Shown here: positions 1 to 64,000 of the stretch, in pieces
How positions within the stretch are numbered: the stretch's first letter is position 1
Layout: each line of letters opens with the position of its first letter
Source of the DNA: Octopus sinensis
Taxonomy: Eukaryota
Direction of reading: 5' to 3'
NCBI RefSeq assembly: GCF_006345805.1
Contig: NC_043007.1
Coordinates: 49,166,001-49,230,000 of the forward strand
Length of the DNA stretch: 64,000 bases
The notes under the pieces: generated by a model
Seen by the model: the letters and a program-made list of their open reading frames with translations, nothing else
Told to the model about the DNA's origin: nothing
Database searches by the model: none
Position numbers and translations under genes: made by a program

Positions 1-112
1 TTATATTATATTTAATTAGAGACAAAACCACTATTATGCAAATCAAACAAAGAAAGACTTAAGCCAATACATAAATTATTTATATAAATTTAGAAATTTA
101 ACAATTATAAAT

Positions 113-173
113 AACCACTACGATCGTTTCATGTCTTATTTCAGCACATCTTTGAGACATTCTTCAGGTGGTT
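113..173 (-). ncRNA. Minimal type I hammerhead ribozyme motif (Penelope/retrozyme type)
   Basis: Minus strand reads AACCAC-CTGAAGA-ATGTCT[loop]AGACAT-GAAAC-GATC-GTA-GTGGTT. Both conserved core boxes are present, stem I is 6 bp, stem II is 6 bp, stem III is the palindrome ACGATCGT, and the cleavage triplet is GUA. Confidence 0.8.
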
Positions 174-597
174 TCAAAACCTAAAATATAATCAATATTT
201 TTAAGATATAAATAATCTATATAATCAAAGAAAATTTACTTTTAATAAGCTCTATTATTAAATATGATTATATCGAAATCGACTATAATGTTAGATATTA
301 ACTTTAATTTATAAGGTAGAAAATCCATATTCTAATATCCATTTTAGTCTATATCTACTTATATAGATATTTGAAATGACTAATATATATAAATTATCAA
401 TGAAAATATATATAAATATTATAATCAAGATCTAAAATAATCTCTATAAACGATTGTATATAATGAAAACCTAATATATTTAATTTCTCATATTTAAAGA
501 TAAAATAGCTATTTCAAAATACAAAAAATATATATATATATGCTCATGCTCATATATACATGTATGTATATAAACATATCTAAATACGTACAAAAAC

Positions 598-1030
598 CCA
601 CACACACATATATATATCTATACATACACATATACATATAGACACGGATATATTATGCATACTCGCACACACACACATATAATCACTCATTCATAAACAT
701 ATACGTTCAGCAAGACACTAACACAGAGGAGAAATAACATCCAATAGCCGCAGATACTCAACCACATACTTATAGAAATAATTATTCTTAGTAAATACGT
801 AAACAAACACACACACACATATATATATCAATACATACACAAATACATATAGACACGGATATTTTATAAAGCAGTCCTATATTTCTACACATTAATTATG
901 CATACTCGCACACACACACATACAATCACTCATTCATTAACGTATGCACACTACAAGACACTAACACAGAGGAGAAACAACATCCATTAGCCACATTTAC
1001 TCAGCCACATACTTAAAGGAATATTCCATA
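598..1030. repeat. Diverged tandem duplication (~210-240 bp unit) in an AT-rich non-coding repeat
   Basis: GACACGGATAT...CATACTCGCACAC...CAAGACACTAACACAGAGGAGAAA...CCACATACTTA occurs twice (~598-790 and ~808-1030). Confidence 0.7.
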
Positions 1031-1867
1031 CTTAGTAATATAGTATTAAAAAATACTATAAGTACTATAAACAAAATTATGAATGGGAATATTATCTAAT
1101 ATAAATTATGCTATTATATTAGACATGGCCTAAACCATCTTCAGTCGAAACCTATCTAATTTATCAAAGTTTATCTAAATTATTTAATAACTAATAACAT
1201 AGAAAATTACAATAAATAGATCATTACATAAACAGCAATATTAACATAAGAAGAATATTATTACTCCTAAGGCTTATACAATATTAAAAATTAACATTTG
1301 GAGATCTTAAAAGATACGTACCTTCTTGGCGAATTTTAAACTATGAACTAAATTTGAATCACTAACATCTTAAACAGCGTTTAAGAGAAAACTCATAGAA
1401 TTATGTTATAAGCAAAAAATAGAATAAATTTTTGATAAATTCTTTGCGCGTGATGAACCAACGTTATTTAAAGATTATGAATGGAAAATTATATGTTTAT
1501 CATTGTAAATAGAATATTCACAAATAAAGAATAAAATCTCACTATAAATTTATATAGTAATCTCCCTACATATTATAAATTATTTCCCATACCCTTATTC
1601 ATAATCTAAGATTAGTATTCATAACAAATCTAACTATACTAATCAAAATATAGTATAACCATACATACGTATACATAAATATATAATAAACTATCCAAAC
1701 ATATACATGTACATATACATATATACACATATACACATATACATATACATGTACAAATACGTATATACACACATACACATATACATACATATACATATAC
1801 ATACACATATACACATAAAGACACACACATAGACTTACATATATACATACATACACATACAATTGAT

Positions 1868-2021
1868 TTCTTTCAGTTTCTGTCTACAAAATCTACTGAC
1901 AAGGCTTTGGTTGGTCTGAGGCTATAGCAGAAGACGCATGCCAAGTTACCACACAGTGGGACTGAACTGAGGACCATGTGTTTTGGAATCAATTTTGTTA
2001 CCACACACCCACAGCTGCGCC
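1868..2021 (-). mobile_element. tRNA-derived SINE, 5' part (GGCGCAG..TGGCTGTGTGGTAA family)
   Basis: Minus strand has a tRNA-like head (GGCGCAGCTG..TGGTAAC..AGTTCAGTCCC) and a body ending GTAGACAGAAACTGAAAGAA. Homologous to 62850-63243 and 63440-63880. Confidence 0.7.
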
Positions 2022-2122
2022 TATGTATGTGTGTGTGTGTGTATGGGTGTATATATATGTATGCATGTATATATGTGTATATATATGTGTACATATTACA
2101 TGTACATCTATATATATACATG

Positions 2123-2172
<50 letters not shown>

Positions 2173-2289
2173 TATATCTATATCTATATATATGTATGTA
2201 TATATATATTTATATATATATATACATCCATATATATACATGTATATATATATATATATATATGCATCCATATAAATACAATAGAGAGA

Positions 2290-2535
2290 TGTTTTTGTTT
2301 TCCTTTTAACATGTAATACTGAAATAGTGGAGAAGATATGATATTGCTGTGGGCTCGCCCTAGGCAAGAAGTTAAACATTTTTTGCCCATGACACTACAT
2401 GGACTCTAGGTAAGGCATGTGTAAAATTTGAATGAAATTGGTTGTATAGTTCTCAAGTTTTAGGGAAACACACAGACAGACAGACAGACAGACAGGCACA
2501 CAGACACACGTTCTCAGTTTTATATATAGAGAAGA
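2290..2535 (-). mobile_element. Non-autonomous Helitron-like 5' terminal fragment
   Basis: Minus strand begins A|TCTTCTCTATATATAAAACTGAGAACGTGTGTCTG followed by (TCTG)n, the same architecture as the 5' end of the Helitron at 56696. It abuts the UGT remnant. Confidence 0.55.
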
Positions 2536-2595
2536 TATCGAAGTGTGAAAAAATGTTTATCGTTTTGTTGCAAGAAAAAAACGAAGAGTGACTAA
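2536..2595 (+). pseudogene. 3'-terminal remnant of a duplicate UGT gene (YRSVKKCLSFCCKKKTKSD*)
   Basis: Nearly identical to 13751-13810. The 3' flank continues to match 13811 onward, and the upstream part of the gene is absent here. Confidence 0.85.
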
Positions 2596-3894
2596 AATAA
2601 TTTCTTTGATAAGTTGAAAGAATGTAAATCATGGCAGGTTTTTGATTTATTCAAGTGAGGGTTAGAAACATTTAATTTTAAAAAAATAATTGAAATTTGG
2701 ACATTTTCTGTAGATATCATATTTATGTGGTGTAGGTTTTAACGATTTACCTCATATAGTGTGTTGATTTTTCTTTTTGTTTCAAACATTTTGTAGAAGC
2801 TCCGTATTAAACATAAACGTCTTCACTGAAAACAATACGTGTTAAAGTACAGTGCCATTATTTTTCTTATAATCAAAACAAGATGTTTATCAAAATTTCT
2901 ACAAAATTGCTTATTCATTTTATAATATATATATATATACATTTTAATCTCTTGCCAGCTGTCATATTTTATTGTACAATATTACAGTCTCCTCCCACTC
3001 TGTTTTCCTCGATGAAATTGTCAAGATTTTCTTCAAGTTGTTATGTCATTTTCGTAAAGAGAAGAGTCTGCTTATATCAATTAGTAATTAAATGGTTAAA
3101 TGCTTTGTTGCAGTTTAAATCTTGATAGGCTTGACACTTTTTGAACAAAACTCTTTGTAGTTTTCGTCGGTGTGCTGAAAGTTAATCCACAGACATGCAT
3201 CAATTTATTAGCGGGTCGGGAAAAGTGACCTATGGAATAAGTACCTTACTTTAAATATAGTAAGTCCTTTGATCCATTCGTTCGATTGAATGCTCGTCAA
3301 GGTAGTGCCACAGCATGGCTGCAGTCTCCTAACTGAAACAAGTAAAAGATAAAAAGATAGATTTAAAATGAAATTCCAATACATAACCACAATATTATCC
3401 TTTAAGTAATAATTACAGTTTACCTTTTTCTCTTTACTTTGTGAGGCACAAATTCAGCAAAAAAGGATGAAGAATTTGTTCGTCAGTATATTGGCGCTGT
3501 TATTTTTTTAACTATAAGTAATGGTAAAAATATTTTATACCTAGCATGACCTTTCAATAGTCACGTACATCCAATAATTTCTATAGCAAACGAATTATCA
3601 AAGTATGGACACAATAACTATTTTATACTAAATAACAAAAACTCACTAAAACTTTCCAAAAGGAACAAAACATAAATATCCTTCCAATGGACGAGATCAC
3701 AGAATTGAGTAAAACCTTTTCTGACGCACAACAGAAAATAGTATCAAAACGAAGAACCCTCTGATATGTAATAGAATTCTGAAGAATGAGAAATGGATCG
3801 AATCACTGCGAGCGGTTAATGCCAGTTTGGTTGTTGTTATTAATGGACTATTTGCGGCAAATTGTCTTACAATAACAGCATATCAATTGTCAGT
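2536..3894 (+). repeat. Segmental duplication copy A (UGT 3' end + 3' UTR + spacer + UGT pseudogene); copy B at ~13751-15208
   Basis: Colinear near-identity by eye. Copy B has an extra ~140 bp at ~14417-14557. Confidence 0.9.
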
Positions 3895-4378
3895 TCCATA
3901 TGTTCTCACAGAATCTGAGATATTTCCTGTCTTCATCGCATTCCAAGGATTCTGAGTGTTTTCTCCAACAGTTTCGTCGGATCCTCGAGCAAGATGGTAT
4001 ATTCGAAAAAGATAATAAGAGCTTTGGTTGCTATCATGGACTACTCCATTCCTCCTATCGTTGAACCTGCACACAGCGTTAAAACATATGCGAAACACAA
4101 ACCTATTTCATTCACAGATTTACTACATCAGGCACAATATTTTCTTATAGAAAAATATAGACTGCTAGTTTATCTGTTACTACAACTTCCAAACGTAAGG
4201 TACGTTGGTGGTCTGGATACAAAACGTTTGTTGCTACTGAAGTATGAATTAGTAAAATTCTTAAATGCGTCTATGAATGGAATAGTTGTAGTGTCATTTG
4301 GCAGTAATATACAAAGTAAATTGATACAAATAAAATATGATGTTGTGTGGAGACAGACAAAAACATCATTTTCTCATT

Positions 4379-4425
<47 letters not shown>

Positions 4426-4567
4426 ATATATATATATATACATATACATAAGTGACTGAGTAACACAAAATGATTTTTTTGGCCTTCCTAAAACTAAACT
4501 ATTTCTTACTCATTGTGGAAATAGTGGCCAGTTTGAAGCTTTGTTCCATGGTATGCCAATGCTGGGA
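3467..4567 (+). pseudogene. UDP-glycosyltransferase pseudogene 1
   Basis: ATG followed by a signal-peptide-like MKNLFVSILALLFFLTISNGKNILYLA* with an in-frame TGA and frameshifts. Homologous blocks remain (NVRYVGGL, GIVVVSFGS, THCGNSGQFEALFHG). A (TA)n expansion lies at 4381-4440 and the copy is truncated at a (CA)n tract. Confidence 0.9.
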
Positions 4568-4582
4568 CAGACACACAGAAGG

Positions 4583-4677
<95 letters not shown>

Positions 4678-5279
4678 CACACACTCACAAATACACACAC
4701 ACACACATACGCAAACATATCAGTTTTCCTCTACCAAATTCATTCATGAGGCTTTGGTGGTGCAGAGGCTCTAGTAGAAGACATTCTATAATGTACAGAG
4801 TTGAATTTCGTGTAGCCCCCTATTGGCAACTTTTCTCCACCACCTATTTTGTAGGGGGTGTTACCCAATTTTCTGGGACCTTTCACAGCTATACCTTGTT
4901 CGAAATTTGCATTAGTTTTTGTATGAAAAAAAAAAAAAGGAAATGAGTGGTGGGGCTTGTTTGTAGTTTGTAGAGAAAACATTAAACGTGCCTGAGAAAA
5001 AAGAACATGGTCTTTTCCCGCCAGTAAAAGACATGAAGAACTATGAAAGAATGCGAATAAGTACCGGGAGTGGAGGAAAGGGAGAACTAACAATCGATCG
5101 TTCTAGAACTCCCAGAATAAAAACCTAAATACCTGAAATATTTTCCTTCTATTCATTACTATGTGTCTTTCTCTCTTCTTCATTGTTAAAAGTAAAAAAG
5201 TTAGAAAAGATCGAACGTATTTCAGTCTAATTCTCATTGTAAATGACTGAGACTTTATCTATTGCTTCACGTTAAGAGT

Positions 5280-5562
5280 AGAGGTGAGTGGTTCAGTGGT
5301 TAGGGGTATTCGATATGCTCTGCTTTTGAGCAAGGCACCCTACTTCACCTTGCTGCAGTCCACTCAACTGGCAAAAATGAGTTGTTACTGTAATTCAAAG
5401 GGGTCAGCCATGGCACATTCTGTGCGAGGCTGAATCTCCTTGAGAACTATGTTAATGGTATGCATGTATGTGGAGTACTCAGTCATTTAGAGTTAATTTT
5501 ATGAGCAGACTGTTCCGTTGATCAGATAAACAGGAACCTCGTCGTCGTAACCAACGTAGTGC
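5280..5562 (+). mobile_element. Degenerate tRNA-derived SINE; partial second copy at ~5895-6020
   Basis: TGGTTCAGTGGTTAGG A-box-like head and TTGAGCAAGGCAC..CAGTCCACTCAACTG core, also seen at 46590-46800 and 56760-57091. Confidence 0.55.
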
Positions 5563-6192
5563 CAGTTTTGAAAAAGTGTGAAAAAAGAAATGTTACATAT
5601 CGTAAAGCAAAAACGTCATGTGTTTAGTATAAACAATGAAAGCTAAGAGGAAATAATTGCTATTCCGTCGTGTATTCGCCCTCGGCTCACATTTGGTTTG
5701 ATACCAATAGTCTGCGCTCGGTGTTTAACTGGGGGATATTGGCCTCCAGATCAGTGAGACCCACAAATACCGCTGTTAGGACCGGATTAACATCCATAGT
5801 GGTCCTAACGACTAAAATAATGTTCCTGCCTCTATATAGGATCTTGTTTCGTTTTCTTTCAACCACTTGAAGGTGTATCTTACTAGCTAGCCAAAATTAG
5901 TTGTAGCTGTAATTGAAAAGGGCCAGTATTGTCACATTCTGTGTGAGGCTGAATATCCTTGACAACTATGTTAATGATATGCATGTCTGTGGAGTACTCA
6001 GCCACTTGCGAATTAATTTTATCCTCGTGTGGTAATGAAAAGTGAAAGTGACATCCAATATTTGCTGTGTCTATGTATCAACTTTTCTTTCGATTTACGT
6101 ATCTACTGTCTCTCTCACTTTCATTTTCTTTCACTTTCACATGTGATAAACATTTAAGAACACAAAACGAAACGAAAGTCGTCACCTCTCAC

Positions 6193-6228
<36 letters not shown>

Positions 6229-6388
6229 ACTCTCTCTCTCTTTCTCACTCACTTTCCTCTCTCACTCTCCCTCCTTCTCTCTCACTCTCCCTCCTTCTCT
6301 CCCACTCTCTCTCTCTTTCTCTCTTACTTCTCTGAAACATTTGAAAACTTAAAATGAACTCAGTCACCACAAACTGTCTCTTTCACTC

Positions 6389-6434
<46 letters not shown>

Positions 6435-6500
6435 CCTTCCTCTCTGAAACATTTAAAAATAAAACGAACGCTGTCAGCATTCACTGTCTCTTTCACTCTA

Positions 6501-8114
6501 GGAGGTTGGAAACTATGATGGGCACTCCGCAAGATCTAGGGTGCGGAAAGTCAGCTTCGGCGTATGTGGACGACATCACCGTCATCGTATCCCGAGTCGA
6601 GCACCTACAGTGGGTGGGTGAGGCCTTAAGGGACTACGAAGGGGTGGCAAAAGCGAAAGTCAACCGGGATAAATCGGTCGGCTTGCAACTCGGCACCTGG
6701 AGGGGCAAGTCGATGTTTTCCGACTGCGTCGTAGGACTTTGGACGGAAGGGCCGGTGAAAATGCTTGGAATCTGGTTAGGTCCAGATCTCCAGATAGAGA
6801 AGAGTGAGATGGTGAGAAAGGTGGCTCTCCTAACTCAGACCTGGTCTGAGCAGAATCTGTCCTTGAAAGGGAGTGCGGAGTTTGCAGAAGTGTTTATCGC
6901 CTCTGTAATCACTTACCGCCTGACCATCGTGCTTTGCCTCGATTCGTGGCTGAACAAGCTGGAACGCATGCTCTTTAGCTTTTTGTGGAGGAGCAGCAGA
7001 CCTCTTGTAAGGCGCTCTATTTGCTGCCAAAAGCCGCTGAAGGGTGGGTTAGGGATGCCGTGGCTAAAAATGCGCAGACATGCGCTCAGGCTTAGGCACC
7101 TCTGGCTTTACCTGGACGGTGAGCAGGTGTGGTCTCCGTTCGTCAAGCTGTTATTTCCAGTTCACATCATTTACCAAACTGAACCCATGGATCAAGTGCC
7201 ATCAGGCACTCGTTTTTCTATCCCAGTCGGGCAACGCCGGTGGCGTGGGTACTACCTCGTTCTTCTATAGAGGGTTAGTAGAGTTTAAGTGTGACGACGT
7301 TCAGGGAGAAACCCTGGGCTTCGATGAAGATCAACTGGCTAGCCTGTTCCAAAGAACATTCGGTTCGGGGCCTATGGATAAATACCAAAAGTCCCTGGCC
7401 TGGTAATGTTACAGAGGAGCTTTACCGGTTCGAGATAAGTTCTTTAGACATGGGTGTGCACCTTCACCGGTTTGTGCAAGATGTGAGAGGGACAGTGAAA
7501 CTGTCCTGCACGCAATTGTGCAATGCCCCAAGGTGACTGAACTCTGGGCTTATGTCGAATACCTGCTGTCGCATTCGAGAAGAGTACAACTGTCGAGCAA
7601 ATCTGTAATTAAAATCGTTCCGCCGACCTCCCTGAATAGGGAGGAGCGAGCCTATTTTCTCTCGGTAGTTGCTGTGGCGAAAGAAGTAGTATGGAAGACG
7701 AGAGTGAAAGGAATTGCAACAGGCATGTTTATCTCCAGTCTCGAGCTAATCGACTTTTTCGTTTTCCACATGAAACGGAAAATAAGGCTGGAGAAGAAAT
7801 GCCTGTCGCAAAGTGTGTTTCGTAAAAGATGGAAGTATATAGCAAGTAAGTATGTTGCGAGTGAAAGAACCTGTTAAATCGAGAATGTAAAAAAGGGGAA
7901 AGCAAAGTCTTCAGTGTGAGTATGTGGTTTGTGGGGTCAACCGCGTCCTCCACTTCATTTTTTGTTAATCACTCATTCTCATTTAATTGTATATATTTTA
8001 ATTGTTTATTTATTCATACGTTTCGTCTCATTCGATACCATGACCCCAACGTTTGTTTAGTCTGTCCTAGTATTGTCCCCACTTTTTCTCAACCTTATGG
8101 TGAATAAAGAAATA
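6501..8114 (+). mobile_element. 5'-truncated L1/Tx1-clade LINE (RT C-terminal half + zinc knuckle), frameshifted
   Basis: Motifs SAYVDDITV, KVNRDKS, LSLKG..E, KGGLGMP and C..C...ETVLHAIVQCP, with 3' end AATAAAGAAATA. Sits in a (TC)-rich tract. Confidence 0.85.
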
Positions 8115-8259
8115 CTCTATCTTTCTCTCTCTCACTCTCTCTTTTTCATTTTCCTTTCTTACTTCCTCTGTCCTCCTTTTCTTGCTTTGACACCCATTTC
8201 ATCCGTTGAAGTGTGACACACACCAAAGTTACGGACAGAAACAAAAAAAACTAAGCGCA

Positions 8260-8960
8260 TTAATATTATTGATAAGGGTGGGGGATCGGGTGGAGTGGAG
8301 AAGAGATAAAATAGTGGTGATCGGGTGCCTGTGTCTATTGTCAAAGTAAAAGGTGAGTAGAAGTGAATGGAAGCAGCAGAACGGTAGAGCTAGCAAAAGT
8401 GTATGTGAGAATGAGTAATGGGAAGGAAGGGAGTGAATATAATGAAAGAAGAAAGGCGGCGAGCTGGCAGAAACGTTAGCACGCCGGGCGAAATGCGTTG
8501 CCGTATTTCGTCTGCCGTTACGTTCCGAGTTCAAATTCCGCCGAGGTCGACTTTGCCTTTCATCCTTCCGGGGTCGATAAATTAAGTACCAGTTACGCAC
8601 TGGGGTCGATATAATCGACTTAATCCGTTTGTCTGTCCTTGTTTGTCTCCTCTGTGTTTAGCCCCTTGTGGGTAGTAAAGAAATATATAATGAAAGAAGA
8701 AATGTTGAGTGTTTATATAGGGGTGGAAGAAATTGGGTAGGGTGGTGGATGACGTAGTAAATGGTGGATAAGGGGCGAGGTTGACCAATTATGCATGGCG
8801 GTGGGTAGGGGAAGAGTAGTAGAACAGTATTTTTGGTTTGGTATAAAAGGTAAAGGAGAGAGAAAGAGAGAGAGAGAGACGATGATAGAAGGTGATGATT
8901 TGATAGGTTGTATGTGTGTCGAGAAAGGCAGCTGGAGGGCATGGGGTGAGTAAGAAAGAG
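8260..8960. repeat. Unclassified dispersed repeat; second copy at ~16395-17410
   Basis: Both copies share GAAGAGATAAAATAG..AAAGTAAAAGGTGAGTAGAAG..GAACGGTAGAGCTAGCAAAAG..GTAGGGTGGTGGATGACGTAGT. Confidence 0.75.
8454..8685 (+). mobile_element. Full-length tRNA-derived SINE (GGCGGCGAGCTGGCAG family) with target-site duplication
   Basis: A box (GAGCTGGCAGAAACGTTAG), B box (GAGTTCAAATTCC), CORE-like GCCTTTCATCCTTCCGGGGTCGATAA and tail ..GTAAAGAAATA. TSD TATAATGAAAGAAGAA on both sides. Confidence 0.9.
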
Positions 8961-8994
8961 AACTTAGAAATTGCTATGCTAATAATTACTAAGT

Positions 8995-9225
8995 TGGATA
9001 GCCACGTATGGGGTTTGATATCTAAAGTAACACCACTTGTAATTAAGTGGAATTAATTGAAAAATCCATACCTCATTTTAATGGATCAAATAAATGTAAG
9101 CTATGTTTAGCTGAAATAACTCAGCTCCTTTTCAGATCCAAGATCCCTAAATCATTATTGAACTGTTGGTCTGAAATTTTCAGGGGTTGTAAACAAATGT
9201 CTAAGTACATTTTGAACAGCTGAAA
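8995..9225 (+). mobile_element. Penelope-like element endonuclease C-terminal fragment (possibly Naiad-like)
   Basis: Conceptual translation IKW..KSIPHFNGSNKCKLCLAE...LNCWSEIFRGCKQ resembles the PLE C-terminal CxLC..E..LNxRxE..CxH pattern. Confidence 0.5.
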
Positions 9226-9299
9226 ATTCCCCCTACATCTGATTCAATTGTTGATATCTTTCCAGCCTTATAAAACAGATTTAATTATAGTGTCCCAGC

Positions 9300-10085
9300 T
9301 ACAGCATCATGTCTCATCGTTAGATAATACCGTGATGACATTTTCGGACAATTGCTTATGATGTCGGTGGTATCTTTGGTGTTAACTCCACAAAGTCTGC
9401 AATGGTTGTCAAATGTTACTGCTTTTCTTGCACCTCTATCGCTTTTGTGCATCGGGTACTTGGTTGATATTCCTGTTCCTGGATTGCAAACGCATACCCT
9501 TCAAAGTGGGAAAGTAGTAATCCTGCTATTCGTCCACGAGAGACTGCTTTGATGATTAATGTTACTATCATCTCGGAGCTTTCTACTAACATATCAATGC
9601 ACAGTCTTCTGCTCATACAGGCTCATCCTTTTATCAGATGATACATTGTGCCAGAGTCGTGCGACTTCTTTGGTAATGTATTCTAGGTTATCAAAGAGTG
9701 TTTTTCAATGAGCTACCTTCCAACACTTATGATGTTATCAGCCTGATGTATGCAAACTTGATCAAGGGATGCACTTCGACACTTGGTGGTTAAAAGATGT
9801 TGCCGAAGAGATATGATACGACAGTCAAAGTTATTTTGGATCGATGTTAAGCCTCTGCCGCCTTGTTTTCGTTTTAGGTAGAGGCGGTCTACGTCACTGT
9901 TTATGTGGAAATTATTTGTGTTTGTCAGTATTTTTCGGGTTTTGACATCAATGGCTCGGATCTCATCAAGTGTCCAATCAAGCAGCCTAAATATTGGTAT
10001 GAGTACTGGCACTAGAAACAAATTGTGGGCCACTGTTTTATTGAAAGCAGAGAGTTCTGAGGTCCAAATCTTCTTTATTCGGCTG
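9300..10085 (-). mobile_element. R4/Dong-type LINE fragment
   Basis: Motifs IDVKTRKILT..FHINSDVDRLYLKRKQGGRGL and EGYAFAIQEQE. Confidence 0.8.
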
Positions 10086-10746
10086 TTTCGTTACAGGTGC
10101 CATTGTAAGATATATTTTCATTCATCCCTAGAAACTTATAACATTATTCGTCAGATATAGGGGAAACAGCCAATCATTGATGGAGATGTTGCTAGTGTGA
10201 TTTATAGTTTTCCCTCTTTTCACAACCATGTAACAATATAATTTATGTAAACTGAAGAGAAGTGTAGCAATATATCAGACCAAATGGTGATAAAACGAAA
10301 GACAAAATGGCCAAAATTGGTAAAATGAAATCGAAGAACATAGTGAATTAAAGTAAAAAAGAAAAAAAGAAAAAAAAACAGAAAAATAACTTAAAGGGGA
10401 CAGAAATGTTATTTTGACATAAGAAAATAGATTTTAAAAATTGTATGTATGTACGTATGTATGCATGTGTGGACATATATATATATATATATATATAAAC
10501 ATATATGCACACACGCACTTAAACAAACACACACACGCACTTAAACAAACACACACACACACACACAAACACTCACACGCACTCACACACACATGTATAC
10601 ACACATATACATATGCATATATGTAATATATATATACAGTCAATATCACGTCCATTCGGCTGGAAGTATTTCTTTCTCAATGTATAAACTTAACATGATT
10701 TATGTACGAGTGATCATGTATGTATGTATGTATATATATATATATA

Positions 10747-11561
10747 GGTATGCAATTAATTTTGTTTTTTATATAAATTTTCATCTGTCCTGCCCGCCAA
10801 ATTTGGATCTGTTGTTCGCTGAATTTTTCCTCTAGAGAACTTTCTTTGTAGTTTGATCGTTGATGATCTATTTCTAGCATACGGCCGACTACCTAGCAGT
10901 CTTGCCCTGCCAATATACACATATATTAGAATTTTCTCTGATTTCTCAGATTTTTTGTATGCTAGACTACTGGTTTTAAATTGATATTAAAATTAATATT
11001 AATTTATCTCCCTCATTATTTAAATATTGAAATAAATACGTTCTCTAGTAGCAAGCACTAACCGTAATGAATTATTTACTGCAGTTCTTCGCTTCAGGAA
11101 TTTTTTAGCGCACCGGAACTAAGACATTTGAAATTTTATCCCTAGTGTAATCGGTAAAACTAAGCACGTGTCTGTCTTGGCACAGAAAGCTGGGGTTATT
11201 TTTTCGGATTGCATTTACACTGAACGATTGTACTGATGAGACCACGGACATTTGAATTATGTAAGTAATTATTTTGTTAAAGGCCGAAACCGAGGTATGC
11301 AATTAATTCTGTTTTTTATATAAATTTTCATCTGTCCTGCCCGCCAAATTTGGTTCTGTTGTTCGCTGAATTTTTCCTCTAGAGAACTTTCTTTGTAGTT
11401 TGATCGTTGATGATCTATTTCTAGCATACGGCCGACTACCTAGCAGTCTTGCCCTGCCAATATACACATATATTAGATTTTCTCTGATTTCTCAGATTTT
11501 TTGTATGCTAGACTACTGGTTTTAAATTGATATTAAAATTAATATTAATTTATCTCCCTCA

Positions 11562-11568
<7 letters not shown>
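10747..11568 (+). mobile_element. Non-coding retrozyme-like element: ~547-bp unit in 1.5 tandem copies with an internal hammerhead
   Basis: 10747-11022 is repeated almost exactly at 11294-11568. A hammerhead lies at the unit junction, (TA)n tracts flank both sides, and there is no ORF. Confidence 0.75.
11228..11302 (+). ncRNA. Type I hammerhead ribozyme motif
   Basis: TTGTA-CTGATGA-GACC[~38 nt]GGCC-GAAAC-CGAG-GTA-TGCAA. Stem I is TTGTA/TGCAA with one G-U pair, stem II has one mismatch, and the triplet is GUA. Confidence 0.7.
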
Positions 11569-11621
<53 letters not shown>

Positions 11622-11796
11622 GTGTATATGTATATATATATGTATATATATATATATATATATGCATATATATACATGCTTACTTGTATGTGTGAGTGTA
11701 TATATAAATATATATATATTTATATATTATTGCATATCCATTTATACCGACGTATATATATGTGTGTTTGTATGTATGTATGTATGTATGTATCTG

Positions 11797-11864
<68 letters not shown>

Positions 11865-12245
11865 ATGAACACATTTAAGTACATGAAGCTATATATGCAC
11901 ATGCATGCATCTATGTATGATATTTGTATATGTTTACACTTCTGATACAGAACCGGTTTTTTGATATGTATATATCTCTATTTGTACAACAGTTTACGGA
12001 TAACTCTATGATTATATTAATTATTACTAAGGTGGTTATGTGCTTTGTTGCTGTTTAAGATATATGCATGAACCACTTCTAATGAAGCTCTAAATAGTCT
12101 GGTTAGAGCGTCGAAGTTACTATACAGATTTGCTACCATATTTTTGTTATTGTAATGACTGTTGATGCCAGACAGTCATTAGATATATGTAGCTTTCCTT
12201 TCATCGCAAATATCATTCGAATATATAATCGAAAATTTATTCATA

Positions 12246-12274
12246 TGTCTTTCTAAATTTTTTCTTTTATCTAG
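12246..12274 (+). promoter_or_regulatory. Splice acceptor 18 nt upstream of the UGT ATG (5'-UTR intron)
   Basis: Pyrimidine tract TTTTTTCTTTTATCTAG|G at 12258-12275. Confidence 0.6.
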
Positions 12275-12292
12275 GTCAACACCTCTTGAAAA

Positions 12293-13810
12293 ATGAGACA
12301 GAAAAGTCTGTTATTCAGTTTAATGGTGCTATGCATGATTGTATGTTTAAAGAGAGTCAACAGTAAAAATATTTTATACATAGCATGGCCTGGTTACAGT
12401 CACATAAATCCAATGATTTCTATTGCGAACGAATTGTCAAAGTATGGTCATAATAACTATTTTATACTAAACAAAAAACTCACTAAAACTTTCCAAAACG
12501 AACAGAACATAAATATACTTCCAATGGATGAGATCCCAGAAATTGAAGAAATTCGCACTGGTTCAGAGAAACAAGAAACAAGAAGATTATACATGATGAA
12601 AAACGCCTTAACTTTATTCCCTGTAGTGTGCGAGAGAATGTTAACGGATGAAAAATGGATAGAATCATTGCGAGCCGTCAATGCCAGTTTAGCTGTGATC
12701 AATGGAATATTCATAACAAATTGTCTTACAACAATTGCCTATGAATTATCAATTCCGTTTGTTCTCACGGCATCTGAGATATTTCCTAGTCTTCATCGTA
12801 TTCCATGGAACCCCAGTGTTTTTCCAAGCAGCTTCTTCTCATCCTCCGATAAGATGACATATTCGGAAAAGTTAATAAGTACTTTGGCTGCTATTGTAGA
12901 CTACACTATTCCTCCTATTGGAGCGCCTATACACAGTGTCAAAACATACGCTAAAGACAAACCTGATATTTCATTCACAGATTTACTACATCAGGCACAG
13001 TTTTTTCTTATTGAAAAAGATGTACTTCTAGATTATCCACTACCACAACTTCCAAATGTAAGATACGTTGGTGGTCTGGCTACAAAACGCTCATTGCCTT
13101 TGAAGGGAGAATTAGTGAAATTCATAAATGCGTCTAAGAATGGAATAGTCGTGGTGTCATTTGGCAGTAATATCAATGATTTCCCTGCTGTTCAATTAAA
13201 GAAACTACAAAGTGCATTGAAACAAATAAAATATGATGTTGTGTGGAGACAGAAGAAAACATCATTTTCTCATAAGAATATTTATATCAGTGATTGGGTA
13301 CCACAAAATGATCTGCTTGGCCATCCTAAAACAAAATTATTTGTTACTCATTGTGGAAATAGCGGTCAGTTTGAAGCTTTGTTCCATGGTGTACCAATGC
13401 TGGGAATACCTATATTTGCAGACCAATTTTATAACTCTCGCAGAATGACCGAGAAAGGATACGGATTGTCTCTAGATATAGAGAACTTCACTCCGGAGGA
13501 ATTAATAGAGAAAATAAATGAACTAATTGAAAATAAAACATATTCTGAGAAAATTAAAAGAGCTAGTGAAATATTTCATTCTCGGCCCGAATATCCAGCG
13601 AAGAAATCAGCCCGCCATATTGATCACATCTTGAAATATGGTGGAGAATATCTAAAATCTCCATGTCAAGAGAGTCGATTGTATGAATTTTTAATGATCG
13701 ATGTATTAGTTCCTATATTTGCTGCAACAATATTTTTGATATATTTAATATATCGAAGTGTGAAAAAATGTTTATCGTTTTGTTGCAAGAAAAAAACGAA
13801 GATTGACTAA
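12293..13810 (+). CDS. UGT: UDP-glycosyltransferase (GT1, UGT family), 505 aa, single coding exon
   Basis: Signal peptide, GYSH catalytic His, UGT signature WVPQNDLLGHPKTKLFVTHCGNSGQFEALFHGVPMLGIPIFADQ, C-terminal TM helix and dilysine tail KKKTKID. Confidence 0.96.
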   Translation: MRQKSLLFSLMVLCMIVCLKRVNSKNILYIAWPGYSHINPMISIANELSKYGHNNYFILNKKLTKTFQNEQNINILPMDEIPEIEEIRTGSEKQETRRLYMMKNALTLFPVVCERMLTDEKWIESLRAVNASLAVINGIFITNCLTTIAYELSIPFVLTASEIFPSLHRIPWNPSVFPSSFFSSSDKMTYSEKLISTLAAIVDYTIPPIGAPIHSVKTYAKDKPDISFTDLLHQAQFFLIEKDVLLDYPLPQLPNVRYVGGLATKRSLPLKGELVKFINASKNGIVVVSFGSNINDFPAVQLKKLQSALKQIKYDVVWRQKKTSFSHKNIYISDWVPQNDLLGHPKTKLFVTHCGNSGQFEALFHGVPMLGIPIFADQFYNSRRMTEKGYGLSLDIENFTPEELIEKINELIENKTYSEKIKRASEIFHSRPEYPAKKSARHIDHILKYGGEYLKSPCQESRLYEFLMIDVLVPIFAATIFLIYLIYRSVKKCLSFCCKKKTKID

Positions 13811-14789
13811 AATCATTTCTTTGATAAGTTGAAAGAATGTAAATCATGGCAGATTTTTGATTTATTCAAATGAGGGTTAGAAACATTTAATTTTAAAAAA
13901 TTAATTGAAATTTGGAAATTTTCTGTAGATGTCATATTATGTGGTGTAGTTTTTAAAGATTTACCTCATATAGTATGTTGATTTTTCTTTTTGTTTCAAA
14001 CATTTTGTAGAAGCTCCGTATTAAACAATTAAACGTGAATTCTGAAGTACAGTGCCATTATTTTTCTTATAATCAAAACAAATTGTTTAATCTGTTCGGT
14101 TCATAAATTTTTTTAATAAATCGCTTATTCATTTTGTAATAAATATATACATTTTAAGCACTTGCCAGCTGTCATATTTTATTGTACAATATTACCGTCT
14201 CTTCCCACTCTGTTTTCCTCGATGAAAATGTCAAGATTTTCTTCAACTTATGTCATTTTCGTATAGAGAAGAGTCTGCTTATATCAATTAGTAATTAAAT
14301 GGTTAAATGCTTTGTTGCAGTTTAAATTTTGATAGGTTTGAAACTTTTTGAACAAAACTCTTTGTAGTTTTCGTTGGTGTGTTGAAAGTTAATCCACAGA
14401 CATGCATCACTTTACTAGTGTGTCATAGCATAGCGTGGGCAGACTGTCATGAGAGTTAAGTTGCTTATGTTTTGTCACAGGACAGCTTTCATGTGAAAAA
14501 GGGACTTCAACGGTGACCACTATCGTTTTTATTTTTCATTTGTTTGACTTAATATTGTGGGTCGGTAAAAGTGACCTATTGAATAAGTACCTTACTTTAA
14601 AAATAGTATGTCCTGCGGTCCATAAGTTCGATTGAATGCTCGTCAAGGTAGTGCCACAGCATGGCTGCAGTCTCCTAACTGAAACAAGTAAAAGATAAAA
14701 AGATAGATTTAAAATGAAATTCTAATACATAACCACAATATTATTATTTAAGTAATAATTACAGTTTACCTTAATCTCTTTATTATTAT

Positions 14790-15477
14790 TATCTTTTTTT
14801 ACCTGTAAGTAATGGTAAAAATATCTTATACTTGCATGACCCTTCAATAGTCACGTACATCCAATGATTTCTATAACAAACGATTTATCAAAGTATGGAC
14901 AAAATAACTATTTTATACTAAATATCAAAAACTCACAAAATCTTTCCGAAAGGAACAAAACATAAATATACTTCCAATAGACGAGATCACAGAATTTAGT
15001 AAAACCTTTACTGACGCACGGCAGAAAATAGTATCAAAATGAAGATATGTGATAAGAAGAGTTTTGACTTTGATTCCTCTGATATGTAATAGAATTCTGA
15101 AGAATGAGAAATGTATCGAATCACTGCGAGCGGTTAATGCCAGTTTAGCTGTTATTAATGGACTATTGGCAGCAAATTGTCTTACAATAATAGCATATCA
15201 GTTGTCAGATATAGAGAACTTTACCCCAGAGAAACTAATAGAGAAAATAAATGAACTGACTGAAACTAAAAGATTCTTAGAAAATTAAAAGATCTGGTGT
15301 AATATTTCAGTCTCGGCCCGAATATAAAGCGAAGAATTCAGCCCACCATATTGATCACATCTTGAAATATGGTGGAGAACATCTAAAATCTCCATGAATT
15401 TCCTATATTCGGAGTAACATTACTTTGGATATATTTGACCTATGTAATTGGGACAAAATGTTTTATAATTTTTTGCA
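14790..15477 (+). pseudogene. UDP-glycosyltransferase pseudogene 2 (large internal deletion)
   Basis: Has the same early TGA as pseudogene 1. It jumps from IAYQLS directly to DIENFTPE, losing ~730 nt, then has a decayed C-terminus (HIDHILKYGGE). Confidence 0.9.
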
Positions 15478-15613
15478 TATGGACTTGTTTCACGAAGGGT
15501 TCTTCAAACATTCACCTATGTTAAATTTCTATTCCCACATAATTTAGTATATGATATGGAGAAAATTATTGCAGCTTAATGCAGCCGTTTGTCTTATGCA
15601 ATGAGCACACATA

Positions 15614-15824
15614 AGAGTAACAGATATGTGGCTGTGCAAATATTGAGAATAAAATTATATCATCAGTGAATTGTGAAGGCTGTGAAGAAATTAGTAAATT
15701 AATGAAACAATTATGTACATATATAACTGTTTCATTAATTTACTAATTTTTTTCACAGCCTTTACAATTCACTGATGATATATCTTTATTCTCAATATTT
15801 GCACAGCCACTTCTCTGTCACTCT
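15614..15824. repeat. ~210-bp imperfect palindrome (long hairpin)
   Basis: Arms GTGGCTGTGCAAATATTGAGAATAAA..TCATCAGTGAATTGT..AAATTAGTAAATTAATGAAACA and their reverse complement around a centre at ~15719. Confidence 0.85.
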
Positions 15825-16582
15825 CATAGTTAAAAATCAGAAATATCAGACCAATTTATCCAATAATCAAATCAGAATTATTGTCCTTTTCACCTTTATC
15901 TCACGTCTAATTTCACTTCACATCGTTGAAATTTGAATTCTGTTTGCATTCCCATATCAAATAACCGAACCGCAACCGTTGCAGTTTGAACACTTCTCAC
16001 CTATACATGTTAATACATGAGTTCATATATTTTTTCTTTATATCGTTATCATGATCATCATGATCATTATCATAATTAATATCATGAACATTATCATCAT
16101 AATCATCATCACAAGCGTTCATGTTCTATACTGGCATGAGATCCAAGGCCCGAGTCGTGCGCTTCTGTCTGTTTTAGCATGGTTTCCTAACGCATATGAC
16201 CTTCGTAACGCAAACACCTTTATAGTTTGTACTGACCGCTCTTTTACGTGCCACGTGCACTAGTGAGTTGAAAATGCAGCTGGAAAATGATAACCTGGAG
16301 ATGAGGCGGGTTTTATGCTAAAAATGAGTAGTGAAAGTAAGACAAAAGGAGGCAGAAAATATCAGGTTTCTAGATGTAGTGAAACCACATGGGTATTCAT
16401 AATTTATGAGATTGGGTGGAGGTGAGTGGGCAATGTAAGGAAGAGATAAAATAGTTGTGATGGAGTGCCCGTGTCTACTCTTAAAGTAAAAGGTGAGTAG
16501 AAGCGAATGGAAACAGTAGAACGGTAGAGCTAGCAAAAGCGAATGGGAGAATGAGTAATGGGGAGGAAGGGAGTGAATATAA

Positions 16583-16982
16583 TTATTTTCAACTCTAGGC
16601 ACAAGGCCCGAAATTTTGGGGGAGGGGGCCAGTCGATTAGATCGACACCAGTACGCAACTGGTAATTAATCTATCGACCCCGAAAGGAAGAATGGCAAAG
16701 TCGACCTCGACGGAATTTGAACTCAGAACGTAAAAACAGACGAAATACCTATTTCTTTACTACCCACAAGGGGCTAAACACAGAGAGAACAAACAAGGAC
16801 AGACAAACGGATTAAATCGATTATATCGACTCCAGTGCGTAACTGGTACTTATTTAATCGACCCCGAAAGGATGAAAGGCAAAGTCGACCTCGGCGGAAT
16901 TTGAACTCAGAACGTAACCGCAGACGAAATACCGCTAAGCATTTCGCCCGGTGTGCTAACGTTTTTGCTAGCTCACCGCCTT
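16583..16982 (-). mobile_element. Dimeric/nested tRNA-SINE (full unit 16750-16982 plus 5'-truncated unit 16583-16749)
   Basis: Two CORE-like bodies with different tails, bounded by a single TSD AGGGAGTGAATAT at 16568-16580 and 16983-16995. Confidence 0.85.
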
Positions 16983-17571
16983 AGGGAGTGAATATTATGA
17001 AAGAAGCGTTGAGTTTTTACGTAGGGGTGGAAGAGATTGTGTAGGGTGGTGGATGACGTAGTGAATGGTGGATAAGGGGTGAGGTTAACCAATTGTGCAT
17101 GGTGGTGGGGAAGGAAGAGTAGCAGAATAGTAATGTTGATATGGCACACAGGGAAAGGAAGGGAGAGAATGAGAGAGAGAGAGAGAATAAGAGAGAGAGA
17201 GAGAGAGAGAGAGACAGCGATAATGTGAAAGAGAGATAAGGAGAGACATACAGGCAGATTGAGAGAAAGAGAGATTATTTGGTAGGTTGTAAGAGTGTGA
17301 GAAAAGGAGAGAGAGAGAGACAATCGGGGTGCATAGGGTGGTTGAGAGATGTATTGTAGTGGAGGTGTGGTGAATTGGTGTGTCATGTGGGTGGGCAATG
17401 TAAAGTGTGAATGAAAGAAACAGTATTAAAAACGAGGTAAGTATGCTAAGTGTAACGGTTCCGGCTACTGAGAAAAAAACCTTTTTCGCAAATTACCTCA
17501 AAATTTTGTGATTGGCACTTGTTTATACATGTCCCCATCCATATGAATCACATGTCTATACCTATTTCTTT

Positions 17572-17768
17572 ACTACCTACAAGGGGCTAAACACGGAGAG
17601 GACAAACAAGGACAGACAAACGAATTAAGTCGATTATCTCGACCCCAGTGCATAACTTGTACTTATTCATCCGAAAGGATGAAAGGCAAAGTTGACCTCG
17701 GCGAAATTTGAACTCAGAACGTAACCGCAGACGAAATGCCACTAAGCATTTCGCCCGGTGTGCTAAAC
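17572..17768 (-). mobile_element. tRNA-SINE (same family as 8454-8685)
   Basis: TATTTCTTTACTACC..GGATGAAAGGCAAAGTTGACC..GAACTCAGAACG. Confidence 0.8.
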
Positions 17769-17958
17769 ACGAGAACTGATTTTCCTTATGTCCAGTTTTT
17801 CTGTCTACACATTTCTGTTTAGTCCCGTTGATGTACACTTACACAGCAAGTCTGCCCAGTAGATTAAGTATATATACCAGCAAGAAACAATAATGGACTT
17901 CTTCACTACACTCAACAGTAATATAGCGATTATACCAACTACCGACAAAACACCACCA

Positions 17959-18140
17959 CATGGATTCTATTGAGAACAGTATGAAACGATTATGAACGTT
18001 TCCATTGCACTTTTTATAATATTTTTGATAAGGTTCGTATTTTCAAGAACATGGATTCTATTGAGACCAGTAAGAAACGATTATGAACGTTTCCATTGCA
18101 CTTTTTATAATATTTTTGATAAGGTTCGTTTTTTCAAGAA
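17959..18140. repeat. Tandem duplication of ~91 bp
   Basis: CATGGATTCTATTGAGA..GATAAGGTTCGT..TTCAAGAA occurs twice. Confidence 0.85.
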
Positions 18141-18210
18141 CCGAAACATGTAAAATTCATAAGAAAATTAAAATTTATCTAATATAGTGGCGTTTTCAAA
18201 CTTCTTTTTT

Positions 18211-18389
<179 letters not shown>

Positions 18390-18720
18390 CGTGTGTGCGT
18401 GTGTGTGTGTGTATACACAACCACACCCACTCATAATATGCATGTATGTATGCATGTGTGTATATATGTGTGTATATGTGTATGCTTTTTGTTATTTATC
18501 GATTATTGATTATTGAAGCGTATGTAATGACCTACCCAACGTATCAATAACGTTTTCTGTATTTTGTTCATTTCAACAGTGTGTGGCTTTTGTTACTATG
18601 TTATGACTCAATTCCATTTTTACGTTTCATATATTACATTATGTGGGAATAGGAATTTAACATAGGTGAAAGTTTGAAGAACTCTTCGTGAAACAAGTCT
18701 ATGAAAGTAAATATCAAAAA

Positions 18721-18755
<35 letters not shown>

Positions 18756-18757
<2 letters not shown>

Positions 18758-21700
18758 GGCTCAACCGGACACCGTTAATCCTCCCACGTAAATTCCAGAT
18801 CAAAACAGTCGCTGTTCAATTCATGAAAATATTTCTTTTGAATGTTTTGTTTTTAGAATATGCGTAGGTGTTATTCTAAAAAGCATTAGTGATAAAGTTA
18901 GGAAGAAGAAGAAGAAGAAGAAGAAGAAGAAGAAGAAGAAGAAGAAGAAGAAGAAGAAGAAGAAGAAGAAGGAGAAGAAGAAGAAGAAGAAGAAGAAGAA
19001 GAAGAAGAAGAAAGAAGAGGAAGAAGAAGAAGAAGAAGAAGGGAGAATATGAATGAATGTATGTAGTGTGAAAGTAGTAAGGTGTTAAATGACTTAAAAT
19101 TGGCACGTTATGGATTATAGCAGTGATTGGAACTGTTTTTTAATCAATTCTTGGGAATCTCTTGAATGTATCATTTTTAATATTTGCTATCATCCACTGA
19201 CCATTCAAAATACTACTATCATGGCACTCCCTAACTATTCTTCTTCCCCTTCTCCTTCTCCTCCTTCTTCCTTACCAAGAATTCACAACGACCTCGAACC
19301 CACAAGAGAAAACAAGAGAGACAGAGACAGGCAGAATGAAGGAAAATGCCACTTATATTTGAACACTATACAAATATTCTTTTAAAAAAACTTTTCTTTT
19401 AATTTTTCTAAATTTAATTATTTAATTGTTACAGTTGAAAAAGTCTCAATGACTGAAACCGGTACTGAAATGTTTTTTCTAAAATTATTTTAGCATTTTC
19501 TATCTTGATTTTTTCTCTCCATATATATCAACTCGTGTGTTCCTTTTCATCCTTATACATATCATTAACCCACACGAGATACAGAAAATGCCGACAAAAA
19601 CAGACACAATCTTTTCCATAAAGAAATACTGAAAGAACTCAAGAAAATCAACACAAATCTGTCAACATTTTTGAACAAATTCGACTCGACACATAAACCC
19701 AATCGAGAGAACAATGAGGAAACCGATACAAAAAATACAACTTCCGAAATCGTCGAAAACCTTGGAAACTTATGCAAAACAATTAGAACATTTTTCTCTA
19801 ACAACGCGAATCAAGGACCTCCAAACGAGACATCATATGGGATCAATACTCTAACAACATAACAAATGAAACACCACATAGTACCACAATAGAACAAATC
19901 ACTCAGAGATAGAAAGTTCGCCTTTTGGAAGATGATCTAAAACAACAACAACGCGAATATATACGAAAAATGGCTCAGCCGGACACCGTTAATCCTCTCA
20001 CGTAAATTCCAGATCAAAGCCATTACAGAGGAACCTGAAACACAAAGACGCCTCAGAGAGAGAATGGCACTGGAAAAATGGAAATGGAAATAGAACTTCT
20101 AAAATTGAAGGCCCAAACGAATGACGATAAAGTAAAATCCGATGAAGAGCTCAACCAAGAAATTTGCAAAATGACCCAAGGCCCCGATCAAGAGAAGATC
20201 TCCAAACTATGGAAAGAGGACTGTGAAAAAGAAGAACTGAAATCTCTCCAACGCTGGGAGAAAAAGCGCCACTTGGTTCTCAGACTATGAAACCGTCTTT
20301 CACACAGAGCACGCTTCCAACAACCCTTTCCAGAAAATAAGAAAATCAAAACAACACTCAAACACTGATACACACCTGTCTAAAAATCGGAACCATTACT
20401 TCTACCAAAAAAAGAATACAAGACCTAACCCTAACTTTGTAAGACACCAGAGATACAATATCGAGAGTAAAGGATAAATCACTACCCACAGGATAGATGC
20501 TGCAACCTCCTCCTCCACAAAAAGAGTTACCAACGAAATTTTTGTTCCAACAACCTGCGAAACAACCATGCACAACAAACCCGCACCACACGCAATAACT
20601 ACCAACGACGGCCCTCTAAAACGCCACACCCAAATATGGGATATTGGGACACAGTTTTCAATACTGTTCCAAGAAAACACACCATAAATCACAATAGGGC
20701 ACCCCGCAACAACAAGGAACAACTACATAATAGCTACCGTCCCAACCACCGCAATCATCTTTTAGACCCAATACGCAAACACAGAGACAAAAGATAGCAC
20801 CAAACAGACAGGAGGAACCAAAAGTGATAAAAATTATCAATCTAACTCACAATGAACTAACAGCAAACCAAATCAATATACTCTCCAAAGGACTTAAGTT
20901 TACGCCTACCCCACAACACCCCAACTACAATGAAATGAAAGAAGACATCGCAGAATTCTGTAGAAAATTACGACTTGCTGAGGAGCTATACGACAAATAC
21001 AACGTGGACGAATCGTTGGTCAGAAATAGGAGTAACAACACCCCCTCAAAAGGTAAGAATAAAACATTTGATCATTTCTTTGAACACATCTCGAATTACC
21101 CATATCAACATATACACAAACAAAAACACAAACCAAACTTCAGCAAAAAAGAATGGGCTGAGCTGAACAAATTAAAAAATGACAAAACAATAACAATCAA
21201 AGAGGCCGATAAAAGGAGTGCAGTTGTCTTAATGGACACGATATTTTATATAACTTTAGTACTATCTATGTTGGAAGACACATTATGAAAAAGCCCAGTA
21301 CTACAGTCAGCAAAAAATAATGAGAGAACTAAAATCCATGTTAAATACATACAAAGAAGGGCTCACCGACAAAGAATATGACTATATGACCAATTTCAAA
21401 GGCAAAACCAGCCAATTCTACGGTATTCCCAAGACACACAAAAGTGAGAAAATAAGTAACGCATGCAAGATAGCCACAGAGAAAATAATTAAAGTACCTA
21501 CTCCTAATGACCTCAAATTGAGACCTATAATAGCAGGTCCCGCATGCGAAACCCACCGCCTCAGTAACTTTTTAGATACCCTCTTAAAACCATTCCTCAA
21601 ACATGTCAAAAGCTATAAAAGGGACGACTTGGATATGCTCAATCACCTTCCTAAATTAATAAGCAAAAACACCCTACTAGTATCCTTCGAAGTAGTCAAC

Positions 21701-23116
21701 CTCTATTCCAATATCCCCCACAATCTAGGAATAGAGGCAATTCAATTCTGACTAGAGAATTACGCCAACGAACTCCCACATCGCATCAAAAAAGAATTCG
21801 TGATAGAAGGGCTAAAATTCATCCTGGAAAATAACTACTTCGCCTTCAAAGACAACCTCGACCGACAAAAATCAGGGACTGCGATGGGTACGCGAATGGC
21901 CCTCTCCTTTGCTAACCTAGTCATGGGATATCTAGAAATCAGTCTTTATCGTAAGGTTCTAGAAAGATACGGCAGCCTTGTCTCCCTCTACATAGAAAAT
22001 AACTGGAAGAAATACCTGGATAACTGTTTCATTCTTTGGCATGAAAATATAGAGAAACTTAAAGAATTCCAAGCGCTTTTAAATGGACTTGACGTAAACA
22101 TCCAGTTCACGATGGAATATAGCCAGCAACAACTCCCTTTCCTCGACATCCTCATTAAGAAATCTAATAACGTAATAGAAACAGATATATACTATAAGCC
22201 TACGGATTCCAAGCAATATCTTCCATTCAATTCGTGCCACCCCAGACACATCAGAATGAATATCCCCTTCAACCTAGTAAAAAAGATATGTACCATAGTT
22301 TCTAATGCAAACACCAGAGACACATGACTACACGAACTAAAAGATACACTCATCACCAGGAACTACCCACCTTCACTAATTGACATATGCATTCAACCTG
22401 CCCTTCAACTCAACATCCAGGAACTCAGACATTCCAAATTAAAGAAAAATTTACAACCAGAAGCCTTACCATACATCTCCACACACAACCCTCTCAACAA
22501 TGAAGCCTTCGACACCATCCTCCAAAACATACCCCTGCTAAAAAAGGACCACAGAATGAACTTAATCCTCCAAACACACACCATCATAAAAAGCAAGAGA
22601 CAGCCCAAATCTATGAAAAATCTCCTAACACAAGCCCAAATACACTCAACAACACAGATGCCGTCAGTAAAAAAATGTGGAAGACCCAATTGTGGGATAT
22701 GCGATTATCTAATTGAAGGATCAGAGTTCTCCTTCAAACAGGGACAACGTTTCACAGTGAAAAGCAACTTCACATATGCGTCGGAGAACCTGATATACAC
22801 ACTAACCTGCTCTGGATGACAAGAGCAATACATAGGCCAAACAAAAAATAGTCTATGTAAAAGAATGGCTCTGCACAGATCCCAGATAAAAATTCCCCAA
22901 AACAGAAAAATAGCATTCAGCCAACACATAGACATTTGCGCCAACAACAAAAATCCGAGCTTCAGATTTTTTCAGGGACGATACAACTTGGAGCCAACGA
23001 ATTAGTAAAGAAACTCTCTTTATTACAAAATACAGGCCCCTTCTGAACGCATCTACGACAAACGACATATCCACCTCGACAAATATTAAAAATGATACAC
23101 TCAAGAGATTCCCAAG

Positions 23117-23150
<34 letters not shown>

Positions 23151-23730
23151 AGTCCCAATCACTGCTATAATCCATAACGTGCCAATTTTAAGTCATTTAA
23201 CACCTTACTACTTTCACACTACATACATTCATTCTTATTCTCCCTTCTCTTTCTTCTTCTTCTTCTTCTTCTTCTTCTTCTTCTTCTTCTTCTTCTTCAC
23301 TTTATCACTAATGCTTTTTACGCAAATTCTATAAACAAAACATTCAAACGAAATATTTTCATGAATTGAACAGCGATTGCTATCATCCACTGACCATTCA
23401 AAATACTACTATCATGGCACTCCCAAATTATTATTATTCTTCCCCTTCTCTTCCTCTTCCTTCGTCTTTTCTTCTTTTTCTTCCCTACCAAGAATTCACA
23501 AGGACCTCGAACCCACAGGAGTAAACAAGAGAGACATAGACAGGCAGAAACAAGGAAAATGTCACTTCTATTTGAACACTATTAAAATATTCTTTTAAAA
23601 AAACTTTTCTTTTAATTTTTCTAAATTTAATTATTTAATTGTTACAGTTAAAAAAGTCTCAATGACTGAAACCGGTACTGAAATGCTTTTTCTAAAATTA
23701 TTTTAGCATTTTCTACCTTGACTTTTTTTC

Positions 23731-23731
<1 letters not shown>
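18756..23731 (+). mobile_element. Penelope-like retroelement (Neptune-type), RT + GIY-YIG, with pseudo-LTRs; decayed
   Basis: ORF fragments LSKGLKFTPTP, IKEADK..AVV, LRPIIAGP, GTAMGT, YLDN (YxDD site), YYKPTDSKQYL..SCHP, linker KKCGRPNCGIC and NLIY..C....YIGQT. Direct pLTRs at ~19187-19530 and ~23380-23731, and (TA)n tracts flank both ends. Confidence 0.92.
19432..19467 (+). ncRNA. Variant minimal hammerhead motif in the 5' pLTR (second copy 23645-23680)
   Basis: CAG-TTGAAAA-AGTC-TCAAT-GACT-GAAAC-CG-GTA-CTG. The core box deviates from CUGANGA; stem III is the palindrome ACCGGT. Confidence 0.6.
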
Positions 23732-23781
<50 letters not shown>

Positions 23782-26700
23782 TATTATGTCGCACGTTCGG
23801 ATGCCTTCTACTCAAAACTACACTCTACTCTACTCTCCTTTTACTACTCTTGACATCTAGGTTTCTCCCTCTATATCTACATATTGGGCTAGCCTACTTC
23901 ATCATCTGGGGGCGTCCACACAACATCTCCCCCTTTTGAAATTTTTAAACCCGAATTTATCAATTTTATTTTCTCGGTGAAAATGCGTGTTCCATTTTCA
24001 TTGATAGCAAAAACTCCATCTGGAAATCGTATTTCAACAGAGTAGTCCCCCAGCGCTGTAAGCGGTTTGCCGAGTGCGTTGGGATACCTTTTTCGAACCA
24101 AAAATAGACAATAGCGGTCGGTCATCCGTTTGCAGTGTAAACTTCCTCCCATGTAAGAATTTAAGGATTTTTTACTGCGAAGATTAATGATAACGCCTCT
24201 TTTTCAATCTTGCTGTAGTTTCTTTCCGCTGGTAATAGAACTCTCGATGCATGTGCAATAGCTTTGATTTTACCATCATTAAATTTATGCAATATCACAG
24301 CACCATACCATATTCACTGGCATCCGATGCCATAATTATTTTCAGATTTGGGTCGAAATGAGTTTATGATAACTCTGATGGTAACCACTTTTTTAATTCC
24401 TCGAATGATTTCTGACATTCGTTTGTCCAGCTCCATTTCGAGTCCTTCTTTAGTAACTTAGCTCATACATTTTAGATATGTACAACTGGTAATAACTTAC
24501 CAAACCTAAAAATGCTTGTAGTGTTGTTTTGTTTGTGGGAGCAGGCATTTTTTTTTATCGGGTCGATCCTAGAAGGGTCTGGTTTTCGTCCCTTTTCATC
24601 AATCACCTTTCCTATGTACTTTATTTTTGTCAAGAAAAATTCACATTTATCCTCCCTTACTTTAAACCCGTAATCACATATTTGTTTGAAAACCTCTTCT
24701 ATATGTTCAATATGTTGGTCCTTTGATTCACTTTTGATCAATATGTCATCAAAGTATGAGACCGCGAACTCACAATCTGCTAGCATAGTATCCATCACTC
24801 GCTGAAATATTGCTGATGCGACCTTTACCCCAAATGGCAGTCTTTTGAAACGGTACAGACCTTTATGAGTATTGATCGTTAATACTTTAGCACATTCTTC
24901 ATCTACCAGTAATTGGAGGTAGGCCTCTGACAAATCCAGCATGGAAAAATTTTCCCACCATTGCATTTAGCAAATATTTCTTCTGGGTTTGGAAGCGGAT
25001 AATTGTAACTTCTTAAACAATCATTAAGACCAGTTGAGAAGTCCGCATATACTCTTACCTCATTGACCTTCTTTTCTATGTGTACCGTAGGAGCCGCCCA
25101 CTCAGAGTAGTCTACTTTTTCAATTACTTCCATGTCTTCCAATCTTTTTAATTCCTTCTCAACTTGATTTAATGCCGCAAAAGGTACATTCCTTTTCGGT
25201 TTGAACACCGGCACCGCATTTTCTTTCAACTCAAACTTTACTTTAATTTTTTTACACATACCGAGCTCTTTCGAAAAAATATCAGGGTACATCTTTTTCA
25301 ATTTTAATTTCATTTTTTCCGATGCTTTCTCTGACACGGACTGTGACGCATTCACCTTCTTACATAATGTATTCATTGATAGATCCGACAGGTCGAATCC
25401 TTCCATTATATCTGCCCCGAACAGATTCATTGTATTCTTAGATACCATTAGTTTACATTTCCGCGTCCTGTTTTTAAGTTTTATTTCTGGTGAAATTTCG
25501 CCCAAGAATTGAACTCGTTCCCTTGACACACCGTAGGCTATCCTAGTAGTTTTTTTTTATACAACGGCCTGCCTATCTTACTCGATGTTGCCGTATTTAT
25601 TATCGATACGTCTGAACCGGTATCTAATTGCATTTTGGTCTGAAACCCATTTATTTCTACCAACACAAATGTTCGTTTTTGTCTGGTATAATTTTCTTCT
25701 GTTTTACCATTTTCTTTGACCGGCATTTCGTCTGTATATGTCCAATTTTACCACACTTAAAACAGGTTTGGCATTTCGTCAGTATATGTCCAATTTTACC
25801 ACACTTAAAACAGGTTTATCTTCAAAGGGGCAATATCTCCGCAACCATAGCTACCGTTTTGAATTTAAATGTTTCCTTCTTTCTATACTTTCTGTACACA
25901 TTTGTACATTATTATTCTTGTCTTTTATCTTTCTTGTATCATATCGAAGGTTTATTATTTGTTGGTATTCTTCAGCCACATTCTGCAAAGTTAGTTTCAT
26001 ATCTTGATTCAGTTTTAATAATATTATTTTTCTAATTTCCGCGTCTTCCGTTGCCACTAGCCCTTTAACGAATATTAGGCACTTGAACATATCTGGCGGT
26101 AATTCTTCCAGCTTAAACCTTTCTCAAGCCTAATTAACCATACCGGCATATGTTACAAAATCATCGGACTCGTTTTTCTTTAAATTTAAACATTTCCATC
26201 GAATGTTAAACTGCGAACTTTTCTCGCTAAAAATAGTAGTCAAAATATTTACCGTTTCATCAAAACACAATTCCGCGGGCTTTCTCGGCAAAATAAAGTT
26301 ACAAAAACTTTCGTGTTCCGGAGTAGCAAGCTTTCGCAAGAGGAGCCTTACCTCTCTTTCACTAGACCATCCCTAGCAATCCTCTCGGAATATGTCTTCG
26401 TATCGTCTATAATATGCAGCAAAAGTAGTGCCCTCATCCGGATTGTAGTGAAATTCTTCTATGGAATTTGCAACACCATCTGCTGAAAATGATTCTGTCG
26501 TATTTCTCGACTGCAGTAACAATTCTGTTAACTTCTGTAGTTGTGCTGCTGCTGCTGCTCTTGTTGTTTTACAACTGCTTTCAGTAACTCTTCCATTTCG
26601 GTACTATTCGAAATCCTCGTCGCCACTGTTATATCGCAATACTGCACAGTGGCTGTGTGAGCTACGAAATCCTCGTCGCTATTGTTATGTCACACGTTCG

Positions 26701-26826
26701 GATGCCTTCTACTCAACACTACACTCTGCTCTACTCTCCTTTTACTAATCTTAACGTCTAGGCTTCTCCCTCTATATCTGCGTATTGGGCTAGCCTACTG
26801 CATCGTCTGGGGGCGTCCACACAACA
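23782..26826 (-). mobile_element. Ty3/Gypsy LTR retrotransposon (Mag-like), decayed, integrase absent
   Basis: 144-bp LTRs at 23782-23925 and 26683-26826, PPT AAAAGGGGGAGA next to the left LTR, and PBS TGGCGACGAGGAT. Gag CCHC, protease LDTGS, RT (LPFGV, YFDDIL) and partial RNase H are present. Inserted in (TA)n. Confidence 0.92.
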
Positions 26827-27265
26827 TATATACAGACATATGTATACACACACACACACGCATATATACAGACATATATATATATATATATATACATGCA
26901 TGTATATATGCATGTGTGTGTGTGTGCATGTGTGCATGTATGTATACTTTTCGTTATTTAATCTGATTAATGCTAGTTTTTATTGCCTGCTTAACATCAT
27001 CTTTATGCTATATGTTTTTTATGTGCATGTTTTGACACGGTACTGCTCATCCAAAAATTTGCTATGAATTGTTTGATATAGTTTTTGTCGATTATATTAC
27101 TTATCGACTCTTCTTGAAACAAAACTAGTTCATAAAAGCGTATTTTATCAATTACTAATCATGGCTTTGCTTTGTGTCTTCGAACTCCAGAAAGATGTAA
27201 ATTATTTTCTGTGACACTGAATAATTTATGGGATTGCAAAGTCAATTATCTGGCACCTTCTATCT

Positions 27266-27304
<39 letters not shown>

Positions 27305-27306
27305 TA

Positions 27307-29330
27307 CCAGGCCTATCTTCTATTATTCTGTCAGTCTGAATGTTAAAGTCCCACAATCTTATATTTCTTACTTTCTAGTACTTTACTAGGTTCATGTTCA
27401 TACCATTTATCAGTATGTTCAAATCCTATCTTTCTACATAACTCATAGTGGATTACTCTTCCTAGGTTGTCCTATCTTTTCTTGAATTCTTTCTGTATCA
27501 GCATCTATATTCACTTACTATATGAGTAACATTTTCCTCTTTGATTTGCATAACCTGCATTGGGAATCTACTTGGTTTTTGTCTATCTGTTTATCCAATT
27601 AGTCCTTAATGCTTGATCTTGTGCTGCTACTAACATACTTTCTGTCTCTCTTTTCTGCCTTCCTTTCTGCAACCATAGCCATGTCTCACTACCACTATTT
27701 GCTCTTGCTAACTCCACACAGTCTTCTACTGATATTAACCCTCTTCCTTCCTTTTTACGTAAGTATAATCTTACTACTTCTGTCCTTGGGTGGAGTTTTC
27801 CGTTCATATTGAATTCTTTCCTAGCTCATCTGTCTAATTTTGCTAATTCAGTTTTTGTTCAATCTACAAAAGTTGCTGACTATCTAAGTAATGATACTGC
27901 CCAACTATTTCAACCTTCACTAGATTCGGACCATTTAATTTCGACTTCATTAGCTTCCTCACACTTCTCATGAATTCTTTCTCAATTTTCATTTTCATTT
28001 CTATAGTTAGTACTCTGTTAGATTCTAATACCTCTAGATATTTATAAGTTTCTCCTTCTTTCAGTGATTTTAATGTCTGGCCATCTGGAAATTGGATGCA
28101 TTCACTGTTGACTACCTTTTCATGACTAATATTGCACACTTATCTATGCCAAATTCCTTGCCTATATCTTTGCTGAAGAGTTTTTCTCTATTAAGGAATC
28201 TATCTGTTTTTCATTCTTACTAAAAAGCTTCATGTAGAGCAAATGATTAATTTTTTCCTTGCAATTTCTGAAATGGTAGCCGCCTTTGCCTTTCTTAATA
28301 CTGAGCTGGCTCACTCACTACTTCTCTTACTTTCTTTAACATACTGCATCTCTATTAGGATTGACTGGTCTATCTCAAATAATCCATTCTGTTGATACTG
28401 ATCTGTTCTTTTCTTATATCTGGAAAGCTTACCTACTACTGCTATGATACGCCGTTTCAATTCTTCTATGACTGTTCCAAATCCTTTCTCTTTGACTAAG
28501 TATCTTTTCTCAGCAGAAGAATTAGATCTTGTGTTTCCTAACTTGTTCAGTTTCCAGGCTTCTATTCTACTCAGATCTTGTCTTAAAGTCTTCACTTTAT
28601 TTTGTAGTTTCCGTTTTCTCGTTTTCTCTTTTCTAATCTTTCTTTGTGGAATATCTAATCTTCTAGTAACTACTACCCATCTTGCATACAGCAATAAGTT
28701 AATGTCTCCTATATTTTTAGTATCTATCCTACTGATAAAAGAATCTACTTTCGTAGTATTTTTTGCAGCTTCCTTTAGTTGGTGCCTTTTAATGCTGGTA
28801 ATCTTTTTCTTTCTTCTTTAATCATGACCTTTTGCAACTCATCTAAAATCTTATCTTCTGATCTTCCTCACTTAAATCACTTAAATCACTGGTTACAGTT
28901 GTCCCTTCCTCATCGATAGAGCTATTATTATTTTTTATAGGATCTTCTTGGGCTTGAACCGTATCTTATATGTTGTTGTTTGTCTTTCCTACTGCCTGGT
29001 CTTTCATTTTTCCAGTTTTCTTGTGATCTCTTCTACCTCCAATGCTGTCATCCACTTTCTTCTCCTAATAGCATTAGGTTGATATACTATTCTCTGCTCA
29101 GTCACTATAAACATACCCTGCTCCAACCAATGTGTTAACATCCGTTTTCTATAACCCCTTCTTTTAGTTTCACTTTCTATGTAGCACTGCATCACTATTC
29201 TGTTTTCTTCGCTGATCCACTTCCTCATCCTTACTCTATTGTCTGATGATGCTGTCTTAGGATAACAGTTGTGGTCAGTCTGCATCTTTACTGAACCACT
29301 ACCTAGCGAGAGGCCTTCCCTTAAAGGTTT
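27307..29330 (-). mobile_element. Degenerate R4/Dong-type LINE with internal deletions
   Basis: Motifs RKWISEENRIVMQCY, YKYLEVLE, LHPRTEVVRLYL..GRGL, ETESMLVAAQDQAL and LWDFNIQTD. Confidence 0.8.
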
Positions 29331-29718
29331 AACCTCATTTTTACTGTTACATTCATAGTTTATACGCAAAATCTTGTCTCTTATAAAATGAGGTAAGGTA
29401 ACGTTCGTCACCATCATCATCACCACTATTTTTATTCGACATCTGATAGTTTCAAGTAACTTTCTATTGTATCACTTGCTCTACTTTTGTGCTGGTGAGA
29501 TGTATACTTCATGTTTTTTGTCTTTAGGGAATATTGTATTGCATCAGTATGTTTTGTTATGGGTTTCATTTGAGTTTTCTGTTGTATTAGTTTTTGTACT
29601 GTGTGTTGCTTGTGCAGTGCAAGGTGTTGGGTATCAGACTTCTATGGCACATGTTGTGGGGGGTTTTCTTCCCTTTTTGGCGGTATCTAGTGTATGAGTT
29701 TATAATAATAATAATAAC

Positions 29719-29760
<42 letters not shown>

Positions 29761-29784
29761 TTTATTATTATTATTATTATTATT

Positions 29785-31481
29785 CAGTAGTTTTATTTTT
29801 ATAGCGTGCCTTCACTTCACTACCGAGCGCAGCTCTGTGTGCCTTGGGTATATGCTGTAATTTTTTGTGATGCTCTGATGGTTATTGTATGGAAAGTGTT
29901 CTGCGTAGGATGTGTGCAGTGCCTAGTAGTGCAATTTTCTGTATGTTATATGTGTTTGTAAGTCCTGGTGTTTTTGTTATGTATTTGTCTGAATATTTTT
30001 TTATCATGCCTAATGCACCTACTATGATAGGAATTGTTTCTGTTTTCAGATTCCACATTCTAGTTACCTCTATTTCCAGGTCTTTGTATTTTGAGAGTTT
30101 CTCCATTTCTTTTAGAGACACGTTGTCATCTGCCGGTATTGATACATCAATTAGAAAGCATTTTTTTTCTTCATGGTCTCTGACAACTATATCTGGTCTG
30201 TTGGCCTTAATTTCTCTGTCTGTGTGTATCGGCATATCCCAGAGTATGGTTGCTTTCTCGTTTTCTGTGACCTTTTCTGGTGTGTGCCTATACCATCTTT
30301 TTTCTGTTGTTATTCCATAATGTTGGCATAGCTTCCAATGTATGTAGGTTCCAACTCTGTCATGTCTGTGAATATATTCCTTCTTAGCCAGGACTGGGCA
30401 GCTAGAGATAATATGATTTATTGTTTCTTGTCCATCTCCACATATTCTGCAGTTACTTGTAATATTTCTTTTCATTACATGTTTTTGGTAATTTCTGGTG
30501 GGGAGGCTTTGGTCTTGTGCTGCAATTAAAAATCCCTCTGTTTCTGCTTTGAGTCCTGAGCTTCTCAACCATTGCTGGGATTTTTCTTTGTCTATTTCTT
30601 TTGCGTTTAGTTTAGTGCAGTATTTACCATGAAGGGGCTTTTCTTGCTATCGTTTTATCATGGTTCGTTGCTGTTCTATTTTTAGTTTGGATTTCATTTG
30701 TTTTATAGCTTTTGTTGTTTTTCTCTTCTTCTTCTTCTTCTTCATGTTTATTAGGTGGTATGATTTCTTGTTTGTATTTGTCAGCTTCCTTAAATACTGA
30801 GAACAGTTTTTGTTTTGCTCGTGTTTTGCCGCTATCTGGATCAGTTTTCCTTCCTTCTGAAGTAGATATTTTTGCAGTCCTATGGTGGTTATTTTATAGT
30901 AGTTTTCCAGCTGTATAAGGCCTCTACCACCTTCTATACGTTGTATATATAGTCTTTCTATGTCAGATTTTGGGTGATGCATCCTAGATCCTGTCATTAT
31001 TTTCTTGTTTTCCTATCTATTTTGGTCAGTTCATTTCGTGTCCAGTTAAGGATATTGTAGCTGTAACTTATAACTGGGACAGCTAAAGTGTTGATACCTA
31101 TTATCTTGTTTTTAGCATTGAGCTCTGTGTTTAGTATTGATCTAACTCGTCTATAATATTCTTTTTTTATTTTCTCTTTCATTTGTGTGTGTTGTGTCTT
31201 ATCTAGTTCATGGATTCCTAAGTATTTGTAAGTTTGACTTTGGTCTAATTCTTTTATTTCATTGGTTTTATCTAGTGTGATGTTGTTACTCTTAACTAGT
31301 TTTCCTCTTTTCATGGTTACTTTGGCGCATTTTTCTAATCCAAATTTTATATCTATTTCTTTGGTAAATCCATGAACTGTCTTTAATAGTGTTTCCAGCT
31401 GTTTGTCATTTGCAGCGTATAGTTTTAGGTCATCCATATATAAAAGGTGGCTGATCGTTTTACCGTAACATTTATATCCGC
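29785..31481 (-). mobile_element. 5'-truncated R4/Dong LINE (RT C-terminus, CCHC, restriction-like endonuclease)
   Basis: YMDDLKLYA, CRIC..ETINHIISSC, RHD, NRPDIVV..IDV and EKLSKY. (TAA)n tracts on both sides. Confidence 0.92.
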
Positions 31482-31482
31482 A

Positions 31483-31562
<80 letters not shown>

Positions 31563-31569
31563 TTATTAA

Positions 31570-31877
<308 letters not shown>

Positions 31878-31899
31878 CATTATTATTATTATTATTATT

Positions 31900-32180
31900 G
31901 AGTGAGAGAGCAGTGCATGCCATCAAAGACACAGGGGTAAAATATACGAAGCCCAGTATAGCCATCATGACTACCCGTCTGATAAGGGTACACCAGGCAC
32001 ATGCATCACAACCATATGTGCGCGACATGGTGATCTCATATCAAGATAAACAGTACATGACCTTGCAGGTGGGGCCCAGTTAGAATTTTCTTCAGGTCGA
32101 GTAACCCATCCCACTCGAAAGGTCCCTGAATAAGGGTTGTTTAAGGATGTTGAACGAAACACTCATGTTTCCAGAGGTGA

Positions 32181-32182
<2 letters not shown>
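31900..32182. repeat. Unclassified GC-richer repeat fragment between (TTA)n tracts, possibly a LINE UTR
   Basis: ~280 bp of complex sequence bounded exactly by (TTA)n on both sides, with no coding similarity recognised. Confidence 0.45.
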
Positions 32183-32251
<69 letters not shown>

Positions 32252-32253
<2 letters not shown>

Positions 32254-35200
32254 TATGTTTGACTTTTGCTTTATATTTGTACAAGTTGGCTCCAAGTCTC
32301 ACCCAGAGACCTCAAGAGACAACAGGGTTGGAAGTTCATGTTGTTGTTATGCCTAGTGTGCCATATATTTGGGGGGTGGGTGGAGGTGTTGTACTAATGA
32401 ATGTCTAAAAAAAAAAGTTTTTTTTTTTTTTTAATTTTAAACCGAAAATTATGTTTGTTTTAAACCTTGAGATTACATAGAAAGTATTTTGCGTAGGATA
32501 TGAGCAGTTCCCATGAGCACTATCTTTTGAATTTCTGCCATTTTTGGGTTTCCTGGTATCTGAGTTAGGTAGCTATCTGCCCCTTTTGCTATCATTCCCA
32601 GGGCACCTATGACAACAGGTATTGTTTTAGTCTTCAGCTTCCACATTTTGCTGATTTCTATTTCAAGATCTTTATATTTGCTCAGTTTTTGGTAGGTCCT
32701 GACAGATACGTTTATATCGATTGGGACAGTCATATCAATGAGGAGGCATGTTCTTTGTTTGAAGTCTTTCAATATGATGTCTGGCCTATTTGCATCTATC
32801 TTTCTGTCAGTTTGAATGGCGAAGTTCCAGAGGAGTGAGATGTGGTCATTTTCAAGCACTGGGGATGGTTTGTGTTCCCACCAGTTTTTTTCATGGGGCA
32901 AATCCAGGTTTTTACAGATTACCCAGTGAATATATTGTGCAGCTCTATCGTGCCTGTTGAGATACTCTGTAGGCGCTAGAAGACTGCACTTGGAGATCAC
33001 ATGGTCAATGGTTTCATTTTGTTGCTTGCATACACGACACGTTGGACTGCTTCTGATCTTTAATATGTTGGCCTGGTAGTTTCTTGTTGGTAGGCATTGA
33101 TCTTGAGCTGCTATGATAAACCCCTCTGTTTCAGATTTTAAGCCAGAGGCCATTAGCCATTGATGGGTCAGGGCTTTGTCGATATCTGCATTATTCGCTC
33201 TCTTTGGGTATTTGCCATAGAGAGGTTTTTCTTGCCATTTATTATTCAGAATATCTAAGGCCGCAGTTTTGGCACGGGTTTTCATGCGCCTAGCTTTTTC
33301 TGTGCTTGTTTCTTGTATGTCTATCTCTAATTCCGAAATTGGTTGTATTCGGAATTCACTTAGATATTCCTTTGCCTGTTTTGTGACTGAGTATGATGCT
33401 TTCTTGTTTTCATGTTTCGAGACAAGTTTTAACATCCAGTCCTCAGGGTTTTTCAGGTAGGTGTCTAGGCCAATTGTAGCAATCTTCATTGTTATTGCCA
33501 GTTGTAAAAGTCCACCGCCTCCCTCTTTTCTTGGCAGATAAAGTCGTTCTGTATCTGCCTTAGGGTGGTGCATTCTATGCATTGTCAACAGTTTTCGTAT
33601 ATTTCTGTCAAGATTACATATTTCAGTAATTGACCAGTTAACGATACTGAAACTGTAAGTCACCACTGGTATGGCTAATGCATTGATCGCTTCGATCCTG
33701 TTTCTCGCATTCAGCTCTGTCTTGAGTATTGCTCTTACTCTGCGATAGCATTCTCTCCTGATCCTTTCCTTCATCTCTGAATGCCTTATTCCTTCTCCTT
33801 CAATTACCCCTAGATACTTGTAGTTCTCTGCTGGGTCTAATTCTCTTATGACATTCTGCTGGTCAAGGTTAACGTTAGATGTTTCTGTCATTTTTCCTTT
33901 GATAAAGGTAGCTTTTGCGCATTTATCGAGGCCAAATTGCATTCTGATGTCATCACTGAATTGTTTGACAATCGCTAGTAAGCCCTTGAGTTGTTGGTCA
34001 TTTTTTGCAAAGAGCTTTAAATCATCCATGTAAATGAGATGATTTATATTTTTATCAAACATTTTATATCCGTACTGCGCGTCATTGAGCAGTTTTGAGA
34101 GAGGTATTAAGGCTAAACAGAAAAGGAGCGGTGATAGTGAGTCACCCTGGAAAATGCCACATGAAATTTTTACATCACCAGCATTTAGAGATTCATTGTC
34201 ACTGTTCAAAGTTAGTGTGGTTCTCCATGATCTCATACTTACAGACAAAAAGTTTCGCAGAGCAGGTGCTATCTTATACCTTTCTAGGCATTTATTAATC
34301 CAGCTATGTGGTAGGCTATCAAAAGCCTTTTTATAGTCTATCCAGGCTATTGATAAGTTTTTGTGTCGTTTGTGACAATCTTCTAAGATCATCTTATTGA
34401 TGAGTAGTTGATCTTTACAACCGTAGGATCCACGTTTACATCCTTTCTGTTCATTAGGGAATATGCTGCTGTCTGTCAAAAAACTATAGGTATATTCCGT
34501 CAGGACAGATGTTAGTGTTTTATACATAGTTGTTAAGCAGGTTATGGGTCTATAGTTTTTGGGTTCATTTGTTTCTTCACTTTTTGGAAGCAGGAATGTT
34601 AACCCATTAACTAGCCAAAGAGGCATCCTACTAGGGTGTTGCAAAACATCATTGTAAAGTTCTGCTAGCAGTTCATGGCTCTCTGGGAAGGCATTCAACC
34701 AAAAGTTAGGGATTTTATCCTTTCCTGGAGACTTCCATTTGCTTGACCTCCTGAGAGCAGATCTTATATCTTCTACGTTGACACCCTCCCACTTTTGCTC
34801 TTCTAAGGAGTCCAGTTCTTTAGATATTCTATCAATCCAGGGGGCCTTTTCGCTGTGTGTTTTTTCTTCTGCCCAAATTTTATTCCAAAATCCCTGCACT
34901 TCTTCTTTTGATGGTACAGACTTTACAGTAACTGTTGTTTTTCCTATCTTCCTGTAAAAATGTTGGGGTTATTTTTGAACATGTTGTTGTCCCTGTAGAA
35001 TCTAATACGCTTTTCATACCTCGCTACGCGGGCAGCTTTAGCAGATACCTTTTGCTTGATGGTTTCTATGGTGGCATCAATATCAAGTATAGTTTTCATA
35101 TTATATTTTTTCATTAGTTTTTGGGTTTTTGCAGGTTTGGTAGTCTTATGAACCTTAAGGTTTTTCAAATATTCAATGTCAGATCTAAATAGTTTAATTT

Positions 35201-36632
35201 GTTGTTGCAAACGCTCTTGCCAAGAAGGCTTTTTGTGGAAATGTTGCCGTTTTCTAATCTTTTCACCATATAGGATCGTTGAGATTTTCGCGGATGCATA
35301 GTATAGGTGGTTGAGATCTGTGATATCAACATCATTAGCTGAAATTATATCCTTAAGTGCAAGCCGGATTTTACCAATTATTTTCATGTTTTGGTTAGAT
35401 TTGCGCATTTTAGGGAGTGTATCACGTTCATCCATACTGGTTTCTTTAATCCATTCAATCATGATTTGACTTTTTAGCTCATGTAGTTCTGTTGGGTCAA
35501 TATTTGTGTGACTTTCTTTATCTATTTGATGTTCATCTGTCTTAGTGTTTATATTTGGTTCAGGGAGTATTTCACTTTGCCTATCACTTATACTAACTCT
35601 TTCAATCCTTACTTCGTTTGTATTAGCTCTGAGCTGGTCTATAATTATTTCCTCTGTATTATCTTCTTTAGCTGCAGCTTCGTTCATTCTATCCGTTACT
35701 GCTTGTTTAATTTGATCAATCTCTACTTCAGTCAGTAATTTTTTTTTTATAATGTTTCTTCTGACGTTGGCAAGTTTGTTACTGTCTATGTAGGGTCTTA
35801 CTTCAGGGTGTTTCTGTCTCCAGTTTATGTAGGTTTGTATAGTGTTCGATTTATCTGTGGGGAAATATATGGCATGCTAGAAGGCTGCAAGGACTTCTTT
35901 ATTATCTTCCCTAGTCCATTTTTCCTTCTTTTTCTTTTGAGTGTTTGGTGACGAGCATGGATGGCCATCTGTTGGAATATTCCAGTTGCGGGGTACGTCC
36001 CGCTCCTGTGTGTCGGGAAGATTTGATCCAGTAGCTGATTTTTCAATCAGACTTTGGTTCAATTTTCGGGTACGTGGTCTTTTGTAGTCCGCTCGTCGAC
36101 CATCGCGGATTGTAGGTTGTTTTGTTGACATTGAAGCATGACGAGCTTCGACTCTTACATTAAGAGACGGATCTGTCAGTTTAGGATTTTCTGCACGTAA
36201 ACATTGCTCGTAGTGCAGTTTCCTAAGGCTAGCAGATCTGTATTCGTCTGTATTTTTTTTGTTGATAGTTTTATCTCCGGGCATAGTTTTCCCTTCTTTT
36301 TATTTATTTATTCATTTATTTCTTTAAACTTATGAAAGGTTCACTCTCGCTGTATTAGTTCGAAAAAATGAGAATAAAATACGAGAAAAAAAATAATAAT
36401 AAACAAATATAAAATAAGAATTATCATCATCACTGTCATCACTGTCATCACTGTCATCATCATCATCATCATCATCAATGACATTGTTTTATGTGTAGTC
36501 ACAGCGGTAGCTTATTATTATTATTATTCTCACTATCACCATCACCACGGTGGAGTGGTCATGTTCTATAAATAGATTCATCAGATGGTGGACAAAGGAC
36601 ATTTTGGGTCAGGAAAAGGTCAAACCTGTTTA
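32252..36632 (-). mobile_element. Near-intact full-length R4/Dong non-LTR retrotransposon
   Basis: Single ORF ~36284-32473 broken only by a TAG at 35877-35879 and a frameshift near 34955. Motifs NYRPITCL, EQKG, GIFQGDSLSPLLF, YMDDLKLF, CCHC and RPDII..IDM..KLSKY. The 3' end joins (TAA)n, and the 5' end motif is shared with the copy ending at ~45099. Confidence 0.95.
32473..34899 (-). CDS. Reverse transcriptase + CCHC + restriction-like endonuclease of the R4/Dong element (808-aa open segment)
   Basis: ORF track translation contains all RT motifs and the PD..D..K endonuclease core. Confidence 0.85.
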   Translation of the reverse strand: MQGFWNKIWAEEKTHSEKAPWIDRISKELDSLEEQKWEGVNVEDIRSALRRSSKWKSPGKDKIPNFWLNAFPESHELLAELYNDVLQHPSRMPLWLVNGLTFLLPKSEETNEPKNYRPITCLTTMYKTLTSVLTEYTYSFLTDSSIFPNEQKGCKRGSYGCKDQLLINKMILEDCHKRHKNLSIAWIDYKKAFDSLPHSWINKCLERYKIAPALRNFLSVSMRSWRTTLTLNSDNESLNAGDVKISCGIFQGDSLSPLLFCLALIPLSKLLNDAQYGYKMFDKNINHLIYMDDLKLFAKNDQQLKGLLAIVKQFSDDIRMQFGLDKCAKATFIKGKMTETSNVNLDQQNVIRELDPAENYKYLGVIEGEGIRHSEMKERIRRECYRRVRAILKTELNARNRIEAINALAIPVVTYSFSIVNWSITEICNLDRNIRKLLTMHRMHHPKADTERLYLPRKEGGGGLLQLAITMKIATIGLDTYLKNPEDWMLKLVSKHENKKASYSVTKQAKEYLSEFRIQPISELEIDIQETSTEKARRMKTRAKTAALDILNNKWQEKPLYGKYPKRANNADIDKALTHQWLMASGLKSETEGFIIAAQDQCLPTRNYQANILKIRSSPTCRVCKQQNETIDHVISKCSLLAPTEYLNRHDRAAQYIHWVICKNLDLPHEKNWWEHKPSPVLENDHISLLWNFAIQTDRKIDANRPDIILKDFKQRTCLLIDMTVPIDINVSVRTYQKLSKYKDLEIEISKMWKLKTKTIPVVIGALGMIAKGADSYLTQIPGNPKMAEIQKIVLMGTAHILRKILSM

Positions 36633-36793
36633 CTAGTACCAGCGTTATCTTGAAAAGCAATCCAGCTATATATATATACCTATACACATATGTATATATA
36701 TATGTATATTCACATACGCATATTCTCTGATATTCACTCTATGATTTTTTTTTTTGTTTAACAGTCATTTTCATAGCACTTTTTTGATGGCCC

Positions 36794-36854
36794 GATAACT
36801 GAAGTGATGTCGGCGTAGGTTTCCGCCCCGACATCCGAAACACGGAGTTTTATC
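36794..36854 (+). ncRNA. Degenerate type I hammerhead motif
   Basis: GATAA-CTGAAGT-GATGTCGG[14 nt]CCGACATC-C-GAAAC-ACGGA-GTT-TTATC. Stem I is 5 bp and stem II is 8 bp; the conserved A9 is altered. Confidence 0.55.
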
Positions 36855-36959
36855 ATGGCTACCGAATAATTGTCACATATTATATTTACAGATATATATA
36901 TAAAATTGTGATTCAGTTGAATTAGGTTACTTAAGTTGAAGCATCAAATCAGTCCGGTA

Positions 36960-39490
36960 TTATCTAGAAAAAAGATAGTAATAGTGTAGGCTAGTACCGA
37001 AGTACTGAGAGCTAAATATGTCATTCCAGCACGTAAGGCACAAACTGGGTCAGCAGTTTAGATAAGCAGAAGCTGACAGGGAGGGTCGTCAACAACAGGT
37101 GGTGGGCGATTCTCAAAAGGGAGATTGGAATAATATCGATAGGTTTTAGCAAAGAAGTAGTGTTAGGAAAAATTTCAAAAGCGGAGAGCTTAGTAGCTAA
37201 ACTAGATGAGGCTATTTGTAGTGCTATTGCACTACAAATAGTGTGCTAGCAGCTAGAAGGGCATTAGACTAGTTCTTCAACGCAAAACATGAAAGTTGCA
37301 TTGTCAGAGCTAAGGCGCGTGCTCTAAGAAACGAAGAGATCAAAGCTGTTCGATGCGCCCGCGTGGCGGAACCGCAGCGTGGTAACAAGACCAAAATTCG
37401 GTCTTTGACGGACCGAGACAGACAGGAGCCGAGTGATTCTAGCAGATATGTGAGGCATTTCGCTAGCACTTTGCTCGGTAATCGTGGTGGAGCGGAGATG
37501 GTAGCAGACTTTAGTTCCTACTTCGACAGATTGCCGCGTCTCTCGACGGCCATCACTGAGTACTATGAAAGGCAAATAACTTCAGTCGAAATTCAGAAGG
37601 CCCTTGTCGGTTGCAGGAGGCACAAGTCAACAGGTTTAGATGGTCTGCCCTATGAACTTTACGTAAATATGCCAGACTTGTTCTCTGATCTTCTCGAAGG
37701 GCTCTTCTGCAACTGGCAGCAGAACGGGTGTATTCCGAGTTCTGTGAGCCGGGGTCTAGTGACGCTGATACGGAAAGACGAAAATAAGAGGAGCACATTA
37801 GTTAATTTCAACTCTACTTAACACAAAGTTTAATATTTTGGCCAAGGTATCAGCAAAGAGGTTTGACGCAAGAGAGCTGTTATGGCATATGCGGACTACA
37901 TCATCGTCATGGTGTCGGAGACCTCAAAAATCAAGGTGGTTGGCACATCATTGGAGGAATATGAAAAGTTGACAGGAGTAAAACTTAACCCGTAAAAGTC
38001 GGTGGGCTTGCAACTCGGCACCTGGAGAGGCAAGTCCATGCCGGCCAACAGCGTCGTTGGGTGCTGGACGGACGGACCGGTAAAATTGCTTGCGTTTGGT
38101 TCGGACCAGACATCCAGGTGGATAAGCATTGGAAGGAAGTGACTCATAGAGTTGCCAGTCTCATCCAGAAATGGGCTGGGAGGAAGATATCACTGAAAGG
38201 TCGTGCGGATGTGGAGAATGCGCACATCGCGTTCGTCATCTACTACCGCTTGACCGTCGTGCGTTGCCCCCGATCGCGCCTCGCCAAGTTAGATCGCCTC
38301 CTCTTCAAATTCATGTGGAGCGGTCAGGTTTCATTGGTGAGGCGGCCCATCTGCTGCCAACACCCTCTAAGCATGCTATGGTTAATGATGCGCAGACATG
38401 CGTTGAGGCTGTGGCATCTCCAGATATTGTGCTTAAACGGTGAACAAGTGTGGTCGCCGTTTGTTAATCAGGCTTTTCAACAGCTCGTCTCCTTGACTGA
38501 GTTGCAGTTCTGGGTCATGAAGAAACCGAGGAGGGGTGACTGGTATCTGGAATGTTGCCAGGCACTCACTACCCTCTACCAGGCGAGCAATGCGATCTGT
38601 GAAACATCCACTCTTGAGCACTATAGAGGGTTAGTGAAGGGAAAGAGTGATGGCGCATTTGAAGAGACGCTAGGCGTTGGCGAAATCCAAATAACCAGTC
38701 TGTTCTGGAGGACTTTCGAACCGGGGACAATGGATAACTTCCAGAAATACCTAGCTTGGTACTGCTACCGTTGGGCACTGCCGGTTTGAGATAAACTCTA
38801 GAGGCACGGAAGTGCTGTCAGACGGACCTTCCCGAGATGCACGCAGAGCACGAAACGTTTCTGCATGCACTCGTCCAGTGTCCTTGTATTACTGACTAGT
38901 GGAGTTATGTTGAACAGCTGTTATCACGTGATGGACGGATCCGGCTATCGGCCGAGTTCATACTGGTGATCGATCCGCCGCTTTCCATCGGCCCAGAAAG
39001 GCAGGCAATTTTCCTCTGTCTGATAGCAGTAGCGAAAGAGGGTGTATGGAGGACCAGGTTGAAAGGACTGAAGACAAACACTTTTCTCTTAGGCCAATCA
39101 CACATCAAGTTTTTCAAATTTCATTTGGAAAGGAAGATGAGAGTGGAGGGAGAAGTGCTGCCTCCCAGTACATTTGCTAAAAGGTGGGTGAATGTAGCGA
39201 AAATGGCACGTGTGAGTGAGCCTACTCTAATAATTCTAGTGAATTTGAGAAGGAGAAGAGTGCTCTTCCCAGATGCCCTCGAAGTGTCGAGTGATTCAGG
39301 ATTGGTGGGGTACCTGGGCCAACTCTAGGTGGTTACCCCCTCCCATTGGGGATCTTTCATTGTTATATTCTTTTGCTGGATATCATTGTTATTGTTTTAT
39401 TTGTGTACTCGTTGTTTTGTGTAAAATCCCCACTGTTCATGTCTACTGTATCGTCCCATAAATGTCGCCCCTTGCGGCTAATAAATGAAA
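36960..39490 (+). mobile_element. Decayed L1/Tx1-clade LINE ORF2 with internal deletion
   Basis: Motifs KSTGLDGLPYELY, RGLVTLIRKD, AYAD and RKISLKGRA, with a C-terminal zinc knuckle and 3' end AATAAATGAAATA. Related to 6501-8114. Confidence 0.85.
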
Positions 39491-39495
39491 TAGAC

Positions 39496-39715
39496 GGTTA
39501 GTGAAGGGAAAGAACGGTTAGTGATGGCACATTTGGAGAGACGTTCGGCGTTGACGAAATCCAAATAACCAGTCTGTTCAAGAGGACTTTCGAACCGGGG
39601 ACAATAGATAACTTCCAGAAATACCTAGCTTGGCATTGCTACCGTTGGGCACTGCCGGTTTGAGATAAGCTCAAGAGGCACAGAAGTGCCGTCAGACGGA
39701 CCTGCCCGAGATGCA
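39496..39715 (+). mobile_element. Second Tx1 fragment duplicating ~38629-38840
   Basis: GAAATCCAAATAACCAGTCTGTTC..GGACTTTCGAACCGGGGACAAT..CTACCGTTGGGCACTGCCGGTTTGAGATAA is repeated. Confidence 0.8.
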
Positions 39716-39721
39716 TCGTCC

Positions 39722-39790
<69 letters not shown>

Positions 39791-39792
<2 letters not shown>

Positions 39793-40733
39793 TATGTTTG
39801 ACTTTTGCTTTACATTTGTACAAGTTGGCTCGAAGTCTCTCCCAGAGACCTCAAGAGACAACAAGCTGGAAGTTCATGTGTGTGCTATGCCTAGTGTGCC
39901 ATGTATTTGGTTTTGTACTTAGTGTTGTACTAGTGAATGTCTAAAAAACCATACGAAAATTATGTTTGTTTTAAAACTTGAGATTACATACAAAGTATTT
40001 TGCGTAGGATATGAGCAGTTCCCATGAGCACTATCTTTTGAATTTCTGCCATTTTTGGGTTTCTTGGTATCTGAGCTAGGTAGTAATCATCTCCTTTTGC
40101 TATAATTCCCAGGGCACTTATGACAACAAGTATTGTTTTAGTCTTCAGCTTCCACATTTTGCTGATTTCTATTTCCAGATCTTTATATTTGCTCAGTTTC
40201 TGGTAGGTCTTGACAGATACGTTTATATCGATTGGGACAGTATTATCAATGCGGAGGCATGTTTTCTGTCAGTTTAAATGGTGAAGTTCCAGAGGAGTGA
40301 GATGTGGTCATTTTCAAGCACTGGAGGTGGTTTGTGTTCCCACCAGTGCAAGAAGACTGCACTTGGAGACAACATGATCAATGGTTTCATTTTGTTGTTG
40401 ACATACACATGTTGGACTACTGCCGTTCTTTAATATGTTGGCCTATTATTATCATTATTATTATTATTATTATTATTTCTATGTTTGACTTTTGCTTTAT
40501 ATTTGTACAAGTTGGCTCCAAGTCTCACCCAGAGACCTCAAGAGACAACAGGGTTGGAAGTTCATGTTGTTGTTATGCCTAGTGAGCCATATATTTGGGG
40601 GGTGGGGATGTTGTACTAATGAATGTCAAAAAAAAAAAATTTTTTTTTTTTTTTTTTTTTTTTAAACCGAAAATTATGGTTGTTTTAAACCTTGAGGTTA
40701 CATAGAGAGTATTTTGCGTAGGATATGAGCAGT
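39791..40733 (-). mobile_element. Two stacked short 3' fragments of R4/Dong (39791-40444, 40477-40733)
   Basis: Each begins (TTA)n-TCTATGTTTGACTTTTGCTT, matching the 3' end at 32252. Confidence 0.85.
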
Positions 40734-40812
40734 TGACATACACATGTTGGACTACTGCCGTTCTTTAATATGTGGCCTATTATTATCATTATTATTATTA
40801 TTATTATTATTA

Positions 40813-43800
40813 TTCTATGTTTGACTTTGCTTTATTTGTACAAGTTGGCTCCAAGTCTCACCCAGAGACCTCAAGAGACAACAGGGTTGGAAGTTCATGT
40901 TGTTTGATTATGCTAGTGAGCCATTATATTGGGGGGTGGGGATGTTGTACGAATGAATGTCAAAAAAACAAAATTTTTTTTTTTTTTTTTTAACGAAAAT
41001 TATGTTGTCTTTAAACATGAGGTTACATAGAGAGTATTTTGCGTAGGATATGAGCAGTTCCCTGAGCACTATCTTTGAACTTTTGCCATTTCTGGGTTTC
41101 CTTGGTATCTGAGTTAGGTAGCTATCAGCCCCTTTTGCTATCATTCCCAGGGCACTATGACAACGGTATTGTTTAGCTTCAGATTCCACATTTTGCTGAT
41201 TTCTATTTCAAGATCTTTATATTGCTCAGTTTTTGGTAGGTCCTGACAGATACGTTTATACGATTGGGACAGTCATATCAATGAGGAGGCATGTTCTTTG
41301 TTTGAAGTCTTTCAATATGATGTTGGCCTATTTGCATCTATCTTCCTGTCAGTTTGAATGGTGAAGTTCCAGAGGAGTGAGATGTGGTCATTTTCAAGCA
41401 CTGGGGGTGGTTGTGTTCCCACCAGTTTTTTCATGGGGCAAATCCAGGTTTTTACAGATTACCCAGTGAATATATTGTGCAGCTCTATCGTGCCTGTTGA
41501 GATACTCTGTAGGGCGCTAGAAGACTGCACTTGGAGATCACATGGTCAATGGTTTCATTTGTTGCTTGCATTACACGATACGTTGGACTGCTTCTGATCT
41601 TTAATAGTTGGCCTGGTAGTCTTGTTGGTAGGCATTGATCTTGAGCTGCTATGATAAACCCTCTGTTTCAGATTTAAGCCAGAGGCCATTAGCCATTGAT
41701 GGGTCAGGGTTGTCGATATCTGCATTATTCGCCTCTTTGGGTATTTGCCATAGAGAGGTTTTTCTTGCCATTTATTATTCAGATATCTAAGGCCGCAGTT
41801 TTGGCACGGGTTTTCATGCGCCTAGCTTTTTCGGTGTGTTTCTTGTATGTCTATCTCTAATTCCGAAATTGGTTGTATTCGGAATTCACTTAGATATTCC
41901 TTTGCCTGTTTTGTGACTGAGTATGATGCTTTCTTGTTTCATGTTTGAGACAAGTTTCAACATCCAGTCCTCAGAGTTTTTCAGGTAGTGTTCTAGGCCA
42001 ATTGTAGCAATCTTCATTGTTATTGCCAGTTGCAAAAGGACCACGGCCTCCCTCTTTCTTGGCAGATAGACCCGTTCTGTATCTGCCTTAGGGTGGTGCA
42101 TTCTATGCATTGTCAACAGTTTCCTTATTTTTCTGTCGAGCTGACTATTTCAGTAATTGACCAGTTAACATATTGAAACTGTAAGTCACACTGGTATAGC
42201 TAATGCATTGATTGATTCGATCCTGTTCTTGCATTCAGCTCTGTCTTGAGTATTGCTCTCACTCTTCGATAGCATTCTCTCCTGATCCTTTCTTCATCTC
42301 TGAATGCCTTATTCCGTTCCCTTCAATTACCCCTAGGTACTTGTAGCTCTCCGCTGGGTCTAGTTCTTTTATGACATTCTGTTGGTCAAGGTTAACGTTA
42401 GATGTTTCTGTCATTTTTCTTTGATAAAGGTAGCCTTTGCACATTTATCGAGGCCGATTGCATTCTGATGTCGTCACTGAATTGTTTGACTATCGCTAGT
42501 AGCCCTTGAGTTGTTGATCATTTTTTGCAAAAAGCTTTAAATCATCCATGTAAACGAGATGATTTATATTTTTATCAACCATTTTATACCCTACTGCGCG
42601 TCATTGAGCAGCTTGAGAGAGGTGGTATTAAGGATAAACAAAAGAGGAGTGGTGACCAGTGAGTCACCCTGGAAAATGCCACACGAAATTTGTTACATCA
42701 CCAGCATTTAGGGATTCACTGTCACTGTTCACGAGTTAGTGTGGTTCTCCATGATCTCATACTTACAGTCAAGAAGTTTCGCAGAGAGTTGGTGCTATCT
42801 TATACATTTCAAGGCATTTCCTAATCCAGCTATGTGGTAGGCTATCAAAGCCTTTTATAGTCTATCCAGGGCTATGATAAGTTTTTGTGTCGTTGTGACA
42901 ATCTTCTAAGATCATCTTATTCATGAGTAGTTGGTCTTTACAGCCGTAGGATCCACGTTTACATCCTTTCTGTTCATTAGGGAATATGCTGCTGTTCTGT
43001 TAAAAAACTATAGGTATATTCTGTCAGGACAGATGTTAGTGTTTTGTACATAGTTGTTAAGCAGGTTATGGGTCTATAGGTTTTTTGGTTCATTTGTTTC
43101 TTCACTTTTTGGAAGCAGGAATGTAACCCATTAACTAGCAAGGAGGCATCCTACTAGGGTGTTGCAAAACATCATTGTACAGTTCTGTTAGCAATCATGG
43201 CTCTCTGGGAAGGCATTCAGCCAGAAGTTAGGAATTTATCCTTTCCTGGAGACTTCCATTGCTGACCTCCGAGAGCAGATCTTATATCTTCTACGTTGAC
43301 ACCTCCCACTTTTGCTCTTCGAAGGGTCCAGTTCTGTAGATATTCGTCAATCCAGGGGCCTTTTCGTTGTGTGTTTTTTCTTCTGCCCAGATTTTATTCC
43401 AAAATCTCTGCATTCTTCTTTTGATGGTACAGACCCTGCAGTAAACGCTGTTTTTCCTATCTTCTGTAAAAATTCTTGGTGTTTATTTGAACATGTTGTT
43501 GTCCTTGAAAAATCTAACACGCTTTCATACCTCGCTATGCGGGCAGCTTTGGCAAATACCTTTTGTTTGATGGGTTCTATGGTGGCATCAATATCAAGTA
43601 TAGTTTTCATATTGTATTTTTTCAGTAATTTTGGGTTTTTGTAGGTTTGGTTAGTCTTGTGAGCCTTAAGTGTTTTCAAATATTCAATGTCAGATCTAAA
43701 TACTTAATTGTTGTTGCAGACGCTCTTGCCAAGAAGGCTTTTTGTGGGACTGTTGCCGTTTTCTAATCTTTACACCACATAGGATCGTTGAGATTTTCGC

Positions 43801-45099
43801 GGATGCATAGTATAGGTGGTGAGGTTGTGTGATATCAACATCATTAACTGAAATTATATCCTTAAGTGCAAGCCGGATTTTACCCAATTATTTTCATGTT
43901 TTGGTTAGAGTTGCGGATTTTAGGAAGTGTATCACGCTCATCCATGCTGGTTCTTTAATTTTCAGCCATCAATCATGATTGATTTTTTAGCTCATTGTAG
44001 TTTGTTGGGTCAATATTTGTGTGACTTTCTTTATATTTGATGCTCATCTGTCTTAGTGTTATGATTGGTTCAGCGTATTTCACTTTGGCATATCACTTAT
44101 ATAACTCTTTCAATCCTCTCTTGTTTTATCCGCCTGGGCTGGTCTATAATCATTTTCCTCTTGTATTATCTTCTCTAGCTGCAGCTTCGTTCATTTTATC
44201 CGATATTGCTTGTCTAACCTGATCAATCTTACTTCAGTCAGTAATTTCTTTTTATTAATGTTTCTTAACATTGGCAAGCTTGTACTGTCTATGTAGGGTC
44301 TTCTTCAGGGTGTTTCTGTCTCTAGTTTAAGTATGCTTGTACAGTGCTAGACTATCTGTGGGGAAATATATGGCATGGTAGAAGGCCTCAAGAACTCTTT
44401 ATCTATCTCCCTAGACCATTTTTCCTTCTTTTTCTTTTGATTATTTGGTGATGAGCATGGATGGCCATCTGTTGGAATATTCGGTGTGGGGTTCGTCCAG
44501 CTCCTGTGTGTTGGGAAGATTTGATCCAGTAACTGATTTTTCAATCAGGATTGGTTCAATTTTCGGGTACGTGGTCTTTTGTAATCCGCGCAATGGACAA
44601 TGCGGTTTATTGTTTGATTTGTTGACCTTGAAGCATGACGAGCATCCATTCTTATATTAGGAGATGGATCTGTCATTTAGGGTTCACTACAAGTAAGCAT
44701 TGCTCATAGCGCCGTTCTTAAGACTAGCAGATCTATATTCGTCTGTATTTTTTTTGTTGATAGTTTTATCTCCGGACATTTTTTTTTTTTTCTTTCCTCC
44801 TCTTCCTTTCTTCAAGGCTTACTGTGTTGTATTAGTTCGAAATAATGAGAATAAAATACGGAGAAGGAAACGAAAAGAAAGGGAAAAAGACGGGATCTGT
44901 CAGTTATTATTGTTATTACTATCATCTTCACCACCATCACCATCATCATCTTCAATGTGTAGCCACAGCCACCATCAACACTCCATTGTGTTGGAGAATG
45001 GGTGGTTAAAGAATTCATGTTCTTTGGGTCTATAAATAGCCACGGTAGATGGTGGAGACAAAGGACGTTAATGGTCAGTAAAAGGTCAAACCTGTTTAC
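40813..45099 (-). mobile_element. Full-length R4/Dong copy with many 1-bp indels
   Basis: Colinear with 32252-36632 along its whole length, including the 5' end AAAAGGTCAAACCTGTTTAC. The ORF is fragmented. Confidence 0.9.
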
Positions 45100-45706
45100 G
45101 TTTATTTATTTATTTTTTCGTTCTCTTTTCTTCTTCACCACATGCATATGTATATGTATATATTAAGGTATGTAGAAAAATACAACATGGACAAGAACGT
45201 ATAACTCATAGAAGACGATACAATAAACCACACATATTATCTGATGTTTTCGTCGAAGATTTTTTTTTTCTTTTTTTTAAATAACTTTCTGAGTTCAATG
45301 TTATGTATATATTTTTAAATTTCTGAATTCAGTTGTATGTATATAGTAGTAGGTGCTTAATTCCATAACTTTTTATCGTGCATTTAATTGTGTTGTTACA
45401 ATAGAAGGTAATTTAAAAGGCAATTTACACATTCTTATAGTCATGAGAGACGACTAAATGTAAATGTTCACACAGAATTGGAGATATGTATGTTTCTAAT
45501 TTTTCTTGTTAGGTGTACGTTTGTATGAGCTGTAGATATGTAAGTTTTTTTTTTACTTATTTTGAGGGTAATTCAAATTACTTACAGAAAACAGTAGATC
45601 TTCCAGTTTTCTACAGTTGACCTGCTGGGTTCGCTGTTGCCAGTTCAGAGCATCGTAAAAATACGTCCATCCTCTGTCACGTCCAGCCGCCTTCTTACGT
45701 CCAGCC

Positions 45707-46460
<754 letters not shown>

Positions 46461-46940
46461 GCTATTATCATAATTCATTTGCATAATTTGCTGTCTTATC
46501 TGGGTCGATGCTGAAACCGGACTATGACGTGAATACACATATCTTGACTCTGTATATCTAAATTGTGAATGTATTAGTGAATAAAGACACGTGGTATAGT
46601 GGTTAGGATTTCACATCCACGCTCATAAGCTCGTATTTTCGATTTCCAAACCGGCAGTGACTTGTGTTCGTGAGCAAAACATTTCATTTCACGTTGCTTC
46701 AGTTCACTCAGCTGCACAGCTGTAAATTGGCAAACTTGTGATTGATTGGTGCTCCATTCAGGCGAAATGTTGGCCAGCCTGCCAAGCTAAAATAGTGGTA
46801 TCATTTGAAAATTAATACACAACTAATCGCATTGTGACCAGCGCTATCTAGCAATATCCGAGACTCTGGTCGATACCGTGATATATATATATATATACGC
46901 GCATGCTGAAAAAACTTTGATAAAAAACTTTCGAACAAAG

Positions 46941-47082
46941 ATGTCACAGAAAAAGGAATATGATCTTGATGGTCTCTGTGTTGATTTGAAACAATTTGGT
47001 AAATATCAAATTCTTCAAACATTACTAATAATGTGGCCTGCGATGGTGGAAAGTTTTTCTTTGCTACAAATCGTCTTCCTGG
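46941..47082 (+). CDS. Probable first coding exon of an SLC22 (organic cation/anion transporter, MFS) gene
   Basis: MSQKKEYDLDGLCVDLKQFGKYQILQTLLIMWPAMVESFSLLQIVFL(G) matches the SLC22 N-terminal D..L..(G)xFGxYQ + TM1 pattern. Kozak-like AAGATG start, and the exon ends at a strong phase-1 donor G|GTAAGT. No downstream exon was recognised in the window. Confidence 0.75.
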
Positions 47083-47389
47083 GTAAGTAGTGATTTATAA
47101 GACTTGTTTATTTGAATTTAGCATTTAATTTTGATGTCAGAAATATTTTGTTCAAGAAGGGTGATCATTTGTGGTTGAGGCAGCTGATAGCAGAGCTGTT
47201 CTTGTTTTGCCACAATTCAGCCTTTTCCAGGTATGCTCAATGATGTTCCATCCATGGACTTCCTTTTGTGTTTTTATAATAATATATTTAATATTGGGTT
47301 TTGCAACCTGTTGCTTCTTATTCTTGTGTGGTCTTTGTAACCGACAGAATGATCTCTCTTAAATCAATGTCGAATTTACACTTCGTTCT

Positions 47390-48650
47390 GTAGAAATCAG
47401 TTAAATAATCATAGGTAAGGTACTGTCCAGATATTTGTAGTTTTCCCCGCAGAAATATTACGTTTTCCTTTGCATCATTTTTCTAACTAGTAGTTGCTCA
47501 AAACATCCTCATACTTCCTTTCTTCTCGCCCCTACCGCTATGCTCTAGGGTTACAACATTGTTAGTGGCACAATGGCCTCGTAGAAACAAGTTGAAGCAG
47601 CCGGTATTTTGATAGGCTATTGGGCGGTAATTTTTAGATACGGTTGTTTGGTTATTTTGTGGGATGAGAAGGGTGGTGGTACTTGGAAGCCATTTGGATG
47701 TGTTTAACGTGCCCTTAATACTCTTCTCCAAAGGTCGTATTGAATCTCGCCGATAGAAGTTGAGATTTTTTTAAAAATCAATATCCTGAAATAAATCCCG
47801 GGCCTGAGAATTTCCTATTTGGTATCCTTCACGCAATTGTTTCTAACACTGCACTGTCGATTTCGAACAGTTTTTGTTTAACATGTTTGCAGTATCCCTG
47901 TTCTAATTCTTCAATCCATTCAGTTTTTTCCGTTGAGTTCATCATTCTTTTCCCAAATTGATTCCAGTAACTTCTCACTTGTTCTGTTGATGGGATGTTT
48001 CTTACCGATATATTATTTTGTTGAAATTACGATAGACTGATTTGGGGTCTCGAACAACCTATTCGGTTTTCTTTTTATAATCTGCAGAATTTATACTTCA
48101 GTTTCTCAGCTGTTGCTGTTAGTTCTTGTTTTGGCTGATGGAGTTTGGAATTTAAGGTTTTAGCTTTTGAGCCACCAGTCTGCTTTCCTAGTTTATCTTT
48201 TAACTGTTCCTGGTGTTTCATGATTTTGTTGATCGTGTTGCACTTCATAACTACGGCAAACTGCGAGACAACTAGGCACTGAATGTTTACCTTTGCCTTT
48301 ATTGTGCAGCCCCCGCCCCTTGTGGTAAGCAAGCAATCTTATTGCTGACACGTGGTTTCTGATTCAATATACATTAGATAGTTATTTCATTTATTTCTTC
48401 CCGTTCTATTTTAGAAGGCTCTTTTATGTCCATTTTAAAAGGTCCGTTTCTAGAGTTAATGTCTTGAACCTGCCGCAGTATATTTTCCTGCCCCACTTTC
48501 AGAGAATTAAATATATTTTGAAACTCCTTGCTCGAGAAAGTTATATGACTGCTTTTGTTTTCTAGCAGTTAAACTATTTCGCTGAGACTGAACAATGCTG
48601 TTGGTGGCGATAAGGGATGTTGTTGCTGTTGCATGTTCTCTGAATGTCTG
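47390..48650 (-). mobile_element. Degenerate R4/Dong-type LINE fragment
   Basis: Motifs TLLIPQ..SKNYRPIA and ELTATAEKLK, with YKYL remnants. Confidence 0.6.
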
Positions 48651-48829
48651 TTGCGGGAGAAGCAGGTTGATTACTATTATTGTCCAGCCTAACCCTTCAC
48701 CGTTGATGTTACTATTGTTGTTTTTTTTAATAATAATATTAGTAATAATAATAATAACAACAACAAAAATAATTATACAAATAAAAATAATAACTGTACC
48801 CATAAACGAATTAGTCTACACCTTTTACA

Positions 48830-49450
48830 TAAAAATATAGTGGTATAACCCTTCACAAGCTACAAATATCGTTTCGCATCTAGCAAGAAAATGTTTCAAG
48901 ATATTAAGAAAGCACTTTCCGCCTTCTAGTAGATATAACAAACACATTAAAATCGCTTTTGCTACCCCAACTAATCTAACTGATTACATTGCAGTTGGTA
49001 ATCGTTTCAGAGTTAATAAAAAATATCCCGGTATCAGTAATAGCATTAAATGGCGGCGAGCTGGCAGAAACGTTAGCATGCCGGACGAAATGCGTAGCCG
49101 TATTTCGTCTACCGTTACGTTTTGAGTTCAAATTCCGCCGAGGTCGACTTTGCCTTTCATCCTTTCGGGGTCGATGAATTAAGTACCAGTTACGACTGCG
49201 GTCGATGTAATCGACTTAATCCGTTTGTCTGTCCTTGTTTATCCTCTCTGTGTTTAGCCCCTTGTGGGTAGTAAAGAAATAGGTATCAGTAATAGCATTA
49301 ACCTTACCAGGGATGCAGCACAAATCTACTTTATTTGTTCACACTCAACATATTAAGCATGTAGTAGATCGTGTGAAATTGCTTTAACTGAAAATGAATT
49401 CAACGACGATTTGCATGTAGCTGCTAAACCTACAACTGTACTACCCAACA
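48830..49450 (+). mobile_element. Penelope-like (Naiad-like) fragment interrupted by a SINE
   Basis: Translation WYNPS..KILRKHFPP..IKIAFATPTNL resembles the PLE post-RT WFNPP..KHFP..KxSYS..PN pattern. Confidence 0.45.
49050..49281 (+). mobile_element. Full-length tRNA-SINE with 20-bp TSD
   Basis: Same family as 8454-8685. TSD GGTATCAGTAATAGCATTAA at 49030-49049 and 49282-49301. Confidence 0.9.
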
Positions 49451-49489
49451 CTGCCTTGATACGGAGCTACAACAACAACAACAACAATA

Positions 49490-52140
49490 ATAATTGAAAC
49501 AAAGAACATCACACAAACAATCTTATGAAGGCTGCTAGCAAGTCTGTGGTGGAAACGATGGAATTGAGAACTACTGAGAACAGAACAGCGACGAATAGGA
49601 GAGGAAGTAAACAACCATGGTGAAAAAGGAGAAGATTTAATTTAAACTCCTAGAGCAGTGTAGTGTCAAAGGAAAAGAAATGGAGAACTTAAGAATGAAT
49701 GGAAATTCGAAAAAGTTAGGATGAAGTATGGTGTAGACACAAAAGGCCTGGATGTTGTAATTGAACTGAAACAGCACATATATGCAAAAAAAGCAAAGCT
49801 AACTATGTTTGAACGACAGATTTAGCAATACCGGCAAAAGAAATTGTTTAAAACCGACCAAAAATGATTTTACTATGAAATTAATGATGATAAAAAACCT
49901 GAAATATTAGTTCCTAATAAAAGTCGACTTTTCTGTGGTAAGATATGGAGCAAGCAGAGGTACCAAAGATCAACTATTGATAGACAAAATGATAAGATTG
50001 TAAACGAAGGAGAACAAATTTGGAAATAGCCTGGATTGACTATCACAAAGCTTATGATATGATTCTACATTCGTATTTAGACCTGTTTGGAATTGCGAGG
50101 AATGTAACGTGTTTCCTGAAGAGATGTATGGTGGGATGGAAAACTGAACTGACATATTACGGAAAAAGCTAGGGCACACTGGTTATCAGAGGAGGGATTT
50201 TCCAGGGTGATAGCCTATCTCCGTTGCTTTTTGTTCTCTGCATCAAACCCTGACCTTGGTACTTAGGAAAGTAAACCTGGAGTTTACCTGGAGTTTAAAG
50301 GGAAAATCTCAAACAATCTGCCACCTCCTCTTCATGGATGATTTGAAACTGTATGGCAAAGATAAGACAAAAGTGAGTTATTTGGTGAACATGGCCCACT
50401 GTTTTAATATTGATATTAAAATGGAATTTGGACTCAAGAAATGCGGAATAATTCACCCAAAAAGAGACAAGGTGCAGTCCCTAGCAGGCATAGAATTACC
50501 GCATACAGACTTGATTGAATCAGAGGGATAAAAATAGTTTGTGGAGTTCAACGAGGAAATGAAAGAGCAAGTGAGGATGGAGTATTTTCGAAGACTGAAG
50601 TTGGTGTTGTGCTCAAAATTGATTGGAAGGAATAACATCCAAGCAGTTAATACGTGGGCGATTGCATCACTTCGGTATGGAGCGGGTATTATAAAATGGC
50701 AAATGAGAGAAGTGAAGAAAATGGATACCAAGACCAGAAAAATATTGACAGTGACACCAATAGGCTCTACTCGTTCAGAAGAAAGGGTGGGAGAGGCTTG
50801 ATCAGTTACCAGGACTGTATCGAAACAGAGGAAAACAGCTTAGGGTGGTATATAAAACAGGCCTTGGAGCCACTGTTGAAACATGCGAAGAAGGTCGGCG
50901 TCATCAAAACTGAAAATTGTGTTATTAAAGAAAAATAGAAACGAAAGATGAACAAAAAAAAAAAGACAAGTTGAGAGGTCTGGTGGCTATGGATGAGGAG
51001 GAGAGACCGGAAGACAGAAACAGAAGCATTGATATGCGCGGCTCAGGAACAAGTATTAAGGGCCAACTATATGAAGTGCAGAATAGACAACACACCGATA
51101 GCGTCAAATACAAACTATGGTGAGATGGGTGAAACAGTATGGCACATCGTTAGCGAATGCCCGAAATTGGCACAACGCGAATACAAAAGACACCATGACA
51201 ATGTGGCAAGAATGAGCCATTGAGAGCTCTGTGGAAATCACGACCTACAGCAAAAACGTGATACGAGCAAACTCCAGAAGGAGTCAGGAAAATGAGAATT
51301 GAAAAATCTTGCGGAATGCAATGATTCAGTGCGATCACCCGCCCAAGTCATGCATGGGAAACCGGACATGAATGAAAAAGAAAGAATATGTATGATAACT
51401 GACATAGAACACCTACGAAAATCAGCAAGAATTCTTCACAGAGTTCTTGAAGCATGACCAGTAAACAAGCGTCGCCAGTAAACAGTAAACAAACATGACA
51501 GAATGGCACTGAACGGCTGCAAGAAAAGACCTACTACTCTGAGCATGGCGTGGATCGATTATAAGAAAGTGTATGACATGGTTCCCCATTCCTGGATTTT
51601 AGAAAGTACTGGAGCTGATACATGTGTCTGATAACATCAAATTTTGTCAGGAGATGATCAATGAAAAACTGGAATACAGAGTTATCTTCACGTTAAAAAT
51701 GTTTGGCGAGGGTTAACATCAAGAGAGGCATATTTCAAGGAGAAAACTTATCACCATTGCCGTTTGTGATTTGTATGATATTCCTCATACGGAAAGTAAC
51801 ATCGGGGTACACCTCGAAAAGTGGAAGAAAATTAAATCATCTGTAAAAATGGGTGAATTAAAGGTCTTTGGGAAGACCGAAAGTGAAATAAATAGCCTAG
51901 TTTCAATAGTGCAGATATTCAATAAGAATATTGGAATGGAATTTGGGATTAAAAAGTATGGCATGCTTATAATACCGAGGTAAAGTAGTGTCGTCTTATG
52001 GCGCAGAGCTACCCAAGGGCGAGAAAATAAAGGATATATAAATATCTGGAGATTTTGGAATACGAGAAAATCAAAGCAAGTGAAATGAAGGAAAGCCTTA
52101 GGCGAAAATATCTCAGAAAAAAAAACAAACAAATAAATTA
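49490..52140 (+). mobile_element. Two decayed R4/Dong-type LINE fragments (~49490-51460 and ~51490-52140)
   Basis: GIFQGDSLSPLLF, HLLFMDDLKLYG, ETEALICAAQEQ and HIVSECPKLA..RHHD in the first fragment; AWIDYKKVYD and GIFQG in the second. Confidence 0.8.
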
Positions 52141-52239
52141 TGGGAATTAGGTTCAATGGAAAAAGTAAGAGCAGGACAATTACATTTATTATCATTATTA
52201 TCATCATCATCTTCATGGGTGATTTAAAACTGTTCGCAA

Positions 52240-52560
52240 AAACAGAGCCTGTTTGAGACTGTGCGAATGTGCAGCAAGGATAAAGGGATGGAATTCCAGC
52301 TTAGATTGTTACCAACATTCACTCCAAGATCTCTGGTATTGTTGGATGACACTAGGGAGTTGCCCGAGGGAAGAGCATATGGTAATTTCAGAGTTTCCTC
52401 CTCCCCAAAGTAGATCAAATCAAACTTATCTTCATTTAAAAGTATATTGTTGCTTTCGGCCATTGGACAATAGCAAAGAGATCTGACTGAAGGCATGTTC
52501 GGTCTCTCATGCCTTTTATGGCATTCTGAAGCTTGGAATTACCTGCAAGATTTTCAATGT
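52240..52560 (-). mobile_element. CR1/Jockey-group LINE RT fragment
   Basis: Motif [33 protein letters not shown]. Confidence 0.6.
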
Positions 52561-52576
52561 AGAATGTTTGATGACA

Positions 52577-52659
<83 letters not shown>

Positions 52660-52699
52660 TATATATGTATATGCTTATATATATATAACATATACATAC

Positions 52700-52763
<64 letters not shown>

Positions 52764-52800
52764 GTATGTAGATATATGTATGTGTATATATATGTATATA

Positions 52801-53182
52801 TACAAAACGAGAAAATGGAGAAATATATCTAAATCAATCATCAACTATCAGATAATACCGAATCAATACTTTATTAAAACACTACACAATAGCAATGATA
52901 TTATACATTAATATAGTACAATAATTACAATCAATATGGTGAAATATAACTAAATAAATATAACAAGACATAGAAATACATTTGCATTGTAGCTGACAGC
53001 TGTTTCGGCCATGAAGACAGGTATGTCTCATTTAACCTATTAGCCATATAATGCAGGTATAAATGAGACATTAACAAGAATATCTTACGGCCTCTTCAGA
53101 GATTTTAATGCAAGTATGAGTGCAAATCCTAAATAATTTACATATAAATATAAACGTGCGCACATACATACATAGTCATATG

Positions 53183-53221
<39 letters not shown>

Positions 53222-55493
53222 ATAGACATACCCACGTACACAACCAAAACATAAATAAATAAATAACATAAGAGGTACTATCACAACTATACACTAAGTG
53301 TTTACAAACAGATCCACTCACATATGTCCATAAATCCGTAAATGCAATCATACATATAATTATACCTAGATGGAGAGTGTAATTATACCTAGATGGAGAG
53401 TGTAATTCATATGACACCGTATTTTTCGTAAACAAAATATTTCAGAACTAAAAATGTCCGCATCATTACCGTTATGTTTCATTCAAACATTTACTAAATT
53501 ATAAAATATAGAATACCCGTTTATGTTTGTCTATCAAAAGACATAAAAATACATATATACTAAGTTAACAGAGGTTTATAATAATGGTGTCAGCTCTTCT
53601 GGTGACGTCGATGTTCGCCTGGGGCTAAATGCATCAGTAACACCCCCACCACCCCGCCCTGACCCTAGCCACATTCAGATGGCTGATCCCTCTTATGTTA
53701 TAGAGCAGTTACTGTTTATATCTCGCCCAGAGATTTATTATTGTTATAATAATTAAATTATAAGAAATTAATTGTAAAAAGTCAAAATACGCTAATATTC
53801 TAAGATATATAATCAAAATAACTTCTTATAACTTATACAGATAACATCACTACTTAAGAAGTCCAGTATTATTACAATACTATTATATTCCTATTTAAAC
53901 CCTCACCAACGAACTAATAGAATTATACTCATATCTACATATCCATATGTATACTCATGTGTAACAACAAACATATATATACACTATATATTTTCACATA
54001 TGATGTGTATGTAAACATTCGTAGTACTTATATATATATATATATATTTTTAAGTATCAGTGGACACATAAATACATATATACTAATTAACAGGATTTAG
54101 CATTAAATAATATCAGTGGACGTATAAATACATATATAGTAATTAACAGGACTTACCAATAAATAGTATATAAGTAAATAATTATAAATTAAATTAATTA
54201 TAAGTTAATAATTGTTATTACTTAAAATTAAAATGTGATAAAATAAAATAAGATGAAATAATTAAAAATAAAATGAAAATATAAGTAAAAACATGTATAC
54301 ATATATATATATATTTTAATAAAGAATGGATATGTATGTATATATCTACATATAAATAAATGAATAAATAAATAGATAAATACCATAAAATACAAATTAG
54401 GATAAATACAAAGGTAAACTTAATATATAATACTGCTAATATGTATATACCCACATATACATAAATGAATAGATAAATGAATAGATAAATAGATAAATAA
54501 CCTAAAATAAAATAAAAAAATATACATTAAAATGAGTACATAGATAAACTTAGTATACAGGCTGCTAATATGTAAATATTTACATATAAATAAATGAATA
54601 AATAAATAGATAAATAACATAAGGTACAAATCAAGATGAGTACAAATATAAACTAAATATATAAGACTGCTAATATGTATAAAGCCACATATAAGTAAAT
54701 GAATAGATTTATTAATAAATAACATAAGATACAAATTAAGATGAGTACAAAGATAAACTTAATATATAATATATAAAACTGCCAAATAAATACCTGCAAA
54801 AACTCATATACTCATCCAAAACAAACGATGTACATTCAATATAGACTCGCATTTATTACATATTAGTATTACAGTATCTAAAACCAGCTTCCCAAACTAT
54901 GATACGCATACACACTCATCAATTTTGGAAATCCCCATGAATATCATAGTGCTATGTATATACCAAAATATATATATTTATATCCTAGTGTATTTCCCTT
55001 ATAAGCCAGGACAAAAAACAAAAAACAATCAATACAGAACATATATATTTATATATATGTGTAGCTACAAGATTATAAATTTATAAGTTGTATGTTTCAA
55101 ATTGTAAAGACCACTACAAGTCAGCTACAATGTAAATGTATTTCTATGTCTTGTTATATTTATTTAGTTATATTTCACCATATTGATTGTAATTATTGTA
55201 CTATATTAATGTATAATATCATTGCTATTGTGTAGTGTTTTAATAAAGTATTGATTCGGTATTATCTGATAGTTGATGATTGATTTAGATATATTTCTCC
55301 ATTTTCTCATTTTGTATTATTAATTTACGGTAAAAATAATTTTACCTTTGCCCACCTAATTCAGTAAATGAATTAATTGCATCGCAATTTTTAACATTTA
55401 TGTATTAGCTTTGTTGGGTACTTCTCTAGCAGTATATTGGATGTATGTTATCCCATGGAGGGTTGAATTTACAACCCCTATCTCATTTTATAA

Positions 55494-55495
<2 letters not shown>
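52801..55495 (-). mobile_element. Non-coding AT-rich Penelope-derived element with hammerhead and inverted terminal pLTR copy
   Basis: 52801-52997 is the near-perfect reverse complement of 55120-55316. It holds a hammerhead at 52982-53113 and degenerate ~115-bp tandem repeats at ~54330-54790, and is flanked by (TA)n. Confidence 0.7.
52982..53113 (-). ncRNA. Type I hammerhead ribozyme motif with extended stem II
   Basis: Minus strand reads TTGCATT..CT-CTGAAGA-GGCC[~78 nt incl. ATGTCTCATTTA/TAAATGAGACAT hairpin]GGCC-GAAAC-AGCT-GTC-AG..AATGCAA. Stem III is the palindrome ACAGCTGT and the triplet is GUC. Confidence 0.7.
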
Positions 55496-55530
<35 letters not shown>

Positions 55531-55658
55531 ATTTTGATGATTTTTCCAGTTTCAGCTAATGAGCTGTGGCCATGCTGGGGCACCGCCATTTAAGAAAGAC
55601 GTTCCCATGCCGGGAGTAGTTAGGAATCTAAATCGTAGGAGACAGACACACAACCTTA

Positions 55659-55739
<81 letters not shown>

Positions 55740-55855
55740 ATATGTATATAATTAAATTTCATTACACTTCGATATATATATGTATGTTTATATATATATG
55801 TGTATTCATATATATGTATGTATGTATATATATGTATAATTATAAATATAATTAA

Positions 55856-56085
55856 GGGCTTAGCAACAAGTTGCTTAACCACATACCGAAAATTTAGAAA
55901 TAGCAGCCAAAGACAGCTAATTCTATTAACTACAAATATGACTCCATAGACAAACATACACCGATTTTCCACATATGTAGTAGATATGTACACATGGAGT
56001 CATATTTGTAGTTAAAAGAATTAGCTGTCTTTGGCTGTTATTTCTAAATTTTCGGTATGTGGTGAAGCAACTTGTTGCTAAACCC
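55856..56085. mobile_element. MITE with ~92-bp TIRs (possibly Kolobok-type)
   Basis: GGGCTTAGCAACAAGTTGCTT..GACTCCAT and its reverse complement. Left flank is TTAA, termini are GG..CC, and the right flank is TTTC (degenerate). Confidence 0.75.
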
Positions 56086-56218
56086 TTTCATGTATGTATA
56101 TATATATATACATGTATGTATATATATATATATGTATGTATATATGCGTATGTATGTATGTATATATATATATATATATGCAAATATATATATCTATGCA
56201 TATTATTTGTATATATAT

Positions 56219-56301
<83 letters not shown>

Positions 56302-56302
<1 letters not shown>

Positions 56303-56693
56303 TAGCAGTATCGCCCGGCATTGCTCGGGTTTGTAAGGGAAATAACTATATAAGCATTTTTAGAGAGTTATAGCCAAAAATAGCAAAAAATGCATTAAAA
56401 ATGGAAAAAAATGATGGTAATTAAAAAAAAAAATCGTTGACTCATCGTAGACATTTTTAGAGAGTTACTTCCCTTATTTAATAGCGAAAAAATGCATTAA
56501 AATGGGAAAAAAATGATGGTAATTTTTTTTTTAATCGTAGACTCATCGTAGACGCGCGCTAATACCCAGAAGGGCTCGATATGAATCACGACTATAAGAT
56601 ACCCGGTTTTGGTTAAACTGTACCGCAAAATGTGGGAGTAGTTAGGAATCTAAATCGTAGGAGACAGACACACAACCTTACTTTTATATATAA

Positions 56694-56696
<3 letters not shown>
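56302..56696 (-). mobile_element. Complete non-autonomous Helitron (~395 bp)
   Basis: Minus strand A|TC start, subterminal hairpin CCCGAGCAATGCCGGG and CTAG|T end, with no TSD. An orphan 5' fragment of the same family lies at ~55612-55670. Confidence 0.85.
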
Positions 56697-56759
<63 letters not shown>

Positions 56760-56761
<2 letters not shown>

Positions 56762-57091
56762 TGGTGACCCCCTTCGGTCAGACACTGACCATGGGTTTGA
56801 ACTTAGAGAGTTACCCTCCGAGGCACAAGTCTGGGCAAGGTCGTTTTTTACGGAAGACCAGCAGTCGCCCATGCATACCGGCCTCCCCTCTCCACGTCAC
56901 CGATGTTGTCCAAGGGAAAGGCAAGGGCCGATACAGCTTGGCACCTGTGACGTCGCAACTCATTTCTACAGCTGAGTGAACTGGAGCAACGTGAAATAAA
57001 GTGTCTTGCTCAAGAACACAACACGCAGCCCGGTCCGGGATTCGAGCTCACAACCTCACGAACGTAAGCTCGACGCTCTAACCACTGAGCC
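56760..57091 (-). mobile_element. tRNA-derived SINE (third family)
   Basis: Minus strand has a tRNA head GGCTCAGTGGTTAGAGCG..GCTCGAATCCCGG and a TTGAGCAAGACACT..CAGTTCACTCAGCTG core. Confidence 0.8.
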
Positions 57092-57589
57092 ACATATATA
57101 TATATATGTATGTACACTTCGATGCCCATAACTCCGATAATTTTGTATTTTTCCAGTTAAAATTTTTCGATGACAATACATAAATTTCTTATTCCAGAAC
57201 TTATTTAATAAATGTGTTCCAATACAATGAATTCATGTTTTGAATGCTTAAAATTCATAAAAAATGAAACCAGACTTCCATAGCACATTGACTGGGGACA
57301 CCCAGTATCACTTATACTCATTTTACTAATCAATATTTATTGCTTATTTACAGTTCATACATTTTCATTAAACTAGTTGAGGCATCACATTTAGAAATAT
57401 TTCACAGGTTTCATTGTTTGTGTTCGATTAATTTCGATATTGATTTTTAGTGTGTCGAATTAGTAATTTTTGCAAACAATATGACTTTTATAATTTATTC
57501 AGTTAAGATGCATACCAACTATCTTTTTTTTAATAAGGAAACAGCCAAAGACACAACGATATCTAGCCTCGCAAAGACAAAGACATGCA

Positions 57590-57862
57590 AGGGCACGACA
57601 AAACGAGACGCCCGAGGTGATACAAAGCCGTCTTGCAGTGAAAAGAGAGGTATCTTCAAGGGCACGACAGAATGAAACACCCGAGGTGACACAAACCTGT
57701 CTTGCAGCCCAAAGAGAAGCATCTTCAAGGGCACGATGACATGAAACCCCCGAGGCAACACAAACTCTTTTTGCAGCCCAACGAGATGCATCTTCAAGGG
57801 CACAACAGAATGAAATACCCGAAGTGACACAAAGCCGTGCTGCGAAAAAAGAGCCTCAAACA
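57590..57862 (+). repeat. ~69-bp (23-codon) tandem repeat in the Helitron N-terminal coding region
   Basis: About 4 copies of GGCACGACAGAATGAAACACCCGAGGTGACACAAA..TTGCAGCCCAA..GCATCTTCAAG (ARQNETPEVTQT.LAAQRE.SSR). Confidence 0.8.
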
Positions 57863-60589
57863 TGGCATGCCAGACTGAAACCTGAACAGACAGAAGTCAG
57901 ACTATGTTTGGATGTACAAAATCGAATGGCAGAAACGGGGTCTGCCTCATTCACATACCTTCATATGGTGTAAGGAGAGGGTTAGATTCGATTGATGACA
58001 TCATTTCTGCAGAGTACCCAAACCCAGAGCAAGACGCTCAGCTCTACATCATTGTGAAGAAACACATGATTCACGGGCCATGTGGAAGCTTTAACTCTTC
58101 GTCTCCTTGCATGGAGAATATGTGCACAAGAGGTTCCCCAGACTATTCGTTCAAGAAACATGAACCGGACATGATGGTTATCCACTCTACAGGCAGTGAA
58201 AACCTGAACATGGCGGTTATACTGCAACACTGAAGACACACCAGCAAGAGGTTGTTGACAACAGATGGATTGTACCATACAACAAACTCCCATCGAAAAT
58301 ATTTGAGGCACACATCAATGTTGAATCATGTAATTCTGTTAAGAGCATAAAATACATCTGCAAATACATCAACAAGGGGTCCGATATGGCAGTTTTTGGA
58401 GTCAATGAGCATGAACAGCAAACGGATATGAAATAAGATGTTATCTACTGGGAAGATACACATCATCGGATGAGGCGATTTGGCGTATATTTGGCTTCAG
58501 AGACGGTATCCAACGGTCGTGAATCTAGTTGTTCATCTTGAAAAGCGGAGAGCGTGTCTATTTCCCGGAAGATAATGCTCAACAGAAATTTACCTGGTTA
58601 GGAAAAATGGGTAAAATGTATAAATGGAACTCCAGTTATCGCCTATGAGGCAGAAGAGATATTTCAAAGCAATGCTATTGAGAAAGTTTACACAGTCCAT
58701 CCAAATCAACAAGAGTGCTTCTTTTTACGTCTCCTCTGTCCGAGGTCCCACATATTTTCAAGATCTGCGAATGTTTAATGGAGAGCTCTGATTAAACTTT
58801 AGGGCGGCCTGTTCCCAACCTTGGCTATTTGAAGATGATACTCACTGGCATCAAATACTCGACGAGGCCTCTGTCGCCAAAATTCCAACCCAACTATGCC
58901 AATTATTCTCCATCATGCTTATGACGTGCCTTGAGTGATCCTGTAACGCTTTGGGAAAATCAGAGAAAGCATGACAGTGGATATACTACGCAGAATTCAA
59001 AGGCAGAACCCATCGGAAACTGTTGAATACAACGAGGCTATTTTTAACGAGGCATTCAATGACCTAGACAACCGAGTGAAATCCATGGGTGGCAGTGGAG
59101 TTGTTGCTTTTGGCTTGCCTCAACCAGATGTGTCATCTGAAACCCTTGACATCGAATATGTACGGGAGATCAATTATGACGTCAAAGAAATGGCACCGTT
59201 TATGGCTTATAATGAACACAAATTGAACGAGGATCATGAAACTGCCTTCATAATAACGAGACTGGTAATCTCTTCTTTTTCGATTCTCCAGGCGGAACTG
59301 GCAAAACATTCCTTATCAATCTTATTTTGGCGAAGCTGCGACAAAATAAACAGATAACCCTTGCCATGGCGTCAAGTGGAATAGCTGCAACTCTATTAAA
59401 CTGTGGATGCACAGCTCGTTCTTGCTCCAAATTGCCTCTGGACCTTGCAAAAAAAGACATAGCAACCTGCAATATCAGTCGTGGCACTACAAAAGCAAAT
59501 ATTCTCACCGAGTGCAAATTGATCATTTGGGGTAAAGCGACAAGGAGTTATAAGGGAGATTTTGAGGCTCTTGACAGATTACTTCAAGATCTGAGGCGCA
59601 ACTCAAGGTTAATGGGTGGCCTAACAGTACTCCTCGCAGGAGACTTTCGACAAACACTCCCAGTCATCCCAAAGGAGATGAGAGCAGATGAGGTAAATGC
59701 GAGCATCAAATCTTCATAACTTTTGGGCAAGGTTAGAAAGTTGAAACTTACAACAAACATAAGAGTGCAGTTAGATGGTGATGCGCACATGGAGAACTTC
59801 TGCAAGCAGTTAATGGATATTGGAAACAGTGCTGTAATTGTTGAGCAGGTTGGGAAGATTAGTTTACCCTTTGGCAAGTTGGTGTCAAATATACACGAAC
59901 TATTGGCGAGAGTCTTCCCAAACCTGAAGACATAATTCAAAGACCATAGCTGGCTGAGAAAACGTGCAATTTTGGCGCCAAAAAATGTCGCAGTAGATGG
60001 CGTAAACAATCACCTTCTGGAACAACAGCCTGGCGATCATCGAACATACAATTCAATTGATACTGTGCTCCACACCAATGATGCTGTTCATTACCCCGTT
60101 GGATTCCTCAATAGACTTGCACCTTCAGGTCTGCCACCGCATGAATTGCATCTAAAGGTTGGAGCCCCAGTTGTGCTTGTAAGAAACCTCGATCCTCCAA
60201 AATTATGCAATGGCACAAGACTTATAATAAAAAAAATTGATGCAAACAGTATTGGCGGCAACAATACTGACTGGGAAAGCAAGTGGTGAAGATGTTTTCA
60301 TTCCAAAGATTCCTCTGATTCCTTCCGACACACAAATTGATTTCAAAAGGCTACAATTCCCACTGAGATTAAGCTTTGCAATGAGCATCAACAAAGCACA
60401 GGGTCAGACATTGGAAGTGGTAGGCCTTAATCTTGCAGAACCTGCTTTTTCTCACGGACAGCTCTATGTCGGATGCTCTAGAGTTGGAAATCCGGAAAAT
60501 TTATTTATCTATGCAGCCAACAACAAAACCAAAAAACATCGTGTATCACGAAGCCCTGCAATACTGAAATTTTGGAACAAAGATGCCTC

Positions 60590-60775
60590 TCACTCCGACA
60601 ACCTCTCTCGTCAACCTTCGACAATCTCTCTCGCCAACCTCCGACAACATCTCTCGCCAACCTCTGAAAACCTCTCTCGACAACCTCTCTTGCCAACCTC
60701 CGAAAACCTCTCTCGACAACCTCTCTCACCAACCTCCGAAACCCTCTCTCGCCAACCGCCAACAATCTCTCCCTC
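60590..60775 (+). repeat. Minisatellite (AACCTCCGAAAACCTCTCTCGCC-like) in the Helitron 3' region
   Basis: Repeated 11/22-bp related units. Confidence 0.8.
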
Positions 60776-61070
60776 CTCCAGCTGACAGATTTTGTACCTT
60801 TTCGTGACGGAAAATACACCATTTGTGGCAGTTATAACGAAATTGCTTTCTTATATCAGAGTAATAAGGCGTTTCAATAGAACATCTTTACCCCCGGGAA
60901 TTAGCGGGTACACCAGCTAGTATACATATATGTATATATATACTTATATGTAAATGTATATATAAATATACATCTATTTTTATATATATACATCTCTCTC
61001 TATATATATATATGTATATATGTATATATATACATATATGTGTACATATATATACATATATATATATATA

Positions 61071-61157
<87 letters not shown>

Positions 61158-61197
61158 ATACATATATATATACATATATATATACATATATATGTAC

Positions 61198-61298
<101 letters not shown>

Positions 61299-61823
61299 GA
61301 TAGATAGAAAGAGTGATAGATAGATAGATAGATAGTGAAACTATAAAACTCAAACTATTTCTAACTTCGTCGAATGTTTCACTTTTATACTTGGATTTTT
61401 GAGACGTAATACAGAACCAATGCCAATGTTGCATTGTTTTAATCCAAAATAATTACGTCTGAACACTCACGGGGTCTAATAGTATGCCATGTAAAATCTG
61501 ATCATATTTGGTTGAGCCGTTTGAGAATGCATTGGAAACAGACAAAGGTACAAAGGATTTTATACTTATATCGATTATATAGAAGCTTGTACAAAGGAAA
61601 GATACTTTTCAAAATGTCCTTCTAATTCATGATTTTATGGTGTGGTCTCTATATCCGACAGTGTCCTTTTGCCAATGTCAGATTTAAAATTGATCATTTA
61701 GAAATCGATAAAATTATTACTATCCTTTCAAATGATACACATGTACCCACAAACGCGCACACTTACCCACACTCATATACACACGTAGACTCAAACACAT
61801 ACACATGCATATATATGTGTTTG

Positions 61824-61859
<36 letters not shown>

Positions 61860-61959
61860 ATGTGTGTTTCTGTGCGGGTGTGTTTCTTTGTGTGAGTGTG
61901 TGTATGTGTGTTTCTGTATGTGCGTGTGTGTTGCGCACGCGCGTATATTCTACACTTTT

Positions 61960-62500
61960 ATTAGTTGAAGCATCCTTCAGAACTCTTGACAGGAAATTTT
62001 GTTTTGGCGACATCTACATCCACCTAATGTGGGTCTATCAGGCTTTAGTGAAGGATATTCAAGAGTTTGAGCCCTTGAAATACAAATTGTTGCAGTATCT
62101 GGTTCTTTATCTTCATGGCAATGCTGGAATCTTTGATACCTTGCTGTTTGTGTAATTTTCAATGCCAAATTTTGATGCTATCTCTCCAGGATGTATATCA
62201 CTGCATATCTTTCCGGTCATTGTTTTAGAAAGTAGAGTATTAACTTTTTCAGCCTTTCCAATTAGCTGACCTGTTGCATTGAGAGGATCTTCTTTGTGTA
62301 GCTTCGCTGGATGACTTCGACTTCCTCCGTTAATTCTACACTACGTAGAGTATAGACAATGATAAAAAGAAATCCAGACAATTTTTTGAAAAGTGACAAT
62401 TTTCCCCCCTTGGAGAGATCAGCTAGGTTTGCCATTTCTACAAGCCCAGAATCATTTACTATTGAAAGACTGACCATCTGCAAAGATATCAACAATTTTT
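61960..62500 (-). mobile_element. Degenerate CR1/Jockey-group LINE 3' fragment
   Basis: Motif EVEVIQRSYTKKILSMQQVS, followed by a decayed YS...R.RY..IYI and FKGSNS-like tail. Confidence 0.5.
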
Positions 62501-62849
62501 TTCTTCTTTCTCTCCATCTTCTTCCTTTCCTTCTCTTTTTCTTTAACACTTCATTCAGATACAAAACACACACACACGCGCGGTCCCTCTCACTTTCTTC
62601 CCATTCCTCACCCTCTTGTACTATCTTATATCTCTCTCCACCCCTACACAATCAATAATACTATAAAAAGAGACAAAATTCCTGCAAAAGTTCAATTTGA
62701 CAACTCCACTAGAGTGGACGAAAGCGCTAATATGAGATATGATTTATAAAAACATGTAACATACTAATAAATATCTGCACATATAAACCATCCAGATTTC
62801 TGAGTACATCATTCCAATATATATATATATATATATATATATGTATACT

Positions 62850-63243
62850 CTCTTACTTGTTTCAGTCATCTGACTGCAGCCATGCTGGGGCACCGCCTTT
62901 AATCGAGCAACTCGACGCCGGGACTTATTCTTTTGTAAGCCCAGTACTTATTCTATCGGTCTCTTTTGCCGCACCGCTAAGTAACGGAGACATAAACACA
63001 CCAGCATCGGTTATCAAGCAATGCTAGGGGGACAAACACAGACACACAAACACACACACGCATATATATACATATATACGACGGGCTTCTTTCAGTTTCC
63101 CTCTACCAAATCCACTCACAAGGCTTTGGTCGGCCCAAGGCTATAGTAGAAGACACTTGCCCAAGGTGCCACGCAGTGGTACTGAACCCGGGACCATGTG
63201 GTTGGTAAACAAGCTACTTACCACACAGCCACTCCTGCGCCAC
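62850..63243 (-). mobile_element. Full-length tRNA-SINE (GGCGCAGGAGTGGCTGTGTGGTAAG family)
   Basis: tRNA-like head, GGTTCAGTACC B box and tail ..GACTGAAACAAGTAAGAG. Confidence 0.85.
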
Positions 63244-63245
63244 TC

Positions 63246-63285
<40 letters not shown>

Positions 63286-63336
63286 ACATACATACATACA
63301 TACATACATACAGACGTACATACATACATATATACA

Positions 63337-63439
<103 letters not shown>

Positions 63440-63595
63440 GTGCAGTCGTGGCTGTGTGGTAAAAATCTTGCTTCCCAACCACATGGATCTGGGTTCAGTC
63501 CCATTGTATGATGCCTTGGGCAAGTGTCTTCTACTATAGCCTCGGCCGACCAAAGCATTATAAAAGGATTTGGTAGACGGAAACTGAAAGGAGCA

Positions 63596-63642
<47 letters not shown>

Positions 63643-63880
63643 TACATACATTCATGTATATGTGTGCATAAATTTATATTTGTGTCTGTGTTTGTCCCCC
63701 CACCATCACTTGACCACTTGTGTCGGTCTGTTTACGTCCCCGTAACTTACCAGTTCGGCAAAAGAGACCGATAGAATTAGTACAAGGCTTACAAAAACTA
63801 TGTTCTGGGGGCGATTTGTTCGAGTAAAGGCCGTGCTCCAGCATGGTTGCAGTCAAATGACTGAAACAAATAAAAAGATG
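63440..63880 (+). mobile_element. Full-length tRNA-SINE, same family, opposite orientation
   Basis: GTGGCTGTGTGGTAA..GGGTTCAGTCCC..GGCAAGTGTCTTCTACTATAGCC..GACTGAAACAAATAAAAG. Confidence 0.85.
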
Positions 63881-64000
63881 GAAGAATATATATTTATGTA
63901 TAATTAATTCCTTTTCTTCGTCAAAATTTGATATAGTGGAACTCTACTAAAATGTTAGCGAAGCGTGTGAATTTGAAATGATGGAAAAAATGGTATAAAT

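Follow-up and report, generated by a model that had tools for sequence, protein, structure and literature searches.

A two-armed insertion of a Hydra-like Penelope-like element in Octopus sinensis and the clustering of family 5′ ends around its predicted hammerhead cut

Known Penelope-like insertions and the architecture of the locus

An adjoining inverted, 5′-truncated copy and a tail at one end are typical of Penelope-like elements (PLEs), according to passages of PMC8557442 (Craig et al. 2021). In the canonical insertions portrayed in those passages and in parts of PMC11167929 (Frangieh et al. 2024), the inverted 5′-truncated copy lies at the 5′ end, the tail is one-ended (30-40 bp in PMC8557442), and there are two 3′ ends. 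PMC11167929 also describes a purified PLE protein that nicks the two strands of the target and extends each of them, with two internal start sites delimiting the tail, and reports that ribozyme cleavage is dispensable in vitro. PLE hammerheads are described in sections of PMC4209133 (Cervera and De la Pena 2014) as type I motifs with a short palindromic helix III, able to form dimers, of low activity, and with a suggested role in processing; their role is called unclear in the passages of PMC8557442. Within the C-terminal EN+ PLEs, those passages define the Hydra clade by RWK and DKT motifs, a CxCX5C linker, loss of CCHH, CxxC/CxH motifs, and insertion into (TA)n. Its members usually measure <3 kb and carry a canonical hammerhead near the 3′ end, and one of them, Penelope-13_HM, has a 5′-truncated inverted copy attached. 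Non-LTR retrozymes, as presented in parts of PMC7229834 and bioRxiv 10.64898/2026.07.22.740005, consist of short tandem units.

We analyzed a 64,000-nucleotide stretch of the Octopus sinensis genome (contig NC_043007.1, positions 49,166,001 to 49,230,000; hereafter the window). Features are given in window positions. Coordinates within the element take as +1 the first base after the GUC of the hammerhead of the family found at this locus (family A), and the cut is a predicted one. The main copy, a 5′-truncated PLE comprising 3′ UTR and pLTR, occupies 52800..55116 on the minus strand, as delimited by colinearity with ORF-bearing copies. It is 91-96% colinear with five other copies (L061, L063, L064, L066, and L068) up to 55114-55116, corresponds to the final 2.3 kb of the element, starts ∼55 nt downstream of the ORF stop, and terminates at +195, the short 3′ end. 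Facing it on the plus strand is an inverted 5′-truncated copy, the right arm (55120..55497; −3..+375), which ends at the long 3′ end. The inverted repeat of ∼197 bp with copies 2.1 kb apart, reported in a preliminary description of this DNA, is thereby confirmed: the left arm (52800..52997, minus strand; −3..+195) and 55120-55317 match over 198 nt, are 99% complementary, and lie 2122 nt apart (arm-arm BLAST E 1e-97, two mismatches). Also as described there, the right arm opens with the GTC triplet at 55120 and is longer than the left. It begins GTC|AGCTACAATG, with the G of GUC three bases ahead of the scissile bond; its end at 55497 (+375) lies ∼178 nt beyond that of the left arm. Comparison with other copies identifies this extension (55318..55497, plus strand) as the tail of ∼178 nt between the two 3′ ends; other copies, e.g., L002, L004, L020, and L021, carry it in one stretch with the ribozyme, and in full-length copies it continues into the 5′ region and ORF.

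At the head-to-head junction (55110..55123), the simplest parse against eight uninterrupted copies gives the main copy ending in ACCACTA, three extra bases (CAA), and then GTC, with an ambiguity of a few bases since a nearby TCAG is common to the main copy's continuation. A +1 start for the window's arm, which would require two changes at this junction, is possible but less simple. The insertion lies between a (TA)n-rich left flank (52581..52799) and a (TA)n right flank (55498..55528), and no target-site duplication is distinguishable in these flanks. Relative to L003 and L013, the window copy carries a deletion of ∼380 nt near 53152-53206. The 3′ UTR contains a degenerate tandem repeat of ∼105 nt (54246-54827) common to other copies, and a ∼23-nt tandem duplication (53357-53402) was not seen in L003 or L013. 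Nested in the main copy is a later insertion (53585..53744, plus strand) flanked by a 10-nt direct repeat, a 5′-truncated copy of a young hammerhead repeat from an unrelated family, C.

Elsewhere in the window, a 506-amino-acid open frame (12290-13810, plus strand) matches UDP-glucuronosyl/glucosyl transferases (Pfam E 5e-75), and parts of it recur at ∼2500-4300 and ∼13700-15050, which suggests duplicated gene copies. Remnants of non-LTR retrotransposon RT and zf-RVT domains lie at 32473-35876 and 29882-30646 (both minus strand) and at 6353-7270 (plus strand).

Family A as a coding element with a predicted hammerhead

A genome search with the ribozyme and left arm returned 2964 candidates, of which 40 were scored and proved 93-98% identical. 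Copies with more upstream sequence extend beyond the window's junction into an ORF for reverse transcriptase (RT) and GIY-YIG endonuclease. One of them (L137) shows the layout: pLTR with ribozyme, +375, 5′ region, ORF, and a ∼2.3-kb 3′ UTR. Two others (L135 and L156) have open stretches of 743 and 749 amino acids containing MGSPDS, YRDD, YLDV, and VYIG. A search with the protein recovered 149 homologues among 6781 candidates (best E 4.5e-90), mostly unnamed proteins of ∼700 amino acids; three ORF pieces matched no Pfam family, and none of the 31 loci scanned had a fully intact ORF. The structure is that of EN+ PLEs: a single ORF joins RT to a C-terminal GIY-YIG endonuclease, a pLTR lies upstream of the ORF in L137, truncated and inverted copies occur, and the 3′ ends at +195 and +375 leave a one-ended tail. 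The PLE relationship drawn earlier holds.

Family A shares with the Hydra clade the RWK and DKT motifs (IHRIRWKIF, HSDKTSNIY), the CxCX5C linker (CNCRNRNQC in L066; CNF in L135, L137, and L156), and CxxC and CxH around E and N (KKCSLCINE, NEKNFFCIH). CCHH is absent, a single C lying between the two core motifs, and the 3′ flanks show (TA)n insertion together with a canonical hammerhead motif near the 3′ end. The attached inverted copy of Penelope-13_HM has its counterpart in the window. In contrast to the lengths usual for that clade in PMC8557442, the family A unit measures ∼5.8 kb (∼5.7 kb of element in L137), owing to the ∼2.3-kb 3′ UTR and two N-rich insertions, and its hammerhead differs from the Hydra ribozymes listed in those passages in having a 74-nt loop II. 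Since <3 kb is a tendency in PMC8557442, we file family A as Hydra-like by motifs, a new member of this group of families on that assignment, and the window locus as a 5′-truncated copy of an autonomous PLE with Hydra-clade motifs. In L135 and L156 the N-rich insertions (∼100 and ∼65 amino acids) are absent from most aligned homologues; two homologues (P0001 and P0013) have shorter insertions at the first site.

The minus-strand hammerhead with its GUC at 52995-52997, noted earlier, is reproduced by a motif scan and a constrained fold as a predicted type I motif at 52976..53118. It comprises CUGAAGA (53099-53093), a long helix II with a 6-bp base (GGCC), the 74-nt loop II, and GAAA-CAGCU-GUC, with the GTC triplet at 52997-52995 and the predicted cut between 52995 and 52994. 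Helix I has a predicted distal stem at +7..+19. As in the PLE hammerheads of PMC4209133, helix III is short and palindromic, with a predicted self-duplex of 8 bp (−12.5 kcal/mol). The constrained hammerhead fold lies 4 kcal/mol above the minimum-energy fold. The scan covered both strands (minimum 3 bp for helix II and 2 bp for each of helices I and III) and returned two candidates, 53099-52995 (minus) and 167-119. An Rfam scan of the window gave no hammerhead family at E ≤ 1, just microsatellite-driven miRNA matches, so the hammerhead call rests on the motif scan and constrained fold. The other candidate (119-167, minus strand) is a type I motif whose helix I spans 6 bp and belongs to an unrelated family.

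3′ ends, arm pairing, and 5′ ends around the ribozyme

Family A arms finish at ∼+195 or ∼+375, each right after a CTCATTTT motif and each into (TA)n. Pairings were counted for arms whose truncation lies downstream of −150 and which abut a partner on the opposite strand; a pair may enter this count twice. Of the 77 arm-partner observations, 41 were short arms facing a long partner and 31 were long arms facing a short one; a single long arm had a long partner, no short arm had a short one, and 4 could not be resolved. Thus 72 of the 73 resolved head-to-head observations, like the window insertion, pair a long with a short arm. Compared with the canonical tail of 30-40 bp, the family A tail of ∼178 nt is long, and neither the near-strict long/short pairing nor the 5′-end zone described below was found in the passages of PMC8557442 and PMC11167929 on canonical PLEs. 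In at least 18 of 36 head-to-head pairs, both arms are truncated at most 20 nt apart, often at local hairpins; fold-back or coupled termination could produce such near-equal truncation.

We mapped 5′ ends in two family A samples picked by exact anchors downstream of the cut, which makes them blind to 5′-end position. Long arms represent 70 of 71 genome-wide anchor matches; short arms (n = 69) were drawn from among the matches listed (131 of 205 in the genome), minus long arms and 27 loci outside the listed contigs. One 5′ end (L182) was reset by hand from +29 to +6 to agree with the other anchor, and breakpoint positions carry an error of several bases where TA repeats adjoin and in a TTTCTA-repeat subfamily. 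Among long arms, 24 of the 40 ends between −140 and +165 fall within 25 nt of the cut (scan P = 0.0005), at 11.4 per 1000 bases at risk versus 1.2 downstream and 1.8 upstream; just the window's own arm ends within 4 nt, and none at +1..+3. The short-arm sample places 12 of 32 ends in the same interval around the cut (scan P = 0.002), with 3 within 4 nt and 1 at +1. Pooling the 131 arms with ends at or before +150 places 36 ends within 25 nt on both sides of the cut, 4-6 times background: 23 at +1..+25 and 13, the window's arm included, at −25..−1. The corresponding rates are 9.6 and 6.7 per 1000 bases at risk, versus 1.5 downstream and 1.6 upstream. The excess is significant on both sides (P = 1e-9 and 6e-5, values that are somewhat optimistic because the pool may contain both arms of an insertion), and it is seen alike in inverted-joined and flank-joined arms.

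5′ ends in family A thus cluster around the ribozyme and almost never lie at the predicted cut: only 1 of 139 arms starts at +1..+3, and 4 of 139 lie within 4 nt, with 5.8 expected from the surrounding zone. From two unrelated elements with boundaries within 3-4 nt of the cut, the preliminary description had suggested that self-cleavage defines the end of the RNA template in a family of non-autonomous, PLE-dependent elements. As a rule this fails in all three families sampled, since ends within 4 nt number just 4/139 in family A, 1/102 in family B, and 0/41 in family C, and a boundary set exactly at the cut was rejected. In addition, the window's inverted arm carries the GUC, which is absent from the cleaved 3′ product, and ends at −25..−1 need an uncut or re-ligated template across the bond. 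What survives of the suggested link between family boundaries and the triplet is the wider enrichment of 5′ ends in the ribozyme region. A literature search, with most subscription papers and the early Penelope structure papers outside its reach, found no title or abstract on PLE 5′ ends mapped against the ribozyme cut.

About 40% of family A arms read through an intact cut junction. Among read-through copies of one subfamily (X; L020/L036, L137, and others), 18 of 20 carry a U4C core change (CCGAAGA), the other 2 being unreadable; other family A copies have CUGAAGA almost throughout. Of arms reaching +25, 12 of 28 in subfamily X stop in the zone versus 31 of 106 others (Fisher P = 0.18; 6 arms unassigned). 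U4C markedly reduces hammerhead activity in vitro, yet can be enough in vivo, according to passages of PMC3088659, and because it lowers activity without necessarily abolishing it, this test is suggestive only.

Two other hammerhead families, whose short tandem units resemble non-LTR retrozymes, served for comparison. The second element named in the preliminary description (10747-11568) belongs to family B. A tandem hammerhead repeat of 546 nt is present there in 1.5 units (10746..11568, plus strand; hammerhead at 11233-11297, read by eye and folded), and the element's start at 10746/10747 does lie near the cut, 4-5 nt before it. The family has two 3′ ends, 95 nt apart. The family B sample comprised 102 distinct anchors (from 104 of 114 in the genome), some chosen as full units, which inflates read-through; no arm started at +1..+3, and the rate within 25 nt was 7.1, versus 5.7 downstream and 2.3 upstream for all arms. 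In long arms alone, the best 50-nt window lay over the cut (scan P = 0.035). A family B array of ∼3.5 units (L349, 2750-4680) has internal ribozymes with G17 (GUG), predicted not to cut, and its 5′ end lies ∼9 nt before a cut site.

Family C, the source of the 160-nt insertion nested at 53585-53744, which starts at ∼+65 from its own cut, has a ∼360-nt unit with a U3-A8 core and a palindromic helix III. Its copies show both tandem and inverted arms, with three or more 3′ ends (L425-L447). With 1944 candidates, many of them 100% identical, it is very young and probably recently active. Its 41 sampled arms (20 listed clusters in contig order, three further loci, and the window) include 3 within 25 nt of the cut and none at +1..+33; the rates per 1000 were 2.1 within 25 nt, 2.6 downstream, and 6.0 upstream, with no excess near the cut.

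Candidate explanations and significance

We favor, at a probability of roughly 0.6, a reading in which both nicked strands of a (TA)n target would prime reverse transcription at two different start sites, the two cDNAs would be joined head to head into one insertion of the autonomous PLE, and the shorter cDNA would end at the GUC on account of a tendency of RT to stop while crossing the folded, uncut hammerhead. We infer the two-strand priming from in vitro work on another PLE (parts of PMC11167929), in which PLE insertion was also unaffected by ribozyme mutants. Standard twin priming on a single RNA with non-overlapping arms was set aside, since +1..+195 is present in both arms. Stalling at the RNA fold is a model for the cause of the zone. 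It is consistent with a peak of ends at +10..+18, seen in a larger, partly biased set, which coincides with the predicted distal helix I (+7..+19). Three observations argue against it: the ends just downstream of the cut (23) outnumber those upstream (13), as cleavage followed by trimming also predicts; family C lacks the zone despite a predicted stable, extended helix I; and in family B the zone rate is close to the downstream rate. Stalling at the hammerhead is not general, since the zone is absent in family C and the excess in family B appears in long arms only; a general stall at helix I was accordingly rejected.

We rank RT stopping on the folded ribozyme first among the causes of the zone, followed by cleavage with trimming and then by a preference at joining. 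A looser form of the preliminary idea, possible but clearly less probable than the favored reading, would have the hammerhead cut some templates, RT run off at +1, and the cDNA end be trimmed by 5-25 nt at joining, while upstream ends would stem from RNA left uncut or from RT jumping across the nick. The excess is indeed strongest directly past the cut, at 9.6 per 1000; in several near-symmetric pairs both ends fall in +1..+29; and two arms start precisely at +1, L093 from the unbiased sets and L047 from elsewhere. Nevertheless, the immediate vicinity of the cut shows no excess, the 13 upstream ends require a second cause, the window's arm includes the GUC, and many arms cross the intact junction. 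Furthermore, the zone is no weaker with U4C, family C has no ends at +1..+33, and anole RNA-seq showed no reads ending at the cut in PMC11167929. It is quite unlikely that the zone is set at joining by local sequence, through brief stretches matching the TA target, together with small inverted repeats between cDNA ends, that happen to gather in this region. Many junctions adjoin TA runs or local hairpins, half or more of the 36 pairs truncate nearly together, and the zone is specific to one family, all as such a preference would have it. But the zone is not richer in AT than downstream sequence, and −20..+5, the least AT-rich part of the pLTR, is still enriched; no cDNA hairpin is predicted on the plus side; cDNA fold-back energy hardly differs from zero over 0..+40, and its strongest values fall at −60..−40 or −100, where ends are few; and flank-joined and inverted-joined arms give the same zone. 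Neither AT content nor cDNA hairpins single out the zone, and both were rejected as its main cause.

A scaffold role for the hammerhead, in which two RNAs would pair via the palindromic helix III, a dimeric RT would prime both strands at two sites, and the cDNAs would meet at the ribozyme, we consider unlikely; if true, it would account for the head-to-head insertions, the long/short pairing, the two-sided zone, and the success of the U4C subfamily. Very improbable, and rejected here, is a non-autonomous element, as the preliminary description had it, or a DNA transposon with terminal inverted repeats. The window copy has no element-derived ORF, in agreement with the earlier call of a noncoding interior, and its terminal inverted arms are near perfect. 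However, the interior is the 3′ UTR of a coding element, continuous in other copies with the RT and GIY-YIG ORF, and the label "non-autonomous" is therefore wrong; a non-autonomous retrozyme, a short noncoding tandem unit, is what only families B and C represent. Most copies are one-armed or have other arm lengths, the window's arms are unequal, inner ends vary, and there is neither a transposase nor a discernible target-site duplication, in keeping with the earlier preference for a PLE over a transposon with terminal inverted repeats.

The window insertion is an ordinary two-armed PLE copy, and the locus alone says little. The zone is not common to the two other hammerhead families sampled, which limits its reach. 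For PLEs with hammerheads, family A adds three modest, testable facts: its inverted arms start from opposite RT sites, which is the expectation under two-strand priming; its 5′ ends cluster around, not at, the predicted cut; and a subfamily with U4C has spread and kept the cluster.
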